Shown here in pieces: positions 1-64,000 of a stretch of DNA of 64,000 bases. Numbering within the stretch: position 1 is the stretch's first letter; every line of letters starts with the position of its first letter. Below the pieces are notes generated by a model. That model was not told the DNA's origin. It did no database searches and saw only the letters and a list, made by a program, of their open reading frames with translations. Source of the stretch: Camelus ferus (taxonomy: Eukaryota); the NCBI RefSeq assembly GCF_009834535.1, contig NC_045696.1, forward strand, positions 70,868,001-70,932,000, read 5' to 3'. Made by a program: the position numbers and the translations under genes.

Positions 1-224
1 ATTCAGAAAATAGAGACAAGCAAAAAATGGAAAATTAATATTATTTGTAATCCCATCTCCTAGGGGAAAATATAGTTAGTGTATTTATTTTGCATCTTTT
101 TTTTCTGTGTGTATGTATGCTTTGTTTGTGCAAGACACACTTTAAAAAAACAGAATGGGGTTCACTCAGATTATTTTCTCTTAACCATAAACCTAAATAT
201 TTCTCATTATCGTACACAATTTCT

Positions 225-560
225 TACACTCCTCTGCTCAGTGTGGTCCTGAGTCAGCAGCACAGGCATCACAGGGGAGCTGGTGAGAAATGCAGGCTCT
301 CGGGCCCCACCTCAGACCTGCTCAGTCAGAATCTTCATCTTTATTTGTTTTTGGATTTTTTTCTTGGGGGGGGTGTAATTAGGTTTCTTTCTTTCTTTAT
401 TATTATTACTTTTTTACTTGAAGTATTGGGGGTTGAACCCAGGACCTCATGCATGCTAAGCATGCACTCTACCATTTGAGCGATACCCTCCCCCCAGAAT
501 CTGCATCTTAATAAGCTCTTCTAGAGGGTCGGCCACATTCAGTTTGAGGACATCAACTGA
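225..560. mobile_element. MER5A-like hAT-Charlie DNA transposon remnant, interrupted by a SINE
   Basis: gcatcacaggggagctggtgagaaatgcaggctctcgggccccacctcagacc...cagaatctgcat matches the recalled MER5A core; it resumes after the SINE. Confidence 0.7.
342..494 (-). mobile_element. tRNA-derived SINE (camelid Vic-1-like)
   Basis: Reverse tRNA-like head (ttgaacccaggacc, gagcgataccctcccc), T-rich tail, TSD cagaatct(t/g)catctt at 327-341 and 495-509. Confidence 0.85.
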
Positions 561-2639
561 CAGCACTGTGTTTAAAGGCCACACAGTCTCCCATAGCATG
601 GCTAAACTGCAGTCTCTTTCACCTCTCGCTGGTGGGGATTTCCCCCATGACAAGAAGCTGACTGCTTCTTGGGCTTCCCAAAGCTGTCCTTGACCTTCGG
701 CACATCTTCCCTCTAGCAGGGTGCTCCTCCTTTGCTGCAGGCCCCCCACCCCTACCCCACACTTCTTCCCACTTCCCAGATGACCTCTTGGCCCATTTGG
801 GTTCACCCTCAGGAGATTCCTGACAGCTGGGAAAGCACTGTCCGTGCGTGTTCTTCATGGGCTGAACACACACTGCCCACCTCTGTCCTTACCTTCCTGC
901 ACCTGGACCCAGGCCTGGAGATGCAGACTCCCCTCAGGTCATGTCCATGTTCTGGGCAGAGCCCTTGACAAAAAGCCAGTGCCCAGGCCCCTCCAGCGGG
1001 CAGTCAAGGCTTGGCAATGCCTCATCCCCTTCAGAAAGTCCTTTCAATCTGCTGCTCCCACAAACCGTCTCACTCCTGTCACCTCCAGCTCAACCTAGCT
1101 TCCCCCCTCAATGCTGTTTGGGACTCCTTCTACTGCCCATCCCAGCCTCCCCCACACCCCCCCCCACACACACCCCCACACCATCTCTGTATCCCATCCC
1201 CAGACCCTCCCTTCCTCAGGTCCCCTCTGATGGAGAAACATCCTCTCAGTCCCTCCTCTCCACCCCACAACGTTCCTCCCCTCGCTTACTGCCCCCATCC
1301 CTAGAAACAGACTCCCACTTACTCACCCTCACTCCTCCCTTTCCAACTTCCTCAATTTTCACCTCTCCCTCAAATTCCAGTCCTGTCCCTGGGAAAGGAA
1401 AACCTCCTCTGGTCCCACCCTGCCTGTGTGTGGTCCGAGGTGGGGTAGGGGGACGTTCCCGGGGGAGGATGCCCTGCGGGGCCGCCCACCCAGCTCACCC
1501 GACCTGAGCACAGTGAATGGAGCCCCTGTGTGCCTGCGCTCTGCGGGCGGGATGTCAACGGCCAGCGTGTCATTGGGTGAAAAGAGGCCCAAGGATGGCT
1601 GTGAGGCAGCCCTGAAAATTATCCCCGACCCACCGGCCCAGGGGTGAGCCAGATGCCACTTGTCAGGCAGGAAAGAATGATAGTGAAAAGTAAACTATGA
1701 CCCCGACGACCTCGCTGGGCTTCCGTGGGGGCTGGGCTTCCCGGGTCAGTGCCACTGTCCTCACAGCGCCCGCTGAACCAAAGTCCCCGGAACCAAAGGC
1801 GGATGCTCTGAGCTTCACCTGCCACCAGCCCACTCCGCGGTTCCGCAGGGAGAGTCCATGGGTCCCGCGGCGCCCGCTACAGTGAAGCTTGCTCGCTCTA
1901 TAAACGTTTGATAAGCAATTGGGGGAGATAGTCTCAAAATAATACAGATCAGCTTCTATTTTTACCAATCAAAATAGTAAGGATTTTTTTTTTTAACGAG
2001 AATATTCAGTGCTGACAGATACTAAGAAACATCGTCCACCATGCTGGGGATGGGAGAGTGAACTGGTCCAACTCTGGCAAAATGTAGTAATACAGAGTAC
2101 TGATCCTTTGAATGCTCATACAGTTCGATACTGTAATTCTACTTGTGAAAATATTTCTGAAGGAATAATCCCAAATATTCCCCAAAGCACGGAAAATTTT
2201 TGTACTGAAAAATAAGAAAGAGCTTATTAAAACTGGAATCAATAGATTGGGAATTAGCTAAGTGTATTAGGATACATCTACAAGATGGAATATTATTATT
2301 AATAATTATTAACACTTAGAGAGTTTTTTAATAATATGAGGAAATGTTCTTAGAAAGAAACAGAAAACAATTTTGTAAATATGGGATAATCCCAAACATA
2401 TAAAATAAGCATAGAAACCTGGAAGAAAACGAATTAAATGGGAGTGGATGATTTTCCCCTTTACTTTTTACTGTTTTATGAATTATTTCAGAGATACCTC
2501 GAGGAACTGAGAATAATTTAGCCAACCACTAAGCATTAGAAATGCAACATTCTTCCTGATGCAGCTGCTCAGGGACCCTCCTTACTCCCCATCCTTACCC
2601 TCACTCCTCAGGCAAACCCTCTATATACTTTTGCTATAC

Positions 2640-5600
2640 ATGAACAAGTTCCTGAACATTATATAATACTGTATTAAATATTTCAAACTTTCTTATATGG
2701 TAAAGTACTGCACGTATACTTCTATGACTTGTTTTCAGTCAACATGATGTTTTGGAGATTTATCCATCCTGATTCATGTTGATAAATCCAGCTCTGGTTC
2801 ACACCATAGATGAGTTAATATTAATAAGGAACTTAGAACAGGGTCTAGCATATTGTGCTACATAAGTTTTGGGGTTTTTTTGATAAATAAAAATGTATTT
2901 TCTCTGCAGTATAATATACTATTGTGTTAATATTAATTGCATTTATTTATCCATTCTCCAACTGATGAAAAATCAGACTGTTTGCATTTTGTCCTAATTA
3001 TAAACAATGCTGCTATGGACATTCTAGTCCATGTCTCTTGTGCACGTGTGAGGGTGTGTGAGCACGTCTAGAAGGCGCACACCTAGGATCGGGGCTGCAG
3101 TGTCGCCAAGGATGCCTAGCTTCAATGTTACTGGTTACGACCAACGGATGAGTATCATGTGTTCCCAACTCTCATCAGCACTGCTATGATCAGATTTGTT
3201 AACCTATTCCCCAATATAATGGGGTTTGTAGTATTTTTTCCTTATGGTTTTAATTTGCATTTCCCTGATAACTGTGAGTTTAGGAGTAAGGTTCATACGT
3301 TTACTGGTTATTTGTATTTTTATTCTGTAAACAATAGTCCATCACCTTTTCCTATTTTTCATTGGCTATTGTAATTTTCTTGTTGATTTTTAAGAGTTCT
3401 TTATATATTTTGGATATTAATCCTTTGTCAGTTGGATGTGTTGCAAATACTATATTCACATCATGGCTTGTCATAACTTTATGTTATTTTAAGGCACAGA
3501 ACATTTAAATGTTAATATAGTCTAATTATCTATTTATTTATAGTTCGTGCTTTGGGTGGCTTAGTTAAAATACTCGTTCGTATTCCAAGGTCATAAGTCT
3601 CCCTATATTTTCTTCTAAAAGTTTTAAAATTTTGTTGTTTTATATTTGGTCTTACATCCACTCAGATATGATTCTTTGTGAAGATAGTTATGGAGAGAAT
3701 CTTCTTTCTCACATGGATAACAATTGTCCTAGAAACATTTTTTCCAGTCATCTACAATGCCAGCTTTGCCTTAAATCAAATTTCCCAAAATTCATTGGTC
3801 TGTTTTTAGGCTCTCTATTTTGTTCCACTGGTCAGCACCTTGCCTATTTTGTTAAGCAATTTATCTGTAATCTTTCCTTGTCAGGACATCAAAGTCTAAT
3901 TCATTAAAAAAAAAAAATAGCTACACAGTAGTTCATCTTTCAGCTCCCTGTTGGTGGACATTAATTTGTTTCCAGTCTTTTGCAATAACAACCAACACTG
4001 CAATCAACATCCTTACACTTATAGGCTTTACACACATACAGGATGGACAGAGACTAATGCATGTGTCTTCACCAAACTGCTCTCTAAAAAGATTGCAACA
4101 GTTTACAATTCCTACAAATGCATGAGAATGCCTGTTTACGTTGCCCTCATTCGTGCTAATATTTTATATTATCAAATTCCTTAATGAAAACACTCATTTT
4201 TCATTTTAACTTGCATTTCCTTATTTATGGGGGAAATAAAACATCTTCTGTCTTTTAGCCATTTGTATCTTTTTTTGCCCTATGCCCACCCATTTTTCTA
4301 TTTTTTCCTTTATTGATTTGTAATAGTTCACTATATATTAAGGAAATTTGTCCCTTATCTGACATATGAATTGCAATTATTTTTCTAACTTGTCATTTAT
4401 TTTTAATTTTGTATTTGGTATTTCTCCATGCAGTCTTTTGTTTTAGTACATTCACACATCCAGTTTTGTTTTGTTTTGTTTGCTTTTTGCCTTCTGAGTT
4501 TTCTCCCTTCCTTAGAAAGACTTTCCCCATTCTATGATTTTTATTTTTAATTTTTTCATCTTTTATTCTAGTACTTTACATGCACTTTGTAGTAAAATAC
4601 ACACATACATTGTTTAGCCTGTCAATTCTACACAAATCTTTGTTGGGATTTTGATTAAAGCAATAGCTTCATAGATTAATTTTGAAAAGTTGACGTCTTT
4701 ATAATACTGAGTCTTCCTATTGATAAACATGGTATATATCTCCACACAGAAAACTAGGACTTATGATCAATATATACACAGAAACAGAATTTATATATGT
4801 GTAGTCAGTACCCTAACTAGGACTCCTCCTCCTGTCCCGTTGTGCCCTTTGTAGATTAAGACCTCCTCCCTCCCCAGTAAAGGGAGAGATTTCTAATTTC
4901 TGTAATTCTTGATTTCTGAAATAAACTGCTAATGTATCCCTAAACAATATAGTTTAGTTTTGCTTTCTGTAAACATTATTCAAATGGAATGATATGATAC
5001 TGTGTGGGGTTTTTTGGGGTTTTTTTGCTTCTATCATTCAGTTTTATGCTTGTGAGATTACTTCCCATTGTTGCAAGTAGCTATGAAAATGACAAATTAG
5101 AGCTACATTTTATATACTGACCTAGCATCCAGCATCCTTCAGTCCACTTATTAAGTAAATATATTTATTTATAATATATGTATATATGTATATATGTCTG
5201 TAGATGATTTCAGATTTTCCACATACACAATTACATTATCTAATTGTATAGGGCACTGAAAGACAATGAAGAATTTAACATTTTTTTGTGTACTTTTTTT
5301 ACACTAGTTTTATTGTTATACATAAATAGTAGCCTTCATTTTAAAAGTCTTTCATATTTTCCAGTCTTTTTTAATGAAGTATTTAATACCTACAAACATA
5401 CACAAATATGAATATATAAGGTATAAAGAATAATAAATATCTGTGTAACTACCAGCCAGCTTAAGAAAAGAAATATTACCTGCATTTTAGGAGTTCCCTA
5501 CATACCCTCTCCTTCTCAAGTAATTTTGATTCTGAATTTTGTGTCTATCATTCTCTTGCCTGTTATTATAATTTTACTTTTACAACATAATAAAATGTTG

Positions 5601-5945
5601 TTACGTTCTATATGTTTTTTGAGGTTTATATAAATGGTACAACATAAAGAAAAATACAAATGTATAGAATACAAATTAATAACAGTTTTATTCCCTCCTT
5701 TTTAGTTGTCTAATTTTTATTTCTTTGTTTTGCTTTATTATACTGGCTAGGACTTCAAATAATATGTTAAACAGAAGTGGCGAAATTGGGTATTTTTGCT
5801 TCATTCCCTATCTTGAGGTAAAAACTTTCAACATTTTACCATTAATTATGATGTTTGCTGTAAGTTTTTTTGTAGGTACCTTTACCATATTAGGGAAGTT
5901 CCCTTCTAGTACTCATTTTCTAAGAGCTTTTTTAAAATCACAACC
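2640..5945 (-). mobile_element. Old fragmented L1 (L1M/L1ME-type) cluster
   Basis: T-rich antisense L1 ORF2/3' motifs, e.g. ttgcatttccctgataact, ggatattaatcctttgtcag, ctggctaggacttcaaataatatgttaaacagaagtgg. Confidence 0.75.
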
Positions 5946-7650
5946 CTAGAACCTAAGGGGCAGAAGGATAACAGCTACAGATACTGAGAGTCACCTAAGA
6001 ATCTTACACCCAGGCAAGAAAGCACTCACCTGTCAGGTAAAAGATAGATGCTAAGACTGCATTGTAATCAAATGAGAAACGAATCTAAATAAACTTCAGC
6101 ATAGGGAAAGAGGAGGAAGGAAGGGAGATACTGAGCAATAATCTTTGCATTATGTATAGTTAAATTTGAATAGATGACAACAAGGTGGTTGACCATGCAT
6201 AATATAAGTGCTAAGTAACAACTCTCTTATCATACAGGAAAAACTTCATAATGGTTATCAACCAAGGACATAAGGCTGTCGGAGAAAAAGCGAAGAGTTT
6301 GGGAAAGGAGAGAAGTATGAAGATGCAAAAATGTTTTAAAGATTTTTTTCTTGTGGGGAGGAGGGGGCACAAGAAGCAAGCAAGCACCTAAGCGGTAAGA
6401 GAGGAGGGCTGTTAGCATGTGTTTGATATAATTGTAAAAAATCTACTTTTGATTAGAAAAACCCAGTAGCACTTCCAAACTAATAAAGAGCAAGGAAGAA
6501 ATAAATAATATTGGAAATAAGCTAGAAAAAAGGGAAAAGATGAAAATTTAAAATAAATATTAAAAATAGAATAAGACAGAAAGAATAAAATCAAGCATAT
6601 CAACTGTGACACTAAATGTGAACAAGCTGAATTTCCACATAAAATATAGAGATTGTCAGATTGGATTGAACAACCAAATCCAAATATATAATGTTTATAG
6701 GAAGCACACCTAAAATGAAGTGATATAGAAAGGTTGACGATTAAAGAAATGCTAAACAAATGTAAACAAAAAGGAAGCAGAAGTGACAACATAGATGTTG
6801 TGAAATTTAAGATAAAAAGTATTAAATAAGGCAGATAATGTGTAATGATAAAAGGCACACTTTAAGAAGGTGTTAGTCATAAACCTCTAAAACTAAACAT
6901 CTTGGCAGCCAAATATATAAGGTAAAAACTACTAGAAATACAAGGAGAATCTCATTTTAAATCACGAATGCATAATTATAGTAAAATATACTAATGTAAA
7001 TCTTTCAAAATCTGACAGATCTAGAAGATAAAAATTTATCCTGGACATAGAGGATCTGAATATTAAATTCAACCAGCTCAGCTTAATACATGTGTATAGA
7101 AATTTGCAACCTACAAATACAAGACCTACTTTTACTTATGTCAAAAAAATTATATACTTATATATTATATTTTATACCATATATATTATGCTGCTATATT
7201 TCTATATAATATATACATATATCCATCATGTACTTGGCCACAAATAAAACTTGAAAAATTTAAAAAAGTGAAGATTTTGTAGGATATATATTTCTGATCA
7301 ATATTTTAGAACACAAATGAATAATAAATGGAAGACCCCCCAACAAACTATTAATTACTTAGAATAAAAATAACCTTTAGATCAGTACATAAATCAAAAT
7401 AGAAACCAAAAACTATCTAGAAATAATGAAACCTTTGTTTTGGTTTGTTAAACCCATATTCGAGGGAAAATTACAGTCTTAAATGCCTTCATTGTTAAAA
7501 TAGATTAAAATTAAAGGGATTAAGAACTCTTAGGAAATTAAAAATGAACAATAAACAACCCAGCCAGAGGAATTAATAAAAGTCGAAGCCAAAGTTAGTG
7601 AAATAGACAAAAATACAGTCAAAAAAAAAATCCCAAATCTACTTTTTGTA

Positions 7651-8218
7651 TTGTGGTAAAATATACCTAATATTTATCATTTTAACTACCCGTAAGTGTA
7701 AAATTCCATGGCATTAAATACATTCATGATGTTGTGTAACCATCAGCACTACCTCTATCCAAAACACTTTCATCATCCTCAACAAAGACTTTGTTCCCAT
7801 TAAACAAATGGTACTCGCTTCTCTTAGCTCCTGGTAACATCTCTTTACAGTCTGTCTCTATGAATTTACCTACTCTAGTTATCTCATATAAAGGGAAAAG
7901 GGAATCATACAGTATTGGTCCTTCTGTGTCTGGTTTATTGGACTAAGCATAATATTTCCAAGACACATCCATGTTGTAGCATATATAAAAATGTTATTTC
8001 TTTTTATGGTTGAATAATATTCTATTGCATGTATAGTGGAAATTTTGTTTATCCACACTTTGGTTATCTGTTAACAGACACGGGTTGTTTCCACCTTTTG
8101 CCGGTTGTGAATAATTCTGCTATGGACATTAGTATACAAGTATCTGAGCCTCTGTTTTCAATTCTTTTGAATGTATACACATAGGCATGGAGTTGCTGGG
8201 TCATATGGTAGTTCTATG
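7651..8218 (-). mobile_element. L1MB-type 3' fragment nested in older L1
   Basis: ttgtggtaaaatatacctaa...ttgctgggtcatatggtagttctatg; flanking direct repeat ccaaatcta(a)ctttttgta at 7633-7650 and 8219-8237. Confidence 0.75.
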
Positions 8219-8363
8219 CCAAATCTAACTTTTTGTAAGATCAATAGATATCTCATGCCCACCATTAGGGACAAAGGACAGAGATCAAATATAAACAATA
8301 GTAGAAATTAAAAAGGGTATATAACTCCAGATACAAAAGAGAGAAAAATATTTATAAGATGAT

Positions 8364-8385
8364 TTTGGGGGGTTGGTAATTAGTT

Positions 8386-8438
<53 letters not shown>

Positions 8439-8534
8439 GAAGAGGTACTAGGGATTGAACCCAGGACCTCAATGCATGCTAAGCATGTGCTCTACAACTT
8501 GAGCTATACCCTCCCCACTATATTCTCTCCCCAG
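8364..8534 (-). mobile_element. tRNA-derived SINE (Vic-1-like) with (TTTA)n tail
   Basis: gggattgaacccaggacc...gagctataccctcccc; TSD ttataagatgat at 8352-8363 and 8535-8546. Confidence 0.85.
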
Positions 8535-10027
8535 TTATAAGATGATATTGTAAACAACTCTGAAATACCACCCCAGAGCTCTTCCTTCTCACTGCCCAGG
8601 TCGAGCTTCAGGAGCCCCTCTCCAGAAGAATCTTCTTTGGCCAGCCGCGGGGCCTTTACGTAGTTACCCTTTATCACTCCTCTGTTTATTTCCTGCAGAG
8701 TAGTTTTTGCAGTCTGTAAAGATCTTGTTTATTCATTTGTTTATTTATTTCTTCGCTGATAGATTTTTTTTTTTACTACAGTCGTTTGGGTACTTTGAGA
8801 TATACAGTCACATCATCTGGAGGTATAGATCACTTTTTTCTGCTGTCAGAATTTGTTCTCATAATTTCATTTCATTTTAATAATGCCATAGGGCCTTTAA
8901 AATAAGGCTAACTAATAACGATCATGGTGAGTATGCCTTCCTTGTGCTTAATATGAATGGAAATAGCTTGAAGGTTTCACTGTTTTAGTAAGACATTTGC
9001 TACTGATCTGGTAAATATTCTTTGCCATATTTAGGAAGCGTCCTTCTGTTTCTATACTGTATTACTTTTACTTTTCCAGTCTCTTCTGGGGTAACTGATC
9101 TATCTGAGGAACAGCAAGAAGGCCATTGTGGCGGCAGCTGGGAGGGAGGGGTGGTGGGAAATAGGATAGGGTATGGTGGGGCCTGCCGGCCAGAGCTAAG
9201 AGACTAATTTTTCCTGTAAGTGCCATGAGAAGACATTGAAGTACTTTGAGTAGGGGAGAAATTTAGCTTTTTAACATCTGATTTATATCTCTATGAGTCG
9301 ATGGATGTTCATTAAACTTATTCTGGTGATCATTTCATGATGTATGTAAGTCAAATCATTGTGGTGTACACCTAAACTTATACAGTGCTGTATGTCAATT
9401 ACATATCAGTAAAACTGGAAGAAAATACATTTAAAAATCTGGTTTATGTTTTTAAAAGAATATTTTGTCTGCTTTGCAGGGAAGAAGGCAAAAGGAGCAA
9501 ATGGAGACCAATTTGAAAGCTACTGCTGTAGCTCAGGTGAGAAATCACCATGGTTTGACTCAGGGAATGGCAGTAGGTGAAGAGGAATGGGTAGAAATGA
9601 GATGTATTTTGGAGCTAGAACTCAGACTGGATGGATGGGATAGGGGTAGTGATGGTTAGCTTTTCCCTGGTACATCTCCACTGAACTTTTGTTCCAAACT
9701 CTTAAGTGTAGTTTTGTTTTAGCTGCGTCTTATAAACAGACAAAGGTAGGTAGGCTGTGGTAGGCTTTTTGTGTGTGGGGGAGGGTTCAAGTAGGGGAAT
9801 TTAATTCATCTGCAGTAATTATGACCTCTGACATACGTTTTCTACTTTTTCTTTTATATTTTTAGTTTCAGGATTTCCCTTTCCCTTGGTATTTTGTTCC
9901 TGATTCTTGACGGACTGCTACAGTTTTCTTGGTTTCTCCTTTTTCAAAGCTCTAATGATTTGGAAGTTTAATACCCTATTTTTAGTCTTCTGGTCTAGTA
10001 ACTGTTCAAAGTCTCAAGAGTCACTTT

Positions 10028-10175
10028 GTTTTTTAAAAATATTTTATTTGTTGTATTTGGGGGGGGGTAGGTAATTAGGTTTGTTTATCTATTCATTTAA
10101 ATGGAGATACTAGGAATTGAACCCAGGACCTCGTGGATGCTAAGCGCGCGCTCTAACCACTGAGCATACCCTGCC
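10028..10175 (-). mobile_element. tRNA-derived SINE (Vic-1-like)
   Basis: ggaattgaacccaggacc head; perfect 13-bp TSD caagagtcacttt at 10015-10027 and 10176-10188. Confidence 0.88.
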
Positions 10176-10429
10176 CAAGAGTCACTTTAAGTATTAACTT
10201 TCCCCTCTGTCCATCTCCCCATCCCCCATCCTTTTCCCTTTCTTCAGTTTCCTCATGAACCTCTGTGATCGCTTTGAGTCTCTTTAAGCAGTGAGTTTCC
10301 ACAGGAATATGTGACGCTGCATGACACATACATATTCACTCCTCCCTTCTTGTCTGTCAAAGAGAATGAAGGCCTCAAAGGAGTGGACACAGGAGGCTTC
10401 CCTGCCTTCCCAAGTGGGAGCTGACTCAC

Positions 10430-11050
10430 ACCTGGCTCATCACGAGGATTGCACGATTCACTGCCCCGCCCCACCCAAGTCCCAGCTACCTGTCCACACG
10501 GTGTCCGGCCTACCCGGCGCCCCGCTCTCCGCAGGCTGGGGGTGGGCGGAACACCCACAGGTTCCCGCATTCGGGGTCGGTACCTCGGCGCAGAGTAGCA
10601 GGACCTCGGGAAGTTCAGAGATCACCCACTGGAGGGCAGTGGCGCGCTTCCCAGAAGAGGCCGCCGGAAGGCTTTCTGTTCGCCGGGCTCCAGAATCCCA
10701 CCATCACTTACACTGGTTTTGCACCTGGTGCGGGAGATGCAGGGTAAAAGAACCCACAGACACCCTACCCCATCCCCGTCCCCAGAGCCCCGCCAAGGCT
10801 GGAGAGGAAGCTGAGTCCAGGCACGCTCTCAAACATACATACGCGCGAATGGAGACCAGAGCGGAGGAGGCGGGGTCGGGGGCAGACCCCAAGAAGAAGC
10901 AGGGTTAGGGATCAAATCGAGAGCACGCGGGGGTTCGTAACGTGGACGGCAGCAGGGGTACCTAGTCCAGTTTTGACCAAAAATTCCTCTCACCCCAATC
11001 CCAAAGCAGTTCTCCCATTGTTCCACCATGCGTAATCCCCGTCGTTAGAA
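10430..11050. promoter_or_regulatory. CpG-rich, GC-box-containing promoter-like region with no associated gene in the window
   Basis: Locally dense CpG; GC boxes gccccgcccc (about 10463) and gaggcggggtcgggg (about 10867); ETS-like ccggaag (about 10664); cgcgcg. Confidence 0.45.
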
Positions 11051-12949
11051 TCACTCCATTTATTTCCGAAGATCCTTGTCAAATGCATATGTGTTAATCG
11101 CTGTTACTCAGGGACAATTCATTAATCCCTTGGGACTCAATGGCATTTTGGCACAGATCAATTTTGCACTGAAGTAGGATTAGGGTGGGGAGATCGTTGG
11201 ACTGTAGGTCATTGGGGATGTTGTTAATTACCTAAAGGGCTACAATAACGATTGTTTATTCACTGTTCCTTGCCAGGCAGCAGAGAACTTTGTCAGATTA
11301 TCCCTTCTAATAAAACAGCATCTTGAGATCACTTGGTCTGCTGGGTTTCTCCACTGTAAAGTCACTGCTTTTCCCTTTGTAGTTAATGAATATTTGGCAC
11401 AAGATACTTTGAGACCCTGCAATATTCTGTTTCTCCTCAAACCTCCCCCTATTCTCAGTGCCCTTGGATTGCCCCTGGGACACCTCTTCCCTGGCACTGA
11501 TGGGTTTTGCTCTTGGCTCACCGTCTTCACCCCATCCTGCCATCTACCTGAGTAAATCACTGTATTTGCATCTCCCACCCCTTCAACTTCCATTCTCTGC
11601 TTAATGCCGTTCACCCTGCACCTGGTTGGCACTTCCATGTGTTTGTGACTTCCAGGCTCCTGGAGCCCTCTGCGGGCCTCTTCTTCCATTTAACTCTGCT
11701 CCTTTCCTCTCCGTCCCACTCAGTGGATTCTTCCTTGGTAGCCACTCCTCTGTTAAATTCCCACATCCTGCAAACTCTACAAATAATGTCTCTTACCATT
11801 TTCTTGGGAATAACTAAGTCTGGATCCTGAACTACGTTGTTGGGCTGCACCCCGCAGACCTACAAGCTCTGTGCTTGCCCAGCTTCAAGATCGAAGAAGG
11901 AGCCCGGAGTGGGCAAGAGGGACATCAGCGGTTTAACGGATGGGGGAGCTTACACGTCTGAAGCAAGGTCCTGGAGCGACACCCCAACACATGTGGGCAG
12001 GTGGCAGGGCAGGACAGGGCAACAGTCTTCACTCTTTCCCAAGGGCAGGGGGAGGTTACCAGTTAGAGGGGGAATTGACGTCAGGTTGGCTCATCGGATA
12101 CCAGGGAAACTAGCAGAGGGCAAGCCCTTCACCGCCCCTTTGATAAGCTATCAGGTGGAGATGTTCTCATCTAAGTTAGAACAATCATTAGCTGGGGCCT
12201 GAGGCAAGTATGCAGGAAGGTCATTCGGGTGAGGAGGGTGTAGGTGAAACAGGTGCTGGCCAAGCAGGGGAAGTACAGAGAGAAAGAGAACAGCCATCTT
12301 GGGTGGCCTGACCATATATACTTTAAGTTCTTCATCTTTTCTCTATATTCTCTAAACATCTCCTCTACCACAAGCATCCTTTTCATCTTCCATCCAATCT
12401 CAAACAGATAGGAGACCTCCTGGCAGAGCAGAAAGAACACCAGTTTGGGGATAAGTCAGATCTGATCAGTGCCACCAGCTATACAGCCACTTTTTTCCCC
12501 CTTTGGACATTCTGAGCATCAGTGAACATATCAGGGATGTCTGGATAGAAATACTGATTGTTAAAGATTTTAAGAATTAATATTGAGGTGTGATAAGTTC
12601 TTGAAACAGACTCAGACATGTAATGCTCAATAAATGGCAGCTACTGTAACTATCCATAGTGGGGGTCCCATCTAAACGCTTCATGCATTACCTCTCTTCT
12701 CTCCTGTGTCTTCAACCTCTCACTCTCAGCTGGTTTCTTCCCTCGGCTTATGAACAAGGTCAAACCTTTCTCATGTTTAAAAACAAGCAAACAAAATAAA
12801 TAAATAAAAACAAAACCAAAATCTCTTCTGTTAAAAAAAAAAAAATCCACTGGCTCCCTAAGGTCCTTTCGCACCTTGTCAGGAAGAGAGAACTTCCTCA
12901 GAAGGGAATGAACCCTCGGTTTAACCAATGCCTGGCTCTCCGAGATTCC

Positions 12950-14110
12950 TATCCCCTGTGCAAATCTCTCATTTGACTTTTCTGAATCAGATGGTTAGCT
13001 TATGTCATCAATTCTGGAAAATTCTCAACCATTACCTTTTCAAATACTGCCTTTGCTCCATTCTCTCCCTCCCCTCTTGTCTAAACACGCATTGGATTTT
13101 CTCACTGTATCTGCTGTTTCAAATATCTTCTAATCTGTGTCTTCCATCTTTATGCCTCTCTGGGCTTCATTCTGGATGGCTTCTTCTGACTTACCTTCCT
13201 TTCCACTGATGATATGTTGTTAACCCTCTATTGCATTTTTATTGGATAATTGTAGTTTTCAGTTCTGTAATATCTAGTTGGTTCTTTTAAACATCTGCAA
13301 GATTTTCATATCCTTAAATAAACTTTAAATCCTGCTTTCCATTTCCATGGACAGTAAGCATTGCTTCATTATAGGTTGTATCTAGTAACTCTAATATTTG
13401 GGATCCCAGAGGGTCTGTTTCGATGATTTATGAGTTCTCTTGAGTCTGCCACATATTTTTTTTTAATTTATTTTACATTCATTGTGTGCCTTTGCACTTT
13501 CTGGACATTTTATTTGAATGACTATTTTGAGAATTAATGTGAGATCTAAGCTCTTCTTCCAGACAGGACCTTCCTTTCCTTCTGCCAGCATTTGAGGGCA
13601 CTCGGTTTAGGAACAGGACTTAAGAATATTCTAGACCACCACAAAGTCAGGCCCTGCCCCATTTCCAGTTGCAGGCCTCCGGGGTCTCCTCTGCAGAGCA
13701 GAGGGCGGGCATACACTAGGTTTCCACCATGGCGGACGGCAAACACCAACTCTGTCCCTCCAGCTCTACATTCTATATTCGGAGGATGGGCAGGCAGCCC
13801 CGGAGTAAAAATGTCAGTGAGGTGGGGTAGTAGGTTACTCTTGTGTATCTTCAGGACGCTGTGGAATGCAATGTCACCCCTTCCATTCACCCAAGAAGCC
13901 TGGCCTGTTAGCTGCCTTCTCTCATCGGGTGAACACATCTCAGATAAGGAGCAAAGGCTCACTCGGTTAGGGTCTTACCCCCTCCATGCTCTACTGTATT
14001 AATTCCTCTTCGTCTGTTAGGTCTTCAGTATTATTAGGAAGAGGTTTGCTCTCTCCTCTAACTTCTGTAGTTTCTTTAGAGGGAGGGTGGTTCATTCCTT
14101 GGTCTACCAT
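12950..14110 (-). mobile_element. Old L1ME/HAL1-like fragment
   Basis: caattctggaaaattctcaaccatta, ttgtagttttcagttctgtaatatctagttggttctttt are typical antisense old-L1 ORF1-region text. Confidence 0.55.
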
Positions 14111-14779
14111 TATTGGAAGCAGATGCCAGGGATTCTCTCATGCCCCTGGTACCACTTATCTACTGGCTGAACCCAGACCCTTCCTTATATTCATGCACAT
14201 TGAGCTTTACATGGAGCTAACAGGAGGGCATTAAAATACAGAGAGCAATTTACAGCTGGCCACTAGTGACGGCCGAATCTATAAGCCTGGGTCCACTAGA
14301 GGCCAGGAGGCCATCTTCCTCTCTCCCTGACCATCCATCAGGACACATCAGCATCACTGGTGTGAGTACTGGGCTTCCAGTGTGGTAATCTGATAGGGTT
14401 TGATCCTATCTGTATAAGTGGGTGGACAGGCTCTATGACATGAGCAGACCTCTCTGATGTGAGCCACCTGGGATAGGGGCCTGTTCTTAGGTAGGTAACC
14501 TTAACTCAAACATGGTGCCTTCCCCTTGAAGCCTCCTCTGATTCCCCCAACACAGACAAGGCCTCTCCCTGCCTCATGTCCTGCAGCCCTTTCTCAGTAC
14601 CAGGCATGAAGCCCTCATCACAATCTTGTATAATCAACATTTTATGTGCACGTCGTGCCTTCCCTTTTATGGTTTGTTTCTATTTCGTTTTGTTTGCCTT
14701 GGTTGAAGAGGCTTGGAGAATTCCTATTGCTCAGTCCATGCCATATTATTATCCTTGGTCTGCACAAAGTCCTTTAGTG

Positions 14780-15760
14780 ATTTTATTAATTAACTTATTC
14801 TCTTTTATCCCTACTCTCATTTCCCTCTCTCCACAAGTCATTGTTTTACTGTGTTAATGGGCATCTTTATTTGAATGTGTTCTTGCAAAATGTGCATTGT
14901 TGATTTATCTGTATACATATTTTTAAATGTTTGTGAAAGATGCTATTCAATATATCTTATTCTGTTTCCTTTTCTCTGTGCTCTTAACATTCAACCGTGT
15001 TCTGTGCAACATTTAGCTTGATGTCTAACCTCTGCATAATATCCTATCACGTGCACGTGCTCCACTCTGTAGAAATGAACACTCAGCTTGCCTTTAACTC
15101 CTGGCCTTCAATTGCTGGCCACTATGGAAACACACTGTGATGAACATCTTTATGAGAGTTCACTGATGAGTCTATATGAGGACTTTCCTGGGATATATAT
15201 CCAGAAGCAGGATTCCTAGGTCACAGAGGGTGCATATGTAGGACTCAATTTGACTGAGTAAAACCAGTCTCCTTTCCAGAATGGCTGCACCTGTCTGCAC
15301 ATCCATCAGGGACACATGATTGATTTCTACGTGACCAAATCCCCTCCAGCTTAGCATCACCCAGCTTTCTAATGGTTGCCAGCCTAATAGGTGCCAAACG
15401 ATATCTCATGGAGGACCGAATTTGCTTTTTTCTGACCATCAGTGATTTTGAGCATCTTGTCATATGCTTACTAGCTTCTTGGTTTCTTTTCTGTTGTTTG
15501 CCTGTCCATGTCCTTTGCCCATTTTTTCTACTGAAGTTGCTGGCTTTTTTCTGTTTTGATCACTAGCATTTCTTTGTGTAGTCTAGAATGATTTTAATAC
15601 CTTGTCAGTTTTAGACGTTGCAAATATCCTCTTCAATTCCACATTGCCTATTAACTTTCCCATAATGTCCTTTTAAAACAGAAGTCCTTCATTTTATGTA
15701 ATCAAATCATTAAATAAATTAATCATTTTCCTCCATGGATTAAGTCTCTTTTCTTACCAC
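14780..15760 (-). mobile_element. Old L1ME ORF2/3' fragment
   Basis: ggatatatatccagaagcaggattcctaggtca, ttgagcatcttgtcatatgctta. Confidence 0.7.
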
Positions 15761-17564
15761 CTACTAAATAATCCATCCTTTCCTCTTAGATTTGTGGTGC
15801 CCCCTTGTTGATTAAGTTTCCATAGCCAGGCAGGCCAACCATGGGGAAAGGCCCCCAGCTCTGCTTCCTGTGTCAGTCCCTGCCCAAACCCACACATGTC
15901 TCACTTCCGCAGGTGTGCAAAAGACCAAGCTGAGGGGCTTTAGGGGCTGAATCGCCCCCAAAGAAAGGCTTACATAACAGTGCCAAGGGCCTTGCATGGT
16001 TGGAGCTCAGCAGGGCCTGGTTCTGGCCCCAGTGAGGCTCAGAAAGGCCACTGAGCTAAAGGACTTCAGAGAGGCCACTCGGGGTCTGAGGCAGCCACAC
16101 TGGATCAATTCTAAGATGAGCTCAAGAGAGAGAGACTAGAAGAAAAGAGCCCACTCATAATAGAAAGGAGAGCAGAAAGGGAGGGGAAGGAAGGAAGGAA
16201 GGAAAAGAGACAGGGAAGCATAAATTTATCTAATAGGGTGGAGCTGGGCTCAGATAGAGATGAAACCCCTCACCTCAGGCAGGGTTCTTAGTGACAAACC
16301 ATGAAAACTATCTTTAGCAGATTTAATCAGAAAGGGGGTTTACTAAAGAAACCATTTGGAGAACTAAGAGCCAAGGAAGAGTCCAGGGCAGGTGTGTAGC
16401 ACCTAAACTCACTCCCAGGGAGGCCGCAGAGGATGAACCTGGCATTTCCAGCTTCTGTGAGGGAGCTGGGCTCTGCCTCCCACCTGTCTATCAGGTGTGG
16501 AGTTCCTTAAATAGAGGAAGCGGCTTCAGATTCTGAGCAGACAGAAAAAGTATGTCCACTAAGCTCCTCCTCTCCTGTACATGTCTGTGTTCCCTGAACA
16601 GTGTGGATGTGAGGTATGCCTGGAAAAACAGAACTTGAATTTTGTTGACAGTCAGGGTTCAGAGATGATGCATACCCTGGGGTCCACAATAAGAGCCATT
16701 GTAAGAAGGAACAGTGAGACACTGAAGAGGATATTTGCTACAAAAGAGGAAGGCATCTCATATTACAAATCCCACTCATCCTCAAACCCTGAGGGTCCAA
16801 GTGACTTAGACCCAACTTCCCATAGCTGCGGGTGGTATACTTGAGAGAGAGTCTAGCTGGAGGACCTAGGAGAGTGGTCTCACAGGACAGTAGAGCCCTG
16901 CAGAGCTCAAAGAATCTTCCTGTGGGGTCCCCTCTCCAGTGGAGAAAGAGCTGTTTCCGTCTCACTTGGCAAGAGCATCATTCCTTGGGGAGACTTGTCA
17001 GAGAGCTAAACCAAGCAAGACTAGGGCCCCTCCTAGTTATTGAGGGCATTGCCTGTGGAGTCCCAGCCCCAGAGACCCAGCTCAGCCAGCACCAAGTGTG
17101 GGCTCCCCACGGTGATGGCAGCACCGCAGGCCAAAATGGGGCGGGAGGGCTCCAGGCCAGCCGGCCGCAGCTTCCCAGGCGGCTGCTGAGGGCCAGCACG
17201 CAGAACGGGCCGTACGTCTGCACCTGGCCAGCAACATGCTGACAGAGCAACAACCAGAGCTGAGTCTTGGCGGACGAGACTCCATCGTCTCTCTCAGCGC
17301 AGAAGAGAAACTCTGTAAGATTCTAAGACCCTCTGTGACATTGCAAATGTCGGTGGCAAAGAGCCACTAATACTTGAACACTTGTGTTAATCAGACTGGA
17401 CTTGTCGTCCCAGGCTGGTGAAACCTGGGGTGCTGGTAGCACGGTTGTAATAACGAACACAAGTGTCAGGTCGTGTAGCATTCTCACGGATTAGCTTAAT
17501 GCCCGGGCAGGACAGAGGCATCAGTGGAAGCCCAGGAAGCAAAACGGTATTACTGAGGCTTTGC

Positions 17565-18330
17565 CCCTGTCCCCCGGGAACACCTACCTGAGAGGTGAGC
17601 CTACCTGTTCACCAATGGTTAGGCTGTCATCATGCTCCTCCCGATGGGAGGGAAGGGGCAGTCATTCCCTGTGAAGGGTCCTGGGCTCTTCTCCCCAGTG
17701 CTGGTGTCCCTGCCCTGCTGGGTCTAGGTCCTACAAAGGGGTGTGAAGGCAGAGGTGGTGGCAGCAGGTGCCTCCGGAAGAGGCAGGGGAAGATATTCCT
17801 CCTTAATATCAGCCTTGATAGGCTCTTCTGGTTTTCAAGGATAATGCAGATGATAACGGTGGATTAGGAGGAGGCAGAGGAGCTGGTCCTACTGCACAAC
17901 GGGGCAGCCAGTTACAGGGTTTGGCATTCTTCCTGCTAAGTGTGTGGTGGCTGTAATGAACCAGGCTGGGCCGGCACAGCAGCACGTGAAGATGGGTTGG
18001 GCTGCCAAGGCCTTGGCCTTCGGTGTAGGTGTTCAAGGCATGGACAGCCCATTAGCTACCAGCTGCTGCAACTGTGTGGGACAATGCGCCCCCCAATTTG
18101 CTGGGGACCCTGAGCTTCCTCTCCACCTTCTGATGGCACCTAGCCTGAGGGGCTATCTTGTGAGCACCATCTGCAGCCTCTGGCACCATGGTTGCCCCTC
18201 CTATCAAAGGGCAGGGACCAGCCCACCATGCCCGGTGGGCCCCAGAGGTGGAGCCCAGGAAGCTCAGGGCAGAGGCTCTGCTACAGGAGGGAGCTTCCAG
18301 GCTCAGAACTGTCCCCTGAGGATGCCCACA
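17565..18330 (+). pseudogene. Decayed paralog of the TEDDM3-like gene (tandem duplicate, many indels and stops)
   Basis: Colinear by-eye matches to 26930-27870: cagtgctggtgtccctgccctgctg; ggcagaggtggtggcagc; atcagccttgataggctcttc; ttcttcctgctaag; cagcacgtgaagatgggttgggctgccaaggccttggccttc; ttctgatggcacct; ctgcagcctctggcaccat; 3'UTR ggatgcccac. The 5' boundary is less certain than the rest. Confidence 0.85.
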
Positions 18331-19751
18331 GGTGGGCCAACTCAAGTGTCCTGAGAGCCACAGTTTGATTTCCTAACCTCTGAACCATGTTCTTATTTCC
18401 TGGGGCTGTTGAGCTTGTGGGATGGCTTCAGGACCTGTCTGTCAGTCTGTCTTGCTGTGCGAAAGTGGCTTCCTGGCCTCTCTGGAGGTTTGGGGATTCC
18501 AGAGGTTGGGCTGAGATGGAGGAGTTGGGGGAATCAGGGTGGACCAGTGGGTCTTTCCAGTTCTCACTGGAACGACTGTGACAAGGATGTTTGGGAAGAA
18601 GGGTATGTGAGGGGCTGTCCCGGTACAGGCTCATCCTTGACAAGAGGGTTGTGTGTCTGCATTTCTCTTGGTCTTTTTCGAAAACACTGTTAACTGGTCG
18701 AAACCAAAAGCTGACTCCCAGAAAGTGTGCTGGGTGATTGGAGGAATACCCTCTACTGATCCGGAAAAGGTCTGGATGGAGAGAGAGGGTCGAGCAACAT
18801 GCCTGGACACCAGGTTCCTCATGGGCTTCTTCTGCGTTCTTTATTTTTTATGTAAAACTTTTTATTCAAGCATAACAAAAATACAGACAAGTTCATAAAT
18901 TTCAAGAATGCAGCTCAGTCACTTTTCCCCAAATCACCTGTGTAACCAGCATCCGATCAAGAAATAGAAATGTAACAGAATCCCAGAAGCCCCTCCCAGT
19001 TCCTCCCAGTCACTCCCGCTCATGTTCACCTTCTCCTGACTTCTAACACCTTAGTTAGTTTAGCCAGTTTGGGGACTTAATATGAACAGAATCATAAGAT
19101 ATTACTAAGGGACTTTTAAAAGCAGAAATATGTAATACCTAATATTGGGAGTTTTGCTTTGGGATGATATAATCCCCAATCACCATCACCCTCACACGTG
19201 TAGTAAATTCTGCTGCATAGATAATGCATTTTGCAAGCATTTTTCATTTTGCTTTCTAATGGGTAGAGGTGGGAATCAATGAAAAGGCACCAAGTCTCTC
19301 CTCTGGGTCACTGCAAACACACACCAAATGGCGCTGCTGCAGAATGTGTTTAGAACAGACTCAGACACTCGGCGTCTGGTGGGAGGGAAACCTCAGCCTT
19401 GGAATGCTCAAAAGCCTTGGACAGAGAGTTGGACTTCCCAGAGTGTGGGATAGACGCTGAGCTAACTTCATCTACATTTGAAAAGATAGGGTGATGCTCC
19501 ATTAGCATCTGGGTCACAAACTAATAAGCACAGTGTTTCATTAGAGGAGATACAAAGAACCATGCGTGGACATCCCTATTTGACGTTAACTGGATGGTTC
19601 ATTCCTGTGTGAATTATACCTGCTTGAGTCAGGTTATGGAGCTGAAGCAAACCAAGCCCATCCAAGTCTAGAAAGAGAGGAGGAAGGAGGCTCCAGCCAC
19701 AGATATGGAAAGGGAGAGAGGTCACCATCCATCCACCTATGTAGAAATGTT

Positions 19752-20287
19752 TTGTTTTGTTTAATTGAAGTATAGTCAGTTTATAATGTGTCAATTTCTG
19801 GTGTACAGCATAATGTTTCAGTCATACATATTCATTGTCATATTCTTTTTCATTATAGGTTACTGTAAGATATTGAATATAGTTCTCTGTGCTATACAGA
19901 AGAAACTTGTTTATCTAGTTTATATATACCAGTTAATATTTGCAAATCTCAAACTCCAAATTTATTCCTTCCCATTCCCTTTCCCTCTGGTAACCATAAG
20001 ATTGTTTACTATGTCTATGAGTCTGTTTTGTAGATAAGTTCATTAGTGTCTTCTTTTTTCTAGATTCCACATATGAGTGATCTCATATGGTATATTTCTT
20101 TCTCTTTCTGGTTTACTTCACTTAGAATGACGATCTCCAGGTGCATCCACGTTGCTGCAAATGGTATTATTTTATTCTTTTTTAAGGCTTAGTAGTATTC
20201 TATTGTATAAATACACCACATCTTCTTTATCCAGACATCTGTTGATGGACATTCAGATTCTTTCCATGTCCTGGCTATTGTATATAG
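19752..20287 (-). mobile_element. L1 3' end (cetartiodactyl/camelid type)
   Basis: ttgaagtatagtcagtttataatgtg...tagattccacatatgagtgat...; short direct repeat agaaatgtt at 19743-19751 and 20288-20296. Confidence 0.85.
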
Positions 20288-20577
20288 AGAAATGTTGTTA
20301 TTGGAGGTAGAAGTGCTGCAGGAGGCATGGAGAGGGTCTCCAGGACGAGTCTTGGGCAGAAGACAGACCAAATCTTAAAGAACAAGTGAAACTTCTTTGC
20401 CCTCTCCCCCACCCCACCTCCCCCTCAGGAGCAGCAATAGTTGAGCTTCTCCAGGGAGTAGGGGGCTGACTCCAGCGAGAGGGCAGGACCGGCCCTTCCA
20501 ACAGTAACCCCAGCTACCATAAGGCGGTTCTCAACCTGACTGCAAATTATAATCACTGGGGTGAGTTATTTTTCACT

Positions 20578-20870
20578 TTTTAAAAAAATTGTGATAAAAA
20601 ATAGATAACATAAAAGGTATCATTTTAATCATTTTTAAGTATACAGTTCAGTGGCATTAAGTGCATTCACACTGTTGTGTAACCATCACCACTAGCCCTC
20701 TCCAGAACTCTTTCATCTTCCCATAGAGACTCTGTCCCCATTTAACAGTAACTCCCCACCGCCCTCCTCCCCACCCTCTGGCAACCACCATTCTACCTTC
20801 TGTCTCTATGACTTTGACTACTCTAGACACCTCATGTAAGTGGAATCACAGTATTTGTCCTTTTGTGTCT
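20578..20870 (-). mobile_element. L1MB-type 3' fragment
   Basis: tacagttcagtggcattaagtgcattcacactgttgtgtaaccatcacc. Confidence 0.75.
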
Positions 20871-22130
20871 GCGGGGGAAATTTTTAAAACATTAATGTCC
20901 CAGTCCAACAACCCCTGATCAATAAATCAGAACTTCAGGGTTGGATGCAGTGGGGGCTGGACCCCTTCCCCACAGCAAACACATCTCAGCACCTACTGGC
21001 CGATGTCAAAAATTCCTTTAGTTGTGGGCAAAGCTAAGGATTTTCCTTCTTCAAATGGAGATGACAGACTTAAAATGACTGAGATGTCAGAGTGACTGAA
21101 ACTCATCTGCCAAAGATAATCCATCAGTCAACAAGTGTAAGTGATTGTTATCAGGCACTGTCTCATTTTGAGAGCTAGATCTCAGACAGTAGCACACGAT
21201 GAGTAACCACCAGCTTGGGAAACGGGGAGAGACAGACACACCGGAGACTCATGGCTACTTTTGGTGTGGGGGGTAGTGATAAAGGTTAGTCCTGTTTACC
21301 TTTAGTTACCCTATGGACAAAATAGGAGTTGGGAGTAGAGGAATTCAGGTCCAACACATCTGTGCACTCTCCCAGTTTACTGGAACATGGCCACCCTGAC
21401 ATATGGTTCCCATCAACTGTATTTCTGCATGATTCTTGAATTCCCCTCCTCCTTCACTGTTTTTTTTTTTTTTTTTTTTTTTTGACTGCACTGACTTCAT
21501 TACAAAGGAACTTCACTTACATGGGTTCTAACTGAGGCATGACCAGTGCCTTGTTCAAGAAATAGCTCCTTCTGTTGCTTGTTTCTGCAGAACTAGAAAT
21601 ACATGGAAAATGATCAGATGGGGTAGAGAGACAGAGAGATGGAGAGAGGCAGAGAAAGACAAAGAGAGATAGATACAAACATATATAAAATAACAGGATG
21701 ACAAGAAAGATTTCACACCAAGCTCATAACATTGGTTCTCCCTATGAAGGGAGAAAGGTATGGGAAAGGACTTGGAAAGATTTGAATTTATTTTTCTAAA
21801 CCCTGAAGCAAACATGACAAAATGTTAACACTTGTGCATTCTGTATTGGCATTTGCTGTGTTATATTACTTTTTATTCGTCTGTGCTTTTTGGTGTCTTA
21901 AAAAGTTGTCAGTATTGCATATGTATCCTTATAAATAATTGTACACATAAATATACATGAATAAAGAAATGTTTTGATGACTAAAGAGAGCTCTTACAAA
22001 GGTTTTAATGCTAATTTTATCATAAAATTAAATTAATAAAGCTTCATGGAACAGTTGAAAAAATACAAAACAAAAATTCGACACAAATTAATATTTCCCA
22101 AAGAGCTACCATCCAGAATCCGCCCCATTT

Positions 22131-22315
22131 TGGGGGGAGTGGGTGGCTCAGTGGCAGAGTGCTGTGCTTGCCATGCACAAGGTCCAGCACCTCCATTAAA
22201 ATAAATAAATAACTAAACAAACATAATTACCCCCCTCCAATTTTTTTAAATTAACACAACATTGTAAACAGACTATACTTCAATAAACAAAATAAAAACT
22301 AAAAAAATTAAAATA
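22131..22315 (+). mobile_element. Degenerate Vic-1-like SINE followed by an L1-type tail
   Basis: ggtggctcagtggcagagtg A-box head, cacctccattaaaataaataaa, aattaccccc, then aacacaacattgtaaacagactatacttcaataaa. Confidence 0.7.
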
Positions 22316-22939
22316 TACTCACAGAACTTGCCACATTTTGATGTCTTGATATCCAAGCTTTTCCTCCATGCTTTAAATAGTTGGCATCATTGATTTCAAA
22401 TTTTCAGATGGTTTCTGAACACAAAAATACTTGCTCATTGTAAAATGCAGAAAAAGGAAAGACAAATTACCCATTGCCTTACTACCTGGAGTGCCCCTAT
22501 CAAGGTTCTTGATGGTAAAAACAAAAATCTGATTCTAGTTGGGAGGAGACACAAATTACTGGAAAGATTGGAAGTAGCATACATTGTCAGTGGGGAGATG
22601 GGTTTACATGGGTCTTTGCTTTCATTTGTCTCTTCCTTTGGTCTTTATACGATAGAGTGACCCAAACGTTGTTGGATATTGAAAGGCTGGACCTTAATGC
22701 CAATTTGATCTTGGTTTAAATGTTATTTCTTTGATAGCTTCATGTGAAGGAGTCACTCACTATTGCAATAGCTTAATTTTTTTTTTTTGAGGGGAGATAG
22801 CTTATCCTTTATCATCTTCTACCATTTTTCTTGTTTACTTGTGTATTTATTTGTTTCTTGTCTCTCTTCAGTACTGTATCATCAGGACCTGGCATTAGCA
22901 GTATGCACAGTTGAATGAATAAATGAATCAAAGAGCCTT

Positions 22940-24370
22940 TGGTGGTCTCACCTACCAAGTATCTTCCTTTAACTACCATTGGAAGGCAACCTAGTGAAGC
23001 ACCTGAGTTTCATCTGCATCCCTCCTCCCCATCTCCTTGTGTAGCAGCAATTCTACATCCCTGTTTTAATCAGAATCACTTGCAACAGCCAACACCATAT
23101 GCCTCCTTTTTTGCCTGTTTGCCTTGTGCCTTGAGGAGCCTGAAACATCCATGTGACTGCCTCAGCTTCCTGTTCAATGAAATCATCAACATGTCCCTGG
23201 ATGGGTATATTCTCCCCTTTGATGCTAAAATTGTGAACCTTCAGGGTCTAGTGTTGCTAGGATGGGAAAAAATATTTTTTATAGCCATTCACTATTGCAG
23301 CAGACTTAGCATTTTCTTGGCTTATTATTTATCATTCTTTACCACTTTCCTTAATTAATATTGAGGAGCAGAAGGAAATACATCATCCTCTGTGAGGCAA
23401 AATCTGTATTGTTAAGGCCACAGATAAGCTCCACCCCAGCCACCATGGCCACACAGGTACATGAGCCCACTGAGCATACACTGGAGTGGAGGGGAAGGTA
23501 GCGGAACGCCATCCATAGAGTGGGCTGTCCTGGTCCCTGGTTACTGAACACCTTCACTGTGAGAGTATTTTGCTGAGCATTCACATGAGACACACACATC
23601 CTGGGTCCATTCTGAGAGTTGGAGCTATTAACTCTTCCCCAAACTTTTTTGTCATAAATCCTCTAATTTTATTTCTTCTAGGTCATTGATCATATGACCA
23701 GATATTAACCACTACCCAGGATTTGAATGGTCTTTGAGACATTCCAGAAAAAGTAGAAAATTAAAAAATAAAAAATGCTCTGTTCAAAGTTCTGCTCCCT
23801 GGAGATGTTTCTTTGCTCTGTTGATCTTTAGGACCCTCTGGAGTGGGACTACAGCACTGCTTGGTGCTTTCCTGATAGTGCCATCTGGAACCAAGCTTGA
23901 AAGTGTCCCCCTCATCAAGTAGTCACAGAGAGCCCTACACATGGCCCTCGGTGTTGGCTGAGGGAGGAGAGGGAGGAGGAAGCATGCTGGAAATGTGAGG
24001 AACACATTCACATCACTTATTTGTGCTTTCAGGTCATGCTCGAGCCTGGCCTTATTGTACCATAGCTGTTTGATAGTGGAGCACTGTCATGCATGCCTGA
24101 CTTCAGACTTAGAAAAAACTCAGATCACGTGGTTACCTGGTGTCTGATATGGAGAGTGCTCAGTCTCCAGAAGAGCCCAATACACACTAAGAGCAGTTTC
24201 TCAGAATGAGGATGGATGGTCGCTTGCCCACATGGTTATGGTTTTGCTCCAAAATTAGAGTCTTCACTGTGATTCTTCCACCTGGACTTGATATGGTCTC
24301 CATGAAATTTACTACCTCTGGGTCCACGAGGCAATAATAAATCTGCATGTGCTGCAACCTGTGTCGGTTG
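22940..24370 (-). mobile_element. ERVL/MaLR internal-sequence remnant
   Basis: Degenerate retroviral-internal-like text (ccatagagtgggctgtcctggtccctgg, tgagcattcacatgagacac); subfamily not resolved. Confidence 0.5.
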
Positions 24371-24654
24371 GAAGGTCTTCCCTTACACTGGCCTCCACCT
24401 GAAAACAAACATATATGGACACTACCCAACAAGAACAGAATCACATTCTTCTCCGGTGCGCATGGAACATTCCCCAGGACAGACTCTGTGTTAGGTCACA
24501 AGTCAAGTCTCAGAACTGTGAAAGACAGATACCATACCAAATGTCGTCTCCAATCACAATGGGATGAAGTTAGAAATCACAACAGCAGGAAAATTGGAAA
24601 ATTCACAGATTTGTCGAAATGAAACAGCACAGTCTTAAATAACCAATGGGTCAA

Positions 24655-25040
24655 GGTATTAGTTAGCTTCAGCCACTGTAACAAAAACACCACAGACCGA
24701 GTAGTCGAAACAGCAGGTACTTATTTCTCCAGTTCTGGAGTCTGGGACTTCCAAAACCAAGGTGCCAGCCAATTCAGCTCCTGGCAAAGACCTAATTCCT
24801 TGTTTTCAGAATACCACCTTCTCTCTGTGTTCTCTCATGGCAGAGAGAGAGTTCTGGTCTCTTTCTTCTTGTAAGGACATGAATCCCATCATGGGGGCCC
24901 CAGCCACATGACCTCATCTAAAACTAATTGCCTCCCAAAGGCCCCACCTCCAACTACCCCTTTGAGGGGTTAGTGCTTCAACATATGAATTTTAAGGGAA
25001 CACAGAGATTCAGTCTGTAACATTCTGCCCCTCACCTCCC
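24655..25040. mobile_element. MLT1 (MaLR) LTR
   Basis: tgtaacaaaaacaccacagac...ttctggagtctggga...catgacctcatctaaaactaattgcctcccaaaggccccacctcc...ttcaacatatgaattt. Confidence 0.85.
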
Positions 25041-25671
25041 CGTCTCTGTGCCTCTGCTTGGCATGTTACTTACCCGCAGCTCCAGGTAGCCCCATCCCCA
25101 AGGCTCCACTGGCCACTGTCTAGCCCACTGAAACTTTCAGTCCATAACAGGTATCATGTTGATTTTATTATTATTCATTTGCTTACCAGTGAGAGTCATT
25201 ATCTTGGATTGCATAGGTTTATTAAACATTTATAGCTTTTCTTAGATGAATAGCCACTTTGTATCCTTTGCCCATTTTCCTACGGAGCTGTTCATTTTCA
25301 GTTATTTGATTGTAAGAGATCTTTATACTATAAGAAGACTAACACTTTGTTGCATTCAGAGTAAAATTTTACAGTTTGTTTTTCTCCTGAAATTTGTTTT
25401 TTAACAGTAATTTTAATACAGAAATAAATTATTAATTACAATGTTTAATTTCTATTAATAAAAACTTCACAATTTTAAAATATAATCAAGTCTTTCATTT
25501 TTTTTCCTTTACGATTCCTGCTTCGGTATCATTCATAGAAATACTCGAACAACTTCAGCATCACAGGAGTTTAGCAAGGAGTGTTAGTAATTAACAACAG
25601 TAAAATTACTAATAACCAGTGTCATGTTTTGAGTATTTCCTATGTATCAGACACTCTACGTACATATTCTA

Positions 25672-26178
25672 CAGGCAGACCTCAGAGATACTGCAGGTTC
25701 AGTTCCACATCACTGCAATAAAGAAAATATTGCCAGAAAGCAAGTCACAAATCTTTTGGTTTCCCAGTGCACATCAAAGTTATGTTTATAGTATACTGTA
25801 GTCTATTAAGTGTGCAATAAATAGCTTTATGTCTAAAAAAAAACCATACCCTAATTTTAAAATACTTTGTTGCTAAAAAAAATGCAAAAACAATTACAAT
25901 AGTAACATCAAAGATCACACTGATCACAGATCACCATAACAAATATACAAAATAAGGAAAAAGTTTGAAAGATTATGAGAATTACCGAAATGTGGCACAG
26001 AGGCACAAAGTGAGCAAGTACTGTTAGAAAACTGGTGCCAGTAGACTTGCTTGATGCAGGATTGCCACAAACTTTCGATTTGTAAACATAAACTAAAACA
26101 AAAACAAACCCCTCCCCCCAAAAAACACAGCATCCGCAAAGCTCAATAAAGCAAAGTCCAACAGATGAGGTATGTCTG
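25672..26178. mobile_element. Internally deleted Tigger1-family DNA transposon inserted in a MIR
   Basis: Terminal inverted repeats caggcagacctc / gaggtatgtctg, TA at 25670-25671 and 26179-26180; MIR text (attcccattctacagatcaggaaac) resumes afterwards. Confidence 0.85.
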
Positions 26179-26699
26179 TATTTAATCCTTCACAAACCTA
26201 TGAAGGAATTATGATTCCCATTCTACAGATCAGGAAACCAAAGCTCAAGAAGACAAAGTAACTTGCACGTGATTTGCAAGTGTTGGAGATGAGATTCAGC
26301 CATTTTGCTACCTTTACAAACTCAGGACTTTGTAGACAGATGAGTAGACCTGGTCCCCCTCCTGGCTCTACTGTGCTGGCTGCTAGCTGGGACCTCGTGC
26401 ATGTCTCTTCCCAACTCTGAGCCTTAATGGCACCTGTAAAATTTGTTTAGCAATAACTCCATCATAGAGTTGTTGAGGGATTTAAATCAGAAAACATTAT
26501 GTAACGTGTCTGGCACTGAGTGACAGTCAATAGAAGAGAATCAACCACAACCCCTCTTTGCTGGGGCACTTAACTCCCTCCTTCCTCCCTCCTTGGGGAG
26601 GGGTAGAGTGGAGGCCATGGGAGAAAAGGCAAAGCAGTGCCTGCAGTAAGGGGCAGAGGTTGAAATTCCAGGGCTAGCACCCAAGTAAGGAACACAGTG

Positions 26700-26923
26700 A
26701 GGTGCGGTGCACACTATCACATCACAGGGCTGGAAAAGATCCCACCCAGGAGTGACTCAGATGCTTCCGGCGCCTTTCCCTGCGTGGAAGGCAAGGGTGG
26801 GGCTCCATCAGGAAGATCTCCCCACCGCTCAGAAGCAGCCACTCTTGCTTGTGAGGAGCATCTGTGAGGTTGCTGCTCATCCCCAGCTGTCGCCCTGGTG
26901 GTCCCCGGACACACACAGAGACC
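26700..26923 (+). promoter_or_regulatory. Putative proximal promoter/5' UTR of the TEDDM3-like gene
   Basis: AP-1 consensus tgactca at 26753-26759, CACCC/KLF-like boxes (about 26741 and 26794), no clear TATA; position directly 5' of the ATG. Confidence 0.35.
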
Positions 26924-27811
26924 ATGGGAACCCTCGAGGGACACCTGCTCCCAGGGTCATTCTTCCTCTTCTACTCACTCTACTACTCGGTGCTGACGTC
27001 CTTGGCCCTGCTACGGGGACAGAGATTCCTCAGACCCCCTCTGCCCCCAAGGGAGAAGCGAGGGCACAGGTGGTGGCAGCTGTTCCCTGTGGAAGGAGTG
27101 GTGAAGATAGTCATCAGCCTGATAGGCATCTTCCCCGAGTTCTTCTACCCTCTCGGAGTAAGCCGGCTGAGGATGGTGGACTGGGAGGACCCGCGGCGGC
27201 CGTTCATGTTCAAGGACAACTGGCAGCACGTCACCATGTACGGGTTCTTCCTGCTCAGCGGCGTGGTGGACATCGTGAGCCAGGCGTGCCAGGCGCGGCA
27301 GAACATGAAGCTGGAGCGGGCGGCCGAGGCCCTGGCCTTCTTTGTGCTGGTGCTGATGATGGGGTCCCACATCGAGAACAAGGGTACGCTGGAGATCCGC
27401 GTGCACGTCCTGTTCATGGTGCCCACCTTCCTGGTCAGCCTGGTGCTCACCATCGAGGTCTGGGTCCCTGACCAGCCCCAACTCTGGGTGCTCAAGACCT
27501 GGATGGGTCTGGTGCTCAGCAACTGGATGCTGCACTTCAGCGTGCTGCTGTACGTGCCTCCCTCCGGGCAGCCCTGGCGGGCAGAGAACCCCGTGGACCT
27601 CGCCTTCCTTACCATCTTCTTCTGCTGGCACCTGGGCTTAGCAGCTGCCATGCTAGCTGCTGTCTATGGCCTCTGCAGCCTCTGGCACCATCGCTTCTCC
27701 TCCTGGAGAGAGGCCTCAGGCAACAAGTATGAGCTGTGCCCCACGGGTGAGGGCAGCCCAGAGCTTGAGAGGCTCACTGCGGGGGGCCCACTGCAGGACA
27801 GGGGCATCTAG
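26924..27811 (+). CDS. TEDDM3: Intronless TMEM45/TEDDM (DUF716) family multi-pass membrane protein, 295 aa; most like transmembrane epididymal family member 3
   Basis: Strong Kozak gagaccATGG; open frame to TAG; high GC3 and retained CpGs; family motifs MGxxxGHxLPG, NWQHxTMYxFF, SGxVD, LExxVH, FCWH; about 7 hydrophobic segments. Family call is firm, the specific symbol is from recall and less sure (about 0.65). Confidence 0.92.
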   Translation: MGTLEGHLLPGSFFLFYSLYYSVLTSLALLRGQRFLRPPLPPREKRGHRWWQLFPVEGVVKIVISLIGIFPEFFYPLGVSRLRMVDWEDPRRPFMFKDNWQHVTMYGFFLLSGVVDIVSQACQARQNMKLERAAEALAFFVLVLMMGSHIENKGTLEIRVHVLFMVPTFLVSLVLTIEVWVPDQPQLWVLKTWMGLVLSNWMLHFSVLLYVPPSGQPWRAENPVDLAFLTIFFCWHLGLAAAMLAAVYGLCSLWHHRFSSWREASGNKYELCPTGEGSPELERLTAGGPLQDRGI

Positions 27812-28734
27812 ACACACACTCTGTCTTTGTGCTGCACCTTTTGTAATGAGAGTTTTGGGGATGCCCACCGTGTGCACAGCACAGAAATGTCCTGGGATCT
27901 ACGGTGTGGCTTTCCATCACAGGAGACCCCTTCCTTGTTCCTAAAGGAAACTTCTAGTTCCTAGGATTACTTGCATCACTCTGTTCTCTCCAGGCCAGTC
28001 TCTTTCCTGTCTTGCTGTTCAGAATGGTTCTTAACCAGGGACTTACATGAAGTGAGAACAGGAGTAGTGCTTTTTCTCTGACAGCTTTTAAGATCCAAGA
28101 GGAGGAAACGAAATGAGGAAATAGAGGGAGGTGGGGGGTCTCTGGGGACTGTCTGAGGCAGAGCTGGTGAGCATGCGCTCCTGTGGGCCTGCAGCTGAAG
28201 ATTTGAAATGTGTGTGTGTGTTGGGGGGGGGTCTGTTTTCTTCATTTCTCCCTGTTTTTTATTCTCACTAAAGGTAACAAGATGAAAAGCTTGCTTTGTT
28301 GTTTTCTAATCTAAACTGAATGAGGTAACTTCCTGCAGGAGTAAGGGGTGGCAATCAGTGTAACGGGGCTCAAGTCTGGGGAGAGAGGAGGCATGGGAGG
28401 AATTCCCAAAGGCGGTGTAAGAAACAAGGATCATATTTGTAACATTTTCAGTTGTCTGGTTTTTGCTGTGGCATAAAACAACTCCATTGTTATGTAGTCT
28501 TTCAGTAAAAGTCTGTGATACACATATATGTGTCTTGTGTGAGTGATTCTGGGGCAAGATCAAAGAAAAGGCCCTGATTTCAGTTGGTGGGAGCAGAAGG
28601 GGAGGAACTGCCATGAAACATGGACAGAAATGACCTCAGTGGTCCTGGAGACGCAGGGACTCGGAGCCAAGAAGCACCCTGAGAATGTCAGCCTCTGGAA
28701 TCTGCAGAACTTTTCAGCCAGGAGAGGTGGTGCT

Positions 28735-28740
28735 AATAAA
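28735..28740 (+). terminator. Candidate polyadenylation signal for the TEDDM3-like gene
   Basis: First canonical AATAAA I can find after the stop; a variant ACTAAA at 28267-28272 followed by a GT-rich tract is an alternative. Confidence 0.35.
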
Positions 28741-29945
28741 TTCATACACTTAGTGAAATATGTGAAAGCAAACTATGTAAAAATACTTATCCCTGGGTTC
28801 AGTTAGAAAACTGCTTCTGACAGCATGGGTTTGCTGATGTGGGATGATAAATCCAGCAATCTTGGAAGCCTGAAGAGGCAGGGAGAAGGGAGGAATGCTG
28901 GCCTTAGATGTAGAGAAGTGATCACAGAGCAAAGCACTTATTAGTAAAGCAGCTGCAATGACACCACCTCCCACACAGAGATACTTCATCAGAGACTGAA
29001 AAGTCCTTTCTATGAAGTGCAGACAGGGATTTGAATTTGCAGATGGAAGGCAAAATAGGCTGCACATTGTCATGTGAAGTATCACTGAGCACTCCCTAAA
29101 GAAGCAGGTGCACACATCAGGGAAATAGGCCCTGGAAACCATGTGACAGGGGTTAAGACAGAGAAGAGGAACTAGAGAAAGAATGGAAGTGGAGCAAGGG
29201 TCTGGCAACCCACATGGGCAGGGTTTGGAGGAGAGGGACACTCTGGGTCTAGGAGAAAAGAAACGTCTTCCTTCAGGACCTGGAACCAGGCCAGTCCCCT
29301 CGTGAAGCAGGAACCAACCTGAGGAGAGGCCAGTGCCCTTCTTTCTGTCCCTACCCTGAAAAGCCCAGAAACAGAGCCAGCTTTACCCTGAAGCTAGTAC
29401 AGCTTAAGTTTCAGGGCCCTTCCCTTTATATCTGCCATCCAAATCCCTGGGAGGGACCATAGCAAGGTGTTCATGTGATCACACACACACATCACTGAAA
29501 AATTGCAAAAGTAAGATATTTCCATATTCTTTTTTCCAAAGAGGGCCCCCCACAAAACCTGGCTGTGCCCCCTCCCTGAAGGCTCAACACCGATTTCCTC
29601 TCAGGCTGCCTTATGAGAAACACATCTCTTTGCCTGTTGGTGGAACAACCTTAATTCGAGGATAATGTTAAGACTCTTCCTTCTTCAGCTTAGAAACAAG
29701 AAGCTTAAAATGCTAAGGACATCACACACTGGCTGAAAACACCTGCTAAAGTAGAATCTGTCCCTCAGCAAGTGTAAATGAGTCTTACCAGATGCTGGAC
29801 CTGATTTAATGAGGAGGAATTAGAGGGATAGAAAAGTGGCTGGCTAGGGGCGAGGTGGAAAGTAATTTACAGAGGTGGGTCCTGTTTACCTTCATTTGTG
29901 CTGCGTGTGGGAATGCTTGTCCTGCACATTTGGCCCTTGCCCTAA

Positions 29946-30331
29946 TGTAGTAGTCATGGCTCTCTAGAGAAACAGAAATGGTACGATGTGGGTAGATAGA
30001 GAACTTAAGGAATTGGCTCATGAGATTGTGAGGGCTGGCAAGTACAAAATTGTCAGGGCATGCCAGCAAGGGACAGTTGATGTTGCCATCTTGAGTCTGG
30101 AGGTGGTCTGGAGGCACAATTCCTTCTTCCTGAGGGCACCTCAGGCTTTTTCCTTAAGGCCTTCAACTGATCGGATGAGGCCCACCCATGTCATGGAGGG
30201 ATATCTGCAAACTCAAAGCCTACCAATTTAAATGTTAATCACATCTAAAAAATACCTTTACAGCAACATCTAGGCTGGTGTTTGACAGAACAATGGCCCA
30301 GCCAAGTTAACACATACAATTAATCATCATA
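29946..30331 (-). mobile_element. MLT2 (ERVL) LTR
   Basis: ctctagagaaacagaa...ggaattggctcatgagattgtgagggctggcaagt...aagttaacacatacaattaatcatca. Confidence 0.85.
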
Positions 30332-30441
30332 AAGAATATGGAAACGAATCCATGTATGTATATGTATGACTGGGACATTATGCTGTACATCAGAGATTGA
30401 TACATTGTAACTGACTACAGTAAAAAATAATGAATAAATAA
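30332..30441 (+). mobile_element. Very short L1 3'-end insertion
   Basis: tatgtatgactgggacattatgctgtac...A-rich tail; perfect 14-bp TSD aattaatcatcata at 30318-30331 and 30442-30455. Confidence 0.85.
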
Positions 30442-32868
30442 AATTAATCATCATACTCAGCATACCAGAATACAGCCACTCAAACATGATTCATGTCAAC
30501 TGTGTTTGCTGTGATTGTTGGAGACTTTCCAAAAGAATAACAGTAACTTCCTTTTAAATGAACTCCATTGATATAGGTTCCTATTGCAGTGTTACTATGA
30601 CTATGTAATGTTATATGAACTTCTCCCTGTTCCCTCTAGCAGGAAAGACAGAGTGATAGGTGTGCAGGTTGGTGACATTTATTTTTAAATTAAAAAAAAT
30701 AATGCTTAGAGGTTTTTTTCAATTATTCATCTTCTACATTTCAGACATCTTAGAAAATAACAAAAAGCAGGTTAAAGTATTTTGAAATCTACCATAATGC
30801 CCTTACCCAGAATTAATTACTGCCTGTCAGGGCTAAAAGGGTAGAATGTTATTTCAATCACAGAGAGATGGTAGGGCTTCTATATCAGAGTAAAGGGTTT
30901 TCCTGTTAATGATAACTGATCTGCCAGATGACTAAGGTGTGGGTGACTGAAAAGGGTTGGAGGTGAAGGTCACTAAAGATGAGAAAACCCAGAACTGGGT
31001 GTCCAGCATTGTGGGAAAGAACTAAGCAAGGATAATGACATGCCTGGGAATGGTAACCTTGGGCTGGAGAGGACCCCAGTGCCTGAGCCCTCGGTGAATC
31101 TGGAAATAGCAGGGGGTAAGGCATCCAGGAGGGCAGAAGACAGGAATTGTGCCTAGCATGAGCTTCAAAGGAGGAAATGATTAGGGTTAAGCAGAAATGA
31201 TAATAGCTACCCCACAGAGGTATCGTGAGAAATAAATGAGGTTCTGCATATACGACACTTAACACAGAGGGTGGTGTGCAGTAGATGCTCAATACGTATT
31301 AGTTTGAGAGACTGAATATTCACATGGGCAAAGACCATACCACGGGCTGGAGAGCAGGTTAGATGTTCCTGACAAGGACACCATGGTTGGAGGTCAGGAG
31401 GGCAAGGGGTGGGGGGCAAGCCAAAGCTTGTTCAGCTGAAGAAGAAAGTAAATGCAATCGGCGAGAAAATGAAGACCACAGAGGTGACTGGAGAAGAAGA
31501 GGTGAATTTTGAATGGAGATACGAAATTTAAGATGTTGTGCTGGAAGCAGATGGATGTACATTATGTGTCTGGAGCTCAAGAGAAAGGAATGGGTAGGGA
31601 GGGTGATCTGGGTCTTTAACAGTCATTAAAGCCATTTATGGGGATGGATGAGATCACCCAGGGAGAGGGTAAGGGGAAGAGGGCTTGGAGCAGAAATCTG
31701 GGAGGCATCACATTTAGTTGGGAGAAGGAAGAAGGGCGTTCATGAGGCAGACCAGGAAAGAGTAGCCAGGGAGGTGGGAGGAAAACCAGGACCTAACACA
31801 GAAATCAAATATTGATGTTGTTTTAAGAAAGGGAGTAGTCAACAAAGCCTCATTTCTTATACCCAGTTCCTCCTTCCCCTCCTTCCTCTGCCAGGGAAGG
31901 ATGGCCCCCAGGACATTGGGAGGGAACTTACTCTACAAGTTACCAGTGGAACTGGTCCTGCATTGCCCCATAGTGTTGCCCAAGCTGCATCAACAAAGTG
32001 TTGGTTTTGGTACCGGTCATGAAGTAAAACTGGATGATGAAAGAATAGGTAGAAATGCACATGCTTAGGACAAGGACATCCCCCAGAGTCACGTCCAGCT
32101 GAAGATTTTACTAGCATCTTGGCAAGGTGGGACTGGAAGTTAATTCCAGAACCACAGTGAGCATTATTCCAGTTTGATGGTTGTACAGTGTACAGTTAAT
32201 TATTTAGTTCATTAGCCTTGGTTATTGAGTGCCTACCATCCAACTTCCTCTCTCCTTACTAGCAAAAGGGACCACAGACAGGATAATGATCCATATTTCT
32301 AGTCTTTCAACCCTTTAGAGCCTCACTTGGGTATCCCTCTGAGTCCCCACAACTCCCTCTTGTTTCTCTATTTCTTTCTCTCTGCACCCCTCACACTTTC
32401 CTTCTCCCTCGCTCCTCTTTCCGACCCCCCATAGGCTCTGGACCACCTTCCAGCTTCCAGGTGAGCCCAGAGACTACGCTTCCCCATTCCTCACTGCCGG
32501 TGGTGTCCTTGGTAATGGGGCCACTTTCTCCTCTACTTTGCAATTCTCCCAAGACACTGAGGTGAGCCTGAGGTCTACCTGGAAGACGTTAGATCATATA
32601 TTGATGTTTAGCCATAAGTATCTGCACCACCTTCTCCTACACTCTATTCAAAGCAAGCTTTCTTTGATGAATTGCTGTCCAGCGTGCACCAAGGGATCCA
32701 GCAAATGGCAAAAGCAGGCTGATTCGGAGAGGGCTGTGAGCAGAAGGCGCTGTGCAGTTGGGAAACACAATGTCTATATAAGCAGGGGAACGTTTTTCAC
32801 TCATAAAACATAATTTATCTTTATCATTGCAGCTTCTCAGAATTTCTTAAGTGTCCCAACCACTTTTT

Positions 32869-32984
32869 TTTTTTTTTGGTGGGGTAGGGGTGGTAATTAC
32901 TTTTGGAGGAGGTACTGGGGATTGAACCTAGGACCTTGTGCATGCCAAGCATGAGCTCTGCCGCTTGAGCTATACCCTCCCCCT
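32869..32984 (-). mobile_element. tRNA-derived SINE (Vic-1-like)
   Basis: ggtactggggattgaacctaggacc...gagctataccctcccc; TSD caacc(a/t)cttttt at 32857-32868 and 32985-32996. Confidence 0.85.
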
Positions 32985-33329
32985 CAACCTCTTTTTAGTC
33001 ACTAATTTTCGAAAAGTAAGAAAAGATGGCAGTTTCATTCCTCAAGGTAGTGAAAACACGTCTCCCCGCTTGCTTAATTTAACAGTTTCAGGCAGGATAG
33101 TTGAGATGCCAGATGTGCTAACAATTTGCCAGACAAAAAAGTACAAATTTGAAAGGTAAATGATAGGGAGATATGAGTGTCCTACATGGGAACAAGATTT
33201 AATGCCCCGACCATAGTGCCCCAAATGTCCGAGTAACAGGAAGCATGAAACAATGACGAAGGGGACAAAACCAGAGCACCGCCAGACAGATAGACACAAA
33301 ACAGGCCCTTCCCAGTCATGTTCTGTTTT

Positions 33330-34330
33330 CTTTTTTTTCTCTCTCTCTTATTTTGTGTGTGTGATGAAAACTTTAAAGGTCCACTCTCTCGGCAATTTTC
33401 AAATATACAGTACAGTATTATTAATTATAACTCCCAGGTTGTACATTACATCCCTGTGATTTCTTTATTTCATAGCTGGGAGTTTATAATTTTTAACTCT
33501 CTTCTCTCCTTTCACCCACCTCCTCTCTGGTGACTACCAATCTTTTTGTTTGTTTGTTGTTTGTTTTCATATTCCACACATTAAGTGAGCTCATAGGGTA
33601 GCTGTCTTTCTCAGTCTGACTTATTTCACTTAGCATAATGCCCTCAAGGTCCATCCATGTTGCTGCAAATGGCTGAAGAGTATTCCACTGTGTGTGTGTG
33701 TGTGTATATATATACACACCACATTTTTATTGTCCATTCATCCTTTGACAGACACTTAGGTTGCTTTCACATCTTGGCTATTGTAAATAACACTGCAATG
33801 AACAAAGAGGTGCATTTATCTTTTTAAATTAGTGTTTTCAGTTTTTGTTTTTGTTTTTGTTTTAAATTAGTGTTTTGCTTCTTTTCGGTAAATACCCAGA
33901 ATTGGAATTGCTGGATCATATGTAGTTCTACTTTTATTTTTTTGAGGAACCTCCATACTGTTTTCCATGGTGGCTGCACCAATTTACATTCCCACCAACT
34001 GTGCACAAGGTTCCCTTTTCTCCATATCTTCACCAACACTTGTTACTTCTGGTCTTTGTGATAACAGCCATTTTGACAGATGTGAGGTGATATCTCACTG
34101 TAGTTTTGATCTGCATTTCCCTGATGATTAGTGATGTTGGGCATCTTTTCATTTGCTTGTTGGCCATCTGTATGTCTTCTTTGGAAAAATGTCCACTCAT
34201 ATCCTCTGCCCATTTTTTAATCAGATTTTTTTTTGCTATTGAATTGTATGTGTTCTTTATATATTTTGGATATTAATACCTTAATCATATTTATAATTTG
34301 CAAATATCTTCTTCTATTCAGTAGGCTGCC
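33330..34330 (-). mobile_element. L1 3' portion (L1MA9-like), ORF2 C-terminus plus 3'UTR
   Basis: Antisense [20 protein letters not shown] and FAATWMDLEGIMLSEISQTEKD in the ORF track. Confidence 0.88.
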
Positions 34331-34643
34331 TTTAACCAGTCATTTTTCTCAAGCCAAAAAGCAGTTTGCTCTGTATTTAGTTTCAGAACTTTTTCTTTTT
34401 TGTAATTTGACACTACCTGCTCATTTAAGTGGCATTCTGTGTGAAGTCTACACAAGATTTATGTGCAGACTAAACAATACACCGAGATTTACCTGTAGGC
34501 AGGGTCAAGTTCAGAGAATTACTATCAATGGTCCTACCAAATTTATACCCTCTTTTTATAACAAGTTATTTGTAAAGCTCCTTACTATCTTGAACTGAAA
34601 TTCATAGATAATATAATCTACTTACATACATAATCACAAAGAT

Positions 34644-34644
<1 letters not shown>

Positions 34645-34692
<48 letters not shown>
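34645..34692. repeat. (AGAT)12 tetranucleotide microsatellite
   Basis: Perfect run read directly. Confidence 0.95.
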
Positions 34693-34694
<2 letters not shown>

Positions 34695-35848
34695 ACACTA
34701 TAATATCTGCCAATGCCGCCCAGCCAGAGACCCTCAGTGAAATGTGGTAGAAGGGACTTAGAGGATTTAGGCTTGTCTTAGGTGACCTTCAGGGGGATTC
34801 ATGGAAGTGATGCTTTGCTTTGGACTGGATGCTCTCAAGAAGCAGGAATGGTTCTATAATTGGGTATTCTGATAAATGCTACTGAGAAGGAGGGCAGACC
34901 AGAGCAAGGCTAAAGCTACCATTGTAAAGGAGCAGCAGTCACCTGTATTAGCCAAGATAGGGAGATGCTCAGTCACTTCTGTGGTTTGGACCAGGTTCAC
35001 AATTGTCTCTGTTCAGACATGATTACAGAGCCCTCTTGTCTTTCTGTAGATTCATTAAGGTCACAGAGTGGCCCTGTCTGACACTGGCAATCTGTGAAAT
35101 TGTTTATGTGCAACAGGAGAACACTGGATGCTGAGTGGTGAGAGCTAGACAGACTCCCAGGTGTCAGTCTTTCCCCATTTTCATATCCTAACTGAAATTA
35201 AGAGGAGAGATAAAAGGATCGATAATAAAATAATGTACATTTCGATATGGAAATGCTCTCTTGCTGTTGCTATACTAGTACGCATAATAGAGTCACATAA
35301 TTGCACTTCCTTATATGAGAGAGTTTAGATTTAAAAGTAAGAATATTGGAAGTATTTCGTTACTATGAATGCAGAAGAATGAAAGAACGAGTTTCCAGTT
35401 AACATCAGAATTTAAATTAGTGTGGAGATGTACAGTAACATACCAGGCTGATTTGTATATAATAAGAGAAAGAAGGAATAACCTTAATGGAAACAGGAAT
35501 AACATGTTAAGCAAATTATAGGCTTTCAAAGAAGAAAATATAAGGAAGAATACACACTGGCCTTATTTATGAGTAGCGAAGAAAAATTGCCTTCTGTATG
35601 ACATGAAACAAAACAGTGATGTAATATCTCAGAGATCATATCACCTGTCTTGAAATTTCAATGCCTGCCTACTAGTAATTAAAAAGACCTTGAAGAGCAT
35701 ACACAGTAAACCCCGAGATAATCCATATTTTAATACAATGGAATTCAATCCAGGCCTCGGACCAGCCCTGGTTGCCAAACCTGAACTGAGAGACTGATAG
35801 CACTAACCCTACCAGGCGGGTGCTATGATTAAAGATAATGTTTGGGAC

Positions 35849-35972
35849 TGTATGTATGTATTTACATGCAATATAATGTATATATGCAGTCAAACTGTAA
35901 TAATTCTACCTAATAAAACTGAAAAAGGAAAAAATATTAATAATAAATAAATAAATAAAAACTTTAAAAAAA
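35849..35972 (+). mobile_element. Very short L1 3'-end insertion
   Basis: A-rich tail; perfect 14-bp TSD ataatgtttgggac at 35835-35848 and 35973-35986. Confidence 0.8.
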
Positions 35973-37499
35973 ATAATGTTTGGGACATGTACAGTTCATG
36001 GTGCTCTGAAAGCTAGCCACTGTCATTTTGGTCTTCACACACACACACACTTAAAAAAAAAAAAAACAGATGGAGAGAGAGGATGAGTGCTCTCTTGAGT
36101 CTCCATGATTATATGGAAGGTGCTTGATTGAATGCATGTGGTCCAGTTGACACGAGAATCCCGGGCAACGCTGTTGCAGGCTTGGACAGTGCAGGCTGGT
36201 GTTGGGGGATGAGGGGCAATGGCGAGGACAGGTTGAGTGTAACTGAATTGGAACTCACTCAGCTGGGTATATGGATAGTTGTGTACAACTTGCTTGAATA
36301 TCTTTACCTTTGTGCCTTTTTTGGATAGTACAGACCTCCCAGAAAATAGTTTTCATTAACGTCGCAAAAATGCAACCCTACATTTTACAGGTCTGACTTT
36401 TAGACCCCACTTATTTCATGGTGACCTGGGGTTATTTTGTTTCATCAGGGGGTGGAGAATAGAGGCTGGATTGGAAGAGAAGACAAGCAGTCTTAGAGAA
36501 GTTAGCCTTCAAAGATGGACACTTGGGAATGTATCAGAGTAACTGAAAATCCCGAGAAACAGCAAGGAATCCAAAATAAATGAAATAATGCACACTTTTC
36601 ACAAAATGTTTTCCTCTGCATTGTGCTAAACATCTGTTGCTAATTTTTTTTTATGGCCTACAAGCCTGTGCTGCCAGCAAATTATAGCTGAGGCTAAATC
36701 TGTGGCACATATAATGACATTAGAAAAGGGAATTATTTTTTCTGTAAAATCATTTTTAAGGGTTTCAATATACTGTCAACACCTCTGTATCAATTGTCAG
36801 TAATGGTGAAAATAAATTTCCACTATGGCTTTTTTTATTTCCTAACCTTATCCATGTGAGCCGAGCGCCTCCTCATCCCGGCCGGGTCTCATTACACAGC
36901 CGACATTCTACAGCTCTCACTATCTCTTTCAGTTTTTATTAGAACAGTGTTATCAGAATTCAGTGGAATAAAAAATCATTTCAGTTGGATTTTTTTCCTA
37001 TCATCCTTCTAATAACCTATCATGCACTGGTAATTGGAGGGTTTTATTTTTTACAATGTGTCACTAACCCTATTTTGCAAGCATTTATTTTATTTCAAAA
37101 GAAAATAGCAACAATGTTACCTTCTATTTAAAGATGTTTTTATAACATTCAGTGAAAATTTTAGTTTTCAGACTTTTTCCTTAAATAGCAGAAGTATGAT
37201 ACGCTTTCAACTTTATAGATGTGTTCCTTTGTACAATCTTCACTTTATCTTGATGGGTCACTGTTTATTAGAAAAGAACTGTAAAGCTGCCATGTTGGCC
37301 ACTGTTCGCATGTGGGCAGATATAAAGCCAAATGTTCAATATTCAACTGAATATTGTGGACTCTTTTTCTTTACACTGGACATTTTGCCATACAGGCTAA
37401 ATCAGTATATTCCTATGTAAAACAAAACAAAACAAAATGGAATTAGTTCTGGGCTCAAGTAATTGTAAGCAGGTTTTTCACCTACATAATTCCAGGTTC

Positions 37500-37712
37500 A
37501 GTTAGATTCTAGAATTAGATCTTTATAAACAGGTTTTCCACTTGTATTTAAAAGTCCTGAGGGACACAGGAGAAATCTTTTCTTGTGCCAGTGTGTCCCC
37601 TCTAGATACCGGTGGCAACCTCTATTCATTATGACCAAAAAAAAAAAAAAAAAAAAAAATACAAATTTCCAAAATACTCTGGGGAGCAGTATCGCCCTGC
37701 AGAGAACCATTA
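37500..37712. mobile_element. MER20-like hAT element remnant
   Basis: atgaccaaaa...aaatttccaaaatactctggggagcagtatcgccctgcagagaaccat resembles the recalled MER20-family end. Confidence 0.5.
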
Positions 37713-37879
37713 ATTTTTATGAAGATACAATCACACATCTGTGGTTTATGATCTGAGTTACACTTGATTTACATAAAAATATAGTCACTCAAACCTGATA
37801 AGGGCTGTTTTAAGACCTTTACGAGGCTCAGTCCCTTACTTTGAAGGCCCTACCTTAATTATACCAAGTATTTTAAAAT

Positions 37880-40800
37880 ATATCCCCCCAAAACAGAATA
37901 TACATTCTTTTCAAGTGCACGTGGAACATCTTCTAGAATTGATCATGTACTTGGGCACAAAAGAAGCCTCAACAATTTTAAGAAGATAGAAATTATCTCA
38001 AGCATCTTCACTGACCCAATGCCATGAAACTAGAAATCAACTACAGAGAAACAAAGGAGAAAAAAAAAGAAAAACATGGAGATTAAACAACATGCTATTT
38101 AAAAACCAATGGGTCAATGATGAAATCAAAGTTGAAATTAAAAATACCTTGAGACAAATGCAAATGAAAACACAACCACATAAAATTTATGGGACACAGC
38201 AAAGGCAGTGCTAGGAGGGAAGTTTATAGCGATATAGGCCTTCCTCAAAAAAAAATCTCAAATAAACAACCTAACCCACCAGCTAAAAGAATTAGAAAAA
38301 GAAGAGCAAAAAACCCCAAAAGGCAGCAGAAGGAAATAAATAATAAGGATCAGGGAGGAAATAAATAAAATAGAGATTTAAGAAACCATAGGAAAAATCA
38401 ATTAAACCAAAAGCTGGTTTTTTGAAAAAGTAAATAAAATCGACAAACCTCTGGCCAAACTCACAAAGAAGAAAAAAGAGAGAGCACAAATAAGCAAAAT
38501 AAGAAAGGAAAATGGAGAAATTACAACAAATAACATGGAAATACAGAATATTGTAAGAGAATATTATAAAAAACTATATGGAACCAAAATGCATAACCTA
38601 GAGGAGATGGACAAGTTTCTGGAAACAAACAGTCTACCAAGACTGAACCAAGAAGAAACTGACCACTTGAACAAACCGATCACTAGAAATGAAATCGAAT
38701 TAGCAATAAAAAACCTCCCTACAAATAAAAGTCCAGGACCGGACAGCTTCACCGGGGAATTCTACCAAACATACAGAGAAGAACTCATACCAGTCCTTCT
38801 CAAACTCTTCCAGAAGATTGAAAAGGAGGGAATACTCCCAAACTCATTCTATGAAGCCACCATCACCCCAATACCAAAACCAGGCAAAGACACTACCAAA
38901 AAAGAGAATTATAGGCCAATATCACTGATGAACATAGTTGCAAAAATCCTCACCAAAATAGTAGCAAATAGAATCCAACAGCACATAAAAAAGATTATAC
39001 ATCATGACCAAGTGGGGTTCATCCCAGGGACACAAGGGTGGTTCAACATATGCAAATCAATCAATGTAATACATCACATAAACAAGAGAAAGGATGAAAA
39101 CCACATGATCATCTCAATAGTTGCAGAAAAAGCATTTGATAAAATTCAACACCCATTTATGATAAAAACTCTCACCAAAGTGGGTATAGAGGGAACATAT
39201 CTCAACATAATAAAAGCTATATATGACAAAACTACAGCCAGCATAGTACTCAATGGTGAAAAACTCAAAAGCTTCCCACTAAAATCTGGGACAAGACAAG
39301 GCTGCCCACTATCACTACTCCTATTCAACATAGTCTTGGAAGTCCTAGCCACAGCAATCAGGCAAGAGAGAGAAATAAAAGGCCCCAAATTGGAAAAGAA
39401 GAGGTAAAAGTGTCACTATTTGCAGATGACATGATACTATATATAGAAAACCCTAAAAGGTCCACACAAAAACTACTAGAACTAATCGAAGAATTCAGCA
39501 AGGTAGCAGGTTACAAGATTAACATTCAAAAATCAGTTGCATTTCTTTACACTAACGATGAATCAACAGAAAAAGAAAGTAAAGAAACAATCCCCTTTAA
39601 AATAGCACCCAAAGTAATAAAATACCTAGGAATAAATCTAACCAAGGAGGTGAAAGAATTATACACAGAAAACTATAAACCATTGATGAAGGAAATTAAA
39701 GAAGACTTTAGAAAATGGAAAGATATCCCATGCTCGTGGATTGGAAGAATCAATATTGTTAAAATGGTCACACTGCCCAAGGCAATCTACAGATTTAATG
39801 CAATCCCTATCAAATTACCCAGGACATATTTCACAGAACTAGAACAAATCATAATAAAATTTATATGGAACCACAAAAGACCTATAATTGCTAAAGCATT
39901 ACTGAAGAAAAAGAAAGAGGCTGGAGGAATCACTCTCCCAGACTTCAGACAATACTATAGAGCTACAGTCATCAAGACAGCATGGTATTGGTACAAAAAC
40001 AGACATATAGACCAATGGAACAGAATAGAGAGACCAGAACTGAACCCACAAACTTTTGGTCAACTAATCTTCGACAAAGGAGGCAAGAATGTACAATGGA
40101 ATAAAGACAGTCTCTTCAGCAAATGGTGTTGGGAAAACTGGACAGCAGCATGTAAATCAATGAAGCTAGAACACTCCCTTACGCCATACACAAAAATAAA
40201 CTCAAAATGGATCAAAGACTTATACATAAGATAAGATACAATAAACCTCCTAGAAGAAAATATAGGCAAAACATTATCTGACATACATCTCAAAAATGTT
40301 CTCCTAGGACAGTCTACCAAAGCAATAGAAATAAAAGCAAGAATAAACAAATGGGACCTAATTAAAATTACAAGTTTCTGCACAGCAAAGGAAACCATAA
40401 GTAAGACAAAAAGACAACCTATGGAATGGGAGAAAATATTTGCAAATGAAACTGACAAAGGCTTGATCTCCAGAATATATAAGCAGCTCATATGACTTAA
40501 CAAGAAAGAAACAAACAACCACATTCAAAAATGGGCAAAAGACCTAAACAAGCAATTCTCCAAGGAAGAAATACAAATGATCAATAGGCACATGAAAAAA
40601 TGCTCAATATCACTAATTATCAGAGAAATGCAAATCAAAACTACAATGAAATATCACCTCACACCAGTCAGAATGGCCATCATTCAAAAGTCCACAAATG
40701 ACAAATGCTGGAGAGGCTATGAAGAAAAGGGAACCCTCCTACACTGCTGGTGGGAATGCAGTTTGGTGCAGCCACTGTGGAAAACAGTATGGAGATTTCT

Positions 40801-41483
40801 GAAAAGACTAGGAATAGACTTACCATATGACCCAGGATTTCCACTCCTGGGCATATATCCAGAAGGAACCCTACTTCGGGAGGACACCTGCACCCCAATG
40901 TTCATAGCAGCACTATTTACAATAGCCAAGATGTGGAAATAGCCTAAATGCCCATCAACAGATGACTGGATAAAGAAGATGTGGCATATTTATACAGTGG
41001 AATACTATTCAGCCATAGAAACCAACAACATAACGCCATTTGCAGCAACATGGATATCCCTGGAGAATGTCATTCTAAGTGAAGTAAGCCAGAAAGAGAA
41101 AGAAAAATACCATATGAGATCACTCATATGTGGAACCTAAAAAAAAGAACATAAATACAAAACAGAAATAGACTCATAGACATAGAATACAAACTTGTGG
41201 TTGCCAAGGGGGCAGGGGGTGGGAAGGGACAGACTGGGATTTCAAAATGTAGAATAGATAAACAAGAATATACTGTATAGCACAGGGAAATATATATAAG
41301 ATCTTATGGTAGCTCACAGAGAAAAAAATGTGACAATGAATATATACATGTTCATGTACAACTGAAAAACTGCTTTACACTGGAATTTGACACAACATTG
41401 TAAAATGATTATAACTCAAAAAAATGTTAAAAAAATAAAATTAAACAGCTGATTAAAAAATAAAATAAAATAAATAAATAAAA
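37880..41483 (+). mobile_element. 5'-truncated LINE-1 (ORF2 from late endonuclease domain to poly-A), inactivated
   Basis: ORFs 38535-39407, 39410-40234 and 40577-40942 give L1 RT ([25 protein letters not shown]) and the Cys-rich C-terminus; frameshift near 39380, premature stops (e.g. 40232-40234, 40940-40942); 3'UTR and A-rich tail. Confidence 0.97.
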
Positions 41484-41754
41484 TGCACCCTTATCCTACA
41501 GTAAACATACTAATAGCCAGAACTGCTATGTGCCAGGCACCATTCTAAGTATTTCACAACAACCTTCTGAAGTAGGCACTATTCCTATTCATTCCCATTT
41601 TGCAGTTGAGGAACAGGCAAAGAGAGGTTCAGTGACTTGCACCAAATCACACAGCTGGTAAGTCGGGGAGCCAAAATTCAAAGCTAGTCACTCTGATGCC
41701 AACATAATATGGCCTGTATAACTTTTGTAGAGTTTATATCTAAGAATAATTTAA

Positions 41755-42065
41755 AGAAAACAAACTTACGGTTACCAGGGGGTAAAAAAGGATAAATTGG
41801 GAGTTCAAGATTTGCAGATAATAACTACTATATATGAACTATATAAACAACAAGATTCTACTGTATAGCACAGGGAATTATATTCAATATCTTGTAGTAA
41901 CCTATCATGAAAAAGAATATGAAAAGGAATATATGTGTGTATATGTATGACTGAAACATTATGCTGTATGTCAGAAATCGACACAACATTGTAAACTGAC
42001 TACACTTCAATAAAAAAGAATGCAAATTAAAAATAAATGTTAAAAATAAATAAATAAAATTTCAA
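41755..42065 (+). mobile_element. L1 3'UTR fragment
   Basis: aacaaacttacggttaccaggggg...tacacttcaataaaaa; TSD aagaataatttaa at 41742-41754 and 42066-42078. Confidence 0.88.
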
Positions 42066-44619
42066 AAGAATAATTTAAGGTTAAATTATTAATGAGTTAG
42101 TTGAGTTGCAGATGACATAACCTTTGTCAATTTCAGCTGTGGAGTTTTTGTTTTGTATGTTGAGCCAATCTTCTAATTGGAGGTCTCCAGCATCATTGCA
42201 AGGCCCTTGAAAGACCCCCAGACTCTACACCAATCCTGCTCTGTCAAAAGCCTACAACAGCATCTTCCAAGCAATCAGGGAGACCCACGCTGGGACTCAC
42301 CTCCTCTCTCCTTCTGGTTTTTAGTGTGCAGCTACCAGAGCACGATGATCCATGCAACGTTACCTCTAATTTTAGCACCCACCCTGCAGGGTAAGTGTTA
42401 TTATCTCAGTTATAGAAGAGGACACTGGTGTCAGAATGGTGAAGTGACTCACCCAATGTTCATATCATAGCCTAAGAAATGACAGAGCTGAGAATTCAGT
42501 CCTGGTCCTTAGGCTCCAAAGCCTCTGCCCACCCCTCAACCCTGCTCACCACAGACTCAGTTTGGGCCCCTTGGGGCTTTCTTGTCTCTACCTAACACTC
42601 CTTTCCTGGTACTGGAACTTCAGCAGGTCTCCAAATGTCCTGCCACTCAGCTCCCATCAGCAAGAGATCGAAACTACTAGTTCTTTCCCTACTGCCTCTG
42701 TCACCCAACTCCTGAGCTGATTAAGCCCTCAGACCCTCGTCAGAACACCGCCAACTGTAGAGGTGGTTCTGGATGGAAACTCCAGGGGACAACTTTCCCA
42801 ATGCCAGACCTCACCTGCTCTTCTTTTCCTGGACACTAAAATCACCCATCACTTCTCCTGACCGTGCTTCTTAGAGACCCCTTCCCCCACAATCCCAGAG
42901 GCCATGACTGCACCAAATTTCCCCTCATCCTGGTTGCCTGAGCCCCCGAGGATCCAAAGTATGGGGAGAAGACGTTACTAACTGGTTCCCGTCTCTTGGG
43001 ACTGAGATGGACTCCACGGCCCTTCACCTACAGGCCTCAGAGAATGAGGCTGAAACAGCCAAATTTCATTCTGGCTGAGAGAAGCATGAGAGTGGGGACA
43101 CGGGCAGAGGGAAGCAAACGAGAGAGCCCTTGCAGAGCCAGAGAGAGGGAGCGTGCGTGCACAAAACAAGAGAGGGAAACCTGATTCCTGCCTTTTGGGT
43201 CCCCCCAAGGTCTCCTACCCTTCCAGTCCTTAGGTTTCATGAAATCTGCCAGTATCTTTCCAGTACATTCTTTTCTTGCAACCAAAGTTCTGGCATCACC
43301 TGCTCAGCTCTACTGCAGCCCCATGTCCTGAACCCCTGGGAAGGAGCAAAAAGGACCAGCTCATTAATTAGACCACCCCTCCCACCCCCATCCCAATCTG
43401 GCAGGCCGTGGCACTAGAGTGGGTTATCTGAGGGCCTGACACCTATTCATCTCTGAGTTGCAACCACTTACCCCCAGGGCCTTATATGGGGTGCTGGGTG
43501 CCCCTCCAGTCTGCCCCAGGCTAGCCCCACTGTGAATCCCAGCCCACTTTTTTCTAGTTAAGCCCTGTCCATTGAGTGGCTGGATCTGCTCCCTGAGGTC
43601 CTCCTTTCCATGCTGACTTTGCCAGTTGCAGACTCTGAAGACTCAGCAGCAACATGAATGGTTCCGGGGCCTGCCCTGTGCCACCCACTGGATGGTGCCT
43701 TTCAGTTCAGAGGCTTATCTATTTACCTGGGCTTGCTGGGCCCGCACGACAGAGCACCACACAGTCAATAAAGTGACGATGATCTGGAAATACATTCACA
43801 TTTGTGCATCATGGAGAGCAGGTACGTAGCTATGCTTGTAGCCAGACATGTCTGCGTAGGAAACAGTCTAGTGCACATCATGGCTGATTTTCCTTTATGT
43901 TCCTTTTCCAAATTGCTGTGGCCTTACTACTCCCCACAAGGTGGATGAATCTCACAGAGACAGTGATACAGAAAGCAGAAACCAAAGGGCAGCTACTACA
44001 CACCTCCATGCATATGAAATTAAAAACCAGGGAAACCAGAAAAATCCATTCAGGGGTGAGCGATGGGAGGGGCTCTTAGGCTTCCCTCAAATCCACCCTT
44101 TGCTCTGTTGGGATTTCAAGTTTTCTGCCCTGAGGTAAAATTCCCTCCAGAAAAAACAACAACAACAACAACAACAAAAAAAAAACGAGAAAGGAAACAA
44201 CAACGACAAATCAGGGAGACCAGTCTATGCTGATAGGAGTCAGAATAGTGGGATTTCTGTGTTGACCTGAAGGGGAATGAGACAGCCCTCTGGGGTGCTG
44301 GGAATATTCTTTCTTTATCTGAAGAGGGATCTCATGGGTTTACACATATGCAAAAATTTGTCAAGTAGTACCCTTAAAGATTAGTGCACTTAATTGTATG
44401 TAAAGTATACCTCAATTTAAAAGTACAAAAACCCGTATTATGGGTTCCTCCCTTCCCTGAGAGAATTCCCTGGCTGGGTGTCTTACTGATCTGCCTCCTG
44501 AAATTCCTGCCACCCCTTTCCTCCTTCCTGAGCCTGGAGATTCTCCTCTTTGGAAGCTCGGTTTGGAACTGAGAGCTGCCAAATGAAATTAAAATACTCT
44601 GAATCGGGGACTCCAGGTT

Positions 44620-45206
44620 CTATGTCACATGTGCCAGTTGTCGACTTATTGCCCCTCAGCTTGAGTCTACTCTATGATAATGGAGCTGGACCTTGAGATA
44701 TTTCATCTTTGCCAGCTGGCCAAATGCTAAGCTTTCTCAGTAGTGGGCACTGGAAAGAAGCTGGAGGAGGAAGGGGCCAGCCTTCCAGTTTCCAGCGTGC
44801 TCCCCAACAGCCTCCTGCAGCATGAGACTTGTGCAGCAGCTGGTCCAGCTGCCCGCAGCTTCTGTGGCACCCAGCAGCCAGCAGCACCGGCCCCTCTCCA
44901 TGGGCAGCTCCCCCCAACCCCAGTGAGTCCTGCTGGCACAGCTCCTCAGCAGACTTCACCGCCTCATGAGCCCGGGCTGCCACGCAGAGGGAGATCCTCT
45001 TGCAGATTTGTTCCTTCTTTGGGTGTCTGTCTCAGCTGTAGGGGTAGAGGCTGCCCCCTATATTTGCTGCTCCTGTATTCACTTGAGTTTTCTCCACCAA
45101 TTAGCCAACCTTTCTTTATCCCAATCCCCGGTTATAGTTATGTTAAACTTCCCCTGTTGAAGGCATTGTGTGGTTTCTGTCTCCTGATTGGACCCTGAGT
45201 GATACA
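44620..45206 (+). mobile_element. MER74-like ERVL solo LTR
   Basis: acttattgcccctcagct...ggagctggacc...tttgccagctggc...; end tgtggtttctgtctcctgattggaccctgagtgataca. Confidence 0.75.
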
Positions 45207-45309
45207 ATGATACCCTTGTGGGGTTTGCAAACAGAAATAGCAATTGTCTGAGTAATGATGCACTGAGGTAGAAGGCTCTGCTAAGAAATTGCTGTGTGAT
45301 CCTGGGTAT

Positions 45310-45648
45310 CTTCGCCATTTGGGCTGCTATAACAAAATACTATAGACAGCAAACATTTATTTCTCACAGTTCTAGAGGCTATAAGTCCAAGACCAGTACC
45401 AGCACGGTTGGGTTCTTGGTGAAGATCCTCCTCCTGTTCAGCAGATGGCCACTTGCTGTATCCTCACCTGGCAGAGAAAGAGATCAGTTCTCTTGCATCT
45501 CTTCCTATGAGGACATCAAGTCCATTCATGAGGGCTCCACCCTATGACTAATCACCTCCCAAAGGCCCTACCTCAAAATATCAACACATTGTGGATTAGG
45601 CTTTCAACATGTGAGATTTAGAAGGAGACACAACCATTCTATCTGACA
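45310..45648. mobile_element. MLT1 (MaLR) LTR
   Basis: gggctgctataacaaaatactataga...catttatttctcacagttctagaggct...gagggctccaccctatgactaatcacctcccaaaggccc. Confidence 0.85.
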
Positions 45649-46439
45649 TTGGCAAAGTCACTTTTCCTCGGTTTCTCCTGGGGTTAAATGAGGGGTGTGT
45701 TCTCTTAGGCACTTCCACCTTCAGAGAGATGTTGTGAGCATAAAATGGAAGCACTGTGAGGGCCTCAGTGGGAAGGTGTGGCTAGAATGCCTGGAGCTAT
45801 TTTTTGTCACTAGAATCGTGGTGACAGCTTTACCTTAAACTGCTCCAGTATCCCCACATACTGAAGTGACTCAGAAAACTCTCATGTACGTAAGCCTCTG
45901 CATTAGTCACCACCCCTCCCACTACAGAGAGGGAGAAAATGAGTGAAGGACGCAAGAAGGCCTGGAGGATTTTGGAGGTGAGTGGGGTGGTAGGACCTCT
46001 GCGAGATTCAAGGCAAGGGAAGATGTTAAGACCCACACCCTGTCTCCAACCTCAGATTCAGCTGATAGTAGGCAGATGTTCACTTAGCATCAGATAGTTC
46101 TGTGACAAAGCTCCCCAGCACACACCTGACATCACTAGGGCTGAAATATGATGCTCTTGTGCAGAATTTCCCCACTGTGAAACTCCAGGTGGTACCATGC
46201 ACGTCATAGTTTTGCAAATGCCCCCCACCCTGGTGTTGTGTAGTGTATGGCCCGTGCAGCCCTGCCCAGTTGAGTGAGGCTGAGGCCCTCGCCACACGTT
46301 CCTGGTGGGCCATTTTCTCTGAGATCCTGAAGGGAAGGCCCTTCAAGCAAATTTATGACACAGAGAACTTGCCCCAGGCCTTCAGCAGCCATGGAACAAT
46401 CATACTGATTTCCACCTGACTGTCCTTTGCTGCCCAAAG

Positions 46440-47490
46440 AGCATCCATCTTCCCTGGATTCCTTTCCTGCCTGTAGTTCTTTCCACCAGCACCTCCAACA
46501 TTAGGCTTACAAAATTCCTTGTCTATTAGCTCAATGTGTCACACATCATTACTTCAGGATGAGGAACCTATCTGATGGCAAAGGAAGTGTGAAATGGACA
46601 TATGATCACAGGATCTATTGATCTTACTGTGTTCTCAGCACCTGGAAACAAACAGCCTACGAGAATGTTGGAATGGCCTGTGAAAGTCTCATTTAAGGCA
46701 CGAGCTTCAAGACAACATCCTACGGGGTTGAGGCGCATCCTCTAAGATGAAGTATAGGTACTAGCCAATGGGTGATACACAGTGTTGTTTCCTTAGGAGC
46801 TGTTCAACGTGCATCCAGGAACCAAGTGGTAGAAGTAGAGTTGACCCCTCTCCCCATCACTCCCAGTGGTCTACTTTCAGACTTTGTGATTCTGGTCAGT
46901 ACCTACAGCCTTGTGCTCTGTAGTATTAAAAGACCTGGCTCCTGCAGTCGGGGAAGAGGGGGAAACATCAGACAGGCAATACCAGAGGGATCTGAAGCTA
47001 TACCTACTACCTGGACCCTTGGGAATCCTATGCCAGGGGACCAGTAAGGAAAGATTATGAGCAGGGGATGATAAATGACTCTGATTGCCATGAAGAGCTA
47101 CGCTTGCTATATGATGGGAGCAGGACAGATGACTGAAACTCAGAGTTTCCGTGCCCACTGATAATGGTGAGCAGGCAATTACTGCAACCACTGCCCAATG
47201 GAGGCAGGGTAGCTAAGGCTCAGATCCTTTGGAATGAAGGACTAGGTGTCCCCACCAGGCAATCAACCCACACCAATCAAAGTGCTGGCTGACAGAGAGG
47301 GAAATCTGTGATGGTGTTGGAGAGAAGGTGGTAAATAACGTAACAGTTTCAGCTTTGGGACCAGCTGCACCAGTGGAGACCACAGCTAGTTCTACTAACA
47401 CTCTTGTATTATGTTCTTGTGGAAGTTGTAGCTGATCACCTTCTTGATGAGGACTCTGGTGAATTGGAGGTGGTGAAAGGTAAGAACAGA
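46440..47490 (+). mobile_element. ERVL-type internal remnant leading into LTR33
   Basis: gaatgttggaatggcctgtgaaag, caggaaccaagtggtagaagtagagttgacccctctccccatcactcccagtg. Confidence 0.55.
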
Positions 47491-47897
47491 TCTGAGTACT
47501 ACAGGAGCCCCTTGTGCACCACTTCAAATCCTCTTGGCTATAACTTTTACTTCAGCCACTGCTTTGGTGTCCAGTTTTGCACAGATTTCAACCAGCTCTT
47601 AGCCTGGCAACCTGATGGTCCCTTGCCTTGGGCCCAGTGCTATGTACATCTAGTTCTGTCCTCAATGCTATTGGCACTTATACATGTGCAACCCCAAATA
47701 CAGGGGGATTTAAGGCTTATGGAGCTATTCTTAGACTCTAAAGATTTGATCAGTAGGGAATGGAAGCCAAAGGATAAATCCTTCCTCTTTCATTCCTCAA
47801 GCAGACAACTCTGAGATGCATGAGGCTTATCAGAACATCCTCTAGTTTGAGCACCAGTCATACATAGCAGTGGCCAACTCACAAACACATCCTTCCT

Positions 47898-48659
47898 AAA
47901 CAACAAATGCTGGAGACTGTGTGGAGCAAAGGGAACCCTCCTACACTATTGTTCGGAATGTAAATTGGTGCAGCCACTATGAGGACAGTATGGAGGTTCC
48001 TTAAAGAGCTGAAAATAGAGTTGCCATATGATCCAGCCAATCTACTCCTGGGCATATATCTGGAAAAGATGAAAACTCTTGAAAAGATACATGCACCCCA
48101 ATGTTCATAGAAGCAGTATTTACAATAACCAAGATGTGGAAGCAACCTAAATGTGCATCAACAGATGACTGGATAAAGAAGGTGTGGTATATATTTTAGT
48201 GGAATACTACTCAGCCATTAAAAATGAAATAATGTCATTTGCAGCAACATGGATGGACCTAGAGATTATCATACTAAGTGAAGTAAGTCAGAAAGAGAAA
48301 GACAAATATCATATGATATCACTTATATGGGGAATCTAAAACATGATACAAAAGAACTTATTTATAAGACAGAAACAGACTTCTACACATAGAAAACATA
48401 CATGGTTACTAAAGAGGAAAGGGGGAGAGATAAATTAGGAGTTTTGGATTAGCAGATACTAACTACTGTATATAAAATTGATAAACAACAAGGCCCTACT
48501 ATATAGCACAGGGAACTATATTCAATATTCTATAATAAACCATAATGGAAAAGAATATGAAAAAGAATATATATATATATAACTGAATCACTTTGCTGTA
48601 CAACAAAAACTAACACTACATTGTATATGAACTATACTTCAGTAAAATTGTTTTTAAAA
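47898..48659 (+). mobile_element. L1 3' fragment (ORF2 C-terminus plus 3'UTR)
   Basis: aacaaatgctggagactgtgtggagcaaagggaaccctcc...; TSD aaaca(c/t)atccttc at 47883-47895 and 48660-48672. Confidence 0.9.
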
Positions 48660-48672
48660 AAACATATCCTTC

Positions 48673-49149
48673 TGTCAACTAAAAACTGGCACTTGCCACC
48701 TGCCTCTACAAGGATTAAATTACATTGTCACTTGCCACCTACCTCCGCTTGGATTAAATCACGAGCTGCTATAGCCGCTGACCTCCAACACACCCTGAAA
48801 GGAGTTCAGGGTGGAGATCAGGAATGAGGAACTCTGTGCTCTGGGAAAACTGGCAGAACAGGCTTCAGATAGATTTTTTCAGGAGAAGATTCTTACATCT
48901 CCTCATATCTAGAAAAGCACTAAAATCATTAATGGTGATATCTGCTCCTGTGACTAGCAGCAAGCTTCTGTCCTGACTGCACGTATCCTCTCTACTAAAA
49001 TCATATATAATACTGAGTTCCCCCCTGCCTCTTCCGAGCAGTTCCTCAGAGCTATCTGAGATGCTGTCTCCCAGGCTATAGTCCTCATTTTGCTCCAAAT
49101 GAAACTTAACCCACAACACTCATGTTGTGTAATATCATTTCAGTCAACA
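48673..49149 (+). mobile_element. Solo LTR, ERV1 (gammaretrovirus-like) class
   Basis: TG...CA termini (tgtcaactaaaa / ttttcagtcaaca), 4-bp TSD cttc at 48669-48672 and 49150-49153, TATA-like tatataa near 49004. Confidence 0.85.
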
Positions 49150-49719
49150 CTTCCTTCCTTGTTCACTTCCTTGTTCTTCATTCTTGCTCCCTGAGATCAC
49201 ATTCCCAAATAAACGGTCCACATGAAAGCCTTTATCTCCATTTCATTTTGGGGGAAACCAAGATAAGATGCAGGCCACCTAATAACTGCAAAGGAGTCTG
49301 GGAAAATGATGTCACTGGGCAGCTATGTGTTCAGTCTCTGTTACTGTGGAAGAAGGAGGGAGTGGGTTTTGGTGGCCAGAGAGCAGTCTCCACCTCCACA
49401 GGGAAATGTGGAAATCTTTGGCAGATGCTACATCCAAAGAGGTAAAAATAGTAAAAGTGTGATGCTTAAAGGAATGAGGAGTAAAATTGCCCTTGTCCTA
49501 AGAGGAGAGGACATTTCCTTGGCCATGACCAATACAGTGGAGAGAAAAGGGGAGATTTCCAAGGGACAGATAGCTGGAATGTGACTGTACTTAGTGGACA
49601 GGAAGGAAAGGATGAGCCATTAAAAAAGAAAAACATAAGAAGCTTGGAAAGAGGTTGGGGGCAGATGAGAAAAATCAGGGGGTAAGATTGTTATTCACAC
49701 ACCTATCATGGCTATAAGT

Positions 49720-52225
49720 AAACTATAAATTTGGCCACAAACATCGTCAATATGAGAGTCGTGACTCGCCTCCCCTCCCAGGTCAACACCCTTCCCTCTC
49801 CTGACTCAGGGTCTCTGCTTCTTTTCTATCTCAAAAGAAGTTATTTCTTTTTGCTTAGAGTCATCCTTCCCCTGTGTTCCAGGCTCTCGCTTTTTGGAAC
49901 TTGCTTCAAATATACCTGATCTCCTCCCTCTTCATCCTCATGGATTCTTTCTCCTTGTCTGGATTTCCCTCATTTCCTTTCCATTTCACTTTCCCCCAAA
50001 CTGCCAGAGAGCAGTCCAATTGCCTTGTCTCCACATTCTCACCACCCACACTGAACCCATCCCAGCCTAGCTTCAGCCCCTGTCCCTTAGTTGAGACTCT
50101 TCCAAGATCACCAAGGACTCCCAGTTGTCAGTCGAAAGGCTTCCTGTCTGTCTTGATCCTACTGAGCTCTCTGCACTGTCACTCTTGGCCACTCCCTTGC
50201 TCTGAAAAGTCTTTCCTCCCTGGGTCTTCTGGATCCTTCTTCTACTTTCCATTCTCTCCTTCCCGTTAGCTCTTGTGGGTCCTCCTGCTCTGTAAATACA
50301 GGTTCTCCCCGGAGTCCACTCTCTGGCTCCCTTCTTGCTGTACACATTCTCTCCAGACAATCTTGTTGACTCACATTGCTTCCACTTTTATTTTTATTAA
50401 GCTATTTCCCAGATCTCCAACTCCACCTCCGTATTTCAGACCCACATTTTTCAATAGCTGTCTGGGGAGATGCACATGGAAACCCAACCAACATTTTAAA
50501 GGTAGTTCTTGCCAGAGAATGACTATTCTTTTGCTATATGAGAGTTATAGATTCTACATATTTAAGGTATTTTATATTTTCATGATAATGATAAGAAAAG
50601 CCTGGCTGTTTGCTCGCTGAAACAACCACACAAATACACACACCCTTGAGATCTTGAGCAAGAGCAGTGGGCATGCATCCCTCGAACACCCTTACTTCTC
50701 AGTACCTGATTTTGTTCTCCACCCACCTCCACCACGCACTTCACAACCATTCTGTAGATCTGCACTTACCAATAACTAAAGCCAACAATTGCAGTCATGC
50801 ATCCCAGTTTTTGCCTTCATCTTCTGTATTTCTAGTTCACTCCCCCATTACCCAAACTCCAGGAATGCTTTGCCCCACAAGGACCTAATTTCCATTGATT
50901 GTACCACCCTTCCAGTTCCTCAGTCCCCGAAATCCCCTTTCCTCCTAGCCACATTTAATGTCCTCAGCCAATTATTATAATTGCTCTATTTATCTCAGTC
51001 TAATTCTTTTGCCCTTTTGTTACTTCATGATACTCAGAAAAACTACAAACCAGGCTAAATCCAGCCCTCCACCTACTCCACACCTGCCCTCATGCACCTG
51101 AGTCTGGCTGGAGAAAAAGACACAAACTGCTGGCTGTCTTCACTCTAAATCCATGACCGTGACCCTCAAGCACATTTCTACCATAGCCAGGTGATCATCC
51201 TACACATCCTAATCCTTTCACCCTCCTGTGGTCCTAAATGACAATTTTTTTCACTTGTTTTCCCCTCAGATCTCCAACACCTCTCTATTCTCACTCTTAC
51301 TTGTGATCTGGCTTCTTGTTTTACTGAGGAAATGAAATCTGTCAAAAAAGGAGGACAGTTTTGGACTCTTACCACCACATCATCCCACCTACCGCATCTG
51401 TGTCAGTGTCTCTGTAACACCTCTTTCGACTACAGATAAACCATCTGTGATCCTGTCAAAAGCCAACCCCTCTCCAACTCAAGGCTGTCTCTCCAGTTAG
51501 TCTACCCTCTCTCTCTCTCATATCATCAGATTGTCCCTCTTTACTAAGTCTTTCCCATAAACTTATAATCATACTATTATTTCTCCCATTTTCAAAGAAA
51601 AACTCTTGACCCTTCCTCCCCCTCCGGCTGCCGTCTCATTTCTCTGCTCCCGTTCATAAAAAACCAGTTGACAGTATTACTTGTACTCACTGTCTCCAGT
51701 TCTCCAATGAATCCACTTCAATCAGGCTTTTTTAAAAAAAAATCTTATTTGCTTTTTTGTGGGGGGGAGGTAATTAGGCTTGTTTGTTTGTTTCTTAATT
51801 TTTTTTTTTAATGGATGTACTTGGGATTGAACCCAGGACCTCATGCATGCTAGGCATGCACTCTACCAATGAGCTATACCTTCCCCTGACTTCAATCAGG
51901 CTTTTGCCTCTATCACACTACCAATGTCTCTGAACAGGGTCACCAATGACTTCGTTATTGCAAAATCTGATGATCAGCCTGCAGTCCCCATCTTACTTGC
52001 CCTATCAACACACCTGGCACAGTTCTTCACCTCTTCCTCCTGTAAATACTCTCTACCAAGACACCATACTCTAGGTTTTCCTTCTCCCACACTGGCTGTT
52101 CCTTCTCAGCCTCTTGGTTCTTCAACTTGTACTTCTTTACTTTGGAGTCCTCCAGGGTACTCATTCACTTCTTTCTCTATACTAACTCCTTTGGCAATCT
52201 CATCCAATGTTAGGATGTTAAATAT
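49720..52225. mobile_element. Fragmented L2 LINE
   Basis: Pyrimidine-rich L2 text: caagatcaccaaggactccc, cagggtcaccaatgacttc, cccattttcaaagaaaaactcttgaccc. Confidence 0.7.
51732..51888 (-). mobile_element. tRNA-derived SINE (Vic-1-like) inserted in L2
   Basis: ggggattgaacccaggacc head; perfect 17-bp TSD acttcaatcaggctttt at 51715-51731 and 51889-51905. Confidence 0.9.
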
Positions 52226-53988
52226 CTTTTTTGTTTTAAACATTCAACATTTCTCTAAATTGAAGTATAGGTGATTTACAATATTGTGTTACTTTCAGGT
52301 ATACAGTAAAGTGATTCAGTTATATATGTATTTTTTCAGATTACTTTCCACAAGTTATTTTCCATTAAATATACCTTTCCATTAAAGGTAAGATATTGAA
52401 AATAGTTTCCTATACTATACAGTAAATCTTTATTGCTTATCTAGCTTATGTATGGTACTTTGTATCTGTTAATCCCATACTCCTAATTTATCCTTCTTCC
52501 CTTTCCTTTCCTGTTTGGTAACTGGAAGTTTGTTTTCTATATCTGTGAATCTGTTTCTGTTGTGTACATAGGTTCATTTATATTATTTTTTAGATATCAT
52601 ATACCATTTGTCTTTCTCTGTCTGACTTACTTCACTTAGTATGATATTCTCTAGGTCCATCTGTGTTACTGCAAATGGCAATATTTTGTTCTTTTTTATG
52701 GCTGAGTAATATTCCATTGTGTGTGTGCAATATATGTATATCTCACATCTTCTTAAACCAATCATCTGTTGATATTGTTAAAATGGCCATACTACTCAAA
52801 GCAATGTACAAATTTAATGTGATCCCTATCAAAATATCCATGACATTTTCCACAACATTAGAATAAGTAATCCTAAAATTTATATTGAATCACAAAAGAC
52901 CTAGAACTGTCAAAGCAATCCTGAAAAAAAAAAAAAAAAAGAACAAAGCTGGAGGCAAAACCCTCTCAGACTCCAGACAGCACTACAAAGCTTCAGTAAT
53001 CAAAACAGTGTGGTATTGGCACAAAAATGGATATATAGATCAATGGAACAGAATAGAGCCCAGAAATAAAGCCACACATCTATGGTCAATTAATCTATGA
53101 CAACGGAAGCAAGAATATACAATGGAAAAAAGACAGTCTTTTTACCAATTCGTGTTGGGAAAATTGGACAGCCTCATATAAATCAGTGATATAAGACCAC
53201 TACCTTACAGCATATACAAAAATAAACTCAAGATAGTTTAAATACCTAAATATAAGACATGATACCATAAAACTCCTAGAAGAGAACATAGGCAAAACAT
53301 TCTCTGACATAAATCATAGCAATATTTTCTTAGATCAATCTCCCAAGGCAAAAGAAATAAAAGCAAAAATAAACAAATTGGGCCTAATCAAAAGGTTTTG
53401 CATAACAAAGGAAATCATCAACAAAATGGAAAGACAACCTACAGAGTGGTAGAAAATATTTGCAAGTGCAACTGACAAGGGGTTAATATCCAAAATATAC
53501 AGACAGCACATCTTATTTAACAGCATCAAAAACAAATAACCCAATCAAAAAATGGGCAGAAGACCTAAACAGACATCTCACCAAAGATATACAGGCACAT
53601 GAAATGATGCTTAATATCACTAATTGTTAGAGAAATGCAAATCAAAACCACAATGAGGTATCACCTCACACCTGTCAGAATGACCATCATCAAAAAGTCT
53701 ACAAATAATAAATGCTGAAGATGATGTGGAGAAAGGGAATCCTCCTTCACCATTGGTGGGAATGTAAATTGGTGAAGCCACTATGGAAAACAGTACAGAG
53801 TTTCCTTAAAAACCTAAAAATACAGCTACCATATGATTCAGCAATCCCATTCCTGGGCATATATACAGAAAATTCTAATTCGAAAACACATGCCCCCCAA
53901 TATTCGTAGAAGCATTATTCACAATTGCCAAGATATGAAAGCAACCTAAATGTCTATCAAAAAATGAATGGATAAAGAAGATGTGATA
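52226..53988. mobile_element. L1 with inverted structure: 3' end on minus (about 52226-52770) abutting ORF2 segment on plus (about 52771-53988)
   Basis: Minus ORF gives FAVTQMDLENIILSEVSQTEKDK; plus strand gives IVKMAILLKAMYKFNVIPIK through [14 protein letters not shown]; the switch is at tctgtt|gatattgttaaaatgg. Confidence 0.85.
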
Positions 53989-54134
53989 CCTTATGGCATA
54001 CAAACATGTAAAGACAGGGAAAGATGTTCAATATAGCACATAACTACATTTTTGCTAAGTTAAGGACATTTTCAACATTACATTATGTAGAATATGAAAC
54101 CTCAGCTCCAGGGACACACACAGGGTCTTCAGAT

Positions 54135-55035
54135 CCTTTTTCAACTTCAGCCCCAGAGGCAGCAGCCATTGCAGTGTGAATGACCAAGAAGGACTGGATT
54201 GCCACTTATGAACTCCTTTTTCAGGAGCAGGTGATGGTGGCCAGGAAGGATGTCCATATGCCTAAACACCCCGAGCTGGCAGACAAGGATGTGCCCAATT
54301 TTCACATTATGAAAGCCATGCAGTCTTACATCACCTGGCTACAGGAAGGACAGCTTGCCTGGAGACATTCCTACTGGTACCTTTCCAACAAGGGTACCCA
54401 GTACTTCTGTGATTAACCTCCACCTGCCCCCTGAGACATGCCTGCCAACCTGCACTGCATTCAACCCGAGACTGCAGACCACAGCCCATGGGTCTAGAGG
54501 GAGAACAACCTGCGAGACTCACAGGAGGGGAAGTGGACAGAGATGCCTACGACCAAGCACTGTGCCCCCTGGTGCCGACAGGAGAGCTGAGGCCAGGCTG
54601 GATCAGAGACCAAATTCCAGTTTAAAGGTGGATTTGTTACAAAACAGAAAAAGACTCACATACATAGAAAATAAACTTATGTTTACCAAAGGGGAAGAGG
54701 AAGAAGGGATAAATTGGGAGTATGGGATTAGCAGATGCACACTGCCATATAAAAAACAGAAAAACAACGAGGTTTTGCTGTATAGCACAGGGAATTACAT
54801 TCAATATCTTGTAATAAGCTATAATAGAAAAGAATAAAAAAGAATATAGACATATGCATATACATGTATAGCTGAATCACTTTGCTGTACACCTGAAACT
54901 AACACAATATTGTAAATTAACTACTTCAATAAAAATGTTTTAATAAAAATAAAAATAAAGGCGGATTTGGTCGTGGACATGGTCAGCCACCTCAGTCAAG
55001 TTGGAAGAGATTGTTTTGGGTTGAATAAATCCATA
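54135..55035 (+). pseudogene. RPS10: Processed pseudogene of 40S ribosomal protein S10 (eS10), interrupted by L1
   Basis: [40 protein letters not shown]...[10 protein letters not shown] matches RPS10; no introns; start decayed to gtgtga (54174-54179); frameshifts; C-terminal GGFGRGHGQPPQ at 54960-54995; AATAAA 55024-55029. Confidence 0.93.
54637..54955 (+). mobile_element. L1 3'UTR fragment inside the RPS10 pseudogene
   Basis: TSD taaagg(t/c)ggatttg at 54623-54636 and 54956-54969; TTT/AAAG endonuclease-type site. Confidence 0.92.
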
Positions 55036-55131
55036 GAAAGAAAGACAGAGAGAGAGAAAGAAAGAAAGGTAGAGAGAGAGAAAGAAAGAAAAAGGAGGGG
55101 AAGGAAGGAAGGAAGGAAGGCAGGCAGGCAG
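55036..55131 (+). repeat. Compound purine-rich microsatellite (GAAA/GA/GGAA/GGCA)
   Basis: Read directly; sits where the RPS10 retrocopy poly-A tail is expected. Confidence 0.85.
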
Positions 55132-55419
55132 GCTGAGAACAGTTCTGCAACCTGGCCGGCCAGACCACTGGCTACTGAGGAATCTAGGAGAGGCTCAAAA
55201 ATGTAGGACCAAACGTAGCACTCTTTGAAAGGCTCTAGTTCTAGGGAGAGGAAGGCAACCTAGAAGAGGTAGGCACTACTTGCAGACTGAGAAATGAAAG
55301 AAAAGGGGGAAATGGTGAAAAGTAGGAGTCCTATGGAAATGAAAGAAAATCACAGTAACAGAAGACACACCAACTTTTCCCTCACAAAAGGACAATCTAT
55401 TAAAGAATTTCACTCCACT

Positions 55420-58060
55420 TATCACTAGAAGAGGGCATTCTTGAACTAAGGATCTTAGTAAGCCACCCAAGCCTTTCACCCTTCCCACAAAGAAACACCT
55501 GTTATTGACAGGCCAGGAAAATTCAACACACTTTTAAATAAACAAATGACAGGTAGAATCTATACCAAGCCACTATGAGAAGAAAATAATGACAGACTAA
55601 TATCTTCAGCTGACAAATTTATTCCCCTCCAAAACAGCAAAGAAACATGAAAATTGTGACACAATATCCAACACAAATTAAATATTATTAAATAGGCACT
55701 TGATGATGTAAAACACCAAAATTCAAATTTTCAGGATAGAAATGGACAAAATACAAGATGTGAAATGAGCTAAACAAACTGAGGAAAGAAACAAGAAAAA
55801 TTAAATAGCAATTTATATAATTATCCACTCAGTATGTTTGTACACTTCAAGCTTATATAATGTTATATGTCAATTACACATTTAAAATTTTTTATTTAAA
55901 TTTTTCAATTTTTTAAATTAAAGTTTTTATATTTTTAAATTAAAATTTCAAAAATAAAGACTTTAAAACTGCCATTATAAAAATGTTTAAGGATTTGAAG
56001 GGGAAAATTCATGAACACAGTGAGTGAATAAACTGGGGAAATCCAGTAGGTAAATGGAAACTATTGAAAGCATCATGTGGCTTAATCAGAAATAACGCAA
56101 ACCAGAAGACAATGGAACAACATCTATAAAATACTGAAGGGGAAAATGCTGCTAACCTCTCACTATGATTCATGCAGTGAAAATATCCTCAACAGTAAAG
56201 GCAACCAATAAAAGGAACCAGAGCTCCTTGTAGAAATAGCTGATTCCAGGGCTAGAACATGGAAAGTACAACATGAACCTGGGACATCTTATGGACCTAG
56301 AAAGTACTAATAAATATGGAGGGAATGGTTGAATTTAAAATCATCATTTTGCAACCATTTTAGTAAAAATCAGGAAAGTGGGTGCTAAATCTGTAAGGGA
56401 AATTTTTATTAGAAGCAGGATATTTACAAGGTCTTAAAATTTCTCCCCAAAGATGGCTTATTAATTGCAAGGAAAAACAAGTTGATAAAGCAGACAATAC
56501 CGGGCAATCCAAATCAACATCACCAATGATGGCAGGTGAACATGTGTCTTTAAATGTGATGCCCTGAAAAGAGCACAATGTCACATGTATATTATTATTG
56601 CCCAGGATGTGAGCTGAATCTGATCATAAGGAAACAATGAGATGCAATGTTAAATGCACAAAATTACCTAGTGAGTGTACCAAAAATGCTTAAACAGTTT
56701 AACATAATCAGATAAATCCAGAGTGTAGAACATTCCACAAGACAGCTAGATCAAGCTTTTGAAAAGTTAGTACCATGAAAAACTACCCCCCAAATTGGTA
56801 AGGGGGAACTGTTCTAGGTTAAAAGAAAATATGGAAACATAATAACTAACTTTGTTTTTAAATCATTTTTAAAAATATTTCTTTAAATTTTATCTTTTTA
56901 AAATCTTTTTTTATTTTTATTTTTGTTGGGGTGAGGTAATTTGGTTTGTTTGTTTGTTTGTTTTTAAATGGCAGTACTGGGTATTAAAACCAGGACCTCC
57001 TGGTAGCTCACTCTACCACTGAGCTATACCCTCCCCTCCAATAATTAACTTTAATATGTGACTCTTGACTCAATCCTAAATCAAAAAAAAAACAAAAAAA
57101 CAAAACAAAAAAAACACTGTTGAAGTAAGTTTAGGCACTAGCAGATTTTAAATATGAACTGAATATCAGAAGATAGTATTAAATTGGTGTTAAGTTTTTG
57201 GAGTGTGGTAATGACCTTGTAGTGTATAGGGAAATGTCCTTATTCTTAAAGCAAATACATGTTGAAGTATTTAGGACTAAAATGCCATGCTGTCTGCAAC
57301 TACTTTCCAATGATTCAGAAATACAAAAAGTAGAAAGAGAGAAAGTGTGACAAAATGTTAATTATTGGTGGTTAGGAAGAGGATATAAATCTCTATGTTC
57401 AGTGCACTATTCTTTCAACTTATATGTAAGTTTGAACATTTTTTAAATAAAAAGTTGAAAGAAAAATAAGACAAGAAAAATGACCTTGGAGAAAACAAGG
57501 CTAATTCAGAGAACAATAGAAAACTTAAAAATATACACATAGTATCTTCAGAGAAATTTGAGAAGCTATTACAAGCATAAAAAAAGCACTGAATACTCTA
57601 AAATCAGAAAATTCAGTAAACAAGATAGCACTCTTATAAACTGAAAATTTGATCACTGAAAAAAATTTTAATAGAAGGAACATAAAATAGATTTTAAAAA
57701 CAACAAAATAGAAAATGTGAGAGAAAACATAAAAGCTACAGAGGATCAGTCCAGGATTCTAACACCTGACTAATAGTCCCAGAAACTGGGAGTAGAACCA
57801 TGTGGTGGGAGGAGGGGGGAGAAATGGATATTTTCAAAAAATAAAACAAGCAAATATCCTAGAGCTGAAGAAAATTTGACTTCCATCCAAGATCCCAGGA
57901 CAACGAATGAAAAATAACTCCACCAAGGCACCCCAACATTTTTGTAGAAGTTCAAGGTGCTGTGGGGATTGTTAAAAGATACTAGAGATATAAACAAACA
58001 CAGTAACATGTCACCTACAAAGAACAAACAGTCAAGTAAGGTTCTGAACATTCTGACCAG
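55420..58060 (+). mobile_element. Old L1 fragments (L1M 5'/ORF1-like and L1MC/MD 3' end)
   Basis: A-rich; aataaaaggaaccagagctccttgtagaaatagctgattccagggct; agaggatcagtccaggattctaacacctgactaata. Confidence 0.65.
56854..57039 (-). mobile_element. tRNA-derived SINE (Vic-1-like, internally shortened)
   Basis: ctctaccactgagctataccctcccc; TSD aataa(c/t)taacttt at 56841-56853 and 57040-57052. Confidence 0.8.
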
Positions 58061-58586
58061 ATAGCTTGACGCTCACAGCCCTGAAGGAGTGAACCTCATA
58101 CCGGGTGGCGTCCCTGGGGGAGGCCCTTATGCTCTGCCCAATACCATTGTTACTGGCATATCTTTCTTTTTCACAAGAAAGTGAATCGTCTGAGTATGAG
58201 CAAGAATACCAACTTATTCATCTTTACCTCCCCCCCTCTTCTTTATTTCTAAAAGTCCTGCAAAGAATACACAAAGTTCTTTTGAACAAGCTCTAGTCAG
58301 TCTCTGTCTCTCTGCCCCTTCACTCCCTTGCCTCCCACTTTCTGTCCCCTTCTTTCTCTGCTCACCCGTTCATCCCAGGAACACAGAGTGAGACCCAGCG
58401 TGCTAGGTCAGGGGCATTCAAATGAATAAAGACCTCTCGTGGGTCCCATGAAGGAGTCCATAGCTGTGAGGAGACAGACCATGTGCAGGGATGTGGCCCT
58501 TCTGGGAGCCTGGCAGTCTCCTCCCCAACTTACATACAGCTCAGAATTCAGAGTACCTACACAATAGTTTAATGCTCCCTATTCTT

Positions 58587-58754
58587 TTTTTTTTTAAATT
58601 TTTGTTGAAATATAATTAACTTACAATGTTGTGTTAGTTACTGGTGTACAGCACAGTGATTCAGTCACACACACGCATATGTATTTTTTTCATTATAGGT
58701 TATTACAAGTTACTGAATATAGTTCCCTGTGCTATACAGTAGGACCTTGTTTAT
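58587..58754 (-). mobile_element. L1 3'UTR fragment
   Basis: Poly-T then ttgaaatataattaacttacaatgttgtgttag...ccctgtgctatacagtaggacc; imperfect direct repeat tgctccc(ta/ct)ttctt on both flanks. Confidence 0.8.
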
Positions 58755-59095
58755 TGCTCCCCTTTCTTAAACTTGAGTTAGACATGAATTAAATTTTCTA
58801 TTGTTTTAGTTTAAACATTTAGCTAGTTTTTGCTTATGGAATTCTCTAAAGGGTCAGGGGCTCCTGAGGAAAGAAAAGTTTCCTCCTTTGTATCATCCAG
58901 TTAGAATCCACAAGCTCCCTCCAAATCCTTCCTCTTGTGAGTTGTTCCTTGAAAGGGGAGGCCACAGGATGCAGCTGAGGCCACATCAGCAGAGCTTGGC
59001 CTGGCCTGACGGTGACAGCGGGCATGGCCCAGGGACAGTGGGTGCCATGGAAGGGGGACCTGGAGGGTGAGGCGTTTCACAGTTCCCAGAGGAGC

Positions 59096-59130
59096 GGCTC
59101 CCCCTAGTGGCAAAAAGTGGGAGCTGCAGC
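59096..59130 (-). promoter_or_regulatory. Candidate CTCF site with upstream module
   Basis: Minus strand ctgcagctccc-acttttt-gccactagggggagc: core close to CCACTAGGGGGCGC plus a TGCAG upstream motif. Confidence 0.55.
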
Positions 59131-59289
59131 GCTCTTCCGCCAAGCAAATGGCCAACACCAGTGCTAAGGCTTTTCAGGCTTTCCACACACACCCTCCGTC
59201 CCCACCTCACAGACACTGGACCCCCTTTTTGGAGTCTGCCTGTAGAAAAGGCACAGGTCACAGCCCCTCTCTGTGACCAAAAAGACCTC

Positions 59290-59552
59290 TGATACAAAGT
59301 AAATAAGTCACAGGTGTAATGCACAGAATAGTAACTATAGTTAATAACACTGTATTGCATGTTTGAAAGTTGTCAAGAGAGATCTTAAAAATTCTCATCA
59401 CGAGAAAACAATTTTTGTAACTCTGTGTGGTGATGGACATTAACTAGACTTATGGCAGTGACCATTTTGCAAAATATACAAATATTGAATTATTATGTTG
59501 TACACCTGAAACTAATGTATTTGTCTACGTCAATTATACCTCAATAAAAAAC
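59290..59552 (+). mobile_element. L1 3' end fragment
   Basis: gtaactatagttaataacactgtattg...tgttgtacacctgaaactaat...caattatacctcaataaaaa. Confidence 0.82.
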
Positions 59553-60896
59553 TTTTACTTAGAAGGACCTCTAATGGAATAAGCCCTCCCTGCCCCAGCG
59601 CTTTTAGTCTTAATGGCCAAGTGTGTGTGCAGTAAGTTTCTGCAACTGCAGCCCAAACCCTGATTCTCATCAGCCAGACCACAGACGTTCCCTTTGCCCC
59701 CAGCAGTCCGTGAGACGCTGTTCCTGGCTGCCAGCCTCTCCATGGCATCAGCTGCTCTCTGGAACGCAGCTCCAGTTTTGGAGGTGCTGGGGCTCTCCTG
59801 GACCCTTTCTAGCCCAGTACTTGGCACCTAATCCAGAATATCTCTTTCCTCACCTGGCTCTCAGGGATGAAGGGGAAAGTCTAGTGGGGAGGGATCCAGG
59901 CCCAGATGGAGTCCACACAGCAGAGGCCCCACCTGGTGGCCAACCTCCACTAGCCTAAAGCTGTCTCTGAGAAGCACAGTCTCACAAAGTTTGCTCTCCG
60001 TGAGAGCTACCCTCTGGCTGTTCCTATTTAACTATTTCCACTCCCAGTGGTCCCCAGGCCACATAATCTTAGAGGACATATGCAGAATCCCAGAGCCCCT
60101 GCCACAGGCACAAAGCACAATCCTGACAACCAAGCCAGGCACTCAGCTAGTTAGTTGGTCAGAACACAATCACAGGTGCCCTCAGAGACCGTGGGGCGTG
60201 GGGAGGGTACACCATGCAGACTGTGTCAGTAGAGTTCTCTGAGGAGCAGAGGCTGACAGAACTGAGAGTGCACAAGGTTCATCAGTGAGTAACATCATGA
60301 AAGAAAGGGGAGGAAAACGGACTGGGGATGGACAGCTGTCACAATGCAGACTTGACCGTTTCTGGAACAAAGATGTCCAAGATTTCCTGTTCAGAGTCCC
60401 TTGTTGGGCAGAAACAGCCAGGCCCTATACTATCATCATGCTCACATTGGCTGGGCTCAGCTCAAAAATGGAATTGATCTTGAACGTGGACCCAGACACT
60501 GAGGCTGTCAGCTCATCTCAGTCCGCAAAGCTTCTTGAAGGAGAAGCAGGAGGTGCAGCCCTGTGTCTGCCACCATGCGTGCCTTGTGCTGTGTGGACCA
60601 CTTTTCCACACACAGACTCTGGGGGCCTGTCTTCCTTCAGGAAAACCTACAAGAGGGAAGTTAAGGGAATGAAATAGAGACCCCCATTTGCTGAAGTTGG
60701 TCTTGGGACCACAGGTGGTACCTGTCTCCTCCCTCCTCTGCCATTCATTCTAAATTCCCCTTACCCTCAGCTACCACTCCTGTGGTCTCAGTGGTTTACC
60801 TGTGGTATGACCCAAGCCCTGGTTCTTGAGGAGTCTGAGGCCCTGGTAACAAGGAAGGTGCACCATCCAGACCCTCCTTCAAGAAAAGACATGCCA

Positions 60897-61080
60897 TGGA
60901 GGGAGGGTAGAACTCAGTGATAGAGCACATGCTTAGCACGCATGCGGTCCTGGGTTCAATCCCCAGGACCTCCATTTAAAAAGAAATAAACCTAATTACC
61001 TAATAAGTAAACCTGATTACCTCCCCCCACAAAACAACAAACAAAAAAGTATTGCTTTAAAAAAAAAAAAGAAAACAAAC
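60897..61080 (+). mobile_element. tRNA-derived SINE (Vic-1-like)
   Basis: ggagggtagaactcagtgatagagcac A-box, ggttcaatccc B-box, aaacctaattacct tail (duplicated), A-rich end. Confidence 0.85.
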
Positions 61081-61081
61081 C

Positions 61082-61480
61082 AGAAAAGAAGTGCTGACCA
61101 CCTGTGATGAGTGTCGTTAGCTGACAGCCTCCAGCTGTTCATTTCCTCAGAATGGGCCCCCGCCCGTAACTGAGTAAGACGGTGGCACAGGACCTAGCAT
61201 TGTAACAATCGTTGCTCTGGAGCTGCCCCATTGGGCAGTAGTTTATCATATTTGCATTTCCAAACTTGATGGCTGCCCCTGCTCAATCCTGCTCTCTCCC
61301 TTTCCTTTCACAGTTGTTCCCCTCCAATAAAACCTCTGCACCTAACTCTGCACTCCTAACTCTGTCTCAGCAACCGCTTCCTGGAGAGCCCAACCTGTAA
61401 CGCTTGGTACCAGGAGTGGCCCAAGAAAGCATCCCCCATGAAAGAGGCACTAAGGAAACAAAACGACTCAGCCAGCCTTT
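61082..61480 (+). mobile_element. LTR16-like ERVL LTR and start of internal sequence
   Basis: gacagcctccagctg...ccaataaaacctctgcac...cttcctggagagcccaacctgtaac then ttggtaccaggagtgg. Confidence 0.6.
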
Positions 61481-62769
61481 GAGGATGGCCACCCCTCTGC
61501 CAGCACAATGGGCACATGAGCAGAGTGGCAATGAGGGCAGAGACAGGGGCTGGGCAAGGGCCCAACAGAGTGGATTCATACTTAACAAGGACAGCCTGGC
61601 TGCTGCTGACTCTGAGGTCCAACCTACCAGCAACAGTGACCTAAGGTCTCTGGTAGCAGGTTGACTACATTGGGTCCCTTCTATCCTCAAAGGTCAGGAA
61701 TAGACATCTATTCTACATTTAGGTTTGCCTTTCTTGCTCATAAGATCTCAGCCAGCACTGGTGGTTAAGGAATGCCTGATTCACAGATGTGGAATCCCAT
61801 ACAACATGCATCTGTTCTAAAAATGTACCCAGGATTTGTTTTAATCGGGTATGGTGAGACATGCAGACGTGAAAATGATTGTCGTGATGGAAAAAAAATT
61901 GATACAGATTTCTAGAAAGAAGAAGGCTTCCATGCCATGCCACATACAGGACCACATAGGGAAGGATCAGTGATGGTCAGGAGGCAGAAGAGGGGAGAGC
62001 ATGGCTTGAGCCCTCATTGGGGTTCTTGTGAGAAGGGCTGGGCAAGGCAGGGTAGGTACTCAGAGTAAGTGTAGGACTGGATTGATTTCATCAGGCTCTG
62101 GGCTATATGGCTGGTCCCTATTCATTGGTACCTGGGCAAGTTTGATAAAGGAGATAGTTGGGGAGGCAGGCTCTGGATTGGTTGGTTTGCATATCAAAGG
62201 TGCACTTGTTGGTTGTTAGCTATCTCCAGGAATTAGCGAGACCCAGGAGGGGCCATCTCCCCAACGTCAAGGCCCCAAATGCCAGAGGATCAAGAATACA
62301 GGAAGCAAAAAAATATAGACAATACAGCATCCAACCAGGGAATTCTGTTACAGCAAAGGAAGCAAAGCCCTGATCACGGGACTCACTGGTGACATCACCT
62401 TCCACACCACTCAGAGGCAGAAATCAGAGATTCAGTATCTTCTAAGGTATCCACCCAGAGGTCCCCATCCCATGTGCCCGGGTCCCACAGATCTGCCCTA
62501 GGTGAGCATTCAGCCATCTTTGGAGATATGTCACTTGGCCACTTTGTCTATTAAATCCTAGGTTTCATTGCCAGCTCTTTTTTCTTCATCAACTGTATGA
62601 GATGAAGGATTCTTTGAATATAGTTCCTTGTGCTATACAGTGGGCCCACTCCAGTTTGGTGCAAACCGTGAACAATTAAGAGGTAATTGAGAAGGGTGGC
62701 AAAAAGGTAATTGAGCACACTGAAAACTTGTGTTCCTTTCAGTATTGCATGTAATGATAGGTTTTCATA

Positions 62770-63448
62770 TTTAGGTTCTTTAAAAACTAAAAATAGAGTT
62801 ACCATATGATTAAGCAATCCCACTCTTGGGCATATATCTGGAGAAAACTCTAATTCAAAAATTACATGCACCCCAGTGTTCATAGCAGCACTTATGATAG
62901 TCAAGACAAGCAAGCAACTTAAATGTCCATCAATAGATGAATGAATAAAGAAGACGTGGTAGAAATATACAGTGGAATGTTATTTAGCCATAAAAAGGAA
63001 TGAAATAATGCCATTTACAACAACATGGATGGACGTAGAGATTATCATACTAAGTGAAGTAAGTCAGACAGAGAAAGACAAATATCATATGATATCATTT
63101 ATGTGTGGAACCTGAAAAAAAAGATACAAATAAACTTATCTACAAACCAGAAATAGACTCAGACACAGAAAACAAACTATGATTACCAAAAGGGAAAGGG
63201 GAGTGGAGAAGGATAAATCAGGAGTTTGGGATTAACATATACACATTACTATATATAAAATAGATAAACAACAACTGTATAGCATAAGGAACCATATTCA
63301 ATATCTTATAATAACCTATAATGGAAAAGAATCTGAAGGAGAATATGTGTATGTGTATATATATATATATAAATAATTTTGCTGTATGCCTGAAACTAAC
63401 ACAGCATTGTAAATCAGCTATACTTCAATTAAATAAATAAATAAACAA
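62770..63448 (+). mobile_element. L1 3' fragment (ORF2 C-terminus plus 3'UTR)
   Basis: aaactaaaaatagagttaccatatgat...atggatggacgtagagattatcatactaagtgaagtaagtcagacagagaaagac...(TAAA)n tail. Confidence 0.9.
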
Positions 63449-64000
63449 GAGACTGTCCTTCTGTCCCCAGCAGTGCTTTGTCTTGTCCCTGTAATGAGTT
63501 TTGTGAGGATGCCCACTAGGCGAGTGACACTGTAGTGTCATGGGATCCACAGAGTGTCTTCCTATCTCAGGAGCTGTGTTCCTTGTCCCCAGATAAAACT
63601 GCCAGCTGCTGGGGTGGTTTTTTATGCTGTCAATCTATCAGCCTTCCTGTCTGTCTAGCTTACTCTGTGGGTGTGGTTTCCAGGCCTCACTGAGGGGATT
63701 CCAGGCCTTCTCTGGCTGCTTCTGGAACCCAGGAGGAGGTACAGGAAGAGGAAATGGAGGAGATGAGCATGAACTGGTAGATAACCCAGTCTTCCCAGCC
63801 CCCTTACACACTGATAACTGGTAGGAAATCTCCCTTCCTTATTTTTCTTCTTAAAAAGTAGATTGTCTATCCTTGACCTTTCTCAATATTTAAGATACAG
63901 CTACTTTTAAAAGTATGGTAATAATAAACACAAAATTCAAGAAGATGAACCCCTCAGGGGTGGGGGAATGAAGGAAGCAGATGAATAAAATATGGTGGGA

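Follow-up and report, generated by a model that had tools for sequence, protein, structure and literature searches.

The window, that is, the whole stretch of 64,000 nucleotides of Camelus ferus DNA analysed here, contains one intact gene of the TEDDM3 family (gene A), a decayed copy upstream of it (copy U) and, 36 kb downstream of gene A, a short remnant (R) of a further paralog, B. The features are as follows:

17571-17685, plus strand: possible 5′ end of U, with the GHLLPG anchor inside it (not significant).
17686-18298, plus strand: decayed coding part of U, a TEDDM3-family gene and putative unprocessed pseudogene (alignment and frameshift-aware profile).
17865-17867, plus strand: TAG stop in place of the W of DWE (sequence and profile read-through).
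17956-18354, plus strand: chance ORF of 132 aa over U, following the old frame in two stretches (ORF list).
18021-18025, plus strand: junction of a deletion of ~140 nt, corresponding to about 27341-27484 of gene A and common to U and its ortholog P0360.
18299-18560, plus strand: U's own copy of the 3′ flank/UTR (homology to the flanks of A and R).
26924-27811, plus strand: gene A, an intact single ORF of 295 aa with a DUF716 (PF04819) domain (ORF list, domain search and tree).
27812-28136, plus strand: 3′ flank/UTR of A, with homology to the U and R flanks (flank alignment).
62773-63447, plus strand: old repeat with an A-rich tail, adjoining R (likeness to an ORF2-bearing copy at 38.5-42 kb).
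63448-63798, plus strand: R, the 3′-terminal piece of paralog B, which sets in right behind the position of B's stop codon (protein-tail scores).

Gene A matches PF04819 with 45.8 bits (cut-off 25). A protein search with this gene returned 115 proteins, 107 of which were used for a family tree, eight short or odd rows being left out. The placental proteins split into two clades, A and B; marsupial and monotreme proteins fall outside both, and TEDDM1-like representatives lie further out. Clade A comprises gene A, which shares its cluster with an alpaca protein, and the Teddm3 proteins so named in Mus, Rattus and Phodopus. In tenrec and in Glossophaga, A is present as two recent copies (P0060/P0063; P0039/P0040). 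Echidna has two divergent family members (P0141, P0344) on records of equal length, and one of them branches outside the other monotreme and therian proteins (83/62). Elsewhere in the window, the element at 38535-40942, which we take to be an L1, has long ORF2-like open frames of 290 and 267 aa and is apparently younger than the other repeats, and 61100-62330 resembles old LTR-type repeat sequence by eye. Two CpG-rich patches (1501-2000 and 10251-11000, observed/expected 0.58-0.70), in which no coding gene was identified, are possibly regulatory elements or promoters of non-coding RNAs.

Copy U spans 17686-18560 overall and is colinear with gene A at 67% identity. In a local alignment of the gene region (26978-28136) with the copy (17686-18539), 556 of 833 aligned bases are identical; the score of 9562 is not approached by any of 200 dinucleotide shuffles (mean 1470, maximum 2041), and the colinear match is significant. 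Among 230 tiles of the window, only those on gene A itself score higher. BLASTN of the gene A region against the window gives three colinear matches at 17.7-18.2 kb and one unexpected match at 63490-63613, and a frameshift-aware profile reaches 261 on U and at most 58 on tiles without U or A. The initial annotation, made from the sequence alone, had described a colinear duplicate on the same strand about 9.3 kb upstream, and the alignment bears this out. The blocks by which it had traced the copy (WWQ, ISLIG, FFLLS, KLERAAEALAF, FCWHL and CSLWH) are found at their places, as is its 3′ match of ggatgcccac (18320-18329 against 27859-27868). The 3′ flank of U is homologous in its own right to that of A (140 of 219 bases identical, score 2343) and to R (160/241, score 4978), neither score being matched by any of 200 shuffles, and this homology is significant over about 0.26 kb. 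The GHLLPG anchor with which the same description began (17571-17610) did not hold by itself, since 24 of 40 bases are identical and 29 of 200 shuffles reach its score. Beyond the anchor region, no significant homology to A was found in the 5′ flank (7 of 60 shuffles reach the score), and comparisons of the U, A and R flanks are not significant past about 0.3 kb on the 3′ side. Because significance stops at ~0.3 kb of 3′ flank and is absent from the 5′ flank, the flanks do not show a DNA-level duplication.

The coding part of U is heavily damaged. Over 595 aligned coding bases there are 23 indels, 17 of which shift the frame, in keeping with the frameshifts reported earlier, and the profile read-through crosses six stops. 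The change of the W of WE to tag, placed earlier near 17864, is present and begins at 17865. A further lesion, absent from the earlier description, is the ~140-nt deletion, which takes out about residues 141-186. The lesions are real and no assembly error, since all sampled words of the U region are present in runs not flagged as source: 17 of the 24 listed sequencing runs hold all of these words, and seven of the 17 (from four studies) are not flagged as a possible source. None of the listed runs that contain the region is an RNA run. Three runs guessed to be RNA each gave three short, low-depth contigs, with identical rows from two of them, which perhaps represent one data set, and a single-cell run gave 0 reads; these results bear neither way on transcription. 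The search of the 132-aa ORF for PF04819 (DUF716) gives no match, descent being visible by the frameshift-aware profile alone, and a PUMA match of the same ORF falls under the cut-off.

Differences between U and A are spread evenly over codon positions (63/199, 67/200 and 60/196, or 32%, 34% and 31%), a pattern without constraint by codon position, and the largest share of changes falls on CpG sites (31 of 52). At the columns at least 90% conserved in 41 comparison proteins, 34 of 53 residues are retained in U, against 53 in pig B, 51 in rat and 45 in opossum. Of the non-degenerate, non-CpG bases in these columns, 25 of 109 differ in U; with stiffer gap costs the same count is 16/61 and 12/49. 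In simulations of neutral decay, none of 60 runs attains 25/109 at any of K = 0.08, 0.12 and 0.16, and the decay of U at otherwise fixed sites is compatible with K of about 0.2-0.4 substitutions per site. We take the distance from camelids to the placental root to be about 0.2. On that dating, the death of U likely falls around or before the placental radiation. Most likely, U makes no protein and decays neutrally. Its homology to a functional paralog, its disabling lesions and the absence of coding constraint are those of a pseudogene, putatively an unprocessed (duplicated) one.

An ortholog of U with the same lesions occurs in another mammal. It had been stated that no ORF reveals the copy; the 132-aa ORF partly does, and as a query it retrieved, as the one match among 12 candidates, the protein P0360 (11 members, E 2e-16). 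Between P0360 and U, 110 codons align, 72 of them identical (score 419); with A the alignment covers 80 codons, of which 43 are identical (score 115). It reads straight across the junction of the large deletion in U and across the shifted segments near 18110 and 18165. Three derived residues are common to P0360 and U, two of them occurring in none of the 41 comparison proteins, and P0360 also carries A's E135. The sharing of deletion and frameshifts implies that the last ancestor shared by camelids and P0360's mammal had a broken U. The distance between P0360 and U is K 0.22 (0.16-0.29) substitutions per site; for scale, the pig B tail and R are 0.13 (0.06-0.26) apart over both lineages, the shrew tail and R 0.31, and a primate-like A tail and gene A 0.32 substitutions per site. 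At such a distance P0360 would be too far from U to come from another camelid.

The unexpected match near the end of the window belongs to R. Between R and the 3′ flank of A, 186 of 276 bases are identical, a likeness matched by none of 200 shuffles, and the homology stops after about 0.3 kb. The repeat that adjoins R is presumably the 3′ end of an L1, a label assumed in part from its likeness to the copy at 38.5-42 kb. As some database models read into their own 3′ UTR, the copies can be distinguished by protein tails. Thirteen such tails were tested on the three 3′ flanks: four point to R, two of A type point to A and seven are uninformative. The four tails assigned to R are all of B type and score best there and not on U: pig 103 (A 45, U 43), shrew 56 (A 29, U 23), P0092 69 (A 25, U 28) and P0149 43 (A 25, U 31). 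R is thus the 3′ end of B, and U is not the ortholog of B. No coding part of B was found in the window, on both strands by alignment and on plus-strand tiles by profile. It follows that B is deleted here save for its 3′ end and that the order of the 3′ ends is U-A-B; the coding part may have been removed by a deletion at or after the L1 insertion. The earlier picture of a two-gene cluster is therefore too small, as three homologous 3′ ends lie within the window.

Paralog B is intact in several placental orders. Clade B proteins are about 55-60% identical to those of clade A and are full length in pig (XP_003358780.2), warthog (XP_047608629.1), peccary, dugong (KAM9226158.1) and Sorex fumeus (XP_055977958.1). 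In both elephants B is near full length (260 aa; elephant model XP_003413064.1); it is partial in manatee and colugo models and truncated in models of cattle, yak, musk deer and whale. The RefSeq/UniRef models of clade B, named "transmembrane epididymal protein 1A-like", are intact counterparts of R and not of U; they bear the same automatic name as A and are not distinguished from it. In pig, warthog, both elephants, dugong and shrew, the record that carries A is as long as the one that carries B; in yak, the accessions are MXQ84918.1 for B and MXQ84921.1 for A, a difference of three. These record lengths and accession numbers, rather than coordinates, suggest that A and B are linked in other species as well.

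The two paralogs have not diverged evenly along their length. Same-species A and B are about 55% identical in columns 1-210; in columns 211-262 identity is 85-94% in elephant, manatee, dugong and colugo, whereas shrew, peccary and bovids show 58-73%. Columns 211-295 unite the A and B proteins of elephants and sirenians in one clade (100/99), and columns 1-210 sort them by paralog. This pattern is best explained by later gene conversion between tandem A and B in elephants and sirenians. The C-terminal third is homogenised in the pairs P0020/P0100, P0032/P0129, P0026/P0094 and P0033/P0103, from sirenians, elephants and probably colugos. A separate group of proteins (P0107-P0109, P0099, P0146) switches between A type and B type midway, representing either conversion tracts or chimeric assemblies of both copies.

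The position of U was examined in four trees, three of them built on subsets of 36-44 rows, taken from the matches of three protein searches and one HMM search. In all of them U is sister to all placental A genes, the afrotherian ones included (96/86, 98/88, 93/89 and 95/89), U itself entering as the product of a frameshift read-through and forming a long branch. None of the alternatives is rejected by AU tests, with p = 0.10 for U beside camelid A, 0.14 for U beside all B and 0.085 for U beside cetartiodactyl B. Of 14 polarised diagnostic columns, U has three A-derived and two B-derived states. When proteins were ranked one by one by their frameshift score on U, clades A and B did not come apart. 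Of the intact or partial proteins considered as U-type candidates, P0102, P0166, P0235, P0152 and P0153 and the two tenrec copies were placed in clade A, and P0149 and P0210 in clade B. No intact protein groups with U in these trees, which hold subsets of the matches of non-exhaustive, word-based searches. Scans of metagenomes for DNA of U, A or B orthologs confirmed none of 308 and none of 259 pattern matches.

The branching of U from the stem of A has one competitor of some substance, in which U stems from an old duplication within the B lineage, or is a mosaic of A and B made by gene conversion, and would still be a third, long-dead copy. Placement of U with all B lowers the log-likelihood by only 3.0 (AU p = 0.14), the 3′ flank of U scores higher on R than on A (4978 vs. 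2343), F106 (and F75, in a poorly aligned stretch) is common to U and B, and conversion does occur at the A/B locus. Nevertheless, the four trees put U with A, the A profile outscores the B profile on U (275 vs. 230), and U has the A-derived V114, S199 and M209, with A's E135 in P0360; we regard a B-lineage or mosaic origin as unlikely. A recent origin, in which U is a young duplicate of camelid or artiodactyl A that decayed quickly, could draw on the AU test of U with camelid A (p = 0.10). It is hardly credible in view of an ortholog with the same lesions 0.22 substitutions per site away, of a camelid A that is no nearer to U than rhino or elephant A, and of the ancestral H97 kept in U where placental A has K.

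The initial annotation also supposed that the second gene survives intact in other mammals. This is right in that an intact paralog, B, exists in several placental orders; the place was mistaken, since B maps to 63.45 kb and not to 17.6 kb. That the gene at the position of U itself is still intact somewhere is highly improbable: P0360 shares its lesions, the five candidates P0102, P0166, P0235, P0152 and P0153 fell inside A with no intact protein beside U, and R, not U, is where the intact second gene of other mammals maps. In its favour, the lower edge of the decay estimate (K about 0.2) comes close to the assumed distance of camelids from the placental root, so that U could have died after the afrotherian/xenarthran split, and word-based searches miss proteins, as the gene A search missed shrew B, which a later search found. 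A slightly smaller chance still is left to U being a retrocopy of a TEDDM3-family mRNA inserted beside its parent. Homology that extends no further than the coding sequence and some 0.26 kb of 3′ flank would fit a retrocopy, and the parent coding sequence is a single ORF, so that intron loss gives no test. Against this, U lies on the same strand 9 kb from its parent in an array that holds a third copy, and no polyadenylation hexamer occurs in the 1.7 kb downstream of U. The short flank homology speaks little for retroposition, since loss of flank homology is expected at the age of U: R, which comes from a real gene, likewise loses its homology to A after ~0.3 kb. No poly-A run follows 18560; at the age of U, a poly-A tail and target-site duplication would be eroded in any case.

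We consider it likely that U is a dead TEDDM3-family pseudogene, one of three same-strand copies (U, A and B) that probably arose by tandem duplication in early placentals. On this account U likely died around or before the placental radiation, A remained intact, and B was lost here and is intact in pigs, dugong and shrew. The earlier idea of an old duplicate in a TEDDM cluster is supported. A TEDDM3-like ancestor would have duplicated twice in tandem in stem placentals, perhaps by unequal crossing-over, U branching off the A stem after the A/B split. U would have lost its frame early and then decayed neutrally, while A was widely retained and B persisted in some orders and disappeared from others.

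A wider proposal, to which we lean with less assurance while still rating its chances as better than even, is that stem placentals had a three-gene TEDDM3 array. U would then be the fossil of an undescribed third gene dead at the base of the radiation. B would be a DUF716 gene without a name, intact in pigs, peccaries, elephants, sea cows and shrews; other lineages would have lost it repeatedly (by deletion here, and with truncated models in cattle, yak, musk deer and whales), and in elephants and sirenians gene conversion would have exchanged its C-terminal third with that of TEDDM3. If so, the pig would be a model for testing a gene absent from present accounts of the family. Apart from this proposal, the findings correct the inventory of a poorly studied membrane-protein family: in several orders TEDDM3 has a sister gene that is intact and still nameless, and a third copy is present as a fossil. 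The shared lesions of U can be used for dating, as rare genomic changes, and partial gene conversion of the kind proposed for the A/B pair can mislead orthology calls.

Published accounts treat the family in part. The mouse gene 2310042E22Rik is one that we take to be Teddm3. The GLADX study derives 2310042E22Rik from a duplication in the eutherian ancestor (PMC3377690). Its relevant passages have the gene missing from Sus, in contrast to the database, where the pig has a protein of A and one of B, and these passages contain no sister gene, third copy, order or gene conversion. A 2026 review of TMEM45 counts three mammalian genes, TMEM45A, TMEM45B and TEDDM1, in the same DUF716 multi-pass endomembrane family as gene A, and the words "pseudogene" and "duplication" occur in it 0 times (PMC13056615). 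Teddm3 serves as a marker of a subiculum layer (PMC13669418). In the literature searched, neither the three-copy array nor clade B was found described; the GLADX supplements may show an A/B tree. A, B and U make up a mammalian clade of their own, to which the TEDDM1-like representatives do not belong.

The locus has modest value as family annotation and offers no new mechanism, being an ordinary case of birth and death in a tandem family. Unprocessed pseudogenes and birth-and-death tandem families are characterised by same-strand copies, neutral decay, lineage-specific loss and local gene conversion. The U-A-B cluster does not differ in kind from these established families.
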